The notes under the pieces are model-generated. The model did no database searches, had not been told where the DNA came from, and worked only from the letters and a program-made list of their open reading frames with translations. 64,000 nucleotides of DNA from an uncultured Gammaproteobacteria bacterium (lineage in GTDB: Bacteria; Patescibacteriota; Microgenomatia; Levybacterales; GWA1-39-11). Where the stretch lies: the NCBI GenBank assembly GCA_964641355.1, contig CAZXND010000001.1, forward strand, positions 11,869-75,868, given 5' to 3'. Of this stretch, positions 1-64,000 are shown piece after piece. The position numbers and the translations under genes were made by a program. The stretch's first letter is position 1; every line of letters begins with the position of its first letter.

Positions 1-66
1 TTAATGAGTACTTACTCCCCATTTACGTTTTTTCAGGAAATGATTTCAAGGCTTACGTTCCAGCTC

Positions 67-1029
67 TTAAAGACTGATTAATTTTACTTTTTTTACTATT
101 TTATTTATTAACTCTTTTGTGTCTGAAAACCTATCAAAACTCTTTAGAACAACGACGATGTATGTTTTATTCTTCTGAGAAAGAGATGTTACCAAAACTC
201 CCCCAGCTTCTTCAGTATACCCAGTCTTAACCCCATTTACTCCATCTGTCCCTAAAAGAATATTTAGATTTGAGAGAGTATGACTTACTGGAATATTAAT
301 AGATGAGACGGTAGCGTTTTTAGTTGCAACGATTTTTCTGAAGGTATCATTTTTTAGCGCATATGCTGCTAATTTTGATAAATCTTTTGCGGTTGTAAAA
401 TTGACATCTTCAAGTCCAGATGGATCTACAAAATAAGTATCATTTAACCCCAACTCTGCTGCCTTTTCATTCATTCTAACAACAAATTCAGAGGTTCCAC
501 CGGGGTAATTCTCAGCAAGTGTTACAGCTGCATCATTTCCAGATGGTAAAAGTAAGCCATAAAGTAAATCAATAACTCTAATACTCTCTCCATTAAGCAG
601 ACCCATTCTTGATCCTTCGATAAATTGAGGTGTGCTTGCTGTAAGTATTCTATCTTGTGGATAAGTTTCAAGAGCAATTATTGCGGTCATTATCTTTGCC
701 GATGAAGCTGGAGGAAATCTAAAATCATCATTACGTCCATCTATTACAATCCTCTCTGTGGGATCGTAAACAATAAAAGAGGGAGAAGAGATACTTAGAT
801 TTTCTTTTTCATCAAAAATCGGCAAATCACTAGTGGAAATTGCTTTTGAAGAATAATCTTTGAAATCGTTTTTTGAAACTTTTGAAAGTAAAATAAAAAC
901 AGCAATTATTAGAACGGAGTTAAAAATAAAAAGAGAAAGAAATAGATAAAACTCTTTTCGCTTAAATAGGTTTTGTTTAAATTTTTTAACTTTTTGGTTC
1001 TTGTTTTTCGATAACTGAGAATCTTTCAT
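67..1029 (-). CDS. D-alanyl-D-alanine carboxypeptidase (serine peptidase S11, PBP5/6-like), membrane-anchored
   Basis: SxxK (SSAK), SxN (SGN) and KTG (KTGYT) motifs; N-terminal TM segment. Confidence 0.8.
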   Translation of the reverse strand: MKDSQLSKNKNQKVKKFKQNLFKRKEFYLFLSLFIFNSVLIIAVFILLSKVSKNDFKDYSSKAISTSDLPIFDEKENLSISSPSFIVYDPTERIVIDGRNDDFRFPPASSAKIMTAIIALETYPQDRILTASTPQFIEGSRMGLLNGESIRVIDLLYGLLLPSGNDAAVTLAENYPGGTSEFVVRMNEKAAELGLNDTYFVDPSGLEDVNFTTAKDLSKLAAYALKNDTFRKIVATKNATVSSINIPVSHTLSNLNILLGTDGVNGVKTGYTEEAGGVLVTSLSQKNKTYIVVVLKSFDRFSDTKELINKIVKKVKLISL

Positions 1030-2341
1030 CTACTCTCTCCATATCTCTTGGGTAGAGACTTGCCTCTCTAATATTTCCAAGACCTAATAATTTCCATGTT
1101 AATCTTTCAAGACCAAAGGAAAACCCCCCTTCAGGTGGCATTCCAAATTTAAAAGCTTGAAGATACATTGTAAACTTTTCAGGATCCACTCCGCGATCCC
1201 TCATTGCTAAGACCAGCTGATTGTAATCATTAATTCTTTGACTCCCACTCAAAACTTCCGTACCTCTAAATAAAAGATCGTAAGAGAGACTATACTCTGG
1301 ATTACTTGGATCTGGCATGGTATAAAAAGGCTTCTTGCTTAGTGGAAAATGAGTGATTGTAACAAAATCGCTATCATGCTTATCTTTAGCCCATTTACAA
1401 ATATCCATTTCATCCCCAGGGCCAAGGTCTGGTTCTTTTCTAACATCTCTTCCTGTCTCTTTAAAAATAATTTCTTGCGCTTCTCTTAAAGTTAATCTTG
1501 GAATTTTTCCCATACCTATTTTTGTGTAATTAAATTTCCCAAGCTCAAAAATACTGCTTTCTTCAACAATTTTTATAATACTTGTCCCAACTTTTTCGAG
1601 TAATGTTAGAAGTTCATCATAATCTACAAATCCAAATTCACAATCCATCTGCGTTGATTCTGATAAATGTCTTGTAGTGACAGATGGTTCTGCTCTATAT
1701 GCCCTAGAAATTGTATAAACTCTTTCAAAAACAGGAACCAACATCTGTTTATATAACTGTGGACTTTGAGAAAGATAGGCACGGTGTCCATAATAATTCA
1801 CGTCAAATACTTCAGTTCCCCCTTCTGTTGCTCCTGCAACTATAGTTGGAACAAAAACTTCGGTACAACCCAACTCTTCCACAATTTTTCTAAATGCATT
1901 GACGATTTCTGACTGAATCTTAAATATAGATCTTACCTTCGGATGGCGAAGGGTTAAAGACCTGTAATCCAAAAGAGTAGGCAGTTCTAAGTTTAACTCA
2001 ACCCCTCCCATATCGAAAGGCAAAACTTCTGGTTGGGAAATAATCTTAATTGAAGAAACAGAGATTTCCACTTTTCCTGTTGGAATATTATCGTTAACTG
2101 TATTGTGAGGTCGTTCTTTAACGGTTCCAACCACTTCTACAACACTTTCCGAACGAAGATCCGCAGCTGTAGCAAAAGCTTCGGAATTAGATTCATGCAA
2201 AACAAGCTGTAAAATACCTGTGTAATCGTTTAAATCCACAAATATCAACTTCCCATGATCACGCCTATTTCTAACCCAACCTTTGAGAGTTACATCTTCC
2301 CCCACAAGACTAGAAGCTTTAAGACAAAGAGTTCTTGTCAT
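986..2341 (-). CDS. aspS: Class II aspartyl/asparaginyl-tRNA synthetase (archaeal-type AspRS-like)
   Basis: N-terminal OB anticodon domain, QSPQLYKQ, FRAE..TRHL motif 2, GGFSFGLERL motif 3; about 450 aa. Confidence 0.75.
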   Translation of the reverse strand: MTRTLCLKASSLVGEDVTLKGWVRNRRDHGKLIFVDLNDYTGILQLVLHESNSEAFATAADLRSESVVEVVGTVKERPHNTVNDNIPTGKVEISVSSIKIISQPEVLPFDMGGVELNLELPTLLDYRSLTLRHPKVRSIFKIQSEIVNAFRKIVEELGCTEVFVPTIVAGATEGGTEVFDVNYYGHRAYLSQSPQLYKQMLVPVFERVYTISRAYRAEPSVTTRHLSESTQMDCEFGFVDYDELLTLLEKVGTSIIKIVEESSIFELGKFNYTKIGMGKIPRLTLREAQEIIFKETGRDVRKEPDLGPGDEMDICKWAKDKHDSDFVTITHFPLSKKPFYTMPDPSNPEYSLSYDLLFRGTEVLSGSQRINDYNQLVLAMRDRGVDPEKFTMYLQAFKFGMPPEGGFSFGLERLTWKLLGLGNIREASLYPRDMERVDERFSVIEKQEPKS

Positions 2342-2370
2342 TGCCCTATTATAACGGGAAACGCCTCAAC

Positions 2371-2405
2371 TTGACAAGGAACTTCCTATTTGATAGCATC
2401 CAAAA
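2371..2405 (+). promoter_or_regulatory. Sigma70-like promoter (TTGACA-17 nt-TAGCAT) upstream of ORF at 2420
   Basis: TTGACA at 2371-2376, 17-nt spacer, TAGCAT; GAGG RBS before the ATG at 2420. Confidence 0.35.
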
Positions 2406-2419
2406 TTAGAGGTATTAAT

Positions 2420-2716
2420 ATGAAATTATCTACTGAAGCAGGAAGGCATCTTACAACAAAATCAGATAAATTATCTGTAGTATTTGAAAAAGCACAAGCT
2501 CAACTAAAAGAGCAGCAAAGGAGAATGGGAAGAGTCGGTGAAGTTCATACTCCAAGAAGTGAAATGGTTGAAGCTACAGTACCTATTGAAATAAAAAACA
2601 AAGATGGAAAAGTAGTTAAAGGGTTTATTAATCCTAAAAATCCAGAAACAGCAGATGAGATACAACTTACCGCAGGACTTGATTTACTTCCAGAAGATAA
2701 AATTCCAACTAAGTAG
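2420..2716 (+). CDS. Hypothetical small soluble protein (start at internal ATG with RBS)
   Basis: ORF with GAGG RBS 8 nt upstream; no recognisable domain. Confidence 0.45.
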   Translation: MKLSTEAGRHLTTKSDKLSVVFEKAQAQLKEQQRRMGRVGEVHTPRSEMVEATVPIEIKNKDGKVVKGFINPKNPETADEIQLTAGLDLLPEDKIPTK

Positions 2717-4355
2717 TCTTGATTGCTCTTATTTTTAGTTGTAATTTATAACTCCCATTCCACCTATTTTCATCTATTACGTATGCGATTTTAACTTTAT
2801 CTCCTATGTGGAATTCAGATATTCTTTCCCCCAACCCAAAACCTATACCTTCGAAAAAAATATTTTCTTCTGAGAATTTAAATTTTAAGTGCTTTTTTGC
2901 ACCTACAAAAGTCATGTCATCAATTATTACATCGCTTGCAAAAACTGGTTCGTAATTTCCCATCCCAAACGGTGCGAACTGTTGTAATTTTTTATATAAA
3001 GAAGGTGTGATAAAAGAAAGTTTAAGTTTTAAATCAATATATAGAATTTTATCTAGAAGAGTTTTCTTTACAATTATCTCAGCTTTCTCTTTAAGAAATT
3101 CTTTAAATATTTCAATTTTCTTAGTTTCTATAGTAAAACCTGCAGCCATCGGATGACCACCTGCGTCAACCAAATACTCCTGACCCATTCTTATTAGTTC
3201 AATAATATTTACACCAGAAATCGATCGCGCTGAACCCTTAGAAAGCTTCTCCCCAACTGCGATAACAATTGATGGTCTATAATATTCTTCAACTAATCTT
3301 GAAGCAACAAGACCTATAACACCCTGACTATATTCTTCGTTATGTGAAATTATCAACTTTGTTGTTTCCTTAAAATCAGAAAATAAAACTTTTGCTTTAT
3401 CAGTATTCTTTTGTGTTAGATTTTGTCTTTCTTTATTTATTCCACCAAGATGCATCGCAAGCTCTTCCGCTCTTTTTTTATTTTTTGTACATACAAGTCT
3501 CAAGCTATCAAGTGCGTGTGCTATTCTCCCACTTGCATTTAATCTTGGTGCAATTATATGTCCTATTTCATAGGTATCTACATCCTCTCTTTTAATCCCA
3601 GCTTCCCTAAATAATTCAAGCAGACCTATCCGTTTTGTCTCTCTAATTTTTTTTAATCCAAAATATAATAAAATTCTATTTGCACCTTTTAATGGCACTA
3701 GATCTGCAACGGTTGCAAGAGCAACCAATTCAAGGAGATCATCTATATCTTTTTTAATAAACTCTCTTGCCAACATCCAAGCAACTCCTGTTCCACACAA
3801 TTTTGTTGTGTGAACTATGGAAAAAGCTGAAGGTAAAATTTTCCCGGAAACGTGGTGATCAGAAATTACAACATCTATACCGTTTTTTTTTGCAAAATTT
3901 ACCGCATCATTTGCAACAATTCCATTATCAACTGTAATTATAAGATCTATATCTTGATTTTCTGAAATCAAACTTTCAATTCCCTTTATGGATAATCCGT
4001 ATCCCTCATCAACTCTGTGAGGGATATAAGGCATTACGTTTTTATATTCTTTATACAACACTTCCCACAAGATCGCGGTTCCACAAATTCCATCCACATC
4101 ATAATCTCCATAAATTATTATTTTTTTATTTTTAGAGATTGTCTTCTTTATTCTCTTAATAGTTTTTTCTACTTCGACTTTATCTATTCCAACTAACTCG
4201 AGATTAACTTTGGATAGATCGGGGTTAAAAAATAAAGATGCTTCTTTTTTTGGAATTTTTCGATTAAGAATTAGCTGATTAATTATCTCCTCTTCATTTG
4301 TAAATTTATTTTTTTTACTTAAAAATTCCCACTTCTTCATCGATTTTTGTATCAT
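2709..4355 (-). CDS. recJ: Single-stranded-DNA-specific exonuclease RecJ
   Basis: DHH motifs (DYDVDG, DHH) and DHHA1 region. Confidence 0.9.
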   Translation of the reverse strand: MIQKSMKKWEFLSKKNKFTNEEEIINQLILNRKIPKKEASLFFNPDLSKVNLELVGIDKVEVEKTIKRIKKTISKNKKIIIYGDYDVDGICGTAILWEVLYKEYKNVMPYIPHRVDEGYGLSIKGIESLISENQDIDLIITVDNGIVANDAVNFAKKNGIDVVISDHHVSGKILPSAFSIVHTTKLCGTGVAWMLAREFIKKDIDDLLELVALATVADLVPLKGANRILLYFGLKKIRETKRIGLLELFREAGIKREDVDTYEIGHIIAPRLNASGRIAHALDSLRLVCTKNKKRAEELAMHLGGINKERQNLTQKNTDKAKVLFSDFKETTKLIISHNEEYSQGVIGLVASRLVEEYYRPSIVIAVGEKLSKGSARSISGVNIIELIRMGQEYLVDAGGHPMAAGFTIETKKIEIFKEFLKEKAEIIVKKTLLDKILYIDLKLKLSFITPSLYKKLQQFAPFGMGNYEPVFASDVIIDDMTFVGAKKHLKFKFSEENIFFEGIGFGLGERISEFHIGDKVKIAYVIDENRWNGSYKLQLKIRAIKTT

Positions 4356-4368
4356 ATATAATAACAGT

Positions 4369-5727
4369 ATGGAAGAAAGAATTGAAGAAGAAGTTAGAAG
4401 AGCTTATAAGCGAATAAAGAATTCAGGATTTGAAGTTTATCTAGTTGGAGGGTGTGTGAGGGATTTATTGATGAATAAGCTACCACACGACTGGGATCTT
4501 GCAACAAATGCAACACCTCAAGATCTTCAAAGTATATTTCCACACTCCTTTTATGATAATTCATTTGGCACCGTGGGAGTTCCTTATGGAAAAGAAGGAA
4601 TTTCAACGGTTCTAGAAATAACAACATATAGAAGAGACGTCAACTATAATGATTCTCGTCATCCAGAATATGTTGAATGGGGGAAAGATATTAACGATGA
4701 TTTATCAAGAAGAGACTTTACTGTCAATGCACTAGCTCTTGATTTAGACAGTGGGAAAATTATCGACCCATTTGAGGGACGAAAAGACATTGAAGCACAA
4801 ATAATTCGAGCAGTAGGTAATCCTGAAGCAAGGTTTAAGGAAGATGCTCTAAGACTCGCAAGGGCAATCAGATTTGCAAACCAATTAGATTTTGAGATTG
4901 AAGAATCTACCGAAAAGGCCATAAAGAGTGATGCAGAGTTAATTTTAAAAATATCAGGAGAAAGAATAAGGGACGAACTATTTAAAATTCTAGCAAGCCC
5001 CGATCCTTATAAAGGTGTTATGCTTCTTGATAAAGTTGGATTACTATCTTTAATTCTTCCGGAATTAGCAAGAGGTAAAGGAGTGAACCAAGCAAGACCC
5101 GGAAGACATCATACTGAAGACGTATTCACGCATAACGTTCTCTCTTTAAAGTTTTGTCCATCAATTAATCCTATTGTTAGATTTGCCACATTGATTCATG
5201 ACGTTGGAAAACCTTATGTCGAAGGGAGAGATGAAGAGGGATATGTAATCTTCTATAATCACGAAATTCAAGGTGCAAGAGTTGCAAGAGAAATTTGCGA
5301 TAGACTTAGACTATCAAAAAAACAAAGAGATAAAATCATTACCCTCATTCGCTGGCACATGTTTTCTGTTAATGAAAACCTTACTGACAGTGCCGTTAGA
5401 AGATTTATAAGAAGAGTCGGGTTTGAAAATGTAAAAGATATGATAGATCTAAGAATTGGAGATAGACTTGGTGGAGGTACTCAAACTCCCGAAAGTTGGA
5501 GACTGAAAAAATTTAAAGAAAGAATTGAGGAACAACTACATCCTCCCTTCTCAATGAATGACCTCGTTGTAAACGGAAATGATGTAATGTCTATATTAGG
5601 TATTGATCCTGGACCAAAAGTTGGTAAAATACTTGAATCCTTATTTCACGAAGTAGACCAAGATTTATCCAAAAATAACAGAGATTATTTACTTCACAAA
5701 ATGAAAGTTTTTAAAGAAGATAACTAA
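4369..5727 (+). CDS. cca: CCA-adding tRNA nucleotidyltransferase with HD domain
   Basis: GGCVRDLLM and RRDFTVNALA polymerase-beta motifs; HD (HHTEDVFTH) domain. Confidence 0.85.
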   Translation: MEERIEEEVRRAYKRIKNSGFEVYLVGGCVRDLLMNKLPHDWDLATNATPQDLQSIFPHSFYDNSFGTVGVPYGKEGISTVLEITTYRRDVNYNDSRHPEYVEWGKDINDDLSRRDFTVNALALDLDSGKIIDPFEGRKDIEAQIIRAVGNPEARFKEDALRLARAIRFANQLDFEIEESTEKAIKSDAELILKISGERIRDELFKILASPDPYKGVMLLDKVGLLSLILPELARGKGVNQARPGRHHTEDVFTHNVLSLKFCPSINPIVRFATLIHDVGKPYVEGRDEEGYVIFYNHEIQGARVAREICDRLRLSKKQRDKIITLIRWHMFSVNENLTDSAVRRFIRRVGFENVKDMIDLRIGDRLGGGTQTPESWRLKKFKERIEEQLHPPFSMNDLVVNGNDVMSILGIDPGPKVGKILESLFHEVDQDLSKNNRDYLLHKMKVFKEDN

Positions 5728-5783
5728 TACCGATAACCTCTCATTTTAAGATTGGAATCGACTGTTAACTTTTAATAAGCACT

Positions 5784-6983
5784 ATGAAAAAGTATTTTAC
5801 CTCAGAATCAGTAACAGAAGGACATCCTGATAAAATTTGTGATCAAATCGCAGACGCCATACTTGATGAAATTATTAAAAATGATCCTCTCGCCCGAGTA
5901 GCTGTCGAAGCACTTATAACCAATGGTGTAATCGTGGTTGCAGGAGAAGTAACGACTGATATTTATGTAGAAATTCCCGAAATAGTTAGAAGAGTAATAA
6001 AAGAGATTGGATATACAAATTCTGAGTATGGATTCCACTTTAGAACAAGTGGGGTCATGGTAGCTATCCACGCTCAGTCGAGTGATATTGCAAGGGGAGT
6101 CGATAGTTATCATGAAAACAAGAAAGGGAAAATTGTCACGGAAGATCTAGAAAAGCTTGGTGCTGGAGACCAAGGACTCATGTTTGGATTTGCATGCAAA
6201 GAAACTAGTGAACTTATGCCACTTCCAATTGTTCTAGCCCATAAACTATGCCAAAGACTTTCTGAAGTAAGAAAAAAGAATATTATTAAAGGACTTAGAC
6301 CGGATGGAAAATCTCAAGTTACAGTCGAATATGAAGGTGATAAACCAAAACGAGTAGCAAGAGTTTTAGTTGCAGCACAACATGATAATGATATAAAGCA
6401 ACCAATTCTTAGGAAGGAAGTTATCGAAAAAGTCATTAAAAAAACAATACCAACTCACTTAATCGACTCGAAAACTGAATTCTTAATAAATACAACTGGC
6501 AGATTTGTTACTGGAGGCCCAGAAGCAGATACAGGACTGACAGGGAGAAAAATCATAGTCGATACATATGGTGGATATAGTAGACACGGAGGAGGAGCGC
6601 TTTCTGGAAAAGATCCAACAAAAGTGGATCGTTCTGCTCAATATATGGCAAGATACGTGGCAAAAAATATCGTTTCTTCAAACTTAGCAGATAAATGCGA
6701 AATACAAATTTCATACGCCATCGGCAAACCAGAACCTTTTTCTGTTTATGTTGACACTTTTAATACGGGGAAGATCAACGACGAAAACTTATCTTTAATA
6801 GTCAATGAAGTATTTGATCTTAGACCAGGAATGATAATTAAGAAATTAGATCTTAGACGTCCACTCTATAAACAAGTAGCGGCGTATGGACACTATGGAA
6901 GAGGTGAATTGAATCTTCCCTGGGAAAAGACTGATAAAATTTCTGATATACTAAAGGCAGCTAAAAAATATGTTAAAAGATAA
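5784..6983 (+). CDS. metK: S-adenosylmethionine synthetase
   Basis: [18 protein letters not shown] and [17 protein letters not shown] motifs. Confidence 0.95.
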
Positions 6984-7422
6984 ACTCCAAGAAGAACTTA
7001 AACAATCGATGCTAGCAAAAAATGAGTTAAGAACTTCTGTGATCAGACTGCTTTTATCAGCAATCACTTATCACGAAATTCAAAAAGGTGGAGCAGGATA
7101 CAAAGCAAGCGACGAAGATGTTATCGAAGTGGTAGGTCGTGAAATCAAAAAAAGAAGAGAATCTATAGAAATGTACGAAAGCGCAGCAAGAACAGAACTT
7201 GCGGATAAAGAAAAAAAAGAGCTTGAGATTTTACAAACATTTCTCCCCGAACAAATGAACGAAGAAGAAGTAAGACAGTTAGTAAAACAAGCAATAAAAG
7301 ACACGAATGCTAAAACTCCACAAGAGATGGGAAAAGTAATGGGAGCTCTAATGCCTAAGGTCAAAGGCAAAGCTGATGGAACAATGGTATCAAATCTAGT
7401 TCGTGAAGAATTATCCGCTTAA
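6970..7422 (+). CDS. GatB/YqeY domain protein
   Basis: About 150 aa; N-terminus LKQAMKAKD-like; typical YqeY architecture. Confidence 0.7.
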
Positions 7423-7833
7423 AACTTTTTTAACAAAATCCATATCTCCTGGTAAAATCTCGAGATCCTCAATCTTCTTCATTGAAACCCAGCGAAAACT
7501 TTTTACATGATGATCTTTTTTTTGTTGTTTTTCCTTGGAAATATATCTACAATTAAATGCTAAAAGTATTGTATGCTGCTCTTTCCCATCTATGTAGTTC
7601 CAAGTACAGGTCCTTATTAAAGGAATTAAACCAATAACTTCTACTCTTATTCCTGTTTCTTCAAAAATTTCCCTTTTAACACTCGTCTCCGGAAATTCAT
7701 TAAAATCAATTTTTCCACCAGGTAACTCCCATTTTAAGTGTGCTGCTGGACACTCTTCTTCAAACCTTTGAGTCATTAATATCTTATCATCTCTAATAAC
7801 AACACCCATAACTACTGTGACTTGCGTTTTCAT
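7411..7833 (-). CDS. NUDIX hydrolase
   Basis: Nudix box GGKIDFNEFPETSVKREIFEETGI. Confidence 0.85.
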   Translation of the reverse strand: MKTQVTVVMGVVIRDDKILMTQRFEEECPAAHLKWELPGGKIDFNEFPETSVKREIFEETGIRVEVIGLIPLIRTCTWNYIDGKEQHTILLAFNCRYISKEKQQKKDHHVKSFRWVSMKKIEDLEILPGDMDFVKKVLSG

Positions 7834-7847
7834 AGGCTATGAATTTT

Positions 7848-8744
7848 CTATTTCTTATATTTTGATTTTCTTTGATCCCACTCGTACCAAGCAACAAGAA
7901 GAGGTGAAGCATTAAATATTGAAGAATATGTTCCGCTAACAATACCAACCAGAAGAGCTATAACAAACCAATGAATTGATTCTCCACCAAATAATAAAAG
8001 AGTAAACAATGAGATTACAACAGTTAAAGATGTGTTGAGAGAGCGATTAAGAGTTTCAAGTATTGAATTGTTTACAACGTTTTCGAAAGGTAAATTATAA
8101 TTTTTCTTAAGGTTCTCTCTAATTCTATCAAAAACAACTATCGTATCATGAACAGAAAATCCCATTACCGTGAGCAGTGCAGTAATAAAGAGAGAGTCCA
8201 CCTCAACTCCCAAAAGCTTACCTAGAATAGAAAAAACTCCAACAACAACTAAAACATCATGCAGTAAAGCAAGAATTGCACAAACTCCAAACTTCCAAGA
8301 AGAAATTGGGCGCGATACAGCTCTGAAAGCAAATGCGATATATAAGGCTATAGCTATTGACGCGAAAAACACTGCTTTAAGAGCATTCACCTCAGTCTCT
8401 CTTCCAATAGTTGGACCGACAGTTTCAAAGCTTTTTTCCCTTATATTCGGGTCACTCCTTTTTAAAAGTTCGATGATTTTAGAGTGCTGAGATTGCGTCA
8501 TGGGCTCAGACCTTATTACCAAACCGTCCCCATTCTTTTTTACAGATTGCATTTCAATCTTATTTTCTTTAAATATCTTTATTATGCTTTGGTTTTGACT
8601 GTTTATATTTGATATCTCGGTCAACGATCCTCCAGTAAAATCTATTCCATAATTAAGTCCAAACATAAATAAGGATATTATTCCCGGAATAATTACTATC
8701 GCAGAGATTATGAAATATATTTTTTTATACTTTATTAACTCCAT
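7848..8744 (-). CDS. secF: Protein translocase subunit SecF
   Basis: SecF N-terminal motif and RND-like TM architecture; adjacent to secD. Confidence 0.9.
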   Translation of the reverse strand: MELIKYKKIYFIISAIVIIPGIISLFMFGLNYGIDFTGGSLTEISNINSQNQSIIKIFKENKIEMQSVKKNGDGLVIRSEPMTQSQHSKIIELLKRSDPNIREKSFETVGPTIGRETEVNALKAVFFASIAIALYIAFAFRAVSRPISSWKFGVCAILALLHDVLVVVGVFSILGKLLGVEVDSLFITALLTVMGFSVHDTIVVFDRIRENLKKNYNLPFENVVNNSILETLNRSLNTSLTVVISLFTLLLFGGESIHWFVIALLVGIVSGTYSSIFNASPLLVAWYEWDQRKSKYKK

Positions 8745-8768
8745 GTTATTTTTCTAATCTATATCATC

Positions 8769-10109
8769 TTAGGACACACTCTTTTCTTTATTATCAAATA
8801 CAAGAATTAAACTTCTTGTTACCATAATCGCCGAAAACATTGATACTAAGATACCAATCGCAAGTGTAAATGCAAAACCACGGATTATACCACTACCAAA
8901 TTCAAAAAGTATAAAACAAGTTATAAGACTTGAAATATTAGAATCTCTAATAGAAGACCAAGCGCGAGCAAAGCCGAGTTTAACAACTATACTTTGTGGT
9001 TTTCCTATCCTTCTCTCTTCTTTCATTCTTTCAAAAATTAGTATATTAGCATCGACCGCCATTCCAATCGATAAAATAAATCCTGCAAATCCAGCTAAAG
9101 TTAGAGTCACTGGAATCAATTGGAAAATAAAGAGAACAGTTAATATATAAATAATAAGAGCAAAACAAGCAAGAATTCCTTCTTTTTTATAAAGAAATAT
9201 CATAAAAATGCATATAGAAATAAACCCTAAAATACCCCCCACGATACTTCTTTTTAAAGAATTGATCCCAAGAGAGGGTCCTATTGTACTTTGTGCAATT
9301 ATCTCAAGAGGTGCAGGCAATGCTCCGGCATTGAGCTGTATTTTTAAATTATTTGCGGACGGGACAGTAAATCCACCACTTATTACAGCATTTCCATTAA
9401 GAATTGGCTCATTAACTCTTGGAGCTTCGACTATCTCTTGATCTAAAACAATTACAATTGGCTTTCCTACGTTTTTTTTGGTAATACTAGCAAATTTGTT
9501 TGCCCCTTCTGGTGTAAAATTAAGCTGAACTTGAGGTTTACCTGTGTTCGAATCAAATGAGACGCTTGAACTTGTTAGATCTTTACCGCTAAGAGAGGTC
9601 ATTCTTGGTGAGGATCCTAAGATTAGAGATAAATTATTTATAAGAAACGACGAAGAAGTAGCGGGTTTTTGATCGGTCCCTTCCCAAAAACTAAGTTGAG
9701 CAGTTTTTCCAATTAGATTTTGCGCCTCAACCACATTTGTTGTCCCTGGAAGCTCAACAATGACTCTATATTCATCGCCCACTTTCAAGTTTTGAATTGT
9801 AGGTTCAGTAACACCAAAAAAATTAACTCTTCTATCAATAACATTTCTTACAGACTCGAATGCGCTTTCTCTATTTTCTTTTTTTATATTTTTAAGATCA
9901 ACCTTATAAGTAAGGCGCGACCCTCCTTGAAGATCTAATCCCAGTTTGAATTCAAAGTTTTTCTTTATTTTTACTAAACCAATATTTATATCAATTTTCT
10001 TTGAAGGAAGAGAAAATTGACCTACTCTAAAATCAGAAGGTAAATCTAAAAAAAGAAAAATTAATGAGAATATAAAAACAATCAGAAGAAAAAAACGAGG
10101 GTTTTTCAT
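8769..10109 (-). CDS. secD: Protein translocase subunit SecD
   Basis: GLDLQGGSRLTYKVDL motif; periplasmic domain plus 6 TM. Confidence 0.9.
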   Translation of the reverse strand: MKNPRFFLLIVFIFSLIFLFLDLPSDFRVGQFSLPSKKIDINIGLVKIKKNFEFKLGLDLQGGSRLTYKVDLKNIKKENRESAFESVRNVIDRRVNFFGVTEPTIQNLKVGDEYRVIVELPGTTNVVEAQNLIGKTAQLSFWEGTDQKPATSSSFLINNLSLILGSSPRMTSLSGKDLTSSSVSFDSNTGKPQVQLNFTPEGANKFASITKKNVGKPIVIVLDQEIVEAPRVNEPILNGNAVISGGFTVPSANNLKIQLNAGALPAPLEIIAQSTIGPSLGINSLKRSIVGGILGFISICIFMIFLYKKEGILACFALIIYILTVLFIFQLIPVTLTLAGFAGFILSIGMAVDANILIFERMKEERRIGKPQSIVVKLGFARAWSSIRDSNISSLITCFILFEFGSGIIRGFAFTLAIGILVSMFSAIMVTRSLILVFDNKEKSVS

Positions 10110-10114
10110 TAAGA

Positions 10115-10690
10115 CTAAGAAATCATTGACTCCTCATCTCCTATCAACATTATTCTTGAACCATTAATAATCCCCATAATAAAAGGGTCGCGCCGCTTTT
10201 TCCTAAAGTTAAATTCCTCCTCAGACATGACCGTATAATTTATCTCCTGCTTGCGCCTTCCCTCCTCTTCTCTAACAATTAAAGACAACTCCGGAACTAC
10301 TACTGTTCCAACAACTAATAAATCTATCTCTTCAGGATTATCTTTAATTCCTTTACCAAAGTTGCCTGAAATCATTGCGTATTTAACTTTTCCAAGCTTA
10401 ACTCTATTTTTTACAATATCGCCACCCAAACCAGTCATTTTTGCATTTACTCTAATGAGATCACTATAAAACGGGTAGGTTTTGTCTAGATAATAATAGA
10501 CTCTATTTGCTCGAGGTTCTCGCTTAAGTAGGCCTTTTTTTTCAAGAAGGAGAAGCTCTCGTCTTACTGCATTAATTTCTTCATTTACTCTCCTAACGAC
10601 CTCTCTCACATGGAACATATCTTCCTTGTTTTCCAAAAACAAAGATAGCAACTTTACCCTAGTTTTACTTGTCACTAAATCTCTTAACAT
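10115..10690 (-). CDS. Winged-helix (ArsR/archaeal-type) transcriptional regulator with uncharacterised C-terminal domain
   Basis: N-terminal wHTH-like segment (VREVVRRVNEEINAVRRELLLLEKKGLL). Confidence 0.45.
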   Translation of the reverse strand: MLRDLVTSKTRVKLLSLFLENKEDMFHVREVVRRVNEEINAVRRELLLLEKKGLLKREPRANRVYYYLDKTYPFYSDLIRVNAKMTGLGGDIVKNRVKLGKVKYAMISGNFGKGIKDNPEEIDLLVVGTVVVPELSLIVREEEGRRKQEINYTVMSEEEFNFRKKRRDPFIMGIINGSRIMLIGDEESMIS

Positions 10691-10740
10691 AGTAAGAGGG
10701 CAGTTTTACAAAACGAAAGAAGCACTAATAATACTCTTTA

Positions 10741-11904
10741 TCATTTAACGGTAACCGTAGCGCCTATTGGCAGAACGCTAAACCAAATCTTTCCCTTGTT
10801 TAATGAAACTTCTTTACCACTCGTGTCTTTTAAGTATAAATGAGCTTCACGACTTTTTTTTGACCATGTTGCATTAATCTTTTTTCCATCTTGGAAGATA
10901 ATAGCATTTCCCACTCCTTTTGTCCCATACAAATTGTGTAGATTATTTTCATATCCATCGTTTGCACTACTTTCTCTCATGAATAAAATTACTACATTTT
11001 TAGCTGATATTTGTTTACCCGTATCTTTGTCTTTATGTGGAATACCACCATTACTTCTTAAGTATGTGTTGGTTGTGCTATCGTAAGTCCATTTTACACC
11101 GTACTCTTTATATCCATCCCAAAAATCATAAGACACAGTACTTGCAGAAACAGCACTAGCTGGACTATCAGCTTTGAAAATATATGGAGTGAATCCAATG
11201 TTCCATTTCGTTCCATCCTTATCAGTAGCTGATAAACCTCTGCTTTTTGCTACATCCCACAGCTTTTGAGTTGTACTATACATTGTGTGCTCTGTTGCAA
11301 CAGGGTGTCCTAATCTCTCATAATCTCTCCAGAACGTCGGAAATCCGACTGAAAATTGATTGATATCGTTATACCCTTGCCATCCATAATCTTCAATTTG
11401 ACCTAAGGCATTTGCTGGACCTGGGGTATTCGCACCTCCAACATGTGTATAAAGAGGTGAATCACCATATTCAGATATAAAATCTAGAAAATAAGTTCTT
11501 GCAGATCTAACGGGACCAACAATACCAGCATCCTGACAGTAAAAAATAGAAAGGAATCTTGTGATACCACCCTCTGCAACCGCTTCGTAAACAATATCGG
11601 CGGAATCAAGTCCTGACTGAGGTCTTGATTCTTGATGATTCTCTATCATAATACCCAGTGGTCTATGCTTTTCCCACCAATCTCTCTGCTGCTTTGAATA
11701 CATCGCCCCATTCAAAGGACAAGATTCTGTTTTGGGAAGTTTTTGGTCAAATGTTACTTTTCCTTCTTTTGTAACTTGAGTAATAGGAACTACTGAAGTC
11801 TTCCTCCCTACTGTAGTTGGGAAGATGCTTGAAAAGAGGAAGTATGAAAAGGCAGAGGTTGTCAGATATAAAACTACTGCAATAATAATTGTCTTTAAAT
11901 TCAT
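10741..11904 (-). CDS. Secreted DUF3048 (YerB-like) domain protein
   Basis: Signal/TM N-terminus; MIENHQESRPQSGL...YEAVAEGGITRF...GPVRSAR pattern recalled for DUF3048. Confidence 0.55.
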   Translation of the reverse strand: MNLKTIIIAVVLYLTTSAFSYFLFSSIFPTTVGRKTSVVPITQVTKEGKVTFDQKLPKTESCPLNGAMYSKQQRDWWEKHRPLGIMIENHQESRPQSGLDSADIVYEAVAEGGITRFLSIFYCQDAGIVGPVRSARTYFLDFISEYGDSPLYTHVGGANTPGPANALGQIEDYGWQGYNDINQFSVGFPTFWRDYERLGHPVATEHTMYSTTQKLWDVAKSRGLSATDKDGTKWNIGFTPYIFKADSPASAVSASTVSYDFWDGYKEYGVKWTYDSTTNTYLRSNGGIPHKDKDTGKQISAKNVVILFMRESSANDGYENNLHNLYGTKGVGNAIIFQDGKKINATWSKKSREAHLYLKDTSGKEVSLNKGKIWFSVLPIGATVTVK

Positions 11905-11928
11905 ATGATTATGGAATTATATAATATT

Positions 11929-12405
11929 TTATCGTTTAGAATCTAGAAGAAATGTGCTTTCTTTTAATGCTTTTTCTTCTTCACTCGAAAGTTCATATTC
12001 AGCTCCTTTACCTTTCAACACCTTCTTAGCATACCATCTAGTCCCTGTCCTTGTGTGAAGGCTCGAAATAACCACACCTGTATTATTTGCATCAAGGAGT
12101 GAAAGAACAAAGCTTTGATCTCCCCCAGTGTCTTTAAAAGGATTAAATCTAAAAAGGCCCAATTTTTGTATGTGAAATTCTCCCTCTTTTGCAATTTTTG
12201 CTACATCCATTTTTAACTTCTCTATTTCTTGATAATTACTAGATTCCCTTCTAAAGATTTCATCAAGAGACTTGGTTAATAATTCTTTTTTACCATTTTT
12301 CGTAAGTCTTAAATAGTAAAAATAAAGCCTAAAAAAGAAGATTGATATTATTACTGCCCAAACAAAATTAATAACAGCAAAAACTAAAAGGGGGGAAAGA
12401 AACAT
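11929..12405 (-). CDS. Membrane-anchored hypothetical protein (possibly DUF4446-like)
   Basis: N-terminal TM; conserved-looking FNPFKDTGGDQSF segment. Confidence 0.4.
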   Translation of the reverse strand: MFLSPLLVFAVINFVWAVIISIFFFRLYFYYLRLTKNGKKELLTKSLDEIFRRESSNYQEIEKLKMDVAKIAKEGEFHIQKLGLFRFNPFKDTGGDQSFVLSLLDANNTGVVISSLHTRTGTRWYAKKVLKGKGAEYELSSEEEKALKESTFLLDSKR

Positions 12406-12427
12406 AGATCTAAATAATTTTAGCCTC

Positions 12428-12445
12428 TTGACAGCTTTGTGTCAA
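12428..12445. promoter_or_regulatory. Perfect inverted repeat TTGACA-gctttg-TGTCAA (operator-like, overlaps a -35-like hexamer)
   Basis: Palindrome read directly from the sequence. Confidence 0.3.
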
Positions 12446-12766
12446 TATGATACTTTTTTTTGCATGAGTAAAAAGCGACGCACAAGGGATGAAAAAGTGT
12501 TCGCAGAGCTCAAGCGACAAGAGGGTGTGGGTCAATTTCAAGAAAAAAAATTTACCTACTCCTTTGGAAATGGAGTTGCAAATCCTTCTATTATTAACAC
12601 TAACGTCGACAGAATAACCTCCAAAAACTATTCATATATTAAAACCGAAATAAAACATACTATCTTTATAACTTCCCTTATTCTTATCTTAAATCTCGGG
12701 TTTTTCTTTTTAGAAAAAAAACTAAATACAGGAATTCCCGGATTTTAAGGAGGGAGGTGAAAGATT

Positions 12767-12910
12767 ATGGCAAGCATGTATTGTGTAAAATGTAGAGCAA
12801 AAAGAGACGACCCAAACGCAGAAAAGGTTACAATGAAGAATGGAAAACCAGCTTTGAAAGGAAAGTGTCCAGTTTGTGGAACAGCAATGTTCAAAATTGG
12901 AGCAGCGTAG
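12767..12910 (+). CDS. Small zinc-ribbon protein (DUF5679-like), 47 aa; not in the ORF track
   Basis: GGAGGGAGGTGA RBS 6 nt before the ATG; CxxC...CxxC (MASMYCVKCRAK...KCPVCGTAMF). Confidence 0.7.
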   Translation: MASMYCVKCRAKRDDPNAEKVTMKNGKPALKGKCPVCGTAMFKIGAA

Positions 12911-12995
12911 AGATTTGCTCTATTTAACAAAAACCTAATTCTAAATCCATTGGAAATAGATGAGGGTTTTTGTGTTGAATTAGAAACTAAAAAAA

Positions 12996-14549
12996 TTATT
13001 TGTCAGAATATTGTATTAATTTGTAAACTTTCACCACAGAAATATCCCACGAATTTACAACCTCTGCTCTTCCAAAACCCGCAATCTCCCAAAGAGGGTG
13101 ACCAAGAGGTTGGCAAGGAATAGATTCACATACTACGAAAAGCTGATTTGTAACACTTTCTCTCTTTGGATCTATGACGAGATTTTGAATATCAATAGGC
13201 TTATTTCCTTCCACTTCAAAAAAATAACGGTATGCATGATCCGAATTTCCCCCTGTAATAAGAGCGAAATTGAAAGGCTTATTTTCAGCCTTTTCAAGTA
13301 TAAACTCTGAAATTTTCTTGACTTGTCCTCTTTGATTATTCGGAAGAGAAAGAAAAGGAGCACCCAAAAGATTAAAAATAAATAGAAAAATGAAGATCGA
13401 AATAGACACTAACATTCCTAACCTTTTTAAGTGTTTTGAACCAAAAAGTTCTGACAAAAAATTTCCCACAAATAAAAAAGGGAGTGGAAACATAAATCCA
13501 AAATAATAATCATAGATATTTCTTTTGTACAAACCAAAAAGCAAAACACCTAAGATGAGCCAAGTTAGCATTAATATTACAGTGAGTCTATTTTTTATTC
13601 TTAAAATTGCCCAAATAGATGCGATCGCAAGAAAAACTGTAATTACCTGCCAAATTTTAAGATCCAAATGAGCTTCTATTGAAACCTGTTCTGGAGGAGG
13701 GAAGCGAGTAATTAATCTTGCAAAAAGTCTAAAAAAAACGTCACTCGCAATAGTAAGAATGGAAGTGTTTTTTTCTGGGCTAAAAGTGTTTGAAAATATA
13801 AAACCAAAAATTGTTCTTGTGTTGGGAAACCCATGCTTTAGTTCGAATGCTAGAAAAGGAGAAAATCCTATAACAAATCCCATAAAAATAGAAATGTATT
13901 TTTTCCCTAAGTCTAAAATCTCAACTTTTCTTTTTATATACAGCGTACCGAGAAAAATAAAAACAACGATTATTATTGCTAGGAAAACGGCTAAATAATG
14001 AAGCTGCATTGTAATTCCCAAAAGAATTCCCACAATGAAAAATAATTTTAACTTATTATTTTTAACTCCGAGATAAAGAAGAAAAAGGGATAAAATAGAA
14101 AAGAAAGGAACTGGATTAGGATTCCAAGAAGACCTAGAATATGCAATAACTATTGGAGATACCGAATACAAAGAAGCGGCAAAAAGCCCAGTTTTTTCGT
14201 CAAAAAGCTTCTTTCCTACAAGATAAATCAAAAAAACTGTTGCAACACCAAAAATGGCAATCATTATTGCTGGACCAACAGGATCAAGTTTTGTTAACCA
14301 AAGAAAAGGTGCAATAAAGTAATAATAAATGGGGCCTAAGAAAAAATCACCAGCAGAAGCTCTTGGACCAAGAAGGGTAAGCTTTCCCTCGAGAATATGC
14401 TTTGCCACAATAACATCTCTCCCTTCATCTCCTAAAAAAGTCATATATTCAGATATTCTAAAAAAACGAAGGAATGCCGCCAGGGTAATAATAATTCCTA
14501 CAAGAAAGAGGCCTATATTTTTTCTTTTTTGAGGTTCTGAGTTTTCCAT
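12996..14549 (-). CDS. Membrane glycosyltransferase of the ArnT/PMT superfamily (GT39/GT83-like)
   Basis: About 12 TM; N-terminal AAFLRFFRI...FLGDEGRD segment typical of the family. Confidence 0.7.
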   Translation of the reverse strand: MENSEPQKRKNIGLFLVGIIITLAAFLRFFRISEYMTFLGDEGRDVIVAKHILEGKLTLLGPRASAGDFFLGPIYYYFIAPFLWLTKLDPVGPAIMIAIFGVATVFLIYLVGKKLFDEKTGLFAASLYSVSPIVIAYSRSSWNPNPVPFFSILSLFLLYLGVKNNKLKLFFIVGILLGITMQLHYLAVFLAIIIVVFIFLGTLYIKRKVEILDLGKKYISIFMGFVIGFSPFLAFELKHGFPNTRTIFGFIFSNTFSPEKNTSILTIASDVFFRLFARLITRFPPPEQVSIEAHLDLKIWQVITVFLAIASIWAILRIKNRLTVILMLTWLILGVLLFGLYKRNIYDYYFGFMFPLPFLFVGNFLSELFGSKHLKRLGMLVSISIFIFLFIFNLLGAPFLSLPNNQRGQVKKISEFILEKAENKPFNFALITGGNSDHAYRYFFEVEGNKPIDIQNLVIDPKRESVTNQLFVVCESIPCQPLGHPLWEIAGFGRAEVVNSWDISVVKVYKLIQYSDK

Positions 14550-15715
14550 ATTATCTTATTATAAATGAAATAATTCAAAGGAATAACTACAAAAATAATC
14601 GTTGGAACAAGTACAAATATTCGCGTAACAAATGTGAATCCAAGTAATTTAAAACTTTCACCAAATAAAGAAACGAATATAAAAACCGATGAAAATTGAA
14701 TTACAACAGCAGCGATAGATGTTAGATTAAATTTAATAAACTTGGATAAAAAGTGAGGTGCTTCCCTTTCTTTTCTAGTATCACTAAATGTCCAAATATT
14801 ATTAAATGTGAAATTAGAAATAATGGCCGCCTCAGCACCAATTCCAGCTGCCCATGCGTCCCTTAGTGAGTCGCTTAATATAAGAACCGCAGGAATAACT
14901 AATAAAGCAAAGAGTTCTTGAACTAAAACTTGTATAATAAATCCTGAAACCCCAACGACTAAAAACTTTATAAATCTTTGTAATTCAATTACTCTTGCAA
15001 TAATTACATAATAAAGGACATCCATAATATATCCAAGAGGAGCGATTTTTGATTTACCAAGCGTTCTATCTGTGAAGTGGAAAGGAACTTCTCCAATTTT
15101 AAATCCATCTCTTACCGCTTTATGTAGAAATGAAATCTGGAAAATATATCCATTATAGTTTTCTAATTCTTTCTTTTCTTTTAAAAAAACTTCTTTTTTA
15201 AGAGCTCTATACCCACCAGTCCAATCATGAATATTAAATCTCATGAATACAGATCTTACAAAAAGATTGGCAATAATTGAAAAAGCTTTTCTTTGAGGTG
15301 GCCAATTTTTTGGAATGGATCCACCTTCACTATATCTTGTTCCAATTACCATATCGCTTCCCAAATCTATCTTTTTAAGAAACTCAGGTACCTTATTTGG
15401 ATCATGTTGCCCATCAGCATCCATTTCAAATAAAACGTCTGCCCCCATTTTTTCAACAGCATAAGACATAGCTCTAACATAAGCAGCTCCCAAACCCTTC
15501 TTCTCACCCAGGCTTACATCTATGTTTTTATATTTTTTTGCCAGATTTCTGACCACATCAACTGTCTTATCAGGAGAATTGTCATCGGCAACCAATATAG
15601 ACATTTCATAATTCTTAACTTGAGGAAAAATATCTTCTTCAAGTATATTAATTAGTTTTTCTATATTTTCACGTTCGTTATAAGTGGGTAAGATAATTAC
15701 TACTTTTTTAAGCAT
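14513..15715 (-). CDS. GT2 polyprenol-phosphate glycosyltransferase (DPM synthase-like) fused to a GtrA-like membrane domain
   Basis: ILPTYNERENI...VADDNSPD...EMDADGQHDP GT2 motifs; C-terminal 4-TM GtrA-like region. Confidence 0.8.
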   Translation of the reverse strand: MLKKVVIILPTYNERENIEKLINILEEDIFPQVKNYEMSILVADDNSPDKTVDVVRNLAKKYKNIDVSLGEKKGLGAAYVRAMSYAVEKMGADVLFEMDADGQHDPNKVPEFLKKIDLGSDMVIGTRYSEGGSIPKNWPPQRKAFSIIANLFVRSVFMRFNIHDWTGGYRALKKEVFLKEKKELENYNGYIFQISFLHKAVRDGFKIGEVPFHFTDRTLGKSKIAPLGYIMDVLYYVIIARVIELQRFIKFLVVGVSGFIIQVLVQELFALLVIPAVLILSDSLRDAWAAGIGAEAAIISNFTFNNIWTFSDTRKEREAPHFLSKFIKFNLTSIAAVVIQFSSVFIFVSLFGESFKLLGFTFVTRIFVLVPTIIFVVIPLNYFIYNKIIWKTQNLKKEKI

Positions 15716-16672
15716 TTATATATTTTTTTTATAATAATTTATTGTTTTTTCTAGTCCCTCTTCAATAACCACCTTCGGATCATAACCAAGGACTTTTTGA
15801 GCTTTTGATATATCCGGTCTTCTTTGATGGGGATCATCTGATGGCAACTCTTCATAAACAATTTCTGATTTTGAACCTGTTAAAGTCTTAATTATTGTAG
15901 CAAGCTGTGCTATTGTATATTCTTGCGGATTACCTAAGTTAACTATCTCCCCATTAATTCCATCGATTGTAGTAAGCTTGAAAATTCCATCAATCAGATC
16001 AGACACGTAGCAAAAGCTTCTAGTTTGATCACCCTTCCCATAAATTGTAATAGGAGCGTCAGACAATGCTTGATTAATAAAATTTGAAACTACCCTACCA
16101 TCCTCTTTAGACAGTCTTTCTCCGAATGTATTAAAAATCCTCATTATTCGTGTATCTAGACCAAAAGATCTGTTATAAGCGGCTGTGACTGCCTCCCCAA
16201 ATCTTTTCCCCTCATCATATACAGATCTAACACCGTTAGGATTTACATTTCCAAAATAATCTTCTTTTTGAGGTGAAACCATTGGATCTCCATAAACCTC
16301 AGAAGATGAAGCATATACAAATCTCGCTTTTTTTTCTTTTGCTAGATTTAAAAGATTATAAGTTCCAACACTATTAACTCTTAATGTTTCTATTGGGTGG
16401 TTTATATAACTATTCTTACTTTTCCTATTTGGAGAAGCAGGAGAAGCCATGTGAATAATTACATACAACTCTTCCGATAAATTTAATGGAGAAATAATAT
16501 CATGCTCGATAAATTTAAAATTGGAATTATCAACAAATGAGGAGAGGTTTTCCTTTTTTCCAGTAAGAAAGTTATCTAAGCCAATTACAAAATATCCTCC
16601 GCTTAAAAATTTTTCAGCAAGATGAGAACCCAGAAATCCTGCAACCCCAGTTATAAGAACATTATTTTTCAT
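15716..16672 (-). CDS. UDP-glucuronate decarboxylase (UDP-xylose synthase)-like SDR
   Basis: VLITGVAGFLGSHL...GLDNFLTGKKENL; YxxxK; UXS family pattern. Confidence 0.75.
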   Translation of the reverse strand: MKNNVLITGVAGFLGSHLAEKFLSGGYFVIGLDNFLTGKKENLSSFVDNSNFKFIEHDIISPLNLSEELYVIIHMASPASPNRKSKNSYINHPIETLRVNSVGTYNLLNLAKEKKARFVYASSSEVYGDPMVSPQKEDYFGNVNPNGVRSVYDEGKRFGEAVTAAYNRSFGLDTRIMRIFNTFGERLSKEDGRVVSNFINQALSDAPITIYGKGDQTRSFCYVSDLIDGIFKLTTIDGINGEIVNLGNPQEYTIAQLATIIKTLTGSKSEIVYEELPSDDPHQRRPDISKAQKVLGYDPKVVIEEGLEKTINYYKKNI

Positions 16673-16695
16673 CGAATTCTAGATTCTGAGGGTTA

Positions 16696-17673
16696 TTAAC
16701 GGCTTTCCAACTCAAGGTCAGACTTAACCATCATTTCAACAAGCTCGGGAAAGCTTGTCTTTGGCTTCCAGCCTAAAACCTTTTTGGCCTTTGAATAATC
16801 CCCAATTAAATAGTCAACTTCTGCGGGCCTCATGTGCTTGGGGTTATTTGAAACAACATGTTTTTCCCAATCTTTAATTCCAGCAGCACCAAAAGCTAGC
16901 TCAACAAATTCTTTAACACTGTGATTTTCACCTGTTGCTACTACATAGTCATCAGGCTGATCTTGTTGTAACATAAGCCACATGGCCTCTACATAGTCAC
17001 CAGCAAATCCCCAATCTCTTTTAGGCTCAAGCGACCCCAACTCTATCTTATCTTGTTTACCCAATTTTATTCTAGCGACACCGTTAGTTATTTTTCTTGT
17101 TACAAATTCTAATCCACGTCTGGGGGACTCGTGATTAAAAAGTATTCCAGAACAGGCAAACAGATTAAAACTTTCTCTATAATTAACAGTTATATAGTGT
17201 CCATAAACCTTAGCTACACCATATGGGCTTCTTGGATGAAATCTAGTTGTCTCTCTTTGGGGTGTTTCTGTAACTTTTCCAAACATCTCAGAGGATGAAG
17301 CTTGATAAAATCTTATAGAAGGGTTTACTGCTCTTATAGCTTCGAGCATTCTTGTAACACCAAGAGCTGTAAACTCACCTGTTAATACAGGTTGATTCCA
17401 GGATGTTTTTACAAAAGATTGTGCAGCCAGATTATATATTTCATCGGGTTTGGACTCCAAAATTGCCTCTGTTAGAGAGCTTTGATCGAGAAGATCTCCA
17501 GGTATAAGCTTTACTTTATCTTGAATATGTCGAATATTCTCTATGTTTAGAGTACTTGTTCTTCTTGTAAGCCCGAACACTTCATATCCTTTAGATAAAA
17601 GAAATTCCGCAAGATACGGACCGTCTTGACCAGTAATTCCTGTAATTAATGCTCGCTTTGACATACTAAACAA
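16696..17673 (-). CDS. gmd: GDP-mannose 4,6-dehydratase
   Basis: [25 protein letters not shown]...; GMD family. Confidence 0.85.
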
Positions 17674-17711
17674 TTCTACTATTTTAACTTAATATCTATT
17701 ATTTTACAAAC

Positions 17712-18671
17712 TTAATCTTTTTGATTTCTAAAGTAATCAAGAGTGTCTTTAAGAGTCTCTTCGATTATTATTTCAGGACTCCATCCTGTTAAACTTCTCA
17801 ATTTTGATGAATCTGAAACAGTTTCTGATATATCTCCAGGTCTGAACCTTTCAGGATCAATTTCAATTCTTATATCTTTATCTGACATGGATAAAAGCTT
17901 ATTTAAAACATCTTTTATCTGATACGATTTCCCAGATCCAACATTATAAACATCCCCTGATTTTCCCAACCTTATTACAAGCTCATAAGCCTTAACCATA
18001 TCTCTTACATCGGTAAAATCTCTTTTTGACTCCAAATTTCCTACTTTTATAACTGGTTCACACTTTTCTTTCTCAATATCTGAAATTTGCTTAGCAAAAG
18101 ATGCAACCACAAAATCAGGAGATTGTCTGGGGCCTATGTGATTAAAAGGTCTAACTCTAACAACTTGTAAACCATTAGAAAGAAAATATTGTAGCCCTAA
18201 AAAATCTTGAGTAATTTTTGAAACCGCATAGGGACTAGTTGGTCTAAGAGGTGTTTCCTCGTTAGCGGGAAGGTTTTTAGGATCGACCATACCGTAGATC
18301 TCAGCCGATGATGTTATCAGAATCTTAGGATTAATCTTGAGATTTGAAACAGCGTTAAAAATATTAACTTGAGCACTTATGTTTGTGGTAAATAACGAAG
18401 TAGGATCTTTAAAGCTTTGAGAGGGAGATGTTAAAGCGGCGAGGTGGAAGATTAAATTTGGATTGACTTCACTTATTACATCCTCAACGCCCTCTTTATC
18501 AAGAAGATCAAGTGTAAACAGCTTTATGTTATTCTCTACACTTTCTAAATTTGAATTATCAGTTTTAACTACTCCATAAACATCATAACCCTTAGACAGA
18601 AGAAGTTCTGCTAAAAAACTCCCAGCAAAACCATTTATACCTGTAATAAAAGCTCTTGTTTTGGTTTCCAA
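17712..18671 (-). CDS. rmd: NAD-dependent epimerase/dehydratase; probably GDP-4-keto-6-deoxy-D-mannose reductase (Rmd-like)
   Basis: AFITGINGFAGSFLAELLL Rossmann motif; directly follows gmd. Confidence 0.55.
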   Translation of the reverse strand: METKTRAFITGINGFAGSFLAELLLSKGYDVYGVVKTDNSNLESVENNIKLFTLDLLDKEGVEDVISEVNPNLIFHLAALTSPSQSFKDPTSLFTTNISAQVNIFNAVSNLKINPKILITSSAEIYGMVDPKNLPANEETPLRPTSPYAVSKITQDFLGLQYFLSNGLQVVRVRPFNHIGPRQSPDFVVASFAKQISDIEKEKCEPVIKVGNLESKRDFTDVRDMVKAYELVIRLGKSGDVYNVGSGKSYQIKDVLNKLLSMSDKDIRIEIDPERFRPGDISETVSDSSKLRSLTGWSPEIIIEETLKDTLDYFRNQKD

Positions 18672-19964
18672 TTATCTTCCTACTCCCTGATAGTTAAAAC
18701 CCATTAATCGAAGCTTATCTGCATCATATATATTTCTTCCATCTACTAAGATTGGAGCGGTCATTATGTTTTTTATTTTTTCCATATCTAACTCTTTGAA
18801 TTCATTCCATTCAGTCAGTATAACTAAAGCATCTGAATCCTTAGCAACATCATAGGCATTCTTACACATCTCTACCCCCTCTATAACTCTTTTCGCGTTC
18901 TCTAAAGCTTCTGGATCATATGCTTTTATATTAGCTCCATCCTTTTTAAGCAAACTAATAATATCAATCGAAGGAGCATCTCTCATATCATCCGTATTTG
19001 GCTTAAAAGAAAGACCCAAAACTCCTATGGTTTTACCTCGAAGCTCTCCTCCTAAAGCTTTCTTTGTCTTCTTAGCAATATCTCTTCTGGCTTGATCGTT
19101 TATTTTCTCGACATCTTCCAGAAGAGAAAATGAATAATCTAAATCTTTAGCAATTGTAATAAGAGCTTTAACGTCCTTTGGAAAACAACTACCACCATAT
19201 CCCGCACCAGCAGAAAGGAAATAACTCCCAATCCTCTTATCCATTCCTATACCCTCAAGAGCCTTAATACCGTCTGCACCCGATAGTTCTGCGATCTTTG
19301 CTATAGCGTTTGAGAACGCAATTTTCGTTGCAAGAAACGAATTTGCAGCATATTTAATAAGTTCAGCTGTTTCAAAATTTGTTAAAACTAGGGGGGATTT
19401 TATCGGTTTATGAAGCTCTATCAACGTCTCTCTAGCCTTCTCACTTTCAGTTCCAATAACAATTCTATCTGGCTCAAGCGTATCAGATATAGCTGAACCT
19501 TCTCTTAAAAACTCTGGCACCGATGCATAATCGAAAGTGGCACCATCGGGTTTCACTTCAGAAATAATTGACTGGACCTTCTTATTAGTACCAATAGGAA
19601 CTGTACTTTTTGTTGCAACAACAGTATATCCTTCAAGATTTTTTCCTATCTGTTCTGCAACTGAAAGAACTGTCGAAAGATCAGCATCTCCAGTTTTAGT
19701 TGGAGGAGTACCAACTGCAATAAATACTATATCTGATGACGGGACTGCAGGAGAAAAATCTAACGTAAAAATGAGTCTTCCTGCATCAACATTTCTCTTT
19801 ACTATCTCTTCAAGACCAGGTTCAAAAATAGGTAAAATTCCTTTTTTTAAATCCTCGATTTTTTTCTTAGTATGACCAACTACGTTTACAGTATTCCCCA
19901 AGTCGGCGAAGATAGACGCCGTTACTAACCCTACATATCCATGTCCCACAAATGTGATAGTCAT
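18672..19964 (-). CDS. ugd: UDP-glucose 6-dehydrogenase
   Basis: MTITFVGHGYVGL N-terminus; GGSCFPKD catalytic motif. Confidence 0.85.
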   Translation of the reverse strand: MTITFVGHGYVGLVTASIFADLGNTVNVVGHTKKKIEDLKKGILPIFEPGLEEIVKRNVDAGRLIFTLDFSPAVPSSDIVFIAVGTPPTKTGDADLSTVLSVAEQIGKNLEGYTVVATKSTVPIGTNKKVQSIISEVKPDGATFDYASVPEFLREGSAISDTLEPDRIVIGTESEKARETLIELHKPIKSPLVLTNFETAELIKYAANSFLATKIAFSNAIAKIAELSGADGIKALEGIGMDKRIGSYFLSAGAGYGGSCFPKDVKALITIAKDLDYSFSLLEDVEKINDQARRDIAKKTKKALGGELRGKTIGVLGLSFKPNTDDMRDAPSIDIISLLKKDGANIKAYDPEALENAKRVIEGVEMCKNAYDVAKDSDALVILTEWNEFKELDMEKIKNIMTAPILVDGRNIYDADKLRLMGFNYQGVGR

Positions 19965-20899
19965 TACTTTATTAATAAAGGAAAGGCTTCAGAAAAAGTT
20001 TTAGGTTTGAAACCAGTATTTTGTAGTTTAGCATTTTTCATAATCGTTTTAAAGGGTCGTCGAGCTCGATTTTTATAAAAGTCGTCTCCATTTATTTTTT
20101 TTATTTTGGAAATATCTAAGCCCATGTCTTCAGCAATTATTCTACCAATTTCGTATGATGTTTTACTATCTGATCCACAAAGATTATAAACTCCTACTGC
20201 CCCGATATTAATTAAGTGCTCAAGACCAAAAATAATATCATCAATAAAGCTAGGAGTAATAACATAATCACAGATGAGAAAAATCTCATCTTTTGTTTTT
20301 AATAAATTAATTATCGACCAAACAAAATCATTCTTAACAAGAGTTTTATATCCGTATGGGTACGATGGCCTAACTATTAAATAATCATAGATCTTACGAC
20401 ATGCTTCTTCACCCCAAAATTTTGTCTGTCCATACCAATTCAAAGGCGATGGAATACTTTCTTCTGTGTAAAACTCTTCTTTACCACTAAAAACGAAATC
20501 TGTTGACATATATATAAATTTAGCGTTTATAGATTTGGCTACTTCGCTTAAATTATTAGTTCCTACAGTATTGACCGCAAATGCACTTTGACTATCTTTA
20601 AAGTCGGAGTAATTTAAATTTTCAAACTTTATAGAGTTTTCTGAAACAAGCTTTAAGTTTTTAATTCTTGCGAGATCTTCCACTTTATCATCTTCACACT
20701 CATCTACATTTGTTTTTGCGGCAAGATGTAAAATAATATCCGGCTTTTCCTTGGTCAAAACATCCATTACCGATTCTTTATCCAAAAGATTTACTCCAGT
20801 TGTACGACTTAAAGGAATTATTTCAAATCTATCTTTGAGAAGAATTTTGAAACGAGAACCTACGAGGCCTGTAACTCCACTAACGGCTAACTTAAGCAT
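19964..20899 (-). CDS. rfbD: dTDP-4-dehydrorhamnose reductase-like (RmlD family)
   Basis: Short SDR with GVTGLVGSR...HLAAKTNVDECE pattern of RmlD. Confidence 0.65.
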   Translation of the reverse strand: MLKLAVSGVTGLVGSRFKILLKDRFEIIPLSRTTGVNLLDKESVMDVLTKEKPDIILHLAAKTNVDECEDDKVEDLARIKNLKLVSENSIKFENLNYSDFKDSQSAFAVNTVGTNNLSEVAKSINAKFIYMSTDFVFSGKEEFYTEESIPSPLNWYGQTKFWGEEACRKIYDYLIVRPSYPYGYKTLVKNDFVWSIINLLKTKDEIFLICDYVITPSFIDDIIFGLEHLINIGAVGVYNLCGSDSKTSYEIGRIIAEDMGLDISKIKKINGDDFYKNRARRPFKTIMKNAKLQNTGFKPKTFSEAFPLLIK

Positions 20900-21890
20900 A
20901 CTGTTTTCCGTAGTAATTTTTATAATCCTGACTTTCTATTATTTTTCTCCACCATTTTTCATTTTCCACAAACCAATTTATAGTTTTTTTTATTCCCTCG
21001 GAGAGATTATTTTCTGGCTTCCATCCCAATTCATTTCTTAGCTTATTTGAATCCAAAGCATATCTTCTATCATGTCCAGGCCGATCTTTCACATATTCTA
21101 TAAAGGTTTCATCCTTTTCCAATATGTTAAGTATCTCTTTAAGAACATCAATATTTTTCCACTCTTCACCTGTAGAAATATTATAGACTTCTCCTATTTT
21201 TCCCTTATGAACAATTGCATCTATAGCTCTACAATGATCCTCTGTATATATCCACTCTCTAACATTTTTACCATCACCATACAGAGGTACTTTTTTTCCT
21301 TGGAGAAGATTGACTATTGCAAGAGGAATAAACTTCTCAGGGTAGTGGTAAGGTCCATAAAAATTACATGAATGCGTAATAATTATTGGTGTATTATATG
21401 TAACAAAATAAGATCGTGCCAATAAGTCGGCGCCTGCTTTAGATGCGGCATAGGGACTATTCGGCTCAAAAGGAGAAGTTTCAACAAACTCTCCATCTTC
21501 GATACTCCCAAAAACCTCATCTGTTGATATTTGTACAAATCTGGAAATATTGTATTTTCTTGCTTTTTCTAACAAGTTATATGTTCCTAGAACATCAGTT
21601 TTAACGAAACTTCCAGGATCCATAATAGATCTATCTACGTGAGTTTCAGCAGCATAGTTCACAACAATATCTACGTTTTTCATTAATTCATCTACGATTT
21701 CACTATCGATAATATCTCCTTTTACAAATTTGTAATTAGGATTATTTTCTATATCTCTCAGATTGTCTAAGTTACCAGAATAGGTTAATTTATCTAGATT
21801 AACAACTTCGTAGTCGGGATATTTTTTTAAAATGTAATGGACAAAATTAGAACCCATGAATCCTGCACCACCTGTAATAAGTATTTTCAT
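20892..21890 (-). CDS. rfbB: dTDP-glucose 4,6-dehydratase
   Basis: MKILITGGAGFMGSNFV; YAASKAGADLL; RmlB family. Confidence 0.85.
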   Translation of the reverse strand: MKILITGGAGFMGSNFVHYILKKYPDYEVVNLDKLTYSGNLDNLRDIENNPNYKFVKGDIIDSEIVDELMKNVDIVVNYAAETHVDRSIMDPGSFVKTDVLGTYNLLEKARKYNISRFVQISTDEVFGSIEDGEFVETSPFEPNSPYAASKAGADLLARSYFVTYNTPIIITHSCNFYGPYHYPEKFIPLAIVNLLQGKKVPLYGDGKNVREWIYTEDHCRAIDAIVHKGKIGEVYNISTGEEWKNIDVLKEILNILEKDETFIEYVKDRPGHDRRYALDSNKLRNELGWKPENNLSEGIKKTINWFVENEKWWRKIIESQDYKNYYGKQYA

Positions 21891-21919
21891 ATTTTGTAAA
21901 TAACGGTTAAATCTAAAAT

Positions 21920-22654
21920 CTAAATCTCTCCAGATTTCACCTTCTCTGCAACTAAATTATTTGCACGTAAAAGTTCATCATGTGATGTTCCTGCATCCAC
22001 CCACCAATCTAAAATGTGACAAGACAAACTTCCCTCTTTTACATAAACATTATTCAAATCGGTTACCTCATACTCACCTCTTGCTGAGGGAGAGAGTTCT
22101 CGTGCAAAATCAAAAACGCGAGTATCATACATATAAATCCCTGTCTGAGCAATTTTTGATTTGGGATTTTCTGGCTTTTCTTCTATAGAAAGAACCCTTC
22201 CTGCTTGATCCATTTCTATGACCCCATAGTGTTTAGGCTCTTCTACTTCTATCCCATAGATAACCGCTCCTTTTTCTTGGTTCTCAAAATTTTTAACTGT
22301 TTCTCTAAGATCCGTATTAAATATGTTGTCACCCAAAACTACCAATAATTTTTCCCCCTCAGCAAACTCTTCAGCAAGGGCTATCGCATTTGCTATTCCT
22401 CCTTTTGGATTCTCTTGCACGGCATAATAAAGTCTCACACCAAATTCTTCTCCACCTTTAAGCAAATTTGCAAAATGACCAGCATGATCAGGAGAGGTAG
22501 ATATGAGAATTTCATGAATTCCTCCTTTTACCATAGCTTCTAAAGGATAATAAATCATGGGCTTATTATAGATAGGAAGAAGATGTTTATTGGTAACCCA
22601 AGTTAAGGGTCGAAGTCTTGTTGCTAAACCTCCCGCAAGAATCAGTCCTTTCAT
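21920..22654 (-). CDS. rfbA: Glucose-1-phosphate thymidylyltransferase (short form)
   Basis: MKGLILAGGLATRLRPLT...NKHLLPIYNKPMIYYPL. Confidence 0.8.
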   Translation of the reverse strand: MKGLILAGGLATRLRPLTWVTNKHLLPIYNKPMIYYPLEAMVKGGIHEILISTSPDHAGHFANLLKGGEEFGVRLYYAVQENPKGGIANAIALAEEFAEGEKLLVVLGDNIFNTDLRETVKNFENQEKGAVIYGIEVEEPKHYGVIEMDQAGRVLSIEEKPENPKSKIAQTGIYMYDTRVFDFARELSPSARGEYEVTDLNNVYVKEGSLSCHILDWWVDAGTSHDELLRANNLVAEKVKSGEI

Positions 22655-22657
22655 AAT

Positions 22658-22933
22658 TTATCTTGAGATTCTCCCAATATTAGTGAATAGAAAGATAGAG
22701 AGAATCAAAGCGCTAATTAAAACATATTCTATCATAATCTTTCTAGAAAAATCATGATTCATAACATGATGAACAAAACCTATTAGAATATAAAAAATAA
22801 GAACAAATACAAGAATAACAAATTGCATTAAAAGACTGAATGAAAAAAGCCAAATTAAATAAAAACCAAAAGCAATTATTAGAAATTGGAAAAAAAAGTA
22901 GAAGTTGTGATGTAAAATTTTCCCTCTTCTCAT
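22658..22933 (-). CDS. Small integral membrane protein (hypothetical)
   Basis: 91 aa, 3 predicted TM; overlaps the next gene by 4 nt. Confidence 0.4.
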   Translation of the reverse strand: MRRGKILHHNFYFFFQFLIIAFGFYLIWLFSFSLLMQFVILVFVLIFYILIGFVHHVMNHDFSRKIMIEYVLISALILSIFLFTNIGRISR

Positions 22934-23775
22934 TTTATGGATGACCCTGATAATAAAACAACTATAAGTATCATTATACCCAAGACAAGCATCATATGAT
23001 CAAAATTGTGCCCAGCAACTCTTTGAATATTTTTCTTTCTTATTAAGAATAAGTCGAATACCAATCCCAAAAAAATAAGTACAAGTAATAAAAGAGCTAT
23101 AGATTTTGTCGCAAAAAGAATATTTACGCTAGGATTTTTTGTAACCTCGCTCATTACTGCTTTTTCATTTTGAGAAGAATTTACCCGAGTAGGAGTTTCG
23201 GCGTTTTCTTTGGAAGTTGATCCAAACATCTCAACAACAAGAGTGGTTTCTTCGCCTGTTAATTTTCCTTCGTCTACTGCAAATCCAATATCTTGATACT
23301 TATCTGAAAGGATATTCTCTTTATGACTAGGTGAGTTCATCCATGCTCTTATTATTTCATCAGAGTTTGTAAAACCTTTTGCTAAATTCTCTCCTGCATA
23401 CGAGTATTCGTATCCTCTACTTTTTATAAAATACCAAGGAGTAGTACTTCCGTCAGGTGCAAAATGTGCCCAATAATCCTTGGCAAACATATCTTTTGCT
23501 TTATCCTGAGCGGCCTTATTTAATTTATCATTAAGAACCAGTTCGGTAAGTCCTTTTTCCTTTCTCACTTTGTTTGTTAAATCAAGCAATCTTTTAATAG
23601 AAATTGAGTAAGAAATTCCAAGAACTTGAGGTTTTTTTTCTTCAATTTTTAGAAAAATAAAAGACAATGAAAGTACTAAAACAACAAGCGAGAAAAGGAT
23701 TTTGTGATGAAGAATTTTTGCTCGATTATTATTTACCTTTGTTGGTGTAAATAAATGCCTCAAAATGGACAGCAT
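22930..23775 (-). CDS. CAP (SCP/PR-1/YkwD) domain protein, membrane-anchored
   Basis: AKDYWAHF...NSPSHKENIL CAP signature; flanking TM segments. Confidence 0.75.
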   Translation of the reverse strand: MLSILRHLFTPTKVNNNRAKILHHKILFSLVVLVLSLSFIFLKIEEKKPQVLGISYSISIKRLLDLTNKVRKEKGLTELVLNDKLNKAAQDKAKDMFAKDYWAHFAPDGSTTPWYFIKSRGYEYSYAGENLAKGFTNSDEIIRAWMNSPSHKENILSDKYQDIGFAVDEGKLTGEETTLVVEMFGSTSKENAETPTRVNSSQNEKAVMSEVTKNPSVNILFATKSIALLLLVLIFLGLVFDLFLIRKKNIQRVAGHNFDHMMLVLGIMILIVVLLSGSSIK

Positions 23776-23805
23776 AAAATTATTATATCAGAGAGTACTT
23801 GAGGT

Positions 23806-24135
23806 TTAATAAGTAGCATCTTCTATATAACCTTGATCGTTATCATTAATTGGAATCCCTAGTGCAAATGAAAGAGAATTAGCGATAGAAACACCAACTC
23901 TCAAACCGGTAAAAGATCCTGGGCCACGCTTAACATAAATTTTGTCTATCTTATCAAGGGTTAAACTATTTTCCCTTAAAAGCTCTTCAATAAAAACTAA
24001 GGCTTTCTCGGTTCTTTGAAATATAGGTTTAGAGTCACTCTTTTTATCTCCGTTTATCTCAAGTTGAAGATTAATTTCTCTATTATTTGATGTGTCTATG
24101 TATAAACTAATCATCTTAAATTTCGACAGCTCCAA
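23806..24135 (-). CDS. tsaB: tRNA t6A biosynthesis protein TsaB (short, N-terminal-domain-only form)
   Basis: GPGSFTGLRVGVSIANSLSFALGIP motif; 109 aa. Confidence 0.65.
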   Translation of the reverse strand: MELSKFKMISLYIDTSNNREINLQLEINGDKKSDSKPIFQRTEKALVFIEELLRENSLTLDKIDKIYVKRGPGSFTGLRVGVSIANSLSFALGIPINDNDQGYIEDATY

Positions 24136-24694
24136 TTCTAATTATTTTATACGGTTTTATAGAACAATCAATAACTGTGGAGGATTTTTTTAGAGATGTC
24201 TTTCCTCTTACAACAAGGTCTACTTTCGAAATCAATTTTTTATCTAATTCTGAAAAAGTAAACGGCGTTAAATCCCCTGCAAAATTTGCAGATGGAGCAA
24301 TAATTGGACCTGTCGATCTAATCAATTTAAGAAGTGGTTTATGATTGGGTATTCTAACTCCAATTGTTTTTTTTCCTGCTCTAACCAAGGAAGGGACCTT
24401 AGAGGTTTTAACAGGCAGAATTATAGTTAACCCACCCGGCCAATGTTTTTTCATCAAATTGATAATATTAGAATCAAAGGGCTTAACATATTTTTTGATC
24501 ATTCTTATACTAGAAAAGAGCACTGGAACCGCTTTTTCATGTGACCGCTTCCTAATTTCATAAACCTTTTTAACTGCTTTAGAGTTTTCCATCAAACACC
24601 CTATCCCGTATGCCGTGTCGGTCGGAAATATCACCACTCCTCCATTTCTAATAATATAAGCTATTTTTTTATTTGAAAAAGAACACTCATCCAT
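24116..24694 (-). CDS. tsaC: L-threonylcarbamoyladenylate synthase (YrdC/Sua5 family)
   Basis: VVIFPTDTAYGIGC...VYEIRKR YrdC motifs. Confidence 0.85.
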   Translation of the reverse strand: MDECSFSNKKIAYIIRNGGVVIFPTDTAYGIGCLMENSKAVKKVYEIRKRSHEKAVPVLFSSIRMIKKYVKPFDSNIINLMKKHWPGGLTIILPVKTSKVPSLVRAGKKTIGVRIPNHKPLLKLIRSTGPIIAPSANFAGDLTPFTFSELDKKLISKVDLVVRGKTSLKKSSTVIDCSIKPYKIIRIGAVEI

Positions 24695-25127
24695 TTTTTC
24701 TTTTTATAATGACCTCTCGCGAATTTTTATCCAGTTGTCTGAAAAAAATTTCCCATCTTTTTTTAGGTAAAATTTTTTTTCCTTTTTCTGGCCATTCAAT
24801 AATAACTACTCCTCGATCATCATTAAGCAGATCTTTTAAACCTACTCGTTTTATTTCGGCCAAATTATCAAGTCTGTACAAATCCACATGATAAAGCGTA
24901 TCAATATTCTCACTCCCAGCAACTAAATGAGTTCTAACTATAATAAAGGTTGGGGAGATAACACGAGAACGAACATTAAGCGCGCGAGCTAAACCTTTTA
25001 CAAAAGTTGTTTTACCACTTCCCAAATCACCATATAAACAAATTACATCACGAGGTTTGATTTTTTTTGAAAAATCTTGACCTAATTTTTCCGTATGAGA
25101 TTTGCTTATTGAGATTATTTTATTCAT
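24687..25127 (-). CDS. tsaE: tRNA t6A biosynthesis ATPase TsaE
   Basis: Walker A GDLGSGKTTFVKG; about 146 aa. Confidence 0.85.
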   Translation of the reverse strand: MNKIISISKSHTEKLGQDFSKKIKPRDVICLYGDLGSGKTTFVKGLARALNVRSRVISPTFIIVRTHLVAGSENIDTLYHVDLYRLDNLAEIKRVGLKDLLNDDRGVVIIEWPEKGKKILPKKRWEIFFRQLDKNSREVIIKRKNG

Positions 25128-25133
25128 AAATAG

Positions 25134-25967
25134 TTAATCAAAAAAGCCTTTTTTCTTATGTAAAAAATCAAAATTTCTCCAGGCAAGTATACCACAGCCG
25201 GACAGAAAAACAGAACCGATTAAAAAGAATAAGACTACAGACGGACTTATTTTTGAAGTTTCTGTCCCACTTAAATTCTCTCGCTCTTGAACTTTAGTAG
25301 GTGATACTTTATCTTTTACTCCTAATACAATTTCAACTGTTTTTCTTTTTGTGGGAGTTACTTTTAACGTAGGAGTGGGACTTAAAGTAGGAGTTTTTGT
25401 TGGCACAACAGTACTAGTAGGGACTGGCGTCACTGTTGAAGTGGCTGGTGAAGATGTTGGTGTAGGAGTTGGACCAGTAAGTGCGATCGTAGTCTCATTA
25501 GACCATAAAGAAGGGGAACCACAACTTGCCGTATACCTTCCCAACTTAAAAGTATATTCACCAGGTCCATTATAGAAAACGCTGTCCTTATCTGGCTTAA
25601 ATTTCAAAGTACCACTCCAACTTCCGCTTATTAAATCTGTTTGCGCCACTTTATAATAGGAAGTACATCCACTTCCAGGAGAATTGCTCCAGCTTCCATT
25701 ATTATCTTGTGTGTATCCAAAGTAGCTTGTTCCACTTGGATAAAAAACTCCTCTTATATATGAGTCGCTACAACCAGAACAAGATAGAAATAAACTAATC
25801 ATAAACTCTTGAGACTGATCTATGATTGAAGGCATTCCGCTTATGGTCATACTAGAAGCAGAAAGAGCTTTTTGAGGAAAAAGAAAGACAGCAAGAACTA
25901 AGACAAGAAATACGTATGTCTTATGTACCATTACTGTGGGGGAGCACACCCCACTTGAGAGTAACAA
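25134..25967 (-). CDS. Cell-surface protein with Pro/Thr-rich linker and C-terminal hydrophobic anchor followed by a basic tail
   Basis: Signal peptide; PTPTPTSSPATSTVTPVPT... low-complexity run; C-terminal TM plus RN..HKKK tail. Confidence 0.6.
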   Translation of the reverse strand: MLLSSGVCSPTVMVHKTYVFLVLVLAVFLFPQKALSASSMTISGMPSIIDQSQEFMISLFLSCSGCSDSYIRGVFYPSGTSYFGYTQDNNGSWSNSPGSGCTSYYKVAQTDLISGSWSGTLKFKPDKDSVFYNGPGEYTFKLGRYTASCGSPSLWSNETTIALTGPTPTPTSSPATSTVTPVPTSTVVPTKTPTLSPTPTLKVTPTKRKTVEIVLGVKDKVSPTKVQERENLSGTETSKISPSVVLFFLIGSVFLSGCGILAWRNFDFLHKKKGFFD

Positions 25968-25992
25968 AAAAAACTAGGTATTTCAATTTCTA

Positions 25993-27195
25993 TTAATTTA
26001 AATACCCGTATTGAAAGATCTGTCCCACAGAATAATGACTGCTAAAGTCAAGATTAGGACCATACCAAGGATCATTCATAATATAATTTCCACCTGACCC
26101 GCTTTTTAAGACTACAAAATGAGTTCCATATGCCCCTGCGTTAAGTCCAACAATTACTGGTTGGCCTGAAGAAAGTCTTGAATCGATAGCTGAAGTACTA
26201 GAATTCCATACGGAAGTAAATCTTCCCGCCCAAGGAATGAGCATATAGGCAGAAAAGAAATAACTAGTATTTCCAGCAATATCAGCAGGAGTAACATTCT
26301 CCCCTTTTTGTTTTAGAACCATTGCTACCGAAGTTAAAAGGCACCCATATTTCCAAACCGGTTCACCTGATGATCCAATCCCACCATTTCCCCATCTCTC
26401 ATCTCTCTGGTTATAATACCAACCATCAGGACTAGGTTGAGGTGGTAAAATTCCACCACCTTGCGTATCTGCAAACCTTGCAAATCCTGCAAGCTGAGCC
26501 TTTGCTGCCGAAAGTAATTTCTGATAGTTAGCCTCACTTCCTTGAGTTTCAGATAATAATCGTTGTTTTGCCTGTTTATCAGAATCTAGCTGATCATTAT
26601 ATTTTTGAAATTGCTCGTTTAAGGCTTCAGCGTCTTTCTGTTTTTGCTCAAGTATCCCTTGTTGATTTTCATAATTTACTCTAGACTGCTCGGCTGCATA
26701 AACATTTTTTTTATCAAAAATTTGAACAATTCTTAAGTATTTCAATCTCGTCATAAAGGAGGTGATATTATTAGAAGTTAAAAGTATTTGCCATGGATCT
26801 GCTCTCCCAACTTCGTAGACAGCAGCGATTCTACCTAGAAGAGCTTTACTCGAAACACTTATATCTTTTTCAAGGTTATTAACTTTTCCCTTTGTAATTT
26901 CAATATCATCTAAGAGTAGTTCTATTTCTTGTTTTGTATTTTCAATTCTAGCTTGAGTAAGCTTAATCTGATTATCCATTATACTTATCTCTGAAGAAAG
27001 AGTTCGAACTTTACTAGTTGCCTCGTTTTTTTTGCCCTCAAGATAACTTACACATTGTGATTTAGTTAGGTTCTGACTCTTACACTCAGGAATTGTAGAT
27101 ATTTCCTCAGCACTAACAAAAGAATTGACTCCTAAAAAAACCAACAAAAAAACAAGTATGAAGATTGAAAAAGCTTTTATCTTCTTTGGTATCAT
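25993..27195 (-). CDS. FtsEX-associated coiled-coil cell-wall hydrolase with C-terminal papain-like (C39-like/CHAP-like) Cys peptidase domain
   Basis: Long coiled coil after the signal peptide; C-terminal Q...KYGCLLTSVAMVL...GTHFVVL (Gln/Cys/His); ATGA overlap with the ftsX stop. Confidence 0.6.
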   Translation of the reverse strand: MIPKKIKAFSIFILVFLLVFLGVNSFVSAEEISTIPECKSQNLTKSQCVSYLEGKKNEATSKVRTLSSEISIMDNQIKLTQARIENTKQEIELLLDDIEITKGKVNNLEKDISVSSKALLGRIAAVYEVGRADPWQILLTSNNITSFMTRLKYLRIVQIFDKKNVYAAEQSRVNYENQQGILEQKQKDAEALNEQFQKYNDQLDSDKQAKQRLLSETQGSEANYQKLLSAAKAQLAGFARFADTQGGGILPPQPSPDGWYYNQRDERWGNGGIGSSGEPVWKYGCLLTSVAMVLKQKGENVTPADIAGNTSYFFSAYMLIPWAGRFTSVWNSSTSAIDSRLSSGQPVIVGLNAGAYGTHFVVLKSGSGGNYIMNDPWYGPNLDFSSHYSVGQIFQYGYLN

Positions 27196-28055
27196 TTGAG
27201 ATATCGAAAGACTGCAAGAAAGGATGCGACAGCTCCTAACAAACAAGCCAAAAATACTTCCACTGCGAAAATTTCAAGAATTAATATTGGTGATACAGGA
27301 AAAATTGGAACACCACGAAGGAAAGTTTCAAGAGTTGGAGTAGAGTATAACAATAGACCAAAGGTAATAAGACTACCTAAAATAGCTCCAACTAATCCAT
27401 AAAACATACCCTCTAAAAGAAATGGCATTCTTATAAACCAATTAGATGCGCCTATTAATTTCATTATTTCTATTTCTTCTCGTCTAACAGTGATTCTTAT
27501 TCCAATTATTGTAATAATTACAAAAGTCGAGACTAGAACAAGAACACTTATAACAACTATTCCGATCCTTTTAAATGCGTTTGTCCATGAGATTAAAGTG
27601 TCTACGATATCCTTTTGGAATACTACCTCCTCAACAATGTTAGAACCTTTCACTATCGAGGCGAGACTTGATAGATCTTCTACTTCTTTGGCTTGAACCT
27701 CAATAGATGCGGGTAATATATCTGCAGTAACTAAATCCAACAAAATAGGATCATTTTTGTTTTGTTCTTTATAAATTCTAAGGGCTTCCTCTTTTGAAAC
27801 ATACACAATAGAGGATGTTTTACCTGTGTCTTTGAGTTCTACTTTCATTGTCTGAATTTGTGATTTACTCGCAGTATCTTTGAAAAAAACGGTAAGTTGA
27901 GGTCTTGATTCAAAATAACTAACAAGTCGAATTGATAGTATTGTAATAATAGTAAATACCGTAATTGCAAAAAAAGTAAGAGTCATTATTAAACCAGCAG
28001 AAATAGCTTGATACGGAGATCTTCTTATATATTTGGCAACAGTTCTAAGATGCAT
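27192..28055 (-). CDS. ftsX: Cell division permease FtsX
   Basis: 4 TM with a large extracellular loop; immediately downstream of ftsE. Confidence 0.85.
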   Translation of the reverse strand: MHLRTVAKYIRRSPYQAISAGLIMTLTFFAITVFTIITILSIRLVSYFESRPQLTVFFKDTASKSQIQTMKVELKDTGKTSSIVYVSKEEALRIYKEQNKNDPILLDLVTADILPASIEVQAKEVEDLSSLASIVKGSNIVEEVVFQKDIVDTLISWTNAFKRIGIVVISVLVLVSTFVIITIIGIRITVRREEIEIMKLIGASNWFIRMPFLLEGMFYGLVGAILGSLITFGLLLYSTPTLETFLRGVPIFPVSPILILEIFAVEVFLACLLGAVASFLAVFRYLK

Positions 28056-28734
28056 CTTTTTTCTTTCCTTTCTCCTTCTTCTCTACCTTTCCCTCTTTTA
28101 AAGAGAAGACAGAATGATCATATTTATCTACTATTTTCTCGTTGTGGGTTGCCATTAAAATTGTAGTTCCCTTTTTATTTATATTATTCAAAAGTTCAAC
28201 TATTTGGAAGGAAGTATCAAGATCAAGATTTCCTGTAGGCTCATCTGCAAGTATTACTTCAGGGTCAAAAACAAGCGCTCTTGCTATTGCCACTCTTTGC
28301 CTTTCTCCTCCCGATAATTGCATGGGGAATTTTTCAAACTTTTCTCCAAGACCTACCTCTTCAAGTATTTTTTTTGCTTTCTCCTCTGCTTGCTTTTCAT
28401 CTGCGCCTGAAAATTGAAGAGGAAGCACTACATTCTCAAGCACTGTTCGATCGGTAAGTAATTTTAAGTCTTGAAAGATTACACCAACTCTTCTTCTAAG
28501 AGTTGGGATCTTTGAATGAGGAAGCTTAGTGAGATCCCAATCACCAAGAACAATACTCCCAGATGTTGGTAGAAGATCTTTCACAATAAGTCTAAAAATG
28601 GTAGTTTTTCCAGTACCTGTTGGGCCGATTAAAAAAGCGAAGCTTCCTTTTTCGACCAAAAAACTAACCTCCTTTAATGGTTGTGATTCATCTCCAAATT
28701 TTTTGGAAACTTTTTGAAATTCAATCATGGGCAA
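28045..28734 (-). CDS. ftsE: Cell division ABC ATPase FtsE
   Basis: Walker A GPTGTGKTT, LSGGERQRVAIARAL signature; 229 aa. Confidence 0.9.
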   Translation of the reverse strand: MPMIEFQKVSKKFGDESQPLKEVSFLVEKGSFAFLIGPTGTGKTTIFRLIVKDLLPTSGSIVLGDWDLTKLPHSKIPTLRRRVGVIFQDLKLLTDRTVLENVVLPLQFSGADEKQAEEKAKKILEEVGLGEKFEKFPMQLSGGERQRVAIARALVFDPEVILADEPTGNLDLDTSFQIVELLNNINKKGTTILMATHNEKIVDKYDHSVFSLKEGKVEKKEKGKKKDAS

Positions 28735-28758
28735 GAATAAAACTAGAAATCAAAAAAA

Positions 28759-29202
28759 TTAATTCAACAGTTGAAGTCTTCCTACATCCATAAGCCAACC
28801 TGCTTTTTCTGCTGAGTTAGTTTGACCCCAAACTTTTACTTTTCTTCCTACAAATTTTGATAAATCCACTACTGAAGAGGTTAAATATACATTCTGAGAC
28901 TCTCCCCCTGGCCTTTCAAGATGAAAAGCTCCCTCATCTCCTATTCCACCCTTTCTCATAATTCCTTCGGCCGAATCTTTAAAAGTTTTAGTATCATTAG
29001 AACCAAAAACATCTCCTTTTTTAACTTGAGTTGATGATATTATTGAAGTATCAGTAGTGCTTGCTTTTGAAGAATTTCCTGCAAGAAAATAACCAGTAAA
29101 AATTCCGAGTGAAACAATAATTAAGAACACTAACAATGTAACTGTTGAGAGGGATTGCTTCTTTCCACCAAAATCATGAACGACACCATCTGTCATATAC
29201 AC
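28759..29202 (-). CDS. Membrane-anchored hypothetical protein
   Basis: N-terminal TM; no recognisable domain. Confidence 0.4.
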   Translation of the reverse strand: MYMTDGVVHDFGGKKQSLSTVTLLVFLIIVSLGIFTGYFLAGNSSKASTTDTSIISSTQVKKGDVFGSNDTKTFKDSAEGIMRKGGIGDEGAFHLERPGGESQNVYLTSSVVDLSKFVGRKVKVWGQTNSAEKAGWLMDVGRLQLLN

Positions 29203-29247
29203 TAGTAAAACATATTCTGATCTTTTTTACAACCCCATCCAGCTTCA

Positions 29248-30285
29248 TTACGACAACTTTAACTCAGCATCTATAAAAAGATCTATGTCTCCATCAAGTA
29301 CCCTATCTGGATCATTTACCTCAATCTTTGTTCTAGTATCTTTTACCAATTTATAAGGATGCAAAACGTAGTTTCTTATTTGATTTCCCCACGAAGGTGC
29401 TATATAGCTTCCTTTTATTTCTTTCTCCTCCTTTGTTCTCTTTTCCTCGTAGTATGCCCAGATTTTTGCAGTTAGTAATTTTAAAGCATTCTCTCTATTC
29501 TGAGCTTGGTAACGCTCCGTCTGACATGTTACCTGAATCCCAGTCGGCTTATGGATAAGCCTAACGGCAGTTGATACTTTTTGGACGTTCTGTCCTCCAT
29601 GAGAAGATGCTCTGTAGAAATCCCATTCAAGATCATCTTCTTTTATTTCGATTCCCTCGTCTTTTTCAACTTCAGGAAGAATTTCTACCAATGCAAATGA
29701 AGTTTGTCTTAGATTATTTGCATTAAAAGGAGATAATCTAACCAACCTATGAACCCCCTGCTCGCCCTTTAAATATCCATATGCAAACTCTCCAGAAATA
29801 AGAATTGTTACACTCTTAATCCCTGCCTCTTCACCTTGACTTTCATCAATTACATCAGCACTCCAACCTCGCCTCTCTGCAAATCTCAAATACATCCTCA
29901 TGAGCATTGACGTAAAATCCATAGCATCTACACCTCCCTGACCAGCATGAACAGAAAGAATCACGTTTTTTGCATCGTGTTTTCCAGAAAGATATAAGTG
30001 AAGCTCAAGATCGGAGAGAATATCTTTTAAGCCTTCTTCATTATTATTATCGATAAGTGTTTGAATCTTCTCTGAATCGTCTATTTCCTTTTGAAGGATG
30101 GCTAATTCCTTCATCCTATTAGAAGCATGTGCATTATTTTTCCAAAAATCAGGATCCATTGATTCAGCTTCAATTTCAGATACCTTTTTTCTTTTTTCGG
30201 AAAGATTTAACCTTTCAAGAATAATTTTTGCTCTATCTTTAAGTTCGTTCAAAATAAAATCCTTATTATGGCCAATTATACTCAA
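29248..30285 (-). CDS. prfB: Peptide chain release factor 2 (single frame, no programmed frameshift)
   Basis: SPF tripeptide and GGQ motif ([10 protein letters not shown]). Confidence 0.85.
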
Positions 30286-30332
30286 AATAAAGATTAATTG
30301 ACAATAAAAGAGATAACAAATACTATATTTTA

Positions 30333-31610
30333 ATGAAGTTTAAATTTAATCGCATTTTTAAAAATTTGGGACCAGGACTTATAACAGGCGCAGCAGATGA
30401 TGACCCATCAGGAGTAGCAACTTATTCACAAACAGGAGCACAATTTGGACTGGGTCTACTTTGGACAACAATATTTCTATATCCCCTCATGACAGCCGTC
30501 CAAGAAGCATGTGCAAGAATCGGGGCCGTAACCGGTAAAGGAATTGCAGCAACAATTAGAAAACACTATAGTAAAAAAATTTTATTTCCTATAGTAAGCC
30601 TTGTTATTCTTGCAAACACTATTAATATTGGCGCAGATTTGGGTGCGATGGCTTCTGCAATTCAACTTTTAATACCACTACACTTTGCAATAATTGTAAT
30701 ATTTTTTACCATATTAGTACTGGTTCTGGAAATTTTCACTTCTTATGAAACGTATTCTAAAGTTTTGAAGTGGCTTGCACTAACAATTCTTTCTTACCCA
30801 TTAACTCTTTTTGTTATAAACGCAGACTGGAAGGAAATTCTTCTGGCAACGATTACCCCAAGCCTAAGTTTTAATTTTTCTTTTCTTTACTTGGTCACAG
30901 GGGTTATCGGTACAACAATCTCACCTTACATGTTTTTTTGGCAAGCATCAGAAGAAGTCGAGGAAGAAAAAGAAGAAAATCGAATAAAACCGGGGGGAAC
31001 TCCTAGACTTTCTCACCAGTTCTTAAGAAAAATTAGAGAAGATAATGCAATTGGAATGCTTGCATCACAAATTGCTACATGGAGTATTATTATAGTTGCA
31101 GCAACTGTATTAAATAAAAATGGAATAACAGACGTCAAAGATGCAGCAGACGCAGCAAAAGCTCTTGAACCACTTGTTGCTTCCTTTCCAAATGCCGGAT
31201 TTCTCGCAAAATTACTTTTCTCTTTTGGAATAGTTGGGCTTGGCCTTCTGGCAGTACCAGTTCTGGCTGGATCCGCTTCTTATGCATTATCAGAATCTTT
31301 TCATTGGAAAGAAGGACTTTATCTCAAATTAAAACAAGCACATGGGTTTTATGGAGTAATAACCATTTCAACTCTTTTTGGATTATTAATAAACTTTATA
31401 GGGATTGATCCAATAAAAGCATTAATTTTTACTGCAGTATTCAATGGTATCGCATCTATTCCATTGCTTTTTTTGATTGCTAAGATTTCTTCAAATGGAA
31501 AAATTATGGGAGAAAATAAAAGTGGAAGACTATCAAAAACTCTAATTTGGACAACTTTCTTGGCAATCCTCATTTCAGTTGTCTCGCTTGCTATAACACT
31601 CAACAAGTAG
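30333..31610 (+). CDS. NRAMP-family divalent metal cation transporter
   Basis: [28 protein letters not shown]-terminal signature; about 11 TM. Confidence 0.8.
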
Positions 31611-31615
31611 ATTAA

Positions 31616-32047
31616 TCAATTACCACAAACTACCTTACAAAAAACATTGGTAGAACTTTTAGACCCTTCTTGAATTGACTGTAAATCTTGAATAATTTTT
31701 TGGATTGCAGCTTGGGAGGAAGTAACATTTTCTTCTGTGATTTTCTGTAAATTCTCCGCAGCATTCTTAATTACACTCTCAACATCTTTTTTCGTAGGAA
31801 TTTTGGGAGTAGGTTCATATTCCATTTGATCTGCTGCAGATAAAACGTCTTGACTATCTTCTATTGGTGAAAAGTAACGAAATATTAATACACCGACAAG
31901 GAAAAAAGTACCTACTAAAGTCAGCATTATAAGAATTCTTTTTTTACTCCAAACTTCCTCTACCAATTCTCCATCTATCACGTCTCTTTCTTCTGTTATC
32001 TTTAATTTTCTTGTACTTTTAGGCTTTCCTCTTTTTCCTCCAAACAT
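31616..32047 (-). CDS. Membrane-anchored hypothetical protein
   Basis: Basic N-terminus plus a single TM; no recognisable domain. Confidence 0.35.
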   Translation of the reverse strand: MFGGKRGKPKSTRKLKITEERDVIDGELVEEVWSKKRILIMLTLVGTFFLVGVLIFRYFSPIEDSQDVLSAADQMEYEPTPKIPTKKDVESVIKNAAENLQKITEENVTSSQAAIQKIIQDLQSIQEGSKSSTNVFCKVVCGN

Positions 32048-33873
32048 TAAATGTGCCTCCTAACTTCATTCACGATCGCGTCTGAGTCAATCTCCAAAAT
32101 TTTCATTAACTCTTCTCCAGATCCTGACCTAGGAACTTCCCTAACAGCCATTCTTTTAATCTCTACCTTTCCTGATAATTCAGATGCCACCATACTTCCC
32201 AAACCTCCATCTATATAGTGGTCTTCAACTGTAATAATTATTTTTTTTTGAATCTTTTCAATACAGTTATTTATAGTTAAAACATCAAGAGGTTTTATAG
32301 AATATGCGTCAACAATCGAAATATTAATATTTAATTCTAACAACTTTTCATAAGCTTTTAATGCCTCTTCCACGCATATTCCCGTTGCAACAACAAGAAG
32401 TAAATCTTTATCAGAACTCCTTAAAACTTTTGAACCACCAATTCTGAAACTATTTGCTTCTTCATATATTACCTTCGTTTTCGGCCTTAAAGTTCTAAAA
32501 TACCCAACACCTGATATCTTCATAAACTCATCAACTAATCCAATACAAGAATTTGCATCTGACGGCTGAATAACAACAGAACCAGGTATTGATGTGAACA
32601 TCGCAATGTCTTCCAAAGCCATCTGACTTGGACCGTCTTCACCAACCGAAACCCCGGCATGAGAACCGTTGAATTTTATACCAACTTTTGAAATATTTGC
32701 CATTCTTATTTGATCAAACGACCTTGTTAAAAAAGCGCCAAAACTTGAAACCAGCGGAACCTTACCAAGACATGCAAATCCTAAGGCAGATGAGACCATA
32801 TTTTGTTCTGCAATAAAACATTCGACGAAGTTATCAGGATATTTTTCTTTAAAACCGTTTGTAGAAGTTGAATTTCCCACATCACCATCAAACACATAAA
32901 TTTCATCACAGTTTAAAATTGCTTTTCCAAAAGAGTCCCTAGTGGCTATCTCTTCTCCAACTTTAAATAATGGTAATTTTTCACTTTTGTGATCTTTTTT
33001 TTCTTTAATTTTCCTAGAAGAAATATCTTTTAAGTTGAAGAGGATAGAATTGTCGGAAATAATAGATTTATCAACTTTTAACTCAAGTAGAGCTTTTTCC
33101 AACTCATCTTCTTTAAGAGGTTTCCCATGAAACCCCATTTTTCCTTCGAGAAAGGATATACCCTTACCTTTTATAGTATTTGCAATAATAATCGTTGGTT
33201 TACCATTTCTTGCACCTACTGCTTCTGATAAAGCCTTATCAACCGCAAAAGGATTATTACCATCAATAACAATTGTATTTGCTCCATGTGCAAAAAAAAT
33301 GTTTTCATAATTATTTGCATTGTCAAACATTGTGGGTCCTGTCTGTCCTAATTTATTAACGTCGACAAACCCAACTAAGTTATCCAACTTGTAGTAAGAA
33401 GCAAAATTCACAGCCTCATAAACTTGCCCCTCTGCAATCTCACCGTCCCCCATTAATACAAATATATGGTTGTCTATATTCTCTTTCTTGGAAAGTAAAG
33501 CCATTCCAGCACCAATAGACAATCCTTGCCCCAAAGAACCTGTAGCCACGGGAGCATACTTAAAATTTGAAGAAGGGTGTCCTTCAAAAGGGTTTCCATA
33601 TTTTCTCAACTTTAATAGATCTGCTCTTGAATAAGCTCCGGCAAGAGAAAAAGCACTATAAAGAAGAGGAGCGGCGTGACCCTTTGAAAAAATAATTCTA
33701 TCGTTTCTTATATCATTTGGATTCAATAAATCGAAAGAAAAATATTTATCAAATAAAACAGCTGTCATATCGGCAGCCGACAAACAAGATGTTGGGTGAC
33801 CTGAGCCAGCCTTAGAAGTAGAAATGAGACTTAAAGCACGAAGCACACTAGCCTTATAATAAAGCTCTTCCAT
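32047..33873 (-). CDS. tkt: Transketolase
   Basis: GHPTSCLSAADMTAVLF, GDGEIAEGQVYEA TPP motifs. Confidence 0.9.
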   Translation of the reverse strand: MEELYYKASVLRALSLISTSKAGSGHPTSCLSAADMTAVLFDKYFSFDLLNPNDIRNDRIIFSKGHAAPLLYSAFSLAGAYSRADLLKLRKYGNPFEGHPSSNFKYAPVATGSLGQGLSIGAGMALLSKKENIDNHIFVLMGDGEIAEGQVYEAVNFASYYKLDNLVGFVDVNKLGQTGPTMFDNANNYENIFFAHGANTIVIDGNNPFAVDKALSEAVGARNGKPTIIIANTIKGKGISFLEGKMGFHGKPLKEDELEKALLELKVDKSIISDNSILFNLKDISSRKIKEKKDHKSEKLPLFKVGEEIATRDSFGKAILNCDEIYVFDGDVGNSTSTNGFKEKYPDNFVECFIAEQNMVSSALGFACLGKVPLVSSFGAFLTRSFDQIRMANISKVGIKFNGSHAGVSVGEDGPSQMALEDIAMFTSIPGSVVIQPSDANSCIGLVDEFMKISGVGYFRTLRPKTKVIYEEANSFRIGGSKVLRSSDKDLLLVVATGICVEEALKAYEKLLELNINISIVDAYSIKPLDVLTINNCIEKIQKKIIITVEDHYIDGGLGSMVASELSGKVEIKRMAVREVPRSGSGEELMKILEIDSDAIVNEVRRHI

Positions 33874-33916
33874 AACTCCATTATGAAACTAACTCCTTAT
33901 TTCGTCAATCAAAGAA

Positions 33917-34261
33917 GTGTATAATATTTGTATGAACATTAAAAACCTACAAGATAAAATAGAAGAACTTAGTCAAAAAACAAAACCACATTACAAATTG
34001 TATTCCCAAAAAGAAAAAGAAATTTTAACAAAAACAGTCAAGCTAAACGAAGAAGTTGGAGAATTATGCAATGATATTCTTTCTATTCTAAGACTGCAAA
34101 GAAGGGCGAAGCTTGAAAAGTTTGATAAAAGAAACGTTTATCAGGAATTTGCAGATGTAATAATTACAACAATTCAACTCGCAGGTGCTGCTGGAGTGGA
34201 TTTAGAAAGAGCAATAAATGACAAACTTAAAGTTATAGAAAAAAGAAATAAAATTGTCTAA
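33917..34261 (+). CDS. MazG-like nucleotide pyrophosphohydrolase domain protein
   Basis: About 110 aa all-alpha; EEVGELCNDI ... EFADVIITTIQLA pattern. Confidence 0.55.
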   Translation: MYNICMNIKNLQDKIEELSQKTKPHYKLYSQKEKEILTKTVKLNEEVGELCNDILSILRLQRRAKLEKFDKRNVYQEFADVIITTIQLAGAAGVDLERAINDKLKVIEKRNKIV

Positions 34262-34806
34262 GCAATTAACTTTTTCAAACTTCTAAAATCCTTTATAAAT
34301 AACTTTTTAATTTTTTGGAAACGAATTGCTGCCGAAGGGTGAAAAGACAGGAAGTACTTCCTCTGATCTTTTACTATTATCTGTCCGTGCATTTTACTAA
34401 TCGGTATCTTCTCTTCAAGTATAGCAATACATGCAACATTTCCAAGTAAGACGATAATTTTAGGATTGATGACGGATAGCTGTTTATCGAGATGAATTTT
34501 TCCGTGCTCAATATCTGCCATTGTGGGCGTCACATAGTCAGGAAGATATTTTACTGGACTTGTTATAAATACATCCTGATCTTTTAACCCAACTTCTTTT
34601 ATTTGCTCTCGAAGAAATTTTCCTGAACGCCCTATAAAAGGTCTTCCCGTAGCTGCTTCATTCCTACCCGGAGCCTCGCCTAAAAAGACTATGTCGGCAT
34701 CTGAATTCCCCTCACCGGGAACGGCCTTCCCACTTTTTTTTATCTTACACACCTTACAATTTTCAATCTCTCTTGCGATCTCTTCTAACTTCTTACCCTT
34801 ATCCAT
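34258..34806 (-). CDS. udg: Uracil-DNA glycosylase, family 4
   Basis: CKVCK...PGEGNSDADIVFLGEAPGRNEAATGRPFIGRSGKFL signature. Confidence 0.85.
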   Translation of the reverse strand: MDKGKKLEEIAREIENCKVCKIKKSGKAVPGEGNSDADIVFLGEAPGRNEAATGRPFIGRSGKFLREQIKEVGLKDQDVFITSPVKYLPDYVTPTMADIEHGKIHLDKQLSVINPKIIVLLGNVACIAILEEKIPISKMHGQIIVKDQRKYFLSFHPSAAIRFQKIKKLFIKDFRSLKKLIA

Positions 34807-34831
34807 CCGTTTATATTAACACAAGTAAAAC

Positions 34832-35215
34832 TTATACACCCTTCTTAAGTTGAACTAACTGAAAATAGTTTCCGTCGGGATCTTCGAATGTAGCGATTAA
34901 CCCATATCCCTCAACATGATACAAATCTTGTATTTTTTTTACACCAAATTCATCAAATTTTTTAACCTCATCTTCTATATTCTCAACCTCAAAATTTAAA
35001 ATAATTCTCTCAGGTTGTAAACTTTTTCCATGTAAATCTTGATGTCTTGTTATATATAAAGTTGTTCCTTTACCAAATTCGAAACCAAAAAGATCATCAC
35101 CTTGACCCAACTCAGCTTCAATAGTCATCTTAAGACCTACCTTATCCTTATAAAAATTTGCTAAAACTTTTGGATTTTCACTGAAAATTCCTAGACTATC
35201 TATCCCCTTAATCAT
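34832..35215 (-). CDS. VOC/glyoxalase-family protein
   Basis: 127 aa; paired beta-alpha-beta-beta-beta modules with glyoxalase-like composition. Confidence 0.55.
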   Translation of the reverse strand: MIKGIDSLGIFSENPKVLANFYKDKVGLKMTIEAELGQGDDLFGFEFGKGTTLYITRHQDLHGKSLQPERIILNFEVENIEDEVKKFDEFGVKKIQDLYHVEGYGLIATFEDPDGNYFQLVQLKKGV

Positions 35216-35285
35216 GAACCTCCCTTCTCAACAAAATATTTGCATTTTACCTTTATAAAAGGTACAAAAAAACTAAATTCCCCTA

Positions 35286-35627
35286 CTATACTAATAAATC
35301 AGGCTTTGTCGACTTAATATCTTCACGTATTTTTTCCTTAAGATCTTCTGCTGTTTTTTTTATTTTTTCTTCTATTTTTTCAATTCTTTGATTAAGATGA
35401 TTCCAAACCTCATCATTTCTACCAGAAAATACATGATCCAAAAAAACCTTCTTATCATCTTCAGAAAGCTCTGATAAGATAGCATCAAGAATTGTGTGAT
35501 GCAGACTTGAATTAATAAGCTTTTTTATTTGTTCTTTTTCTTCTTCCGACATAGATAAATCATCTATCTCAAGATAAAAAGAATCCATCTCTACTATCTC
35601 TGAATAAAAATGATTTGATTTTGACAT
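35286..35627 (-). CDS. Acidic hypothetical protein
   Basis: ORF only. Confidence 0.35.
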   Translation of the reverse strand: MSKSNHFYSEIVEMDSFYLEIDDLSMSEEEKEQIKKLINSSLHHTILDAILSELSEDDKKVFLDHVFSGRNDEVWNHLNQRIEKIEEKIKKTAEDLKEKIREDIKSTKPDLLV

Positions 35628-35650
35628 ATCTAAATATTAAAACCCATCTA

Positions 35651-36568
35651 TTACTCCGCGTCAATCGGACCCAAAGGAATGGTATTATTCGGATCATCTA
35701 TAAAAAAATACAAAACTGGTCCGCGAGCAGCACCATCTTGTCTTTCAAGGTATTTCATTACCTCAGGTGATCCACCAAGATGCTTGCCAGTCCATTCAGC
35801 TGGACCAGCATCACCAATAACAACTACCATTGCTTTTCCATTCTGAGGATTAATTATTAACATTTTTCTGAATCCTAAAAAATCTATATATTCTCTTAAA
35901 TGCTCTCTATATCCGGGAGACAAAAATGACTGTACGGCTATATAATATTTTTCTCTTTCTGTCGCAATTTTTATTTTTTCTTCAGAACTCATATCCGCTG
36001 GGAGTCTATTAACGAAATAACCCCAACCTCCAAGTCCAGGAGCCATCCCGGAACTAAAATATCTTTCTCTATCATCAGAGTTATCAAAATGAACGTCCAT
36101 AGTATCTCCTTGATATCTTGCTAGGTGTTGCTCTGCCCCAATAATACCGTATGTCCTATTAAGCCTTTTACCTTCAATCTCTGCTCTAATTTTCATTCCA
36201 AAATTTCTTGACAAAATTTCTTCAATATTTTTCTCCTCCTCATGATTCAGAGCTCTAAAATCGTTTGGCAAAGAGTTATTAAGATCTGAAATTAAAAAAA
36301 CCTTCTTATCAAGATTTACATATTCTGAAACTTCTGTTTTTTTTGGTGCTGACAAAAGCTGCTCTGCGGCAGGAAGCGTTGGAACGGCAGTAGGTGCAGT
36401 CAAAAGCATGGCACTAGACAAACCAGTAAGTGCTAAATGTTTCGTATTATTTACTGCCCAAGAAATTGCCTCTTTATGCTTTTCGTAAAGTTTATCCTGT
36501 ATCTGACGATGTCTCTCTCCTAATCTTTGTTTTAGTATCTCAAATTGTGAATTATTGTCATTAGACAT
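35651..36568 (-). CDS. Membrane-anchored hypothetical protein (extracytoplasmic C-terminal domain)
   Basis: Single TM near the N-terminus; conserved-looking VVVIGDAGPAEWTGKHLGGSPEVM segment. Confidence 0.4.
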   Translation of the reverse strand: MSNDNNSQFEILKQRLGERHRQIQDKLYEKHKEAISWAVNNTKHLALTGLSSAMLLTAPTAVPTLPAAEQLLSAPKKTEVSEYVNLDKKVFLISDLNNSLPNDFRALNHEEEKNIEEILSRNFGMKIRAEIEGKRLNRTYGIIGAEQHLARYQGDTMDVHFDNSDDRERYFSSGMAPGLGGWGYFVNRLPADMSSEEKIKIATEREKYYIAVQSFLSPGYREHLREYIDFLGFRKMLIINPQNGKAMVVVIGDAGPAEWTGKHLGGSPEVMKYLERQDGAARGPVLYFFIDDPNNTIPLGPIDAE

Positions 36569-36670
36569 TGTAATTAGAATAGCATCTTGTATCTCATTTT
36601 TTCAAACAATTAATTAAGATCGAAAAAAACAATCTTAAAAAAGTTAAATTCTTAGATAGCTAACTTTTCT

Positions 36671-37315
36671 TTAATTTAGAACGATGTGCAATCGAGCTTG
36701 ATTAAGTATAGCTGGAGCACCTAATTGAGTGATCATCTGTACTTGATATTGTTTGTTTCCAGGAGCCAGGGTTATTGGATTTGAAATTAGATATTGTGGC
36801 TCACCACCTGATATCTGCATTTCTGAATTCCATACAACATAACCATCTGTCACATCAAGGAGTTGCACGCCTGCAGTTTCATTTCCTGTTGGAATATACA
36901 TCGATACCTCAAAATTGATCTGCTTTATATTTGGATAATTACTGGGATTAATTGTAGCAGTTAGTCCGGTGACATTACTCCAAGTAGTAGAGGTGCTTTG
37001 CCCAGAACCAAAGGTAACATAATAATCTTTAACTTGCGAATCAATAACCGTCTCGTCTGCTTGCGATAAATCATCTTCTTGCACTTTTGAAACAGCTTCG
37101 TTAATTTCTGAAATACAAGAAGTGGGACAAATAGAATCTGATGAGAGTTTATCCTTTTCTGCAGATTTAATTATCGTTATTATCTTTGGAGGTATAAGAA
37201 AAATTCGATAATCTAGATAAATTATGTTCATTGTTAAAAGAAGAATGAATAAAGAAAAAAAAGGCTTAAACAATCTATGATGGTGAACCTCCATTACTTT
37301 TTGTGAGGGAGTCAT
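36671..37315 (-). CDS. Membrane-anchored beta-rich hypothetical protein
   Basis: N-terminal TM; S/T/N/Q-rich ectodomain. Confidence 0.35.
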   Translation of the reverse strand: MTPSQKVMEVHHHRLFKPFFSLFILLLTMNIIYLDYRIFLIPPKIITIIKSAEKDKLSSDSICPTSCISEINEAVSKVQEDDLSQADETVIDSQVKDYYVTFGSGQSTSTTWSNVTGLTATINPSNYPNIKQINFEVSMYIPTGNETAGVQLLDVTDGYVVWNSEMQISGGEPQYLISNPITLAPGNKQYQVQMITQLGAPAILNQARLHIVLN

Positions 37316-37425
37316 TTAATTAGTATTACAGTCAAATAATTTATTGTCAATTAAATAAAAACTGGCTTCCTAAACACTTGCAAGCTCTTAAGGATGAATT
37401 AATATGAATAAAAAAAGCATTAAGC

Positions 37426-40125
37426 TCAATTCGGATAGTGACATTTTTTATATTTTTTACCAGAACCACACCAACAAGGATCATTTCTACCTAGTTTCTG
37501 TGAAGTATTAGCTCCTGTATCTACTATCGAATTTGGCGCATCAACTCTTTTTGCCGCTGCCTCCCCAATTTCTACTTCCGGTTGGTTAAGAAACACTCTC
37601 TTTGGCTCTTCATCATTAACTCCTTGTTGAATATTTACTTTGAAAAATCTTGTAATAATCATGTCATCAATTGAACTAATAAGTCTCTCAAAAATCCCGA
37701 ATGCTTCATTTTTATATTCAATTAACGGGTCACGTTGACCATAACCACGAAGTCTTATTCCAGTTCTCAAATCTTCCATCGAAGTTAAATGATCCATCCA
37801 TAAATTATCAATTGCTGAAAGAGAAATAACTTTTGCGATATGATTTAATACTTCTTTCCCAAACTCTTTTTTCCTAGAAGCTTCTATATCAACAGCTATT
37901 TTGTAAAGGAATTCTGTAATTTCCTGACGAGATTTAATTTGTTCAATTTGTTTTTTTATTTGTTCTAACGAATTTCCATCAAATGGAATAATATTTGAAA
38001 AATTATTAACGATTTCTTCTGAAGCATTTCCCTGATCTGTTTCAAATGCAAAATCTACAATTCTACTTGTTTCATCTTTCACCTTTGTCAAAACAAAATT
38101 AGTAGAATCATCTGTCTCGATCACTGATTGTCTTATTTTATAAATAATTTCTCTTTGTTTATTCAAAACATCATCATAGTCAAGAAGACTTTTTCGTGCT
38201 TCAAAATTAAATCCTTCTACTTTTATTTGCGCTTGTGTAATCACTCTTGTTACCAGTGGGTGAGAAAGAGGCTGATCTTCGGGAAAATTAAAGCGCGTCA
38301 TAAGTCCAGCAATCTGTTCTCCGCCAAAGATCCTCATAAGATCGTCCTCCAGGGAAATTATAAAAACGGATCCTCCGGAATCCCCTTGTCGACCAGATCT
38401 ACCTCTTAATTGATTATCTATTCTTCTAGACTCGTGCTTTTCTGTGCCGATTACCAAAAGTCCCCCAGCATTTTTAACTTCTTCATGTTCTTTCTTCCAA
38501 GATTCATATTCCTTCTCATATATCTTTCTTCCTTTTTCGCTTTGATATTCAACGGAAAACCTAGAAGGAGGTTGTCCTCCGAGAATAATATCGACACCTC
38601 TTCCTGCCATATTCGTAGCAACAGTTACTGCTCCTAGTCTTCCTGCGTCCTTAATAATCAGTGCCTCCCTCTCATGATTTTTTGCGTTTAATACTTCGTG
38701 AGGAATCTTCTTTCTTTTAAGAAGTGAAGAAATTATTTCATTTTTCTGGATAGATGTCGTGCCCACCAATACTGGCTGTCCTTTGTAGTGCGCTTCTTCA
38801 ATTTCAGTAACAATCGCAGATATTTTTGATGCTGTCGTCTTATAAATCTGGTCAGTCTTATCAATCCTAACCATTGGTTTATTAGTAGGAATTGCAACTA
38901 CGTCAAGATTGTATATTTTGTGGAATTCTTCTGCTTCTGTCATTGCTGTTCCAGTCATTCCAGAAAGTTTTTCATACATTCTGAAATAGTTTTGAAGAGA
39001 AATAGTAGCCAAAGTTTTCGACTCTTGCTGAATAGGAACGTTTTCCTTAGCTTCAATTGCCTGGTGAAGACCTTCAGATAATCTTCTACCCTCAAGAAGT
39101 CTTCCAGTAAACTCATCGACTAAAATTACCTGATTATCTCTGACTATATAATCGCGATCCTTATGGAATAGTGTTCTTGCTTTTAAAGCAGCTTCAATGT
39201 GGTAAACGGTATCAAAATCCTTTTCGTAGACATCTTTTATTCCAAATAAACTTTCTATCTTGGAAATCCCATGTTCTGTTAAATGTGCTGTTCGCAATTT
39301 TTCATCTATTTTATAATCTAATTCTCCAGATAATTTATCTATCACTCTTGCGTAATCATAGTATTTGTTTGAAGGAGTAGAATCTGGCATTGAAATGATA
39401 TGAGGTGTTCTTGCTTCATCAATAAGAACAGAATCAACCTCATCAATAACTGCAAAATAATGACCTCGTATTTGAACGATTTCAGACTTTTCGGAAACCA
39501 TGTTGTCACGAAGATAATCGAAACCGAATTCTGAATTGATTCCATATAAAATATCTGCTTTATAAGCTTCACTTCGCGTTGTAGGTTTTAAATGGATTAA
39601 TCGGTAGTCATTCGCCTCTGTATCTACAAATTCTTCATCGTAAATAAATGATTTTTCAGAGATTATAGACGAAACACTAACACCTAAAAATGATAAAATA
39701 GAACCCATCCAACCAGCATCCCGTCTTGCCAGATAGTCATTTACGGTAACTAAATGAACAGGTTTGCCAGTTAAAGAATGGAGGTAAAGAGCTGGAACAG
39801 CAGACAAAGTTTTTCCTTCTCCTGTTTTTTGTTCTGCAACTTTCCCCTGTGCAAGCGTTATTGCTGCCATAATTTGAACGTCGTGATGACGCTCTCCCAA
39901 AACACGTCTTGCTGCTTCTCGAGTAAGAGCGAACGCTTCCGGTAGAATAGAAAAAAGATCCTCATCCTTTGCTCTCTTTCTAAGTTCTTTAGTCTTTTCC
40001 TTGAAATCAGCATCTTTAAGCTTCTTCATGCCTTCTTCCAGAGAATTTACCTCTTCAACAATAGGAAGAAGTTTTTTAATCTCACCTTGTGTGGAGTCAA
40101 AAAATTTACTTAAAACATTCAACAT
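37426..40125 (-). CDS. secA: Preprotein translocase ATPase SecA
   Basis: DEAD-like motor motifs; C-terminal zinc finger CWCGSGKKYKKCH. Confidence 0.95.
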   Translation of the reverse strand: MLNVLSKFFDSTQGEIKKLLPIVEEVNSLEEGMKKLKDADFKEKTKELRKRAKDEDLFSILPEAFALTREAARRVLGERHHDVQIMAAITLAQGKVAEQKTGEGKTLSAVPALYLHSLTGKPVHLVTVNDYLARRDAGWMGSILSFLGVSVSSIISEKSFIYDEEFVDTEANDYRLIHLKPTTRSEAYKADILYGINSEFGFDYLRDNMVSEKSEIVQIRGHYFAVIDEVDSVLIDEARTPHIISMPDSTPSNKYYDYARVIDKLSGELDYKIDEKLRTAHLTEHGISKIESLFGIKDVYEKDFDTVYHIEAALKARTLFHKDRDYIVRDNQVILVDEFTGRLLEGRRLSEGLHQAIEAKENVPIQQESKTLATISLQNYFRMYEKLSGMTGTAMTEAEEFHKIYNLDVVAIPTNKPMVRIDKTDQIYKTTASKISAIVTEIEEAHYKGQPVLVGTTSIQKNEIISSLLKRKKIPHEVLNAKNHEREALIIKDAGRLGAVTVATNMAGRGVDIILGGQPPSRFSVEYQSEKGRKIYEKEYESWKKEHEEVKNAGGLLVIGTEKHESRRIDNQLRGRSGRQGDSGGSVFIISLEDDLMRIFGGEQIAGLMTRFNFPEDQPLSHPLVTRVITQAQIKVEGFNFEARKSLLDYDDVLNKQREIIYKIRQSVIETDDSTNFVLTKVKDETSRIVDFAFETDQGNASEEIVNNFSNIIPFDGNSLEQIKKQIEQIKSRQEITEFLYKIAVDIEASRKKEFGKEVLNHIAKVISLSAIDNLWMDHLTSMEDLRTGIRLRGYGQRDPLIEYKNEAFGIFERLISSIDDMIITRFFKVNIQQGVNDEEPKRVFLNQPEVEIGEAAAKRVDAPNSIVDTGANTSQKLGRNDPCWCGSGKKYKKCHYPN

Positions 40126-40215
40126 GAAGTATATTTTGGATCAATGGTTTAATACAAAGTTAAACTTTAATTAAACAAGTTTATTTTATCATAATTTGAG
40201 CCTAAACTGAACTTT

Positions 40216-40244
40216 AAAAAACCCCTCACCAAAAGGTGAGGGGT
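40216..40244 (-). terminator. Intrinsic terminator/attenuator in the secA leader
   Basis: Minus strand reads CCCCTCACC-TTTT-GGTGAGGGG followed by TTTTTT. Confidence 0.75.
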
Positions 40245-40308
40245 TGAATACCTATTGATCAATTGGCATTCCGATTATCGGAAACCAATCCTAAAAAGAA
40301 ATCGAGAT

Positions 40309-40353
40309 TTATCTCTTCTTTCTTTTTGCTGCTTTCTTTCTTTTCTTTGCCAT
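40309..40353 (-). CDS. Tiny poly-basic upstream ORF (MAKKRKKAAKRKKR, 14 aa) in the secA leader
   Basis: AAAGGAGGTGA RBS 8 nt upstream of the ATG; TAA stop; TTGACA-like hexamer upstream. Confidence 0.4.
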   Translation of the reverse strand: MAKKRKKAAKRKKR

Positions 40354-40547
40354 GGACAGGTTCACCTCCTTTTTTCTTTTTCAAGAAATGAGATAATATT
40401 ATCGTGAATAAATTTAAAAAGAATGTCAAGAAATTTCATCAGCTTCAAAATTGTTAAATTGTTTTGTCATAACAACAATATTTATAACGTGAAAAGTTTA
40501 CTTTTTTATTACTAATACACTACAAAATGAGGCTAATCTAAAATTAA

Positions 40548-41822
40548 CTAAATCTTTTTTGGAGAAATTTTTTCAAATCCTGTATATTTTCTCAGAACCT
40601 CAGGAATTATGACAGTTCCATCTTCTTCTTGGTAGTTCTCAAGAATTGCAATCATTGTCCTTCCTACTGCAAACGCAGTTCCATTTAGAATATGGACAAA
40701 TTTTTTATTACCTTTATCATCGTATTTCGTGTTTAATCTTCTTGCTTGAAAATCGGTTGTTGTGGAAATTGAATGGGTTTCACGATATTTTTGTTGAGAC
40801 GGAATCCAAGTCTCTATATCAATAGTTTCGGCAGTTGGAAATGCGATATCCCCCGTTGCTAACTGGACAAGCTGGAAAGGAAGACCTAATTCTTTTAAGA
40901 GACTAGATGATATATCAAGCATTTTTTTTCTTTCTGATTCATCGTCTTCTTCTTTCACAAACTCAACCATTTCAACTTTGTCAAATTGATGAACACGAAA
41001 CATACCTCTTGTATCCTTACCGTACGTTCCTGCTTCACGACGAAAACAAGAAGAAAAGGCAACATATTTTTTCGGCAAATTACTAACTATTTCATCCATA
41101 TGCATGGGTACCAATGCATGCTCTCCTGTACCTATCAAGTAAAGAGGGTTATTGATTTTTTCTGTTTTGCTTATCTCTTCAAGGTCAGATACTAAATAGT
41201 AATTTTCATTTCCCCCACCCCTCCAATATCCAAGACCCTCGGTAATTCTTTGTTTTATAAGAACCGGGGGGAGGACGGGAGAAAATCCTTCACCAATAAG
41301 TTTTGACAAGGCAAAATTCACAAGGGCCAACTCTAAGATCACTCCTTCATTCTTTAGATAAATAAAACGAGAACCAGAAACTTTTGCAGCTCTACCAACA
41401 TCAATTATGTCAAGCAATTCTCCCAATTCTAAGTGATCCCGGACCTTAAAACTAAACTCTCTTGGCTCACCTTCTTTTCTAATTACTTTATTTTGAGATT
41501 CTCCTCCTACGGGAAGATGTGATAGTGGCAAGTTAGGTAGAGAAAGAAGAATTTCTTTTAGTTCTTTTTCATACTTTTTAAGCTCTTCCTCAAGACTTTT
41601 TAGCTCCTTCTTTATTTCTTGTCCGCGACTTATGGATTCGGGAGTTGCGTTTTTTGATATAGTGTTTCTTTCTTGTCTTAACTCTTCTACTCCCTTAAGG
41701 ATACTTCTCCATTTTTCATCTAAAAATAAAATCTTTTCAATGACTTCTGGATCTCCTCCTTTATTTTTTACTCCATTTCTAACTTCATCTGGACGTTCTC
41801 TAATAAGTTTTAGGTCTAACAT
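40548..41822 (-). CDS. serS: Seryl-tRNA synthetase
   Basis: N-terminal coiled coil plus class II core; SerRS length and motifs. Confidence 0.9.
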   Translation of the reverse strand: MLDLKLIRERPDEVRNGVKNKGGDPEVIEKILFLDEKWRSILKGVEELRQERNTISKNATPESISRGQEIKKELKSLEEELKKYEKELKEILLSLPNLPLSHLPVGGESQNKVIRKEGEPREFSFKVRDHLELGELLDIIDVGRAAKVSGSRFIYLKNEGVILELALVNFALSKLIGEGFSPVLPPVLIKQRITEGLGYWRGGGNENYYLVSDLEEISKTEKINNPLYLIGTGEHALVPMHMDEIVSNLPKKYVAFSSCFRREAGTYGKDTRGMFRVHQFDKVEMVEFVKEEDDESERKKMLDISSSLLKELGLPFQLVQLATGDIAFPTAETIDIETWIPSQQKYRETHSISTTTDFQARRLNTKYDDKGNKKFVHILNGTAFAVGRTMIAILENYQEEDGTVIIPEVLRKYTGFEKISPKKI

Positions 41823-41826
41823 TTTT

Positions 41827-42438
41827 TTACTTTAACTCCTTTTTAAGAATTAATTTTAATTTTTGCATAGCTTTATATCTGTGATTATACAACTTTTCCT
41901 CTTGTGGATTTAACTCACTTTCATGATAATATTTTTTAATCTCTGGTATATAAAAGAAAGATCTATATGGATAACCTTTTAACAGTTTCATAAAAGGCTT
42001 TTCCGCAATCACTCCCCTAATCTCTCCCTTTTCTTGAAAATATCTTCCATCGGGAAAAGCCAGAGTTATAACTGTCTTAAAAGAAGCACTACGATTATTA
42101 CTAGGGAGCTCTCTTGATACTTTTATCATATAATCTATTAATTCTTCGTCGCTAGATTCGTATCCCAACCATCTTCGACTCCTTATTCCAGGAGCACCGT
42201 CTAAAGCATCTATCTCAAGACCTCCATCGTCTGAAATGACGGGCATTTTAGAGGCTTTTGTATAATACAAAGCTTTTTTTAGAGAATTTTCTGCATAGGT
42301 ATTTCCATCTTCATCTACATCATCCATTATCCCGACATCTTTTAAAGAAAATAATTCAATTTCTGGCATATCAGAAAGAAAAAGTACAAATTCATGAAAT
42401 TTACCAACATTCTTTGTAGCAATTAACAATTTTTTCAT
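41827..42438 (-). CDS. rdgB: Non-canonical purine NTP pyrophosphatase (Ham1/RdgB)
   Basis: IATKNVGKFHEF (ATxNxGKxxE) motif. Confidence 0.8.
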   Translation of the reverse strand: MKKLLIATKNVGKFHEFVLFLSDMPEIELFSLKDVGIMDDVDEDGNTYAENSLKKALYYTKASKMPVISDDGGLEIDALDGAPGIRSRRWLGYESSDEELIDYMIKVSRELPSNNRSASFKTVITLAFPDGRYFQEKGEIRGVIAEKPFMKLLKGYPYRSFFYIPEIKKYYHESELNPQEEKLYNHRYKAMQKLKLILKKELK

Positions 42439-43953
42439 TTATACCTCTTCAAATCTTTTAATTACAAAATCTCTACTTAGTGAAAGAATTAACCAAGCAG
42501 CTTTTGGACCATGGTCTTTTCCAATAAGACTCGTATAAATAGCTGAATATGCATCTTTGGATAGTAAATCAAGTTCTTTTGCCCAAGTGTACATATTCGT
42601 TTGAAAATCTTCAGCATTCCAATCCTTATTTAATTCATTTGCAATTCTTCTGAGAAATTTTTTTTGCTGTTCACTCAAATTCGAAACATTCTCCGATAGC
42701 TCCTGTTGCACCATAAATTTGTCCTTTTCAGAAGCATATTTTTCCAACCATATTTTTGCATATTTGCCCCATTCTTCAGCACCAACTTTGTTAATTTCCT
42801 TTTCCATATTAGGCATTTGCACCCATTGTGAAATTGTTGAAAATCTAACATTAGGAGGAATCTTGATCTCACCCACTTGAGAAAGCTCGAATTCTCTTGC
42901 AAAATCGTCCCCTTTTTTCGAAAAATAAGCCTCTGCGGCTTTCTGATACTCATCAAAAAGTTTAGGAATAGTTTCTCCTTCGGGATCAAAATTTATAGCC
43001 TGGTTTATTTTAGTTTTCACCATAAGAAAACGTAGAATTTCAGGAGGAAGAATATCAAGCATTTCGCTCGCTGAGGAGCCTCTTCCTTTGGATGAAGACA
43101 TTTTCTTACCTCCAACCAAAAAAAACTCGTAAGCAACCGGTTGTGGTACTGGATAACTTATCACTCTTTCACAAATCAAACTCGCTAAATCGTGTGATCC
43201 TCCCTTACTCATGTGGTCCTTACCAGCCCCCTCGACGGTAACACCAATAACCTTCCACTTAGCCGGCCATTCAACTTTCCAAGGTAACTTTCCTGAAATG
43301 TTACCATCAGAGCTAAAGGGAGATATTCTTCCCTCATGGCCACAACCCTTCACCCAATTTAAACCGTCAATTTTACAAATATATGAAACTTTTTCGCCAT
43401 CCCAAGCATTCACTTTTGTAGTTGAAACCTTGTCACAATTTTCACAATAAACCTGAAACGGAAACCAATCAGAAGGAATTTCTTTTTTATATAACTCCGA
43501 ATAGATTTTTCTTATCTCACTTACTTTATCAAGACATTCACGGATCACATCGTTCATTCTTCCACTTCCATAAAGATCTGTTGACCAAATAATCTCAGGC
43601 TCACAGTCTAGTGCATTAAAAACTTTTTTGAAATCAAGAGCAAAATATTCAGCATAATTTTTAAACCCAGGTTGTGGAGATGGAACTTTATAAAGAGGCA
43701 CTCCTAGATATTTATCAAACTCTTTTGGAAGATAAACTGGTAAATCATCCATGGGATCATGATCGTCAAAAACATAGGTATACTTAGCATTTATTCCAGC
43801 ATTTTTTAGCGATTTATATATCAGATCGTGAATAACCACTCCGCGTAGAGAACCAACATGAATCCTTCCTGAAGGAGTTTTCATGTCGTCCACCCATTCT
43901 AAGGGGAGATTTCTTTCCTTTAATTTTTGAGCAACTTGGTCAGACCAATACAT
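42439..43953 (-). CDS. lysK: Class I lysyl-tRNA synthetase (archaeal type)
   Basis: TPSGRIHVGSLRG (HIGH region), FDDHDPMDDLP and KMSSSKG (KMSKS) motifs; about 500 aa. Confidence 0.8.
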   Translation of the reverse strand: MYWSDQVAQKLKERNLPLEWVDDMKTPSGRIHVGSLRGVVIHDLIYKSLKNAGINAKYTYVFDDHDPMDDLPVYLPKEFDKYLGVPLYKVPSPQPGFKNYAEYFALDFKKVFNALDCEPEIIWSTDLYGSGRMNDVIRECLDKVSEIRKIYSELYKKEIPSDWFPFQVYCENCDKVSTTKVNAWDGEKVSYICKIDGLNWVKGCGHEGRISPFSSDGNISGKLPWKVEWPAKWKVIGVTVEGAGKDHMSKGGSHDLASLICERVISYPVPQPVAYEFFLVGGKKMSSSKGRGSSASEMLDILPPEILRFLMVKTKINQAINFDPEGETIPKLFDEYQKAAEAYFSKKGDDFAREFELSQVGEIKIPPNVRFSTISQWVQMPNMEKEINKVGAEEWGKYAKIWLEKYASEKDKFMVQQELSENVSNLSEQQKKFLRRIANELNKDWNAEDFQTNMYTWAKELDLLSKDAYSAIYTSLIGKDHGPKAAWLILSLSRDFVIKRFEEV

Positions 43954-43958
43954 AACCT

Positions 43959-45068
43959 TTACTCATTATACAATCGAATTATGTCTTTATATACCTGCTC
44001 AGTTTTTTCTAATGAATTAAGATCAAGCCACTCCTCTTTTGTGTGACCTCCTCCACCAATGGGTCCCAAACTTATCACTGGAATATTTAAACGATTAGCA
44101 AAAATATTTTCGTCTGCAACAGAAGAAGCATAAGTTGGTTTTACTTTATTTTTATCAAAAATTTCTTTTTCCAAAATTTTTAGAAATTTATTGTCCCTAT
44201 TTATCTCATAAGATTCACCGTATGGCGTATCTCTTTCTACAGGACGGCAATTTACTTCAATATTATTTTCTTTTGCGGTTGATAGAATTTTTTCTTTTAC
44301 AGATTCACTTGTTATTCCCGGTGTTGTTAAAACTGAAAAAGTAATAACACACTTATCAGGCGTTGAAAAAGATGTAGTGTCAGAATGAATAGACTGTAGT
44401 ACAATTTTTACACTATCTAAAAATTCATGCTTTGGGAAATTTATACTTGATAAGATTTTGATAAACCTTGCAGCCTCATTAATAGCATTTACTCCTTTTT
44501 CTTCTTCTGCAGCATGTGCTTTTTTTCCAGTTACCGTAGCTTGGAAAAGTATTCTTCCTTTTCTTCCATAGCAAACATTAAAAGGCTGATTTAAGTCTTT
44601 TATTTGGCCGCTTTCTCCAGAAATAAGGAAATTAATATTGTTTAAAATCCCTGAGTCGACTAAGTCGTGCGCCCCTCGAGATATCTGTTCCTCATCAACA
44701 CCAAAAATAAGTTGTAAGGGATATTTATTTTCTACAGCAAACTCTGCGGCCTTAAGAATAGCAGCAATTGCACCTTTCATATCTTCAACTCCCAATCCGT
44801 ATGCCTTTTTTCCATCTATTTCTAGTTTTAAAGGGTCGCGCTCACTTTTCTCATCCATATGTACAGTATCCATGTGACCATAAAAGGATAGGTAACTAGA
44901 GGATTTACCAAAACGAGCAACTATATTACTCCTATTTCCTTGAGTTAATACCTTCTCAACTTTAAAACCAATTGAAATTAAATGTTCAGAAATAAATCTA
45001 GAAATTTTTTCTTCTGAAGATGTTGAATCGATGTCGATCAATTTTTTTATTAATTCTATTGTTTTCAT
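43959..45068 (-). CDS. M20-family metallopeptidase/deacylase (ArgE/DapE-like)
   Basis: YGHMDTVH, GVEDMKGAIAA, GGGHTKEE motifs. Confidence 0.8.
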   Translation of the reverse strand: MKTIELIKKLIDIDSTSSEEKISRFISEHLISIGFKVEKVLTQGNRSNIVARFGKSSSYLSFYGHMDTVHMDEKSERDPLKLEIDGKKAYGLGVEDMKGAIAAILKAAEFAVENKYPLQLIFGVDEEQISRGAHDLVDSGILNNINFLISGESGQIKDLNQPFNVCYGRKGRILFQATVTGKKAHAAEEEKGVNAINEAARFIKILSSINFPKHEFLDSVKIVLQSIHSDTTSFSTPDKCVITFSVLTTPGITSESVKEKILSTAKENNIEVNCRPVERDTPYGESYEINRDNKFLKILEKEIFDKNKVKPTYASSVADENIFANRLNIPVISLGPIGGGGHTKEEWLDLNSLEKTEQVYKDIIRLYNE

Positions 45069-46477
45069 TATGGGCGAAACCTAACCTTTCTTTTTTCCAT
45101 TTCTTTTACTATCTCGTTGCATCGCTCTTCGCTCTTTCCCATAATAAGCACCTTAAAGTTAGGAGATGGAATGATGTTTTTTCTCGTAACTAACGTTCTA
45201 AATGCTTGAGGAATAACTAAGCCTTGTTCTATGTTACCATATGCCAAATCTTCTCCTATAACTTCTACGTAATCCGAAATTGTTTGTATTGGTTTATCAG
45301 TATATACGTTTGTATTTATCCAATTCTCCGCTCCTAATTTTGTAGCGACAATATATGGAGGAGTATTTGCTGTAGGGCGAGAGTTGAGTTCTACCACGTA
45401 CACAGACTCTTTCCCTTGATCATCCCTTATAAGAAACCAGTCTACGCCTTGTACACCGAAATACTCATTAGATTCTGTACTATAATTTGCAACTTTCTGA
45501 ACTTGATCATCAACTAAAAGTTTTGAGCCGTTTTTTGGCCGAAAGGGGCGATTCCCAAGATATTCACCTTCGTCAGTAGTAATTTGATCGAAATAACCAA
45601 TGATTTCTGGCATTCCCGATCTGCTCGTAATAAACTGAGTACTACCATTTATAACAACTTCTCCCAAGTTTCTCGCATCACTCTCTATAACTATTCCAAA
45701 ACCGAGAGGTGAAAATGAGTCCCTTGGCCAAAGTTCTTCAATTTTTCTACCAAAAGATCCTTTAAATAGGGCTCTTTCTATCGAACTTCGAATCTCCGAT
45801 ATCCCACTTAAAACTTCATCTGTAGTAACAAAAGGAATACGCTTTACTAAATCCCCCCCCGATCCAGTAGGAAATTTAAGCCAGACTCCATATTCTGTGC
45901 TTGAAAACTGTTGAACTAGTGTTTCCACATCTTCTAGAGATCGCATAGTGGCTCCTGGAAGCATTTGAAATCCAAACCTAACTGCAGACTCTCTTAACTC
46001 TTCTTTATTATTAGTTATCGCACTATCCCTTCGATTAATCGTTTCTATGTTTAGTGCTCTCTGTTGTCTACTTACTCCATCGTTAGAAAAAGTAGGTACT
46101 AAATACATGGGGTTGTCTGAATTTTCAATTTTCACCCTTCCCGATAAGGATTCGAGAGGATCTGTTGCGGGATATCCATAAGTAACCTCCCCGTTTAGAT
46201 CAGGTTCAACTTCAATTATGTGCGAATCTTGAGGAATTAAACCATGTCGAGAATAATACTCATATAATCCTTCTATGAGGTTGTTGCAAATAACCGTTTC
46301 ACCGCTGCTTATTGCTGGTACCGCAGTGTTTCTTAGATACCAATCTCCATCGGGAAATGGTAAAGCTAACTTATGGTCAGGGTTAACATAATTTAAAGTC
46401 ACGAATGGCTCGCCCTCCAAATTGTTACTTCTTAGGGCAGTGTGACCTAATGAAACTCCACTTTCAACTTTTGTCAT
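45068..46477 (-). CDS. ATP-grasp domain enzyme (carboxylate-amine ligase-like), 469 aa
   Basis: VWLKFPTGSGGDLVKR and VVELNSRP ATP-grasp-like motifs; composition differs from flanking genes. Confidence 0.5.
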   Translation of the reverse strand: MTKVESGVSLGHTALRSNNLEGEPFVTLNYVNPDHKLALPFPDGDWYLRNTAVPAISSGETVICNNLIEGLYEYYSRHGLIPQDSHIIEVEPDLNGEVTYGYPATDPLESLSGRVKIENSDNPMYLVPTFSNDGVSRQQRALNIETINRRDSAITNNKEELRESAVRFGFQMLPGATMRSLEDVETLVQQFSSTEYGVWLKFPTGSGGDLVKRIPFVTTDEVLSGISEIRSSIERALFKGSFGRKIEELWPRDSFSPLGFGIVIESDARNLGEVVINGSTQFITSRSGMPEIIGYFDQITTDEGEYLGNRPFRPKNGSKLLVDDQVQKVANYSTESNEYFGVQGVDWFLIRDDQGKESVYVVELNSRPTANTPPYIVATKLGAENWINTNVYTDKPIQTISDYVEVIGEDLAYGNIEQGLVIPQAFRTLVTRKNIIPSPNFKVLIMGKSEERCNEIVKEMEKRKVRFRP

Positions 46478-46624
46478 AAAAATAAAAAAACCCCTATTTT
46501 GGGGCTATATTTTGACACCAAAAAAGCCCTCTAATTAAAGAGTGTGCTTCTTGGATTTTACAGAATTAAAATTCAATATCATTTTTCAGATATTAGCATG
46601 TATATTATACCTTGTCAAATTAAG

Positions 46625-48133
46625 TTATCTATCTTTTACGGGAGGGAAAAGTATTATATCGCGGATGTGAGGCGTATTAGTAAGAATCATGGCCATTCTA
46701 TCAATGGATATCCCTATTCCAGCCATTGGGGGAAATCCATATTCCATAGCTGTTAAAAAGTCTTCGTCTACTTCCATTGCCTCTTTATCTCCTTCAAGTT
46801 TTCTTTGTCTTTGATCTTCAAACCTAGCTCGTTGATCTCTAGGATCATTCAATTCTGAATAGCAATTCATGACCTCGAATCCACCAATATAACATTCGAA
46901 TCTTTCAACTAAATTAGGATTATTTCTGTGCCTTTTTGTTAGAGGACTTGTTTCATGAGGATAGTCCATTACAAAAGTTGGCTGAGTAAATTTACCATCG
47001 TAATACTCTTCAAAAAGAGCAAGTAAAAGATCTCCTCTTTGCTGGCTATGTTTTGGATTTATATTTAGACCATCGGCTATTTTGTATAAATCCTTATCGA
47101 TTACTGTTTCTGGATCAAAACCATAAGCCTCTTTTAGACCTTCATAGATTGTCACTCTCTTCCAAGGAGCTTTAAAATCAATAACGTGTCCATTATATTC
47201 AACTTGCGTTGTTCCATGTATGTCTTGTGCTACTCTCTCAAAGATTGTTTCTGCCATCTCAAGCATTTCTAAATAATCTGAGTAAGGTTTATAAAGTTCT
47301 ACAGCGGTAAATTCAGGATTATGTGTCCTATCCATTCCTTCATTTCTAAAGTTTCTGGAAAATTCAAATACCGGTCCCATATTCCCACAAACAAGGCGTT
47401 TTAGATAAAGCTCATTTGCTAATCTTAAATACATGTCTTGATCTAAGGCATTAAAATGGGTAATAAATGGTTTTGCGTTTGCGCCTCCGTAAGTATTATC
47501 AAGAACTGGAGTCTCCACTTCTAAAAATCCGTACCCCAAGAACTCATCTCTCATTATTTGAGTCATTCTAGCTCTTGTTCTAAATCTTTCACGAGCGTTT
47601 GGATTTGTCATAAGTTCAAGATATCTTTGCCTCCTTGCAAGCTCGGGATCTTCAACTCCTCCTCTTCTAATTAAAGGTGGCGGAAGCAAAGCTTTAGCAA
47701 GCATTGTCAATTCTTGTGCTTTTATTGTTATTTCACCGGTTTTAGTTCTAAAAACCTCTCCTTGAGCATTCACAAAATCACCGGTATCGTAGTTATCGGC
47801 TATTAGAATAAATTTCTCGTCTTCTGGCCCGTTTTTCTTAAGATAAACCTGAACTTTTCCCGTAGTATCTTCTACATCGTAAAAAATAGATTTTCCCATC
47901 TCTCTTCGACCTACGATTCGACCAACCACACTTACCCTTCTTTCTTCTAGTGAATCAAACTCCGATGCTATTGCTCCGGCTGTGTGAGTTATCAAAGGAG
48001 GTTCAACGGGATATGCATTTATTCCAGCAGCTTCGAGATTTTGAAGGTGGTTAAGTCTTGAATTTCTACCAGTATTTCTCTCTTGTTGTATGGGTGAATC
48101 TTGTGGCTGAGGCGGCCCTTCTTTCCTTATCAT
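46625..48133 (-). CDS. lysS: Class II lysyl-tRNA synthetase (full length, with N-terminal anticodon-binding OB domain)
   Basis: RLNHLQNLEAAGINAYP, VSVVGRIVGRREMGK, FRNEGMDRTHNPEFTAVE (motif 2); about 500 aa. Confidence 0.9.
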   Translation of the reverse strand: MIRKEGPPQPQDSPIQQERNTGRNSRLNHLQNLEAAGINAYPVEPPLITHTAGAIASEFDSLEERRVSVVGRIVGRREMGKSIFYDVEDTTGKVQVYLKKNGPEDEKFILIADNYDTGDFVNAQGEVFRTKTGEITIKAQELTMLAKALLPPPLIRRGGVEDPELARRQRYLELMTNPNARERFRTRARMTQIMRDEFLGYGFLEVETPVLDNTYGGANAKPFITHFNALDQDMYLRLANELYLKRLVCGNMGPVFEFSRNFRNEGMDRTHNPEFTAVELYKPYSDYLEMLEMAETIFERVAQDIHGTTQVEYNGHVIDFKAPWKRVTIYEGLKEAYGFDPETVIDKDLYKIADGLNINPKHSQQRGDLLLALFEEYYDGKFTQPTFVMDYPHETSPLTKRHRNNPNLVERFECYIGGFEVMNCYSELNDPRDQRARFEDQRQRKLEGDKEAMEVDEDFLTAMEYGFPPMAGIGISIDRMAMILTNTPHIRDIILFPPVKDR

Positions 48134-48135
48134 TT

Positions 48136-48759
48136 TTACTTGAAAGCAACAAGTACCAATTCACCATCGAGTACTCTTTTTGTATATACGTTGCCCTCTG
48201 TAGAATCTAAGTCTTCCGGGTTATAAAAAGAATGTTGACCATTAATCACTACGTTTCCTTCAGGTGTAGCTTGTAGATTAAACCTCTGTTGAGTCCCTAA
48301 AACTACAACAGAAGAATCCGGTGGCAATACTTTTCCAAAATCCATATTTAAAGCTTCAAGAAGACTTGCTGGTCTAAGGTTTTCCGGAAGGTCTTCTGCA
48401 AACTCTTCTGGTGTTTTTCTTCCAGTTGCCTCAACAACTTTTACCCAAGAAGGGGATGGCAGCCAATAAGGAGAGTTCTCAGGAAATCTATAAACACCAC
48501 TACCAACATCTACTCCCTGAAGTTTTATCTGATCAGAGATAGGAACCAATGGATCAACGATAACAAGACTCGCTCCATCTGATAAGTGCGGGGATCTTAT
48601 TGCTTCTGAAATCGCAGGGCCGAATCGATCTATATAATCACCAAGGGACATACCTAATGAAGAATGATACCCAATAAGAGTTTTTCTATCTATTTGCGCT
48701 TCGCAGAGTGCGCGCACTTGTATTGCTGAGTCAGTTGGTGTTAAAGATTCTCCAGTCAT
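48136..48759 (-). CDS. Hypothetical soluble protein translationally coupled to lysS
   Basis: ORF stop lies 2 nt before the lysS start; no recognisable domain; GC-richer composition. Confidence 0.4.
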   Translation of the reverse strand: MTGESLTPTDSAIQVRALCEAQIDRKTLIGYHSSLGMSLGDYIDRFGPAISEAIRSPHLSDGASLVIVDPLVPISDQIKLQGVDVGSGVYRFPENSPYWLPSPSWVKVVEATGRKTPEEFAEDLPENLRPASLLEALNMDFGKVLPPDSSVVVLGTQQRFNLQATPEGNVVINGQHSFYNPEDLDSTEGNVYTKRVLDGELVLVAFK

Positions 48760-48844
48760 AAGTCATATATAGCTACTTAAATTAAGTAAAATACTCGTTT
48801 TGCTGGGATTTTAGCACTCGAAACATATGTTGTCAAATAATAGT

Positions 48845-49822
48845 TTACTCTCTAACTACTGTTGTTCCTCTGAATGTTGGATTAAAAGTATTTTTGACCC
48901 TCAAGACAATTTCAGTACCAAATAAGGGCTCGAGCGTTCTGTAGTGCAATACCTTAGCACCGTTTTTAGCCATTCTATCAGCTTCAATATAGGTTAATCT
49001 GTCAATAATATGCGCATTAGAATTATATCGTGGATCAGAAGTAAATACACCATCAACATCTGTCCATATCCATACTTCTTTTGCCCCCAACAGTCTTCCA
49101 ATAAATGATGCTGAAAAATCAGATCCTCCCCTGCCTAAAGTTGTAACTCTTCCGTCCTGAGTCGATCCTAAAAATCCAGTTATTACTGGCGTGACTCCTT
49201 TTCTCAATAGTGGATTAACTATTTGCTCAGCTTTTTCTTCACTCAATAGAACATCTGGTTTAGCTTCTCCAAATAAGTTGTCAGTCTTTATTATTTCCGA
49301 TGATGAAACAACTTCTGACCTAATTCCCTCCTGATTAAGCTTAGCGCTTATAAGTCTTACACTCATCCTTTCACCATACGAAAGAATCCTGTCCTTTTTT
49401 TCTGCATCTGATAATCCAATGGAATTAATATCTCTTCTTAAACCAATGAATAGTTCTCTTAACTCGTTGACAAGAGACGTTCTTATTTGTAAGGAAAGTT
49501 TCAATTGGCTGGCCGCAGTTAAATGAATATCAAATATAGTCCTTAACTCTCTGTCTTTTCTAGAAATATCCCCTATATCGGCGTCACAAATTGCTACTAA
49601 ACGGTTTGTAATACCTGACATTGCTGAAGCAACAACTACTACAGCTTGCCCATCTTTGACATGAGATTTTACAATTTGACTAACTCTTTCTATTTGGGAA
49701 CCTCCTCCTACTGATGTCCCACCAAATTTCATCACATAAATGCTTCTATTTTTTTCTACCTCATTTTTTCGTAAACCTTCTAAACAATTGTGCCCGTTCT
49801 CAATTTTTCCCATTTTTGCCAA
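48845..49822 (-). CDS. Aspartokinase catalytic core lacking C-terminal ACT domains (true start probably at the internal MKFGGTSV)
   Basis: VMKFGGTSVGG and TTLGRGGSDFSA amino-acid-kinase motifs; only about 295-325 aa. Confidence 0.7.
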   Translation of the reverse strand: MAKMGKIENGHNCLEGLRKNEVEKNRSIYVMKFGGTSVGGGSQIERVSQIVKSHVKDGQAVVVVASAMSGITNRLVAICDADIGDISRKDRELRTIFDIHLTAASQLKLSLQIRTSLVNELRELFIGLRRDINSIGLSDAEKKDRILSYGERMSVRLISAKLNQEGIRSEVVSSSEIIKTDNLFGEAKPDVLLSEEKAEQIVNPLLRKGVTPVITGFLGSTQDGRVTTLGRGGSDFSASFIGRLLGAKEVWIWTDVDGVFTSDPRYNSNAHIIDRLTYIEADRMAKNGAKVLHYRTLEPLFGTEIVLRVKNTFNPTFRGTTVVRE

Positions 49823-49823
49823 T

Positions 49824-49844
49824 AAAAAACCCCTCCTTGAGGGG
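49824..49844 (-). terminator. Intrinsic terminator (second of a tandem pair downstream of greA)
   Basis: Minus strand reads CCCCTCAAGGAGGGG hairpin followed by TTTTTT. Confidence 0.7.
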
Positions 49845-49860
49845 CTTCTCTAAGTTTTTT

Positions 49861-49891
49861 TAACAAAGAATCAAACCCCTTGATGAAGGGT
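49861..49891 (-). terminator. Intrinsic terminator of greA
   Basis: Minus strand reads CCCCTTCATCAAGGGG hairpin followed by TTTGATTCTTTGTT. Confidence 0.55.
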
Positions 49892-49952
49892 TGTCTTTGT
49901 CTTTGATTCAAAACGATTTTCTTTGTTCATATTGCTTATAATAACCCATCCC

Positions 49953-50420
49953 TTAGTGGATTTCAACGATTGTGTAAAGTACTTTTCCTGCCGGTGCTTC
50001 CACCTCAACCTTTTCCCCAACAGCACGACCGATCAATGCTTTTCCAAGAGGAGATTCATGTGAAATCTTCTTTGCCTGGGGATCTGCTTCCCACTCTCCA
50101 ACTAACGTAAACTTTTCTTTCTTACCTGAAACTGAAAGCGTAACAGATGACCCGAGTTCTATGCTTTTTGAACCGTTAGTTTTTTCTTGAATTAAAGTTG
50201 CATTCTTTAGAAGCTCAGAAAGCTCTTCTATTCTTCCGTCAATTAGAGATAGCTCTTCACGCGCTGCTGTGTATTCTGAATTTTCTGCAAGATCTCCCAT
50301 TGCTCTAGCTTGAGAAACACGTTCTAAGACTTCAGGTCTTTTTACCTTGCTTAATTCCTCAAATTCCTTTTTTAACTCTTCAAGTCCTTCTTTCGTTACA
50401 AAAATTTGTTTTTTATCCAT
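49953..50420 (-). CDS. greA: Transcription elongation factor GreA
   Basis: N-terminal coiled coil (GDLAENSEY) plus C-terminal FKBP-like domain; 155 aa. Confidence 0.9.
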   Translation of the reverse strand: MDKKQIFVTKEGLEELKKEFEELSKVKRPEVLERVSQARAMGDLAENSEYTAAREELSLIDGRIEELSELLKNATLIQEKTNGSKSIELGSSVTLSVSGKKEKFTLVGEWEADPQAKKISHESPLGKALIGRAVGEKVEVEAPAGKVLYTIVEIH

Positions 50421-50465
50421 ACTTTTTTGGTCTAAAAAGTAAAATTTTTTTTCTGCCTTAGCAGA

Positions 50466-50500
50466 ATAAAAACCCCCTTTTTAGGTCTTTAAAGAGGGGG
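50466..50500 (-). terminator. Intrinsic terminator after the nucleotidyltransferase-domain gene
   Basis: CCCCCTCTTTAAAGACCTAAAAAGGGGG hairpin followed by TTTTTATT on the minus strand. Confidence 0.6.
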
Positions 50501-50615
50501 ATTAAAGTTAATAAATTCAACCAAAAGTAATATACCCGATGGTCATGTATAAGTCAATATCCTGGAGTAAGAAAACTATTATAGGATGGGTAATCTTTAT
50601 TAGTTAAGACGTCTG

Positions 50616-51461
50616 CTAAGCTGGTTTTTCGAAATCCAACCTTATAAAGTACTTATTTAAAACTACCTTACTATTATCTCTTGGATGAAACCAAGCAAAG
50701 TTTTTATCAATTTTTTCACTTGTAATTTTTTTTGACATATATTTCTTTTCAAGAAAATAAAAAATATTATCAACAAAATTCATCACTTTGTTTATTCTAG
50801 CTTTTTTATGTGAAATTTCTGGCATATTGTAATTTGCCATATATTCAATAATCCACTGATTTTTTGAAATAAATCTTTCATAGATCTTCTCCTTATTTAT
50901 AACTGGCAAAATTTGGGATATTTCTTTTGCAATAAATAGATTATGTTCTTCTATTAAAATCGACCCTTCATCAAGAAACATATTTACACAAATTTTATCT
51001 CGAATTTTTTTTCCTCTAAATTTTCTTTTTTTGTTAAATAAAAATAATATTGAAAGAATCAAAAATCTAGAAAACCAAATTGTGTTTTTTCTGCAGATTA
51101 CAAATAAATCCAGGTCGTCATTTTTTTTAGCATTACCAACTGAAACACTTCCACTGATAGCAATTAACCTGATCGTAGGAATATACCCTAAAATTTTTAT
51201 TAGACCAATATTTTTAGTTATTTTATTATTACTTTCCTTTTCTCGATTTATTCTCAAACCAACTATCCTTTCTCTTTCCTGCAAGAAATAAAAAATTCCT
51301 TTTTTCCTGATTTCTTTGCTACTGCCCAAAACACTTTTAATTGTCTTTTTGGAAATTTTTCTATTGGTGATTAAAAATTTGTGAATTTCGTTAAGGGTAA
51401 GAGGAAAGTCAAATATATCTGAGTAAGTAAGAGTCGAAAGGATTCTCTCTTCTATCGACAT
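50616..51461 (-). CDS. Hypothetical protein with polymerase-beta-type nucleotidyltransferase motif
   Basis: ISGSVSVGNAKKNDDLDLFVI (GS...DxD) motif; very AT-rich. Confidence 0.4.
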   Translation of the reverse strand: MSIEERILSTLTYSDIFDFPLTLNEIHKFLITNRKISKKTIKSVLGSSKEIRKKGIFYFLQERERIVGLRINREKESNNKITKNIGLIKILGYIPTIRLIAISGSVSVGNAKKNDDLDLFVICRKNTIWFSRFLILSILFLFNKKRKFRGKKIRDKICVNMFLDEGSILIEEHNLFIAKEISQILPVINKEKIYERFISKNQWIIEYMANYNMPEISHKKARINKVMNFVDNIFYFLEKKYMSKKITSEKIDKNFAWFHPRDNSKVVLNKYFIRLDFEKPA

Positions 51462-52972
51462 TATTTTTTAAAAGAATTTGAATATCGTCCTAAAACCTGA
51501 TCCACTCCCGCAGCAAGAGTATCAATAGCTGATGATGCAGTTACGCTATCATCCTGTACAGATCGTACGGCATTTGCCAAATAAGCGTTTAACGAAGATA
51601 CCATCGCATCATCATAAGTGTTAGAAGCAAAAATTGTCGATTCTGCATCACTTGCTTGATCAAGAAAAGTACCTAGATATTCATTTGATGAAAGTAAATC
51701 TTTCATGTCTTTCTTTGGGTATATTTCCCCAAAAAGTCTTGTTTTTGATTCTTCTGCATACAATTTTTCAAGAGTTGAGTTTTGAGATAAGAATTTAAGA
51801 AATTCAAACGATTCTTTCTGAAACTTAGTTTTCATAGATACTCCTTCAAGCCAATAACTTGCAACTGTAGTTTTTTTACTTGGCAAACTTGGTACCTTAA
51901 CGATTTTAAAATTTAGACTCGGATTAGATGCTTTTATTTCTAAAATATCCCAAGAATAACCAAAGTACATAGCTAAATTACCCTTAATAAAAGCTGTTTT
52001 AGAATTGTCCATGTCACTATTCCAGACACTATTATCTCCTCTGGCAAAAGAAGTATAAAAACTTAGAGCATCTTCTGAATTCTGTCTATTTTTACCAGCT
52101 AGATCTTTCATGTCTGCACCATTTTGAATAAAGAGAAGAGATAATAGGTCTGAAGCGTGTTCTATATTATCGTAAGTTCCCAAAGAAATACCTGATGTTG
52201 TAATATTTCCTTCTTCATCTTTAACGGTTAGTTGCCTTGAAATTTTTACAACATCGTCCCAAGTACTTGGTGGATTCTCAATTCCTGCTCCTTCAAATAG
52301 ATCGTTGTTTATGAACAAAGCCAAATTATCTGTTTCGAGTGGAACACCGTAGTAAGCTGAATTTTCTTTGGCATCATCTTTAACAGTGTTGTAATAATTA
52401 TCAAAATTTATATCATTCACCAAGTTATTAGAAAAAGGAAGAAGCATAGATTTCAACTCAGGAATCCAACTAATATGAAACCTAAAAATATCTGGTCCTG
52501 TTCCGTTTTGAATTCTTGTTGATAGTCTCTCTATATATTTACCTTCCGCTTTTATATCTTTTTTTTCATATTTTATCTCTATGTTTGGATGATCACGTTC
52601 GAATTCACTAATTACACCTGAAAATATTTGAGGGTCCTCCCAAAGACCCCAATAAGTAAGGGTTACTTTTTTACTCTCTCCAAGTTTAGGCAAAATGAAA
52701 GTTATTACTAAAAAAACAAGAAATAATACACCTAAAATGCCGAACGCAATAATAATAAATTTCTTAATTCTTCCTCCATTTTCTTCTTCAAGAGTTGGTG
52801 GATTTATGGGAGATTGAGGAGGAGGGTTTATTGCCGACTGACTTGGATCATTTTGCTCCAAAGGCTGAGGTTGACCAATTGAAACAGGGTTATTTTGAGA
52901 AAGAATGGGTTGTGGGGAAGATTCAGAGGATATTGGTCTAGGCATATTATCACGAGTATTTTGATTATCCAT
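51461..52972 (-). CDS. Extracellular solute-binding protein (ABC sugar-type SBP family 1) with Pro/Gln-rich N-terminal extension
   Basis: TM anchor; SBP_bac_1-like core (LTYWGLWEDP...). Confidence 0.65.
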   Translation of the reverse strand: MDNQNTRDNMPRPISSESSPQPILSQNNPVSIGQPQPLEQNDPSQSAINPPPQSPINPPTLEEENGGRIKKFIIIAFGILGVLFLVFLVITFILPKLGESKKVTLTYWGLWEDPQIFSGVISEFERDHPNIEIKYEKKDIKAEGKYIERLSTRIQNGTGPDIFRFHISWIPELKSMLLPFSNNLVNDINFDNYYNTVKDDAKENSAYYGVPLETDNLALFINNDLFEGAGIENPPSTWDDVVKISRQLTVKDEEGNITTSGISLGTYDNIEHASDLLSLLFIQNGADMKDLAGKNRQNSEDALSFYTSFARGDNSVWNSDMDNSKTAFIKGNLAMYFGYSWDILEIKASNPSLNFKIVKVPSLPSKKTTVASYWLEGVSMKTKFQKESFEFLKFLSQNSTLEKLYAEESKTRLFGEIYPKKDMKDLLSSNEYLGTFLDQASDAESTIFASNTYDDAMVSSLNAYLANAVRSVQDDSVTASSAIDTLAAGVDQVLGRYSNSFKK

Positions 52973-53089
52973 TTTAATAAAGCTGCAAACAAGGTAAAAA
53001 CGTGAATTATTACATTCAGCCTCATAATGAGCTTAAATATAGTATAATATGAAAACCGCCTAAAATCTATTATTTAGGAACTAATAGCT

Positions 53090-54520
53090 ATGGTGAAAAA
53101 AGGAAAATCGGTCGTAAAGAGAAGGGTTCTAAGAATAAACAAAATAATTCCTTCTCTCTTTTGGTTCTTCATAGGATTTGTCTTTGCTGGGATTTTCTTA
53201 ATAAGTCTCTTTCTCATCTATTTTAAATATCTTTATAAAGAGCGCGTTATTCCAGGGGTTTACATTGGAAATATATATGTTGGAGAAAAAACCAAAGAAG
53301 AGATTGAAAGTGCTTTTAATGAAAAGAATTCTCTTATTGGAGATGATACTCTTACCCTGTATTTAAATGATAATATTGCAACATATTCTGCAAAAAATTT
53401 AGACGTAGGATACGATACCAATCTTATAGTTAATCAGAGTTTGAGCTTAGGAAAACAAAAGGATATAGTGAGCAACCTCTATATTATAATAAACTCCTAT
53501 CTTAATGGAATATTCTTAAAACCATCTTACTCATTCTCCACTGAAAAACTTAATTCCAGTTTAGATCCTATTTATAAAAAAACTTATATTGCTCCCATTG
53601 ATGCTCTCTTTACAGTCTCAAACAATAGAGTTACCGCTTTTAGACAATCTAGCGATGGGAAAATTATTGACAAAAACTTACTCTATAAGAAAGTCAGTGA
53701 AAAAATCCCGGTGATTTTAAAAAATGAAAATAAGAACATTTCTATAGAAATTCCAATTAGGGTAATAAAACCCAATATAACAACCGAAAAAACTAATAAA
53801 TATGGCATCGAAGAAGTGATAGGTATAGGCAAATCTTTTTTTAGAGGCTCGATACCTAATAGAATCCATAATGTAACATTAGCCGCATCAAGAATTAACG
53901 GAATATTAGTAGCTCCTGGAAAAAGTTTTTCTTTTAACGAATCCCTTGGTGACATCTCTAAATTTACTGGGTATAAAGAAGCCTATGTTATAAGCAATGG
54001 AAGGACTGTACTAGGCGATGGTGGTGGAGTATGCCAAGTTTCAACCACTTTATTTAGAGCTCTTTTAAATGCAGGACTTCCGATCACCGAAAGGCACCCT
54101 CATGCATACCGCGTAGGATACTACGAGCAAAATGGGGGTCCCGGAGTTGATGCAACAGTTTATTCCCCAACCGTTGATCTAAAATTCAAAAATGATACAA
54201 AAAATTTTATCCTTATACAAAGCTTTTTAAATCCAGATGAGCAATCGCTAGAATTTACTCTCTTTGGGAAAAAGGATGGAAGAATATCAAAAGTTACTGA
54301 TCCAATCATATTATCTGAATCCCCAGCTCCTCCTCCAGCATATCAAGATGACCCAACCCTACCCAAAGGCACCACAAAACAAGTTGATTTTGCAGCAGCT
54401 GGTGCCAAAGTCCAATTTAGTAGAGTAGTGGAAAAAGATGGAAAAGTAATAACAAGTGAAACATATACCACTAATTATGCCCCTTGGAAGGCTGTCTATC
54501 TCGTTGGAACAAAGGAATAA
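53090..54520 (+). CDS. VanW-family protein, membrane-anchored
   Basis: VLGDGGGVCQVSTTLFRALLNAGLPITERHPHAYRVGYY VanW signature. Confidence 0.8.
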   Translation: MVKKGKSVVKRRVLRINKIIPSLFWFFIGFVFAGIFLISLFLIYFKYLYKERVIPGVYIGNIYVGEKTKEEIESAFNEKNSLIGDDTLTLYLNDNIATYSAKNLDVGYDTNLIVNQSLSLGKQKDIVSNLYIIINSYLNGIFLKPSYSFSTEKLNSSLDPIYKKTYIAPIDALFTVSNNRVTAFRQSSDGKIIDKNLLYKKVSEKIPVILKNENKNISIEIPIRVIKPNITTEKTNKYGIEEVIGIGKSFFRGSIPNRIHNVTLAASRINGILVAPGKSFSFNESLGDISKFTGYKEAYVISNGRTVLGDGGGVCQVSTTLFRALLNAGLPITERHPHAYRVGYYEQNGGPGVDATVYSPTVDLKFKNDTKNFILIQSFLNPDEQSLEFTLFGKKDGRISKVTDPIILSESPAPPPAYQDDPTLPKGTTKQVDFAAAGAKVQFSRVVEKDGKVITSETYTTNYAPWKAVYLVGTKE

Positions 54521-54999
54521 TGTCTCAAATTATAGATCTTCAACATACATCAAAACTGATTCAAGAATTGAAAAAAGAAAAGAAGAAGATAGTTCTTGCA
54601 GGAGGATGTTTTGATATTATTCACACTGGTCATATTGAATTTCTAAAAAAGGCAAAAGAAAAAGGAGATATTCTCATTATTCTTCTTGAAAGCGATGAGT
54701 CTATTAAAAAAAGAAAAGAAATCAAAAGACCCATTAATAATCAAACGGATCGATCACTCGTACTGTCGCAGGTTCGACCAGTAGACATAATTATCAATCT
54801 CACCCCACTTAAATCGGATGAGGAATATAAAAATATTGTGAATTTAATCCAACCTGATATAATTGCTGTTACAAAAAACGATCCCCTTACTAAGGAAAAA
54901 GCGATGCAAGCAAAAAATGTAGGAGGAAAAGTTATTGAAGTTATTGACGAGCAAAAAAACTCAACTTCAAGAATTATAGATAAAATAAAAAATTTATGA
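54520..54999 (+). CDS. Cytidylyltransferase-like nucleotidyltransferase (RfaE domain II/HldE adenylyltransferase-like)
   Basis: GGCFDIIHTGHIEFL (HxGH) ... RPINNQTDR...VD pattern; start at internal ATG overlapping the VanW stop (TAATG). Confidence 0.7.
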   Translation: MSQIIDLQHTSKLIQELKKEKKKIVLAGGCFDIIHTGHIEFLKKAKEKGDILIILLESDESIKKRKEIKRPINNQTDRSLVLSQVRPVDIIINLTPLKSDEEYKNIVNLIQPDIIAVTKNDPLTKEKAMQAKNVGGKVIEVIDEQKNSTSRIIDKIKNL

Positions 55000-55457
55000 A
55001 AAAAGTTTTACTTCTTTATGGATTACTTGTTCTAGTACTTTTGATACTATATTTTGTAAAGTCAGGAGCGACTGATTTCTTAATCAAGAAGAATGCAGTA
55101 CTTTCTATTAATGGTAATAAAATAGTTCTTGAAAGAGCTGATTCTGAAAAAGAAAGAATGATTGGCCTTACACAAAAAACAGGACTCACCGATGACCAAG
55201 GAATGATATTTATATTTCCAACAAAAGGGAAATATTCTTTTTGGACAAAAAATATGAAATTTCCAATAGATATTATTTTTCTTAACGATAATAAAGTCAT
55301 GGATATCTTTAAAGATGTCCCACCTGCAAATTCTGATATAAATATACCCACCGTAACTTCCCAAGAACAAACAAATTACGTAATAGAGCTTTCATCCGGA
55401 AATGCAGATAAAAATAATATTAAGCTAGGAGATCAGCTAACGATTGAAAATCTTTAA
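54996..55457 (+). CDS. DUF192 domain protein
   Basis: GMIFIFP...FWTKNMKFPIDIIFL core. Confidence 0.65.
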   Translation: MKKVLLLYGLLVLVLLILYFVKSGATDFLIKKNAVLSINGNKIVLERADSEKERMIGLTQKTGLTDDQGMIFIFPTKGKYSFWTKNMKFPIDIIFLNDNKVMDIFKDVPPANSDINIPTVTSQEQTNYVIELSSGNADKNNIKLGDQLTIENL

Positions 55458-55474
55458 AACCTCTCATTTAATTT

Positions 55475-56551
55475 ATGAAAATCCTTTCTATTGAAACCTC
55501 ATGTGATGAAACAGGTGCCGCAGTAGTCGAAAGAGATGTCAACGGAATAAAAGTTATTTCCAATACTGTAGCTACTTCATCTGAAATCCATGCAAAAACA
55601 GGAGGCATTATCCCTGAAAAAGCGGCAAGAGAACAATTAACCTATATCATTCCTGTGATCACAAAGGCTCTTCTTGCTTCAGAAGGAATAGATACCAGTA
55701 AAAAAACAAAAGACAAATATAATTTAGCGCTTGATATCCTCAAAAATAAAATTGATGCAATAGCTGTCACAAATGGTCCAGGTCTAATCGGATCTCTTCT
55801 TGTTGGAGTTGAAACTGCAAAAACGCTATCATTTTCCCTTAACAAACCTCTTATTCCAGTACACCATCTTTTATCACACATTTCGGCTAATTTCATAGAC
55901 AATCACATAGAAAAAATCGAATTCCCATTAATTGGACTTATAATATCTGGAGGTCATACTGATCTTCTTTTATATACAAAAGTAAATGATTTTCTATGGC
56001 TTGGAGGGACAAGGGATGATGCTGCTGGAGAAGCACTTGATAAAATTGGAAGACTACTCAAAATAAATTATCCAGCAGGCCGAGAGATCGAAAACCGAGC
56101 AAAAAAAATAAATAATTCTAAAATTTCCTTCAAAAGCCCACTACTGGGAAGTTCAAGCTATGATTTTTCATTCTCTGGACTAAAAGCAGAAGTAGCAAGA
56201 TATGTAGATGGTAAGAATTTAAACGAAGAGGATATTGATGAAATTTGCTACGCAACTCAAAAGGCAATCATTCAAGTCGTTGTCGAGAAAACCATAAAAG
56301 CAGCAATCAATCATAGCGCTAAATCTATATTGATTGGAGGTGGAGTATCAGCCAATCAGACGTTAAAAGAAAAAATTAACATTGAAGCAAAAAATATTGG
56401 AGTGAGAGTCTACTCCCCTAAAATCGAGTACTGCACCGATAACGCCGCAATGATCGGAGCACAATCTCTAATAGATTTTGACCCAAAAGATTGGAGAGAA
56501 GTTCGAGCGCAACCTGAACTATATTTTGAAAGAAAGAATATAATCATCTGA
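55475..56551 (+). CDS. tsaD: tRNA N6-adenosine threonylcarbamoyltransferase TsaD (Kae1/Gcp)
   Basis: MKILSIETSCDETGAAVV N-terminus; ASKH-fold motifs. Confidence 0.9.
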   Translation: MKILSIETSCDETGAAVVERDVNGIKVISNTVATSSEIHAKTGGIIPEKAAREQLTYIIPVITKALLASEGIDTSKKTKDKYNLALDILKNKIDAIAVTNGPGLIGSLLVGVETAKTLSFSLNKPLIPVHHLLSHISANFIDNHIEKIEFPLIGLIISGGHTDLLLYTKVNDFLWLGGTRDDAAGEALDKIGRLLKINYPAGREIENRAKKINNSKISFKSPLLGSSSYDFSFSGLKAEVARYVDGKNLNEEDIDEICYATQKAIIQVVVEKTIKAAINHSAKSILIGGGVSANQTLKEKINIEAKNIGVRVYSPKIEYCTDNAAMIGAQSLIDFDPKDWREVRAQPELYFERKNIII

Positions 56552-56563
56552 TATACTGAGACT

Positions 56564-58612
56564 ATGAAAACACTAATATTAGTAGAGTCACCAACAAAAG
56601 CCAAGACATTGAACCGTTTTTTACAAGGAAAATATAATATAGAAGCCTCATTTGGTCATATAAGAGATCTTCCTAAAGGAAATCTTGGGGTTGACGTCGA
56701 TAAAAACTTTGAGCCTAAATATGTAATTCCGTCAGCAAAAAGGAAAACAGTTGAAGAATTAAAAAGAAAAGCTAAAGATGCTGACAGCATAATTCTTGCT
56801 ACTGATCCTGATCGAGAAGGAGAAGCTATTTCCTATCATCTTTACGAAATTCTCAAAGGTGAAGTTGAAAATAAGGTAGATTTTAAAAGAATAGTATTCC
56901 ACGAAATAACCCCCGTTGCCATAAACAAAGCACTTGAACATCCTAGAAAAATCGATCAAAATCTCGTCTCTGCCCAAACTGCAAGAAGAGTACTCGATAG
57001 AATCGTCGGTTATAAGCTTTCCCCAATTCTATGGAAAAAGGTTCAAAGAAGACTTTCTGCTGGTAGAGTTCAATCAATAGCATTAAGGCTTATTGTAGAA
57101 AGAGAAAGGGAAATCGAGAAATTTCAAAAAAAACCCTATTTCAGAGCTTTTGTTACATTAATTAAGAACGGGGACAAAGCAGAATTTGAATTAAATCGTA
57201 TAGATGAAAAACCTATTGAAGAACAAAAAAAACTAATCCTCTATGACGGGGAGTATAAATATAAAACCACAATATTAACTCAAGACGATATCAATAACCT
57301 CAAAGAAACGCTACAGAAACAAATCTTCAAGGTAAGTGATGTCTCTAAAAAAGAAACGAAAAGATCACCTAATCCACCATTTACAACCTCCACTCTTCAA
57401 CAAGAAGCCTTTAGAAGGTTTGGGTATACTAGCAAAAGAACAATGAGTATAGCTCAACGTCTATATGAAGAAGGTTTTATCACATATCATAGAACTGATT
57501 CTTTTAATTTGTCTGATGTTTTCGTGAAAGACGCAAGAAATAACATTGAAAAAAAATTTGGAAAAGAGTTTCTTTCGTCAGAAATTAGAATATACAAAAC
57601 AAAAAGCAAACTTGCTCAAGAAGCTCATGAAGCAATAAGACCTACAAATGTAAGCAGCCAAGATGAAGAAATCATACCGATGGGTAAAGACTTTGTAAAA
57701 CTTTATGATTTAATTTTCAAGCGTGCTATGGCCTCACAAATGTCGGATGCCGTATTTGACTCACTGAAAGTTACCATTGAGACCTCAAACAATAAGACTT
57801 ATCACTTCGATACTAATGGTAGATCGTTGAAATTTCCCGGCTTTCTTAAATTATGGTTCTACGAAGAAGATGAGCAGCTGTTACCAGATTATAAAACAGG
57901 AGAAATTTTAGAATTCAACGATTTTCATTTTACGACTCATGAAACAACTGCTCCTCCAAGGTATAACGAAGCATCTCTTATCTCGTCTTTAGAAAAACAT
58001 GGAATTGGAAGACCATCTACTTATGCTCCGATAATTTCGACTATTCAAGAACGAGAATATATAGATAAAGAGGAAGGGAGGTTTAAACCAACAAATATAG
58101 GTATTGCTACAAATGATTTTCTAGTAAAAAACTTTTCCCATATAGATGACATCCCTTTTACCGCTTCCATGGAGGATTCACTAGATGAAATCGCAGAGGG
58201 AAAAAAAGATTGGGTTCCAATGTTGAAAGATTTTTACAAACCATTTGAGGAAGATCTGAAAAAAGCGGAAAGTCAAGAACATGTTGAAGTCAAACAAGAA
58301 ACAACGGGAAGAAAATGCCCAGAATGCGGAGGAGACATTATTGTCAGACGTAGCCGATTTGGAAAATTCTATGCATGCTCTAACTTTCCAAATTGTACCT
58401 ACAAAGAATCTTTTTCAGAACAAACTAATTTTGTTTGCCCCAAAGATGGGGGTAAAGTAATCATTAAAAAAACTAGAAGAGGTAGACCTTTCTTTGGGTG
58501 CTCCAATTATCCTAAATGCGATTTTGCAGCTTGGAAAAAAGAAGAATTATTAGAAACTCAATCTGAAACAAACAGTAACTTGACAAAAACTAATAATTCT
58601 GATCATAATTAA
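56564..58612 (+). CDS. topA: DNA topoisomerase I with C-terminal zinc ribbons
   Basis: TOPRIM (LVESPTKAKT) plus catalytic core; two C4 zinc ribbons at the C-terminus. Confidence 0.95.
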   Translation: MKTLILVESPTKAKTLNRFLQGKYNIEASFGHIRDLPKGNLGVDVDKNFEPKYVIPSAKRKTVEELKRKAKDADSIILATDPDREGEAISYHLYEILKGEVENKVDFKRIVFHEITPVAINKALEHPRKIDQNLVSAQTARRVLDRIVGYKLSPILWKKVQRRLSAGRVQSIALRLIVEREREIEKFQKKPYFRAFVTLIKNGDKAEFELNRIDEKPIEEQKKLILYDGEYKYKTTILTQDDINNLKETLQKQIFKVSDVSKKETKRSPNPPFTTSTLQQEAFRRFGYTSKRTMSIAQRLYEEGFITYHRTDSFNLSDVFVKDARNNIEKKFGKEFLSSEIRIYKTKSKLAQEAHEAIRPTNVSSQDEEIIPMGKDFVKLYDLIFKRAMASQMSDAVFDSLKVTIETSNNKTYHFDTNGRSLKFPGFLKLWFYEEDEQLLPDYKTGEILEFNDFHFTTHETTAPPRYNEASLISSLEKHGIGRPSTYAPIISTIQEREYIDKEEGRFKPTNIGIATNDFLVKNFSHIDDIPFTASMEDSLDEIAEGKKDWVPMLKDFYKPFEEDLKKAESQEHVEVKQETTGRKCPECGGDIIVRRSRFGKFYACSNFPNCTYKESFSEQTNFVCPKDGGKVIIKKTRRGRPFFGCSNYPKCDFAAWKKEELLETQSETNSNLTKTNNSDHN

Positions 58613-58615
58613 GTT

Positions 58616-59437
58616 GTGAAAAGAAATTATTCTTTAATCTTTTTTTCATTGATTTTAGTTATCTATGTAGTGTTTCCACGTTTAGTACTGGCCTCTACTG
58701 TAGAAGATGCTTTAGGTGCAGCAAAAGAATCCTCCACTCCCTCCATGCAACCAACAAACGAAGGCCCTGGATTAATACTTCCAGATAATCCTCTTTTTAT
58801 TCTTGATCAATTCAAGCAATCTATAAGATTAGCTCTAGCAATCACACCCGAAGCGAAAACAAAAACATATACAGCAATCGCAGGAGAAAGATTAGCAGAA
58901 CTTAGATACATGATTGCAAGAAACAACGAAAAGGGAATGGAAATCGCTCTTTCTGGAATGTCTGATAACCTAAAAATGGCAGCTTCCACCATATCTCAAA
59001 GCCAGTTTTCGGGAAATGATGTATCAGAGACTGCTCTTAATTTAAATATAAACATAAAAGAGAAGCAGCAAATTTTAGATAATTTAGAAAAACAATCAAA
59101 AGGAGAGTTAAAATCTCAAATTACAATAGCACAGGAAAAAGTTTTATCAGCTAAACTAATCGTTGAGAATATTCTCCCAATCCATGAAAGAGAGAAAGAA
59201 CTAACTGAAGACTTAGAAAGAAATATAAATAAAGAAATAGCAAACATTAAAAGTTCTACAGAAAACATTGAAAGAAATATATCCGTCTTAAGCTCTGTTT
59301 CTAAAAAAGCCGTGGCAGGTGCCAGTACTAGCGCTACAGAAACAGAAGATGGAAAAAAAGTAGAGAAATCTCTTGAAGCTACAAGAAGTACAGTAAAAAA
59401 GATACGAGAAACCCTGAATCCTCTTATTCAAGAATAA
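58616..59437 (+). CDS. Secreted coiled-coil protein (DUF5667-like)
   Basis: Signal peptide; PGLILPDNPLFILDQFKQSIRLAL N-terminal domain recalled for DUF5667. Confidence 0.45.
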   Translation: MKRNYSLIFFSLILVIYVVFPRLVLASTVEDALGAAKESSTPSMQPTNEGPGLILPDNPLFILDQFKQSIRLALAITPEAKTKTYTAIAGERLAELRYMIARNNEKGMEIALSGMSDNLKMAASTISQSQFSGNDVSETALNLNINIKEKQQILDNLEKQSKGELKSQITIAQEKVLSAKLIVENILPIHEREKELTEDLERNINKEIANIKSSTENIERNISVLSSVSKKAVAGASTSATETEDGKKVEKSLEATRSTVKKIRETLNPLIQE

Positions 59438-59481
59438 AAATTCAAATTGTTGTTTAGCCTCGTTTTTGCTATTATATTCAA

Positions 59482-60018
59482 ATGATTAAGCTTGACGCAA
59501 AAGAACTCAGAACGATCCCACCTGAGAACATAGATTTATCAGAAATTAAAAGACAAGAGCTTTATATAGTTCTTGACAACGTTCTTGATACTTATAACGT
59601 TGGCGCTATTTTTAGACTGGCAGATGCTACTGGTGTCAGAAAGGTTTACCTCTGTGGAGCAACCGAGACTCCACCGAATTCAAGAATAAAGAAAGCCTCA
59701 ATAAACACCTGGCAATGGATTAATTGGGAATATAAAAAAAATACAGTTGATGCAATTTCCGATTTAAGAATGAATATTCCAAATATAACAGTCGTTGCGA
59801 TCGAACAAGATGAAAAAAGCATTCCCTATGACAAAATTAATTACGATTTACCCCTTGCATTAATAGTAGGCAATGAAACAGTGGGAACGGATAAAAAAGT
59901 TTTAGATCAAGCTGATGCCATAGTAGAACTTCCCATGCTCGGAGTTAATATAAGTCTTAATGTTATGGTTTCTCTAGGGATTGTCCTTTACGAAGTCATT
60001 GAAAAACAAAAAGCTTAA
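59482..60018 (+). CDS. SpoU/TrmH-family RNA 2'-O-methyltransferase
   Basis: LYIVLDNVLDTYNVGAIFR and LIVGNETVG motifs. Confidence 0.8.
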   Translation: MIKLDAKELRTIPPENIDLSEIKRQELYIVLDNVLDTYNVGAIFRLADATGVRKVYLCGATETPPNSRIKKASINTWQWINWEYKKNTVDAISDLRMNIPNITVVAIEQDEKSIPYDKINYDLPLALIVGNETVGTDKKVLDQADAIVELPMLGVNISLNVMVSLGIVLYEVIEKQKA

Positions 60019-60045
60019 ACTTCTTGTGTTAAAATATACTTCCTT

Positions 60046-61044
60046 ATGCAAATTGAACTTTTCCTCTTTTTACTAACTACACTTGGAATAATCCTATTGT
60101 TTATATTCATTAATAAAAAACTCTCAGAGATGAGTAAAAAAAACAACACCAATGAAACCCTATTAGAATGGCTCAAAAGTATGCAACAAAGCATGGATAC
60201 TAACAATAAAAATATTAATTCAACTCTAGTATCTCACTCGAAGGCCCTTAACGATAGATTAGATAATGCAGCAAGAGTCATTTCATCCGTTCAAAAAAAC
60301 ATAGGTGAAATGTCAGAAATTGGACGTGGAATGAGAGATTTACAAGAATTCCTAAGAAGTCCCAAGCTCAGAGGAAATATAGGAGAGCAAGTTTTAAAAG
60401 AACTACTGGGACAACTGCTACCAAAAAACTCCTTTCATCTTCAGTACACGTTTAAAAGTGGGTCAATTGTAGACGCTGTTATAAAAACAGAGGCAGGAAT
60501 CATTCCGATTGATTCCAAGTTCCCTATGGAAAATTTTAGAAAACTTAACAACGCAAAAAGTGAAAGTGAAAAGAAGATTATAGAAAAAGAATTTGAAACA
60601 GATGTTAAAAGACACATCGATTCCATTTCTAAAAAATATATTTTAACTAACGAAGGAACTATTGACTATGCTCTAATGTACATACCGTCAGAATCAATCT
60701 ACTACGAAATTATTAATAATCCCTCTCTTTTTGACCACTCGTCGATAAAACGCGTTCTACCAGTTTCTCCTATGACTTTTTATGCATATCTAAGAGCAAT
60801 ACTTATGGGTTTTGAGGGACAAAAAATAAGCAAAAAAGCGCATGAAATTTTATCAGCTTTAAGATCCATACAGAAAGAGTATGATAAGCTTGGCGATACA
60901 ATAGATACACTAAATAAACATGTAAATAATTCCTACAACACCATGAATCAAGTAACAAGTAATTTTACGAAACTCGGAAGACAGATCAAGACCACAAACG
61001 AGATCGAGAAAGAACAAGATTCATTATTGGAAAAAGCAAATTAA
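60046..61044 (+). CDS. rmuC: DNA recombination protein RmuC
   Basis: N-terminal TM plus coiled coil; VDAVIKTEAGIIPIDSKFP RmuC core. Confidence 0.75.
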   Translation: MQIELFLFLLTTLGIILLFIFINKKLSEMSKKNNTNETLLEWLKSMQQSMDTNNKNINSTLVSHSKALNDRLDNAARVISSVQKNIGEMSEIGRGMRDLQEFLRSPKLRGNIGEQVLKELLGQLLPKNSFHLQYTFKSGSIVDAVIKTEAGIIPIDSKFPMENFRKLNNAKSESEKKIIEKEFETDVKRHIDSISKKYILTNEGTIDYALMYIPSESIYYEIINNPSLFDHSSIKRVLPVSPMTFYAYLRAILMGFEGQKISKKAHEILSALRSIQKEYDKLGDTIDTLNKHVNNSYNTMNQVTSNFTKLGRQIKTTNEIEKEQDSLLEKAN

Positions 61045-61785
61045 TCAATATCCAGTAAAAATCTCGAACATAATATTATCTCTTTTAACACCCAACTTCT
61101 CTACTATCTTAATCAAAGATAATACCATTGACTCAGGACCTGAAATGTAATATCTCGAATTATTTAAATCTTTGACATACTTTTTAATCATGTTTTCATT
61201 TATCCTACCGAATTCGCCGTTCCAACTTACGGCCTGCAAATTTTCTGTAATCGTAGGTATATAATGAAAAGAATCAAAATTGCTTCTTATCTTTTCCATC
61301 TCTTCTAAATAGATAATTTCTTCAACCTCCTTAACTGAGTTAAATAAAAAAAACTTGTTCTTAAGTCCTTTATCAAAAATATATTTAATCATGCTTCTAA
61401 AAGGCGTGACACCTATCCCTCCCGCAATAAAAACATTAGAAATATCTTCTCGTTTCAAAATAAAATTTCCGTAAGGGCCACCAAATTTTATTTTAGATCC
61501 GGGACTAAGCTCTAATAAGGCTAACTTGAAAGAACTTTTGATTATTTTCGTGGTAATAAAAAGAATATTCTTTTCTGTAGGAGAAGAGGCGATGGAAAAA
61601 AATCTTGCAGAACCTCTTTCATCAGGATCATTTATATCTAAAAACATTCTAACATATTGTCCTGGAAAAAAATTTAGATCAATATTAGTTTTGTCAAAAA
61701 AGAAAGAATAACAATTACCAGATTCCTGTCTTTTTTTAATAAATTCCAACTCGAAAAACTGAGACATATAAATATTATATCTCAA
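61045..61785 (-). CDS. Ferredoxin-NADP reductase-like FAD/NAD(P)-binding oxidoreductase
   Basis: RFFSIASSP (FAD-binding) and FIAGGIGVTPFRSMI (NAD-binding) motifs. Confidence 0.75.
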   Translation of the reverse strand: MRYNIYMSQFFELEFIKKRQESGNCYSFFFDKTNIDLNFFPGQYVRMFLDINDPDERGSARFFSIASSPTEKNILFITTKIIKSSFKLALLELSPGSKIKFGGPYGNFILKREDISNVFIAGGIGVTPFRSMIKYIFDKGLKNKFFLFNSVKEVEEIIYLEEMEKIRSNFDSFHYIPTITENLQAVSWNGEFGRINENMIKKYVKDLNNSRYYISGPESMVLSLIKIVEKLGVKRDNIMFEIFTGY

Positions 61786-61833
61786 AACCTTGAATTGAGA
61801 TCAGTATTATGATACTTTGATATATGAAGGGAG

Positions 61834-62247
61834 GTGATTCTTTTGAATAAATTAATCATAGCTTCAACAATCATAATTTTACTTGTCGGAGGATTTGTTC
61901 TTTTTAAAGATACCTTCACCAAAACAAGGAATAATACAAACTCTGTTCAAACAGTAACAAATAATAAAACCCAGGAAAAAATAGTTACAGTAAAACTCAA
62001 CAAATCGGGCTTCAACCCTTCGAATATTGAAGCCTCGATTGGAACTAGAGTAATTTTCCTAAATCAAAGTGGAAATCTAGCAACAGTAAATTCTGATGAC
62101 CATCCTACTCACATAAAATTTCCCATTCTAAACTTAGGTGAATTTGGAAACGAATCAAGCGTACAAGTAGTTTTTGATAAAGCTGGAACCTACAACTATC
62201 ATAACCATCTTAATCCTAGCCAAAAAGGGACTATTATTATAAAATAG
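61834..62247 (+). CDS. Membrane-anchored cupredoxin-like domain protein lacking canonical Cu ligands (likely TTG start at about 61843)
   Basis: N-terminal TM; C-terminal GTYNYHNHLNPSQKGTIIIK resembles a cupredoxin beta-sandwich but has no Cys. Confidence 0.4.
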   Translation: MILLNKLIIASTIIILLVGGFVLFKDTFTKTRNNTNSVQTVTNNKTQEKIVTVKLNKSGFNPSNIEASIGTRVIFLNQSGNLATVNSDDHPTHIKFPILNLGEFGNESSVQVVFDKAGTYNYHNHLNPSQKGTIIIK

Positions 62248-62278
62248 TTTTCAAATCTTAAAAAAGGAGGTGATTCGT

Positions 62279-62443
62279 ATGTGTTATAACTGTGGATGTG
62301 GAATCTCTAACGATGATATGGGAGATCCTAAAAACATAACTGATAAGACTTTCAATGATGCAGCTGAAACATTTGGACAAACTCCTGAGGAAGCAAAAAG
62401 AGAAACTTTAAAACTCCTTAAAAAGGTCTTAGGTGAAGAGTAA
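62279..62443 (+). CDS. Small Cys-containing protein, 54 aa (MCYNCGCG...); not in the ORF track
   Basis: AAAGGAGGTGATTCGT-ATG RBS; CxxCxC at the N-terminus; acidic C-terminus ...LGEE. Confidence 0.55.
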   Translation: MCYNCGCGISNDDMGDPKNITDKTFNDAAETFGQTPEEAKRETLKLLKKVLGEE

Positions 62444-62492
62444 TTGATTATTACACTTATAACTTTGTGATAAAATAATCGCTACCTCTTTT

Positions 62493-64000
62493 ATGAATAA
62501 AGTACTTACAAAGAATCAAAAAGAAGCTGTCGAACATGGAGAAGGACCACTATTAATAATAGCAGGTGCTGGTACTGGAAAGACAACGGTCATCACGGAA
62601 AGAATTAAGCACCTAATATTAAAAAAAAATATTAAACCGAATGAGATTCTTGCTCTAACTTTTACCGAAAAGGCTTCAAATGAAATGCAAGAAAGAATAG
62701 ATAGAACTCTTCCTTACGGGTATACCCAAATGTGGATATCAACATTTCACTCCTTCTGCGAAATGATTTTAAAAGACGAAGCGATAAATATTGGTTTAAA
62801 CCAAAATTTCAAACTATTAAATGAAACTCAAAGCATAGTACTTTTCAAGAAAAACATTTTTAAATTAAACCTTTCATACTTTCGCCCTCTTGGAAATCCT
62901 AACAAATTTATAGAAGCGTTAATTCAGCACTTCTCAAGGTTAAAAGATGAAGACATAACCCCAGAAGAATATTTATCCTTTGCTAAAAAGATGGAGGAAG
63001 GAGAAGAAAAGGAAAAGATTTTAGAACTTGCAAATGTATACGGTCAATATGAAAGTTTAAAAATAAATGAAGGTGCTATGGATTTTTCTGATCTAATATC
63101 AAATACACTACTCCTTTTTAGAAAACGTTCAGGCGTTTTAAATAAGTATCGTGATTTATTTAAATTTATATTAATAGATGAATTTCAAGATACAAATTAT
63201 GCTCAAAATGAATTAGCAATTCTTTTATCAGGAAACCAAAAAAATATTACGGTTGTTGCAGATGATGACCAAGCAATTTATAGATGGCGCGGAGCTGCTC
63301 TATCAAATGTTATTCAATTTAAAAAAAATTTTCCAGGTACAAAAATTGTTACATTGATAGATAATTTTAGATCCACCCAGGAAATTTTAGACAGGTCTTA
63401 TGATTTGATTCAAAATAACAATCCGGATCGACTTGAAGTTCTTGAAAAAATTGATAAAAAATTAAAATCAGTAAAAAAGAAAAAGGGAAAAAGAATTGAG
63501 TTTATTAATACAATCAGAGTTGAAGAAGAGACAGAAAAGATTGCAAAAAAAATAAAAGAACTAGTGGAAAAAGAAGGCTATAAATATAATGAAATTGCAA
63601 TTCTAATTAGAGCTAACAATCACTCTCAAGCCATAACGTCTTCCCTACAGAGATTTAATATTCCCTATCAATTTCTTGGACCAGGACAACTTTTCCAGCA
63701 AGAAGAGATAAAGGACCTAATTGCTTATCTTAAAGTATTAACCAATCTACATGATTCTATTTCTTTATTTAGAATACTTAATATGGATATTTTCGGAATT
63801 TCTCCCAAAGAATTAAATTATACATTATCGTTTGCTAAAAGAAAGAATATGAGCCTATATGAAGCCATTAATATTGCACAGGAAACATATCTACAAGAAG
63901 ACACCAAAAAAAAGTTTCAAGAAATATACCAGATGATTGAAAAACATCTGGGAAAAATAAAAAATGAAAGTGCGGGACAGATTATCTATGATTTTCTGGT
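62493..64000 (+). CDS. pcrA: UvrD/PcrA-family ATP-dependent DNA helicase (5' partial, runs off the window)
   Basis: GPLLIIAGAGTGKTTVITERI Walker A; LALTFTEKASNEM; TVVADDDQAIYRWRGA motifs. Confidence 0.85.
   Translation, partial: MNKVLTKNQKEAVEHGEGPLLIIAGAGTGKTTVITERIKHLILKKNIKPNEILALTFTEKASNEMQERIDRTLPYGYTQMWISTFHSFCEMILKDEAINIGLNQNFKLLNETQSIVLFKKNIFKLNLSYFRPLGNPNKFIEALIQHFSRLKDEDITPEEYLSFAKKMEEGEEKEKILELANVYGQYESLKINEGAMDFSDLISNTLLLFRKRSGVLNKYRDLFKFILIDEFQDTNYAQNELAILLSGNQKNITVVADDDQAIYRWRGAALSNVIQFKKNFPGTKIVTLIDNFRSTQEILDRSYDLIQNNNPDRLEVLEKIDKKLKSVKKKKGKRIEFINTIRVEEETEKIAKKIKELVEKEGYKYNEIAILIRANNHSQAITSSLQRFNIPYQFLGPGQLFQQEEIKDLIAYLKVLTNLHDSISLFRILNMDIFGISPKELNYTLSFAKRKNMSLYEAINIAQETYLQEDTKKKFQEIYQMIEKHLGKIKNESAGQIIYDFL

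Follow-up and report, generated by a model that had tools for sequence, protein, structure and literature searches.

The window, by which we mean the whole 64,000-nt stretch of DNA analysed here, contains on its reverse strand a short gene, called X below, that lies between the genes for an aspartate kinase and a class II lysyl-tRNA synthetase (lysS2, encoding LysRS2), with genes for an ATP-grasp-like protein, an M20 deacylase and a class I LysRS farther downstream and with putative control elements in between (Table 1). As originally predicted, the 207-aa ORF ends 2 nt before lysS2, its stop codon occupying 48138-48136 and the lysS2 ATG 48133-48131. The aspartokinase probably starts at the ATG at 49813, giving a protein of 322 aa, which is also the length of the gene call.

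Table 1. Genes and putative control elements around X, in window coordinates
Feature	Position	Strand	Description
class I LysRS	42439..43953	-	second LysRS of this genome; Lys-rich, 10.3% Lys
M20 deacylase	43959..45068	-	ArgE/DapE-type; start overlaps stop of ATP-grasp gene
ATP-grasp-like protein	45068..46477	-	469 aa, Lys-poor; weak ATP-grasp signature (weak matches only); unannotated family
terminator-like hairpin with T-run	46479..46506	-	AGCCCCAAAATAGGGGTT; after lysS2, directly before start of ATP-grasp gene
leader ORF	46535..46582	-	MILNFNSVKSKKHTL (then stop); Lys codon-rich; upstream of ATP-grasp-like gene
LysRS2 (lysS2)	46625..48133	-	canonical class II LysRS of the X-coupled, Lys-depleted clade; 4.6% Lys, 8.0% Arg
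X-lysS2 spacer	48134..48135	-	2 nt; no Shine-Dalgarno sequence upstream
X	48136..48759	-	207-aa ORF, ATG to TAA; soluble, acidic; divergent member of an unannotated family of ~200 aa
sigma-70-like promoter of X	48808..48836	-	TTGACA-17-TAAAAT, extended TG; 11/12 positions match
aspartate kinase	48845..49822	-	catalytic domain only, no ACT domains; Lys-poor; profile positions 3-303 of 468
intrinsic-terminator-like hairpin	49824..49850	-	GAGAAGCCCCTCAAGGAGGGGTTTTTT; ends ~10 nt before aspartokinase ATG; conserved (alignment A4)
leader ORF	49871..49930	-	MNKENRFESKTKTTLHQGV (then stop); Lys and Thr codon-rich; upstream of aspartokinase

The product of X (pI 4.6) had been described as free of transmembrane segments and recognisable motifs, and this was borne out: its maximal Kyte-Doolittle mean over 19 residues is 1.04, its sequence matches nothing in Pfam, NCBIfam or the PDB, and neither Pfam nor NCBIfam matches any member of its family. 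A word-indexed protein search retrieved X alone, a profile search in the same collection reached six proteins, and the family was revealed only by an exhaustive search of 1.84 billion cluster representatives, which returned 25 homologues with E-values between 7e-30 and the threshold of 1e-3. Without exception, these are stand-alone proteins of 185-230 aa, and they share the motifs LVEPRIPFxxQ, LRPATPxEGINAD and LGxPRI (alignment A1). Because 25 homologues exist and the same gene context is kept, the ORF is not a chance one, and X is a real, conserved gene. The original prediction would have failed if X belonged to a common housekeeping family without a link to aaRS, or if it lacked any conserved homologue; X belongs to no such family, and conserved homologues exist.

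Six other contigs with X are nucleotide-identical to the window, and a locus search with alignment A3 added only two new true X loci, the matches in L020, L021 and L024-L027 being chance motif matches that the family HMM did not confirm. Other candidate homologues were rejected as well, namely the 2254-aa repeat protein P0054, an artefact of summed repeat scores, and three unknown neighbours (196 and 385 aa in L010, 133 aa in L007) compared by BLASTP and hhalign. Sequence comparison found X to be unrelated to LysRS2 and to the 469-aa ATP-grasp-like protein. An AF2 model built with the 25-sequence alignment reached a pLDDT of 86.9, compared with 42 for a single-sequence AlphaFold model; the structure-based search envisaged in the original prediction gave no functional lead, as fold searches, including BFVD, found no clear structural neighbour. 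Models of anti-phage defence (PADLOC) and phage (PHROG) proteins gave no match to X at E ≤ 0.1. X also differs from a LysW-type amino-group carrier, which has ~54 aa, a zinc ribbon and an acidic C-terminal tail with Glu as its last residue: X has 207 aa, one Cys and the C-terminus ...LVLVAFK.

The synthetase downstream of X is a canonical class II LysRS. LysRS2 exceeds the cut-offs of NF001756 (589 bits, cut-off 468) and TIGR00499 (522 bits, cut-off 428), scores 420-426 bits against solved LysRS structures (~420 bits against LysU), and carries PF01336 and PF00152, that is, the OB anticodon-binding domain and the class II catalytic core. The active site was checked in all eight full-length X-coupled LysRS, with the numbering verified against motif contexts, and 17 of the 17 LysU lysine/ATP-site positions are kept if F426Y and one N271S are allowed; the residues that bind lysine and ATP in LysU structures (G216, E240, R262, E264, H270, E278, Y280, E414, E421, N424, F/Y426, E428 and R480) are present in all eight. 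Judged from their sequences, the X-coupled LysRS form a distinct clade of their own, with 48-70% identity among themselves and 35-47% to uncoupled LysRS2 and reference enzymes. A second LysRS was seen wherever the flanking sequence sufficed, which was the case in three genomes (other contigs are too short to tell): class I in the window and in L015, and class II in L031.

A class II LysRS lies directly downstream of X in all 11 distinct family members with readable DNA (the window, L012, L015, L016, L017, L019, L022, L028, L029, L030 and L031), so that the co-occurrence of X homologues with lysS, which the original prediction had proposed to look for, is strongly positive. The two genes are separated by -4 to +3 nt in nine of the 11 members and by +10 nt in one; in the remaining member the gap is +57 nt and lysS2 has its own AAGGAGG. 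In the window, the layout of the junction suggests termination-reinitiation coupling. No dedicated tRNA gene was found near X-lysS2. Since adjacency holds in 11/11 cases and the junctions are nearly always overlapping or 1-3 nt long, a specific functional link between X and the synthetase is well supported by genomic context.

Besides their linkage, X and LysRS2 share a peculiar amino acid composition. Of the 59 window ORFs with 120 aa or more, X is the richest in GC (0.407), with the extra GC in codon positions 1 and 2 (GC3 0.245, background 0.241 ± 0.031), and the three lowest Lys contents are those of X (3.4%), the ATP-grasp protein (4.3%) and LysRS2 (4.6%). For these three proteins the Lys z-scores are -2.0 to -2.5 (background 9.1 ± 2.3%) and the GC3 z-scores +0.1 to +1.2; other AT-favoured residues are near average in LysRS2 and the ATP-grasp protein. 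For the block of four genes that also includes the aspartokinase, the binomial P of the Lys depletion is 6e-10, and the pattern recurs in L007, L010, L012, L015 and L029. The two class II LysRS of L031 differ in this respect at equal GC3: the X-coupled one contains 4.9% Lys and 8.0% Arg, the other 8.2% Lys and 4.8% Arg. The original prediction had placed X in a GC-richer, Lys-poor island, and this description of its composition stands, but not as a GC-rich foreign insert: recent horizontal transfer from a GC-rich donor is rejected because GC3 matches that of the host in every genome. The island is instead a block of Lys-depleted proteins with native GC3, flanked by putative Lys-codon leader attenuators. 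It counts against our main reading that similar proportions of Lys and Arg occur in E. coli LysU and in a Thermus-type LysRS, and the depletion could partly be inherited composition.

Proteins that are required during starvation for an amino acid are known to use little of it (PMC4209129). X, LysRS2, the aspartokinase and the ATP-grasp protein spare lysine in the same manner as such cognate-biased enzymes. That principle was described for biosynthetic pathways, whereas here it covers a synthetase paralogue together with its partner, for which the Lys-rich isoenzyme of the same genome provides an internal control.

Lys-codon leaders followed by terminators precede five of the five aspartokinase genes and five of the six ATP-grasp genes in divergent genomes, and the ATP-grasp leaders of L031, L029, L007 and L010 resemble that of the window (KSKK, KLKK, KKAKK, KSKSKK). 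They share with the thr, his and trp leader attenuators a short ORF rich in cognate codons, followed by hairpins and an intrinsic terminator before biosynthetic genes, and differ from these in being Lys- or Lys/Thr-specific, in occurring in CPR bacteria and in flanking the X-lysS2 unit. When RNAfold was run with the region masked that a ribosome would cover on stalling at the final Lys codon, a clear antiterminator was predicted only in the L029 leaders. Therefore, the putative assignment of these leaders as Lys-codon attenuators draws on conservation across genomes and not on thermodynamics. No T-box or Lysine riboswitch was matched by Rfam models between 40000 and 53000 of the window at E ≤ 1, or in 12 related loci at the gathering thresholds.

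The ATP-grasp-like protein has 46 homologues, and its gene adjoins a LysRS gene and precedes an M20 hydrolase gene in three of four other contexts (L007, L010 and L031; not L009), L029 being left out of this count as it is cut by the contig end. Across the X loci the metabolic neighbours, which include genes for aspartokinase, M20, ATP-grasp, GNAT-like and DAP-epimerase-like proteins and homoserine dehydrogenase, vary between genomes, and LysRS2 is the only invariant partner of X.

Taken together, we propose, with a probability that we put at roughly 0.45, that X is a dedicated partner of a specialised second LysRS, most likely an accessory or regulatory subunit without catalytic activity of its own, because the family lies always directly upstream of a Lys-poor second LysRS in CPR bacteria. 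The original prediction that X may be a cofactor, an acceptor substrate or a regulator of the synthetase would thus hold with regard to the functional link, the acceptor role, which we discuss below, being the disfavoured one of the three. In the proposed model, one bicistronic message would encode both proteins, and ribosomes that end translation of X would re-initiate on lysS2 across the 2-nt spacer that lacks a Shine-Dalgarno sequence, so that X and LysRS2 would be produced jointly and in constant proportion. LysRS2 would be a fully competent class II LysRS that may form a physical complex with X, and X might stabilise or activate it, tune its affinity for lysine or tRNA, or gate it. Since both proteins are purged of lysine, their translation would be possible even when Lys-tRNA(Lys) is scarce. 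The pair would sit inside a lysine-limitation regulon, the upstream part of which would be the ACT-less aspartokinase behind its Lys/Thr-codon leader and terminator, and the downstream part the ATP-grasp/M20/LysRS operon behind its Lys-codon leader and terminator. The complex would keep tRNA(Lys) charged in lysine shortage, and the Lys-rich LysRS would serve normal growth. It counts against this reading that X has a sigma-70-like promoter of its own and no Lys leader, and therefore starvation induction of the X-lysS2 pair itself is something that we infer only.

An unlikely, though serious, contender is that X is not a structural partner but an enzyme, whose substrate might be lysine, one of its precursors or aminoacyl-tRNA. 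For example, X might possibly be a new trans-editing factor clearing ornithine, homoserine and diaminopimelate that LysRS2 mis-activates when lysine is scarce, or a last-step enzyme that passes lysine to the synthetase. Class II LysRS are not known to have an editing domain. Genes of amino acid metabolism occur in the neighbourhood of X, and a set of polar residues (E69, R71, Q77, R129, E135, N138, R183 and D193) is well conserved in most members; these residues could form a catalytic or ligand-binding site, which counts against our main reading. However, X is unlike any known enzyme or editing-domain fold and shows no homology to the known trans-editing factors YbaK/ProX, AlaX and DTD in Pfam or structural families, and its metabolic neighbours change from genome to genome while LysRS2 stays. 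Only V68, Q77, P101 and E135 are invariant in the family (alignment A1), the near-invariant R71 and R183 are both replaced in the window copy, and X evolves faster than its synthetase, with a mean identity of 31% for X and 55% for its LysRS over matching genome pairs. These features hint that X fits a binding partner better than an enzyme.

It is decidedly improbable that X is a mere conserved neighbour of lysS2 with an unrelated or structural role and no functional dependence. Gene order can persist by inheritance in one lineage, and X has its own promoter, located in the 85-nt gap upstream of the gene, with comparable promoter-like boxes seen by eye directly upstream of X in L012, L015, L017, L028, L029 and L031. 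By contrast, X and lysS2 remain adjacent even where X has diverged to 23-30% identity and all other neighbours have been exchanged, the overlap of stop and start codons is conserved as well, and the Lys depletion of LysRS2 is shared by X in every genome.

Very improbable, too, is a relationship like that of HisZ and HisG, in which X, alone or with LysRS2, would be the missing lysine-sensing module of the ACT-less aspartokinase. HisZ is a precedent for an aaRS paralogue that acts as a biosynthetic regulator (PMC9437257). Each of the five aspartokinases seen is short and lacks ACT domains. The aspartokinase gene comes immediately before X in the window, L029 and L031; in L015 it adjoins lysS2, and in L017 it is 5 kb distant. 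However, there is no aspartokinase gene within ±8 kb in L012 or L019, X has neither an ACT fold nor a Pfam ACT match, LysRS2 retains all catalytic residues, unlike HisZ, and the aspartokinase already has a leader-peptide control element. The idea that X is the split-off ACT part of the truncated aspartokinase was likewise rejected, as X has no ACT signature or fold and is tightly coupled to lysS2 instead.

The lysylation of EF-P by PoxA/EpmA offers a precedent for X as an acceptor that is lysylated by LysRS2 (PMC9437257). X is an acidic protein translated together with an enzyme of the LysRS family, and the PoxA/EpmA-EF-P-EpmB system similarly encodes such an enzyme with a specific protein partner. 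PoxA lacks an anticodon-binding domain and modifies a protein, whereas LysRS2 is a complete tRNA synthetase that scores above the LysRS equivalog cut-offs and below that of EpmA (215 vs 287 bits). An acceptor role for X is thus extremely improbable, since LysRS2 keeps the anticodon-binding OB domain and the catalytic residues and X has no invariant lysine (K26 is conserved in 76% of members); in addition, X is unlike EF-P and has no EF-P Pfam match. It is just as improbable that the cluster makes a lysine antimetabolite or LysRS inhibitor, with LysRS2 as the self-resistance copy and X as an immunity or helper protein, for although some antibiotic gene clusters look similar, with a duplicated aaRS beside ATP-grasp, GNAT and M20 genes, the Lys depletion and Lys-codon leaders point to lysine supply rather than antibiotic production, the accessory genes vary among genomes while X-LysRS2 is constant, the genomes are very small, and there are no PADLOC matches. 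IleRS2 and mupirocin are an antibiotic-linked case among aaRS (PMC9437257).

Returning to X as a dedicated partner of LysRS2, known bacteria provide partial parallels. E. coli, with LysS and LysU, has two active LysRS per cell, one of them for particular physiological conditions (PMC9437257). The three genomes with enough flanking sequence likewise carry two LysRS, and differ in that the second LysRS is of a distinct clade following X and that the other LysRS may be class I. For LysU, neither a dedicated partner protein nor Lys depletion relative to LysS is known. Bacillus cereus combines a T-box-regulated class I LysRS (lysK) with a class II LysRS, such that one copy is controlled by tRNA charging (PMC2916919). 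The same two classes occur together in the window and L015, but no T-box or lysine riboswitch was found in the loci searched, control being apparently exerted through Lys-codon leaders on neighbouring operons, and no X-like gene is known from B. cereus. For the mode of action, the closest analogy may be with the MbtH-like proteins of NRPS adenylation domains and with Arc1p and AIMP2 of eukaryotic aaRS, which are small non-catalytic modulators of the activity or solubility of adenylate-forming enzymes. Like them, X is small and co-encoded with an adenylate-forming enzyme, and the likeness would concern the possible mode only, as X has no sequence or fold relationship to them: MbtH-like proteins consist of a PF03621 domain (~70 aa, conserved Trp residues), for which X gives no match, and X differs from them in size and predicted fold. 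We know of no accessory subunit of a bacterial LysRS.

Bacterial aaRS are commonly regarded as acting without accessory proteins of their own, and antibiotic resistance or stress is the usual explanation for a duplicated synthetase. The X family, previously unnoticed, is tied to one LysRS clade across genomes in which X itself has only ~25-30% identity, and a Lys-stripped LysRS2 stands a few kilobases away from a Lys-rich LysRS in the same genome. A distinctly unlikely extension of our model is that X-LysRS2 might act as a hub through which the regulon senses lysine, for example by docking the ACT-less aspartokinase (compare HisZ and short HisG) or by proofreading Lys-tRNA when near-cognates accumulate; if so, no dedicated subunit that is non-homologous to its bacterial aaRS would have been described before X, which would also have a new fold. 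For CPR bacteria, which are hard to culture, gene context offers a handle on the function of an orphan family, and the lysine-specific leader attenuators and the unannotated ATP-grasp/M20 pair are probably part of the lysine supply of these reduced genomes. The Lys-depleted pair would then be an answer to a catch-22 of starvation, namely how to charge tRNA(Lys) when the charging enzyme itself needs lysine.

The 207-aa ORF, here called X, was found exactly as the original prediction described it, coupled to lysS by a 2-nt spacer: the X stop codon occupies 48138-48136 and the ATG of lysS2, the class II lysyl-tRNA synthetase (LysRS2) gene directly downstream, 48133-48131, with no Shine-Dalgarno sequence upstream of the lysS2 start at this junction. 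X is acidic (pI 4.6) and, as predicted, lacks a transmembrane segment or known motif, since no hydrophobic segment was found and nothing in Pfam, NCBIfam, PADLOC, PHROG or PDB sequences matches it. We conclude that a lysine-sparing LysRS isoenzyme has X as its dedicated partner, and tentatively (probability about 0.45) read X as an accessory or regulatory subunit of LysRS2 that is non-catalytic and made in stoichiometric amounts.

A word-indexed protein search with X returned the identical protein alone, which is present on seven contigs (the six that were read are nucleotide-identical to the window). An exhaustive search with HMMER over 1.84 billion cluster representatives gave 25 further proteins (E 7e-30 to 1e-3), with one extra match, a repeat protein, excluded as an artefact; X is thus not a spurious ORF devoid of conserved homologues, an outcome for which the original prediction had allowed. 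All 25 are stand-alone proteins of 185–230 aa, alignable over their full length with common motifs LVEPRIPFxxQ, PY..W, LRPATPxEGINAD and LGxPRI; none matched Pfam or NCBIfam, and the family profile has no match in the PDB. X represents a new protein family. The window X is a divergent member, with departures from the consensus including E69D, R71L, Y102S and R183D. AlphaFold2 gave a poor model from the X sequence alone and a confident one with the 25-sequence alignment (pLDDT 86.9, pTM 0.83), predicting a helical N-terminal segment followed by an alpha/beta domain. The structure search that had been suggested as a route to relatives of X gave no significant neighbour, with nothing at E <= 1e-3 by Foldseek against the PDB or BFVD; any likeness of the model to the C-type lectin-like domain is at most one of topology. 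X might instead be an enzyme or a trans-editing factor, which we regard as unlikely: only four positions (V68, Q77, P101 and E135) never vary in the family, and the structure comparisons brought up no fold of an enzyme, editing domain, ACT, EF-P or RNA-binding type.

The gene context of X was read in 11 distinct members (the window and, in other genomes, loci L012, L015, L016, L017, L019, L022, L028, L029, L030 and L031, with L012 and L019 from two Daviesbacteria genomes). In all 11 the next same-strand gene is a class II LysRS, so that the co-occurrence with lysS that was to be looked for is borne out, the proposed functional tie gains support and the original interpretation holds in part. 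The LysRS gene begins −4 to +3 nt from the X stop in 9/11 members; the spacing in L019 is +10 nt and that in L031 +57 nt, with an AAGGAGG of its own for the L031 LysRS. Between the same genome pairs, X proteins share 23–44% identity (mean 31%) and their coupled LysRS 48–70% (mean 55%), and the remaining neighbours of X-lysS2 turn over completely from genome to genome. The low X identity and this turnover therefore indicate that the pairing owes its persistence to selection and not to recent shared ancestry, and it is improbable that X is a mere conserved neighbour of lysS2.

Two further loci deserve mention. X of L018 (CAYOOO010000005.1) is 100% identical to that of L012 over residues 1–212, and X, LysRS2 and M20 score equally by phmmer at both loci; the bin label 'uncultured Gammaproteobacteria' of L018 is probably wrong. 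L010 encodes, just downstream of an uncoupled Lys-poor class II LysRS, a 196-aa protein with one lysine (0.5% Lys); the protein shows no homology to X but could have an analogous role as LysRS partner. A SAM riboswitch above the Rfam gathering threshold also occurs there, directly upstream of a minus-strand hexapeptide-repeat protein gene.

Features of the X-lysS2 region and of related loci
Feature	Locus	Coordinates	Strand	Details
Aspartokinase leader-terminator region	window	49824-49930	-	MNKENRFESKTKTTLHQGV*
Aspartokinase leader	L015			MNISFETKTKKTTLR
Aspartokinase leader	L017			MSAQAVKEIKKTTMKTLHWG
Aspartokinase leader	L029			MNLELKTKKTKTLQ
Aspartokinase leader	L031			MKLTLIVKKTKTTP
Aspartokinase	window	48845-49822	-	catalytic domain only, without ACT domains
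Aspartokinase, as called	L031	8878-9942	+
Sigma-70-like promoter before X	window	85-nt aspartokinase-X gap	-	TTGACA-17-TAAAAT with TG, 11/12 positions
X ORF, ATG to TAA	window	48136-48759	-	207 aa
lysS2	window	46625-48133	-	class II LysRS
ATP-grasp leader-terminator region	window	46479-46582	-	MILNFNSVKSKKHTL*, two terminator-like hairpins
ATP-grasp leader	L031			MKNLHLGNKSKKQTLY
ATP-grasp leader	L029			MRHQKSIQKLKKQAS
ATP-grasp leader	L007			MNFVNTFAKKAKKPLS
ATP-grasp leader	L010			MCMQKQPEGVKSKSKKTVHGAYFAVA
ATP-grasp-like and M20 genes	window	43959-46477	-
Second LysRS	window	42439-43953	-	class I
Second LysRS	L015			class I
Second LysRS	L031			class II, syntenic slot before Ham1-SerRS-SecA
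Mini-ORF in 422-nt SerRS-secA gap (40126-40547)	window	40309-40353	-	MAKKRKKAAKRKKR*
Syntenic spot before secA	L031			MPAKKKAKKKKK*
LysRS-B3_4 fusion	L007	9528-11798	+	756 aa
196-aa protein	L010	11233-11823	+
SAM riboswitch	L010	12304-12427	-
Hexapeptide-repeat protein	L010	11830-12285	-

There is no terminator between the aspartokinase gene and X, and terminator-like hairpins follow lysS2; promoter-like boxes were also read by eye immediately before X at six other loci. Around X-lysS2 there is no T-box or lysine riboswitch, nor a member of any other Rfam family. Lys-codon-rich leader ORFs, alignable at the nucleotide level, lie upstream of the ACT-less aspartokinase in 5/5 genomes examined, and similar Lys leaders precede the ATP-grasp-like gene in 5/6 genomes (Lys runs KSKK, KLKK, KKAKK and KSKSKK in L031, L029, L007 and L010). 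Behind each aspartokinase leader come a hairpin and an intrinsic terminator, the latter ending 5–15 nt before the start codon. The codons concerned are those of Lys and Thr ahead of the aspartokinase, and of Lys only ahead of the ATP-grasp/M20 operon. From the conservation of this layout we infer classical leader-peptide attenuators; when folding was tested in a simple way with a stalled ribosome, a clear antiterminator emerged in the L029 leaders only. That of the aspartokinase looks like a lysine/threonine attenuator, and we know of none of this type described for lysC-type genes. The called start of the L031 aspartokinase is too far upstream, its first ~20 codons covering the attenuator terminator, and the true start is likely MSHVEDF.... 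Short ACT-less aspartokinases also occur in L015, L017, L029 and L031, and a HisZ-like link of X to this enzyme seems improbable.

The ATP-grasp-like family (~470 aa, Lys-poor, 46 homologues) has a weak ATP-grasp signature and no Pfam domain. Downstream of its gene come an M20 deacylase and next a LysRS, which may be class I or class II, in the window, L007, L010 and L031 (3/4 other loci with readable downstream genes; L029 is truncated where its contig ends), whereas L009 has a GGACT-domain gene there and no LysRS nearby. The pair is a candidate for lysine-specific supply or salvage. Directly after it, L007, from a Levybacteria genome, carries a fusion of class I LysRS to a B3_4 domain. Separately, the mini-ORF upstream of secA in the window has a strong Shine-Dalgarno sequence, with hairpins and a strong terminator behind it (fold z = −4.3); it could encode a tiny basic protein, or be a lysine-sensing/arrest leader for secA.

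The class II LysRS called downstream of X proved to be a complete enzyme with PF01336 and PF00152, above both curated cut-offs (NF001756, 589 bits against 468; TIGR00499, 522 against 428) and reaching 420–426 bits with solved LysRS structures, E. coli LysU among them. X-coupled LysRS form their own clade: they share 48–70% identity among themselves and only 35–47% with LysU, a Thermus-type LysRS and two class II LysRS of related genomes that are not coupled to X. All positions checked that we take, from LysU structures, to bind lysine and ATP are kept (including G216, E240, R262, E264, H270, E278, Y280, E414, E421, N424, F/Y426, E428 and R480; numbering verified against motif contexts), as is the anticodon-binding domain. 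On both counts, the X-coupled LysRS are expected to charge tRNA(Lys) in earnest and not to be PoxA-like protein ligases. That X is an EF-P-like acceptor substrate is very improbable, and a resistance or immunity arrangement is equally improbable; membership tests place X outside the ACT, EF-P, LysW, editing-domain, MbtH, defence and phage families. A second LysRS is present wherever the flank suffices (window, L015 and L031), and in the window 2.7 kb separate the class I and class II genes of this small genome.

The GC-richer, Lys-poor island noticed originally is real, the extra GC lying in codon positions 1 and 2. A foreign insert is ruled out, as GC3 of the aspartokinase, X, LysRS2 and 469-aa ATP-grasp-like genes (0.245–0.279) is at background level (0.241 +/- 0.031). 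Lysine makes up 3.4% of X, 4.3% of the 469-aa protein, 4.6% of LysRS2 and 6.2% of the aspartokinase, against 9.1 +/- 2.3% (mean +/- SD) in the other 55 ORFs and 10.3% in the class I LysRS of the window (binomial P 6e-10 for the four-gene block). The first three are the lowest values among the 59 window ORFs, although AsxRS and the CCA-adding enzyme are also among the low-Lys ORFs and ~4–5% Lys also occurs in reference LysRS of other bacteria. N, I, F and Y, likewise AT-favoured, are at background in LysRS2 and the 469-aa protein (z −0.1 to −0.35), and therefore the shift is lysine-specific. The pattern is seen again in L007, L010, L012, L015 and L029, and the cleanest control is the L031 LysRS pair, in which the X-coupled enzyme has 4.9% Lys and 8.0% Arg and the other class II enzyme 8.2% and 4.8%, at similar GC3 (0.29 vs 0.30). 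That proteins needed during starvation for an amino acid contain little of it has been documented and modelled (Fasani and Savageau, PMC4209129).

The X-lysS2 unit would thus have its own promoter, downstream of a putatively Lys/Thr-attenuated aspartokinase and upstream of a putatively Lys-attenuated ATP-grasp/M20/LysRS operon, and these flanking operons together with the lysine depletion would place X-LysRS2 in a lysine-limitation regulon. We favour a subunit of LysRS2 because X is putatively co-translated with it in an obligatory manner, occurs strictly together with one LysRS clade, shares its lysine depletion, diverges fast with few invariant residues, has lost near-invariant arginines in the window and has no enzyme-like fold in the predicted model. 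In the literature library searched, no paper mentioned both 'Patescibacteria' and 'lysyl-tRNA synthetase'. The arrangement is like the dual-LysRS systems of E. coli (LysS/LysU; PMC9437257) and B. cereus (class I and class II LysRS with a T-box; PMC2916919) in having a second LysRS in one cell, and also resembles amino-acid-sparing biosynthetic enzymes. However, it differs from those systems in its obligatory partner protein, whose fold lacks a known match, in the lysine depletion of the synthetase itself, and in apparent leader-peptide control rather than RNA switches. X-LysRS2 is a variation on the known theme of a condition-specific second aminoacyl-tRNA synthetase, and the biochemical role of X is directly testable.

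Follow-up and report, generated by a model that had tools for sequence, protein, structure and literature searches.

An aspartate kinase family without ACT domains is linked to lysyl-tRNA synthetase genes in Microgenomates-type CPR bacteria

We found that the open reading frame at 48845-49822 on the minus strand of the window, the 64 kb stretch of DNA analysed here, encodes an aspartokinase-type catalytic core without ACT domains. The protein belongs to a monophyletic kinase family from Microgenomates-type CPR bacteria, which has traded the lysC-asd linkage of its relatives for linkage to lysyl-tRNA synthetase (LysRS) genes. Aspartate kinase (AK) is a textbook allosteric enzyme. A lineage without the sensor domains, whose active site is nevertheless perfectly conserved, suggests that the catalytic domain can stand alone, and prompts one to ask by what means, if any, very small genomes control flux. 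The kind of enzyme is itself known; the stand-alone family and its LysRS linkage are new here. Homologues in public records are labelled simply 'aspartate kinase', and our literature search found no paper on ACT-less aspartokinases, on this kinase family or on its LysRS linkage, and nothing relevant on lysine or diaminopimelate (DAP) genes in Microgenomates.

The protein is 325 aa long from TTG 49822, or 322 aa from ATG 49813, the version of the public gene call (P0001). It contains the two aspartokinase motifs that the earlier note quoted, VMKFGGTSVGG (residues 30-40) and TTLGRGGSDFSA (residues 227-238). In the Pfam search for amino-acid-kinase and ACT domains that the note had proposed, PF00696 (AA_kinase) was the single domain of the protein (residues 28-311, E 4.5e-49, profile positions 2-234 of 234) and no ACT family was detected. 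With the NCBIfam model TIGR00657 (asp_kinases; cut-off 208.7 bits) the protein scores 281.8 bits, and the match is confined to the catalytic portion (model positions 4-284 of 442). The kinase falls below the cut-off of every full-length aspartokinase equivalog model because one third of each model is unmatched. The best-matching solved structure is the AK of M. jannaschii, and the match to its 473-residue chain (residues 4-299) stops where the ACT region begins. The best 25 of the 30 NCBIfam families that match the kinase include one other kinase family, ProB (E 1e-6), and neither ArgB nor LysZ.

The absence of ACT domains is genuine and family-wide. We trained an HMM on the 175 C-terminal aa of 40 canonical AKs; scanned over all six frames of the 64 kb window, it has no match (best E 0.54), so that no ACT region is encoded downstream in another frame. 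Three further sequencing runs yielded the same 322-aa protein, with stop codon and neighbours unchanged. A frameshifted gene is rejected on these grounds. A recent horizontal transfer is also rejected, given a GC content that is the same as in the flanks. A database search with the kinase recovered 58 cluster representatives of ~283-377 aa that carry PF00696 alone, with Daviesbacteria, Levybacteria and Patescibacteria among their names. Full-length AKs, mostly from Anaerolineae, rank lower, with 41-47% identity. When a neighbour-joining tree was built from the catalytic cores, the 58 ACT-less sequences formed a monophyletic group with respect to the 62 nearest canonical AKs. We aligned 43 of the 58, and all 43 end 2-10 aa past the same ...VKNTFNPxxEGTxI boundary. 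Because of the assembly in three runs, the common boundary and the monophyly, the loss of the ACT region is an old, fixed trait of one lineage, neither an error nor recent decay. The gene comprises only two thirds of a canonical AK and lies in a reduced genome, as would be expected of a truncated relic or of an assembly or frameshift artefact without function; this reading is hardly credible and is refuted by the conservation data, namely the same ORF in independent assemblies, 58 homologues of the same architecture, invariant catalytic residues in the 43 that stop at one boundary, and no ACT remnant downstream.

Canonical AKs dimerise via their ACT domains, and we assume here that the bare catalytic domain is active without an ACT-mediated dimer. 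In E. coli LysC, E119 binds the alpha-amino group of aspartate and R198 its alpha-carboxylate, and A40, T45, F184 and S201 make further contacts with aspartate (PMC5481828). Alignment to structure 2J0W places LysC K8, S39, A40 and T45 at K32, S66, A67 and T72 of the kinase, and LysC E119, F184, R198 and S201 at E151, F217, R231 and S234. These eight columns, including the phosphoryl-transfer lysine, are invariant in the 43-sequence family alignment at an overall identity of 43-58%, and all aspartate- and nucleotide-binding motifs are retained in the kinase. Since the residues with which E. coli LysC binds free L-aspartate are all invariant, the kinase is predicted to be active, and it very probably acts as an aspartate kinase without allosteric regulation. 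It thus combines the PF00696 fold, a TIGR00657 score above the cut-off and the aspartate-binding residues of an aspartate kinase, and lacks the C-terminal tandem ACT domains. The predicted site fits a free alpha-amino acid, which argues against N-acylated or carrier-bound substrates and therefore disfavours a LysZ/ArgB-like role; as to the subfamily check that had been proposed, the family models and the aspartate-site residues both point to an aspartokinase.

In the window, the minus-strand order is greA (49953-50420), a hairpin with a T-tract, the kinase gene, an 85-nt gap, an ORF of 207 aa, a class II LysRS gene and a second hairpin. Reading from the sequence, we assign the first hairpin, CCCCTC-AAG-GAGGGG (49844-49830) followed by T6 (49829-49824), as the intrinsic terminator of greA (49824-49844, minus strand); another terminator-like hairpin was listed at 49892-49874 on the same strand. 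A hairpin search placed a terminator-like hairpin with a T-run at 46489-46506 (minus strand), at the end of the unit. At both 49824-49844 and 46489-46506, the terminator hairpin ends a few nt ahead of the next start codon. The earlier note had held that the TTG start has no ribosome-binding site and that translation really begins at the internal ATG 49732, and neither proposal survives closer reading. The sequence AAGGAGG, formed by the loop and the 3' arm of the greA hairpin, precedes TTG 49822 by 9 nt (and ATG 49813 by 18 nt), so that a Shine-Dalgarno sequence exists. An open extension of 11-59 codons precedes MKFGG in 42 of the 43 aligned homologues and is conserved within sub-groups: homologues P0002-P0009 have in common MRNIEGEN.S..YLDINSSLEKER..PLYVMKFGG, and the window kinase and P0008 have in common C.L...EVE...IYVMKFGG. 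As the extension is both open and conserved, the internal ATG is unlikely to be the start, and the pattern of conservation identifies the extension as coding.

By its gene order and predicted terminators, the kinase gene heads a terminator-bounded unit of AK, 207-aa ORF and class II LysRS, in line with the earlier description of a LysRS-containing operon. The 85-nt gap between the kinase gene and the 207-aa gene contains no terminator, and a promoter-like site lies in it (48808-48836, minus strand; TTGACA-17-TAAAAT, a consensus match at 11 of 12 positions with a TG extension). The 207-aa protein (48136-48759, minus strand) is an orphan with no Pfam match, and its stop codon is 2 nt from the LysRS start. 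An exhaustive search found 25 distant relatives of it, a word-based search returned the query alone, and a metagenome scan with the family gave three loci with a second alignment, the first being too divergent. The class II LysRS (46625-48133, minus strand; NF001756, 589 bits against a cut-off of 468) has an OB anticodon-binding domain and keeps motifs 2 and 3 and the lysine-pocket residues when compared with E. coli LysU and with chain 9slz_A, so that by its sequence it looks fully canonical.

The next unit downstream encodes a 469-aa ligase, an M20 hydrolase, a class I LysRS, Ham1 and SerRS, with SecA beyond a 422-nt gap. The ligase that heads it (45068-46477, minus strand) is an ATP-grasp peptide ligase of the PGM1/LdmS/BesA type without a Pfam match. 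Its stop codon is overlapped by the start of the M20 metallohydrolase gene (43959-45068, minus strand), a member of the ArgE/DapE family for which the assignment is at the family level only (TIGR01910, 151 bits, under the cut-off of 217.6). The class I LysRS (42439-43953, minus strand; PF01921, 315 bits) is the second LysRS of the cluster, and the class II and class I genes are 2.7 kb apart in one gene cluster. The fold families of LysX, LysZ and LysK thus all occur within 5 kb, as they would if the kinase were a LysZ/ArgB-like enzyme of a LysW-type carrier pathway acting with the neighbouring ATP-grasp ligase and M20 hydrolase. This is largely refuted, and we give it next to no credence: ArgB and LysZ are missing from the best 25 of 30 families, the site is one for a free amino group, and the window has no LysW-like ORF.

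The earlier note stated that no asd, dapA or dapB follows the kinase gene, and this is borne out on a larger scale. Our Pfam survey covered ~55 of the 63 window ORFs of at least 110 aa; it showed ordinary CPR housekeeping genes and found none of the asd, dapA, dapB, hom or lysA families. An Asd HMM has no match in the six frames of the window. Searches with Rfam for a riboswitch, T-box or L-box gave no match in the window at the gathering threshold, none around the cluster at E<=1 and none in eight related loci. At 986-2341 (minus strand) the window also encodes a third class IIb synthetase, a non-discriminating AspRS (NF003483, 465 bits against a cut-off of 353), and tRNA-dependent asparagine formation is therefore implied.

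We compared nine family loci, the window and eight others, whose AKs are mutually only 40-57% identical, with 80 control loci (1.33 Mb) of the nearest canonical AKs. The controls came from a scan of a genome collection with the ACT-less AK alignment, which recovered canonical AKs and no family member. All nine family loci, and none of the 80 canonical loci, have a LysRS gene no more than 10 kb from AK (Fisher's exact p = 1.6e-12, the nine loci not being phylogenetically independent). The gaps between AK and LysRS range from -40 to 9188 nt and are at most 2.7 kb in eight of the nine loci. The association of AK and LysRS is genuine and conserved. Gene order and strand vary among the family loci: AK comes first in the window and L004; last, behind [207-aa family]-LysRS-X-deacylase, in L001, L088 and L093; behind the same series and ahead of a second LysRS in L090; immediately ahead of a class I LysRS in L089; and convergent with LysRS in L091.

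For asd, the E. coli protein as sole probe was too insensitive (1 of 80 canonical loci), and we used an HMM of the Gram-positive/archaeal-type Asd built from the weak E. coli Asd hits. With this model, asd was located beside AK in 30 of the 80 canonical loci, among them 7 of the 10 with the best scores, and in none of the nine family loci. Our searches detected no asd, dapA, dapB, hom or lysA gene either in the window or across ~190 kb of related loci. Because asd is found in 30/80 canonical against 0/9 family loci, and LysRS in 0/80 against 9/9, the kinase family has exchanged one linkage for the other, and selection keeps the kinase gene beside LysRS.

The window, L004, L089 and L091 have in common a GreA ... 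LysRS-Ham1-SerRS-SecA backbone, which is also found in L007, a locus without AK. This would be expected if the kinase were an ordinary AK that provides aspartate semialdehyde for homoserine, threonine, methionine or polyamine precursors, with its LysRS adjacency no more than inherited synteny. The same region of three relatives contains a Tdh/Kbl pair (threonine 3-dehydrogenase and glycine C-acetyltransferase; L089 1-2212, L007 4027-6248, L091 15089-17295), which indicates threonine catabolism to glycine and acetyl-CoA and would suit such a non-lysine role. However, the linkage survives the reshuffling of order and strand and is found outside the GreA/SecA backbone in L001, L088, L090, L092 and L093, and no hom, thrB or asd lies nearby. 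We consider this reading distinctly unlikely.

Several other features of the related loci deserve mention. A B3_4 domain is fused to the class I LysRS (748-752 aa) in L089 (5072-7330) and L007 (12647-14893), and L089 also encodes a Ham1-SerRS fusion of 620 aa (7337-9199). In L088, the FtsH gene (12839-16054) is split by an intein with a LAGLIDADG domain, and a group I intron match of 90 bits lies on the same contig at 1937-2129.

The family loci have further components in common. The 207-aa orphan family is present in seven of the nine loci, and in all seven it lies directly 5' of the class II LysRS gene and is translationally coupled to it. Deacylases of the ArgE/DapE-type M20 or HDAC type occur in eight of nine. 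A second LysRS is found in four loci, of class I in the window and L091 and of class II in L004 and L090. Two loci encode an Orn/Lys/Arg-type decarboxylase, and one a DapF-like protein (77 bits, under the cut-off of 114.65). The slot after the class II LysRS is taken by orphan ORFs of 341-345 aa in L001 (7700-8734), L093 (7682-8719), L088 (7825-8862) and L090 (5361-6386); these ~340-aa ORFs have no similarity across loci, to Pfam or to PDB sequences. A GNAT-like Q/RxxGxG/A motif was seen in them, by eye only. Together, the LysRS linkage, the frequent presence of two LysRS genes and the LysRS-coupled orphan suggest a lineage-specific 'lysine module' in presumed amino-acid auxotrophs.

We infer activity, lack of regulation and a lysine-tied role of the kinase from these sequence and gene-order data, and the following scheme would accommodate them. 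The catalytic-domain-only enzyme would phosphorylate the beta-carboxylate of free L-aspartate with ATP, giving beta-aspartyl phosphate. Without ACT domains it could not be feedback-inhibited by lysine, threonine or methionine, and any control of it would act at the level of transcription or, in some relatives, in trans. It would be transcribed in the terminator-bounded unit with the 207-aa orphan and the class II LysRS. The kinase may then be the entry step towards aspartate-semialdehyde-derived DAP and lysine for LysRS and the cell wall, with asd and the later steps encoded elsewhere or supplied otherwise, and co-localisation with LysRS and the ArgE/DapE-type deacylases would replace allosteric control.

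This role in lysine/DAP supply, with asd located elsewhere, is the one that we tentatively favour, at slightly less than an even chance, because of the LysRS genes, the DapE/ArgE-type deacylases, the DapF-like gene and the joint occurrence of lysC and asd that a preprint reports for a genus of Saccharimonadia, another lineage of Patescibacteria. Against it count the lack of asd and dap genes, which extends over ~250 kb of family loci, the lost asd adjacency and the M20 scores, which fall short of the DapE equivalog cut-offs, as the DapF-like match does of its own; a role of the deacylases in lysine salvage is just as conceivable. The amino-acid auxotrophy usual among CPR bacteria also counts against it. 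Should asd be present, these bacteria would make their own lysine or DAP, which bears on models of host dependence.

If asd is truly absent, a new metabolic fate for aspartyl phosphate would be implied. Such a fate is close in spirit to the earlier note, which suggested that aspartyl phosphate or a related acyl-phosphate serves a purpose outside bulk lysine synthesis. Beta-aspartyl phosphate might bypass Asd and be consumed by the co-localised orphan proteins in a reaction linked to lysine or Lys-tRNA, for example the beta-aspartylation of lysine, Lys-tRNA or cell-wall lysine; alternatively, it might enter an unrecognised Lys/DAP route via the 207-aa protein, the ~340-aa ORFs, the ATP-grasp ligase and the deacylases. 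The exchange of asd linkage for LysRS linkage fits such a bypass, as do the coupling to LysRS, in 7/7 loci, of an orphan family without a known fold, the duplicated LysRS in 4/9 loci, and the deacylases and the Asp-ligase-like ATP-grasp enzyme alongside. However, no alternative to Asd among the enzymes known to take aspartyl phosphate was identified in the family loci, and no acceptor or transferase either; in addition, the class II LysRS looks canonical in every respect, and the ATP-grasp/M20 pair is also found without AK. A bypass of Asd is unlikely in our judgement. That the ACT-less kinase feeds an Asd-independent reaction coupled to lysine or Lys-tRNA via the co-inherited orphans, be it a new acyl-phosphate-dependent modification that involves lysine or an unrecognised Lys/DAP route, seems rather improbable.

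The earlier note called the kinase deregulated. For the window this stands, as no ACT gene is present; for the related loci it has to be qualified, as in four of the nine a separate protein with an ACT_7 domain is encoded nearby. This protein of ~210-217 aa (L001 3345-3998, L004 8215-8868, L091 17384-18016 and L093 3356-4015) has a C-terminal ACT_7 domain of the AK type (Pfam, 24.7 bits, E 2e-5; hhalign against the AK ACT2, probability 73%, E 3e-5) and an unassigned N-terminal part of ~140 aa. Its role could be that of a regulator in trans or of a transcription factor that senses amino acids. The protein also brings up a split aspartokinase, in which the ACT part resides on a separate subunit and the enzyme is not deregulated. 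However, all frames of the 64 kb window lack both a homologue of this protein and an AK-type ACT, and the single ACT joined to an unrelated N-terminal part is unlike the beta subunits of AKs. The 207-aa protein next to the kinase was tried as the ACT subunit and rejected, as its predicted structure (pLDDT 86.9) is not an ACT fold and resembles no known fold. A split enzyme is thus very improbable.

Comparison with known systems sets the family apart from each of them. The short archaeal AKs (TIGR02078, 'AspKin_pair' of Pyrococcus, and NF006234/PRK08373, with models of 327-338 aa) are likewise ~330 aa long without the full regulatory region, but the window kinase fails both models (155.9 against a cut-off of 242.4 for TIGR02078, and 186.7 against 237 for NF006234). 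Its nearest relatives are full-length bacterial and archaeal AKs, and the truncation is therefore independent of the Pyrococcus type. The short AKs of Pyrococcus presumably sit with threonine-pathway genes and not with LysRS.

The alpha2beta2 AKs of Corynebacterium, Thermus and Bacillus (3AAW/3AB4, 5YEI) are a precedent for catalysis and regulation on separable polypeptides, and the separate ACT protein near some relatives of the window locus is a likeness to them. In these enzymes the alpha chain still has ACT domains, and beta is an in-frame internal product of the same gene, whereas the window kinase gene has no ACT at all and the window no ACT gene. In the LysX-LysZ-LysK system of LysW-mediated lysine/arginine biosynthesis, an ATP-grasp ligase, a kinase of the AAK family and an M20 hydrolase are clustered, as here. 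However, the window kinase is of the aspartokinase subfamily with a predicted free-amino-acid site, the ligase belongs to another ATP-grasp clade, and the window has no carrier protein, reductase or aminotransferase.

The closest likeness in the catalytic domain is to canonical LysC-type AKs (M. jannaschii 2HMF/3C1M, E. coli AKIII 2J0W and those of Anaerolineae). The catalytic AAK domain of the window kinase is 42-47% identical to those of Anaerolineae and related AKs, and residues 4-299 of the M. jannaschii enzyme align with it end to end. The ACT1-ACT2 module of canonical AKs, which carries inhibition by lysine and threonine and, in solved AKs, the dimer interface, comprises ~150-170 aa and is lacking as a whole from the window kinase. 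In contrast to the canonical enzymes, the window family has a variable N-terminal extension of 11-59 aa, and its gene context is LysRS instead of asd.
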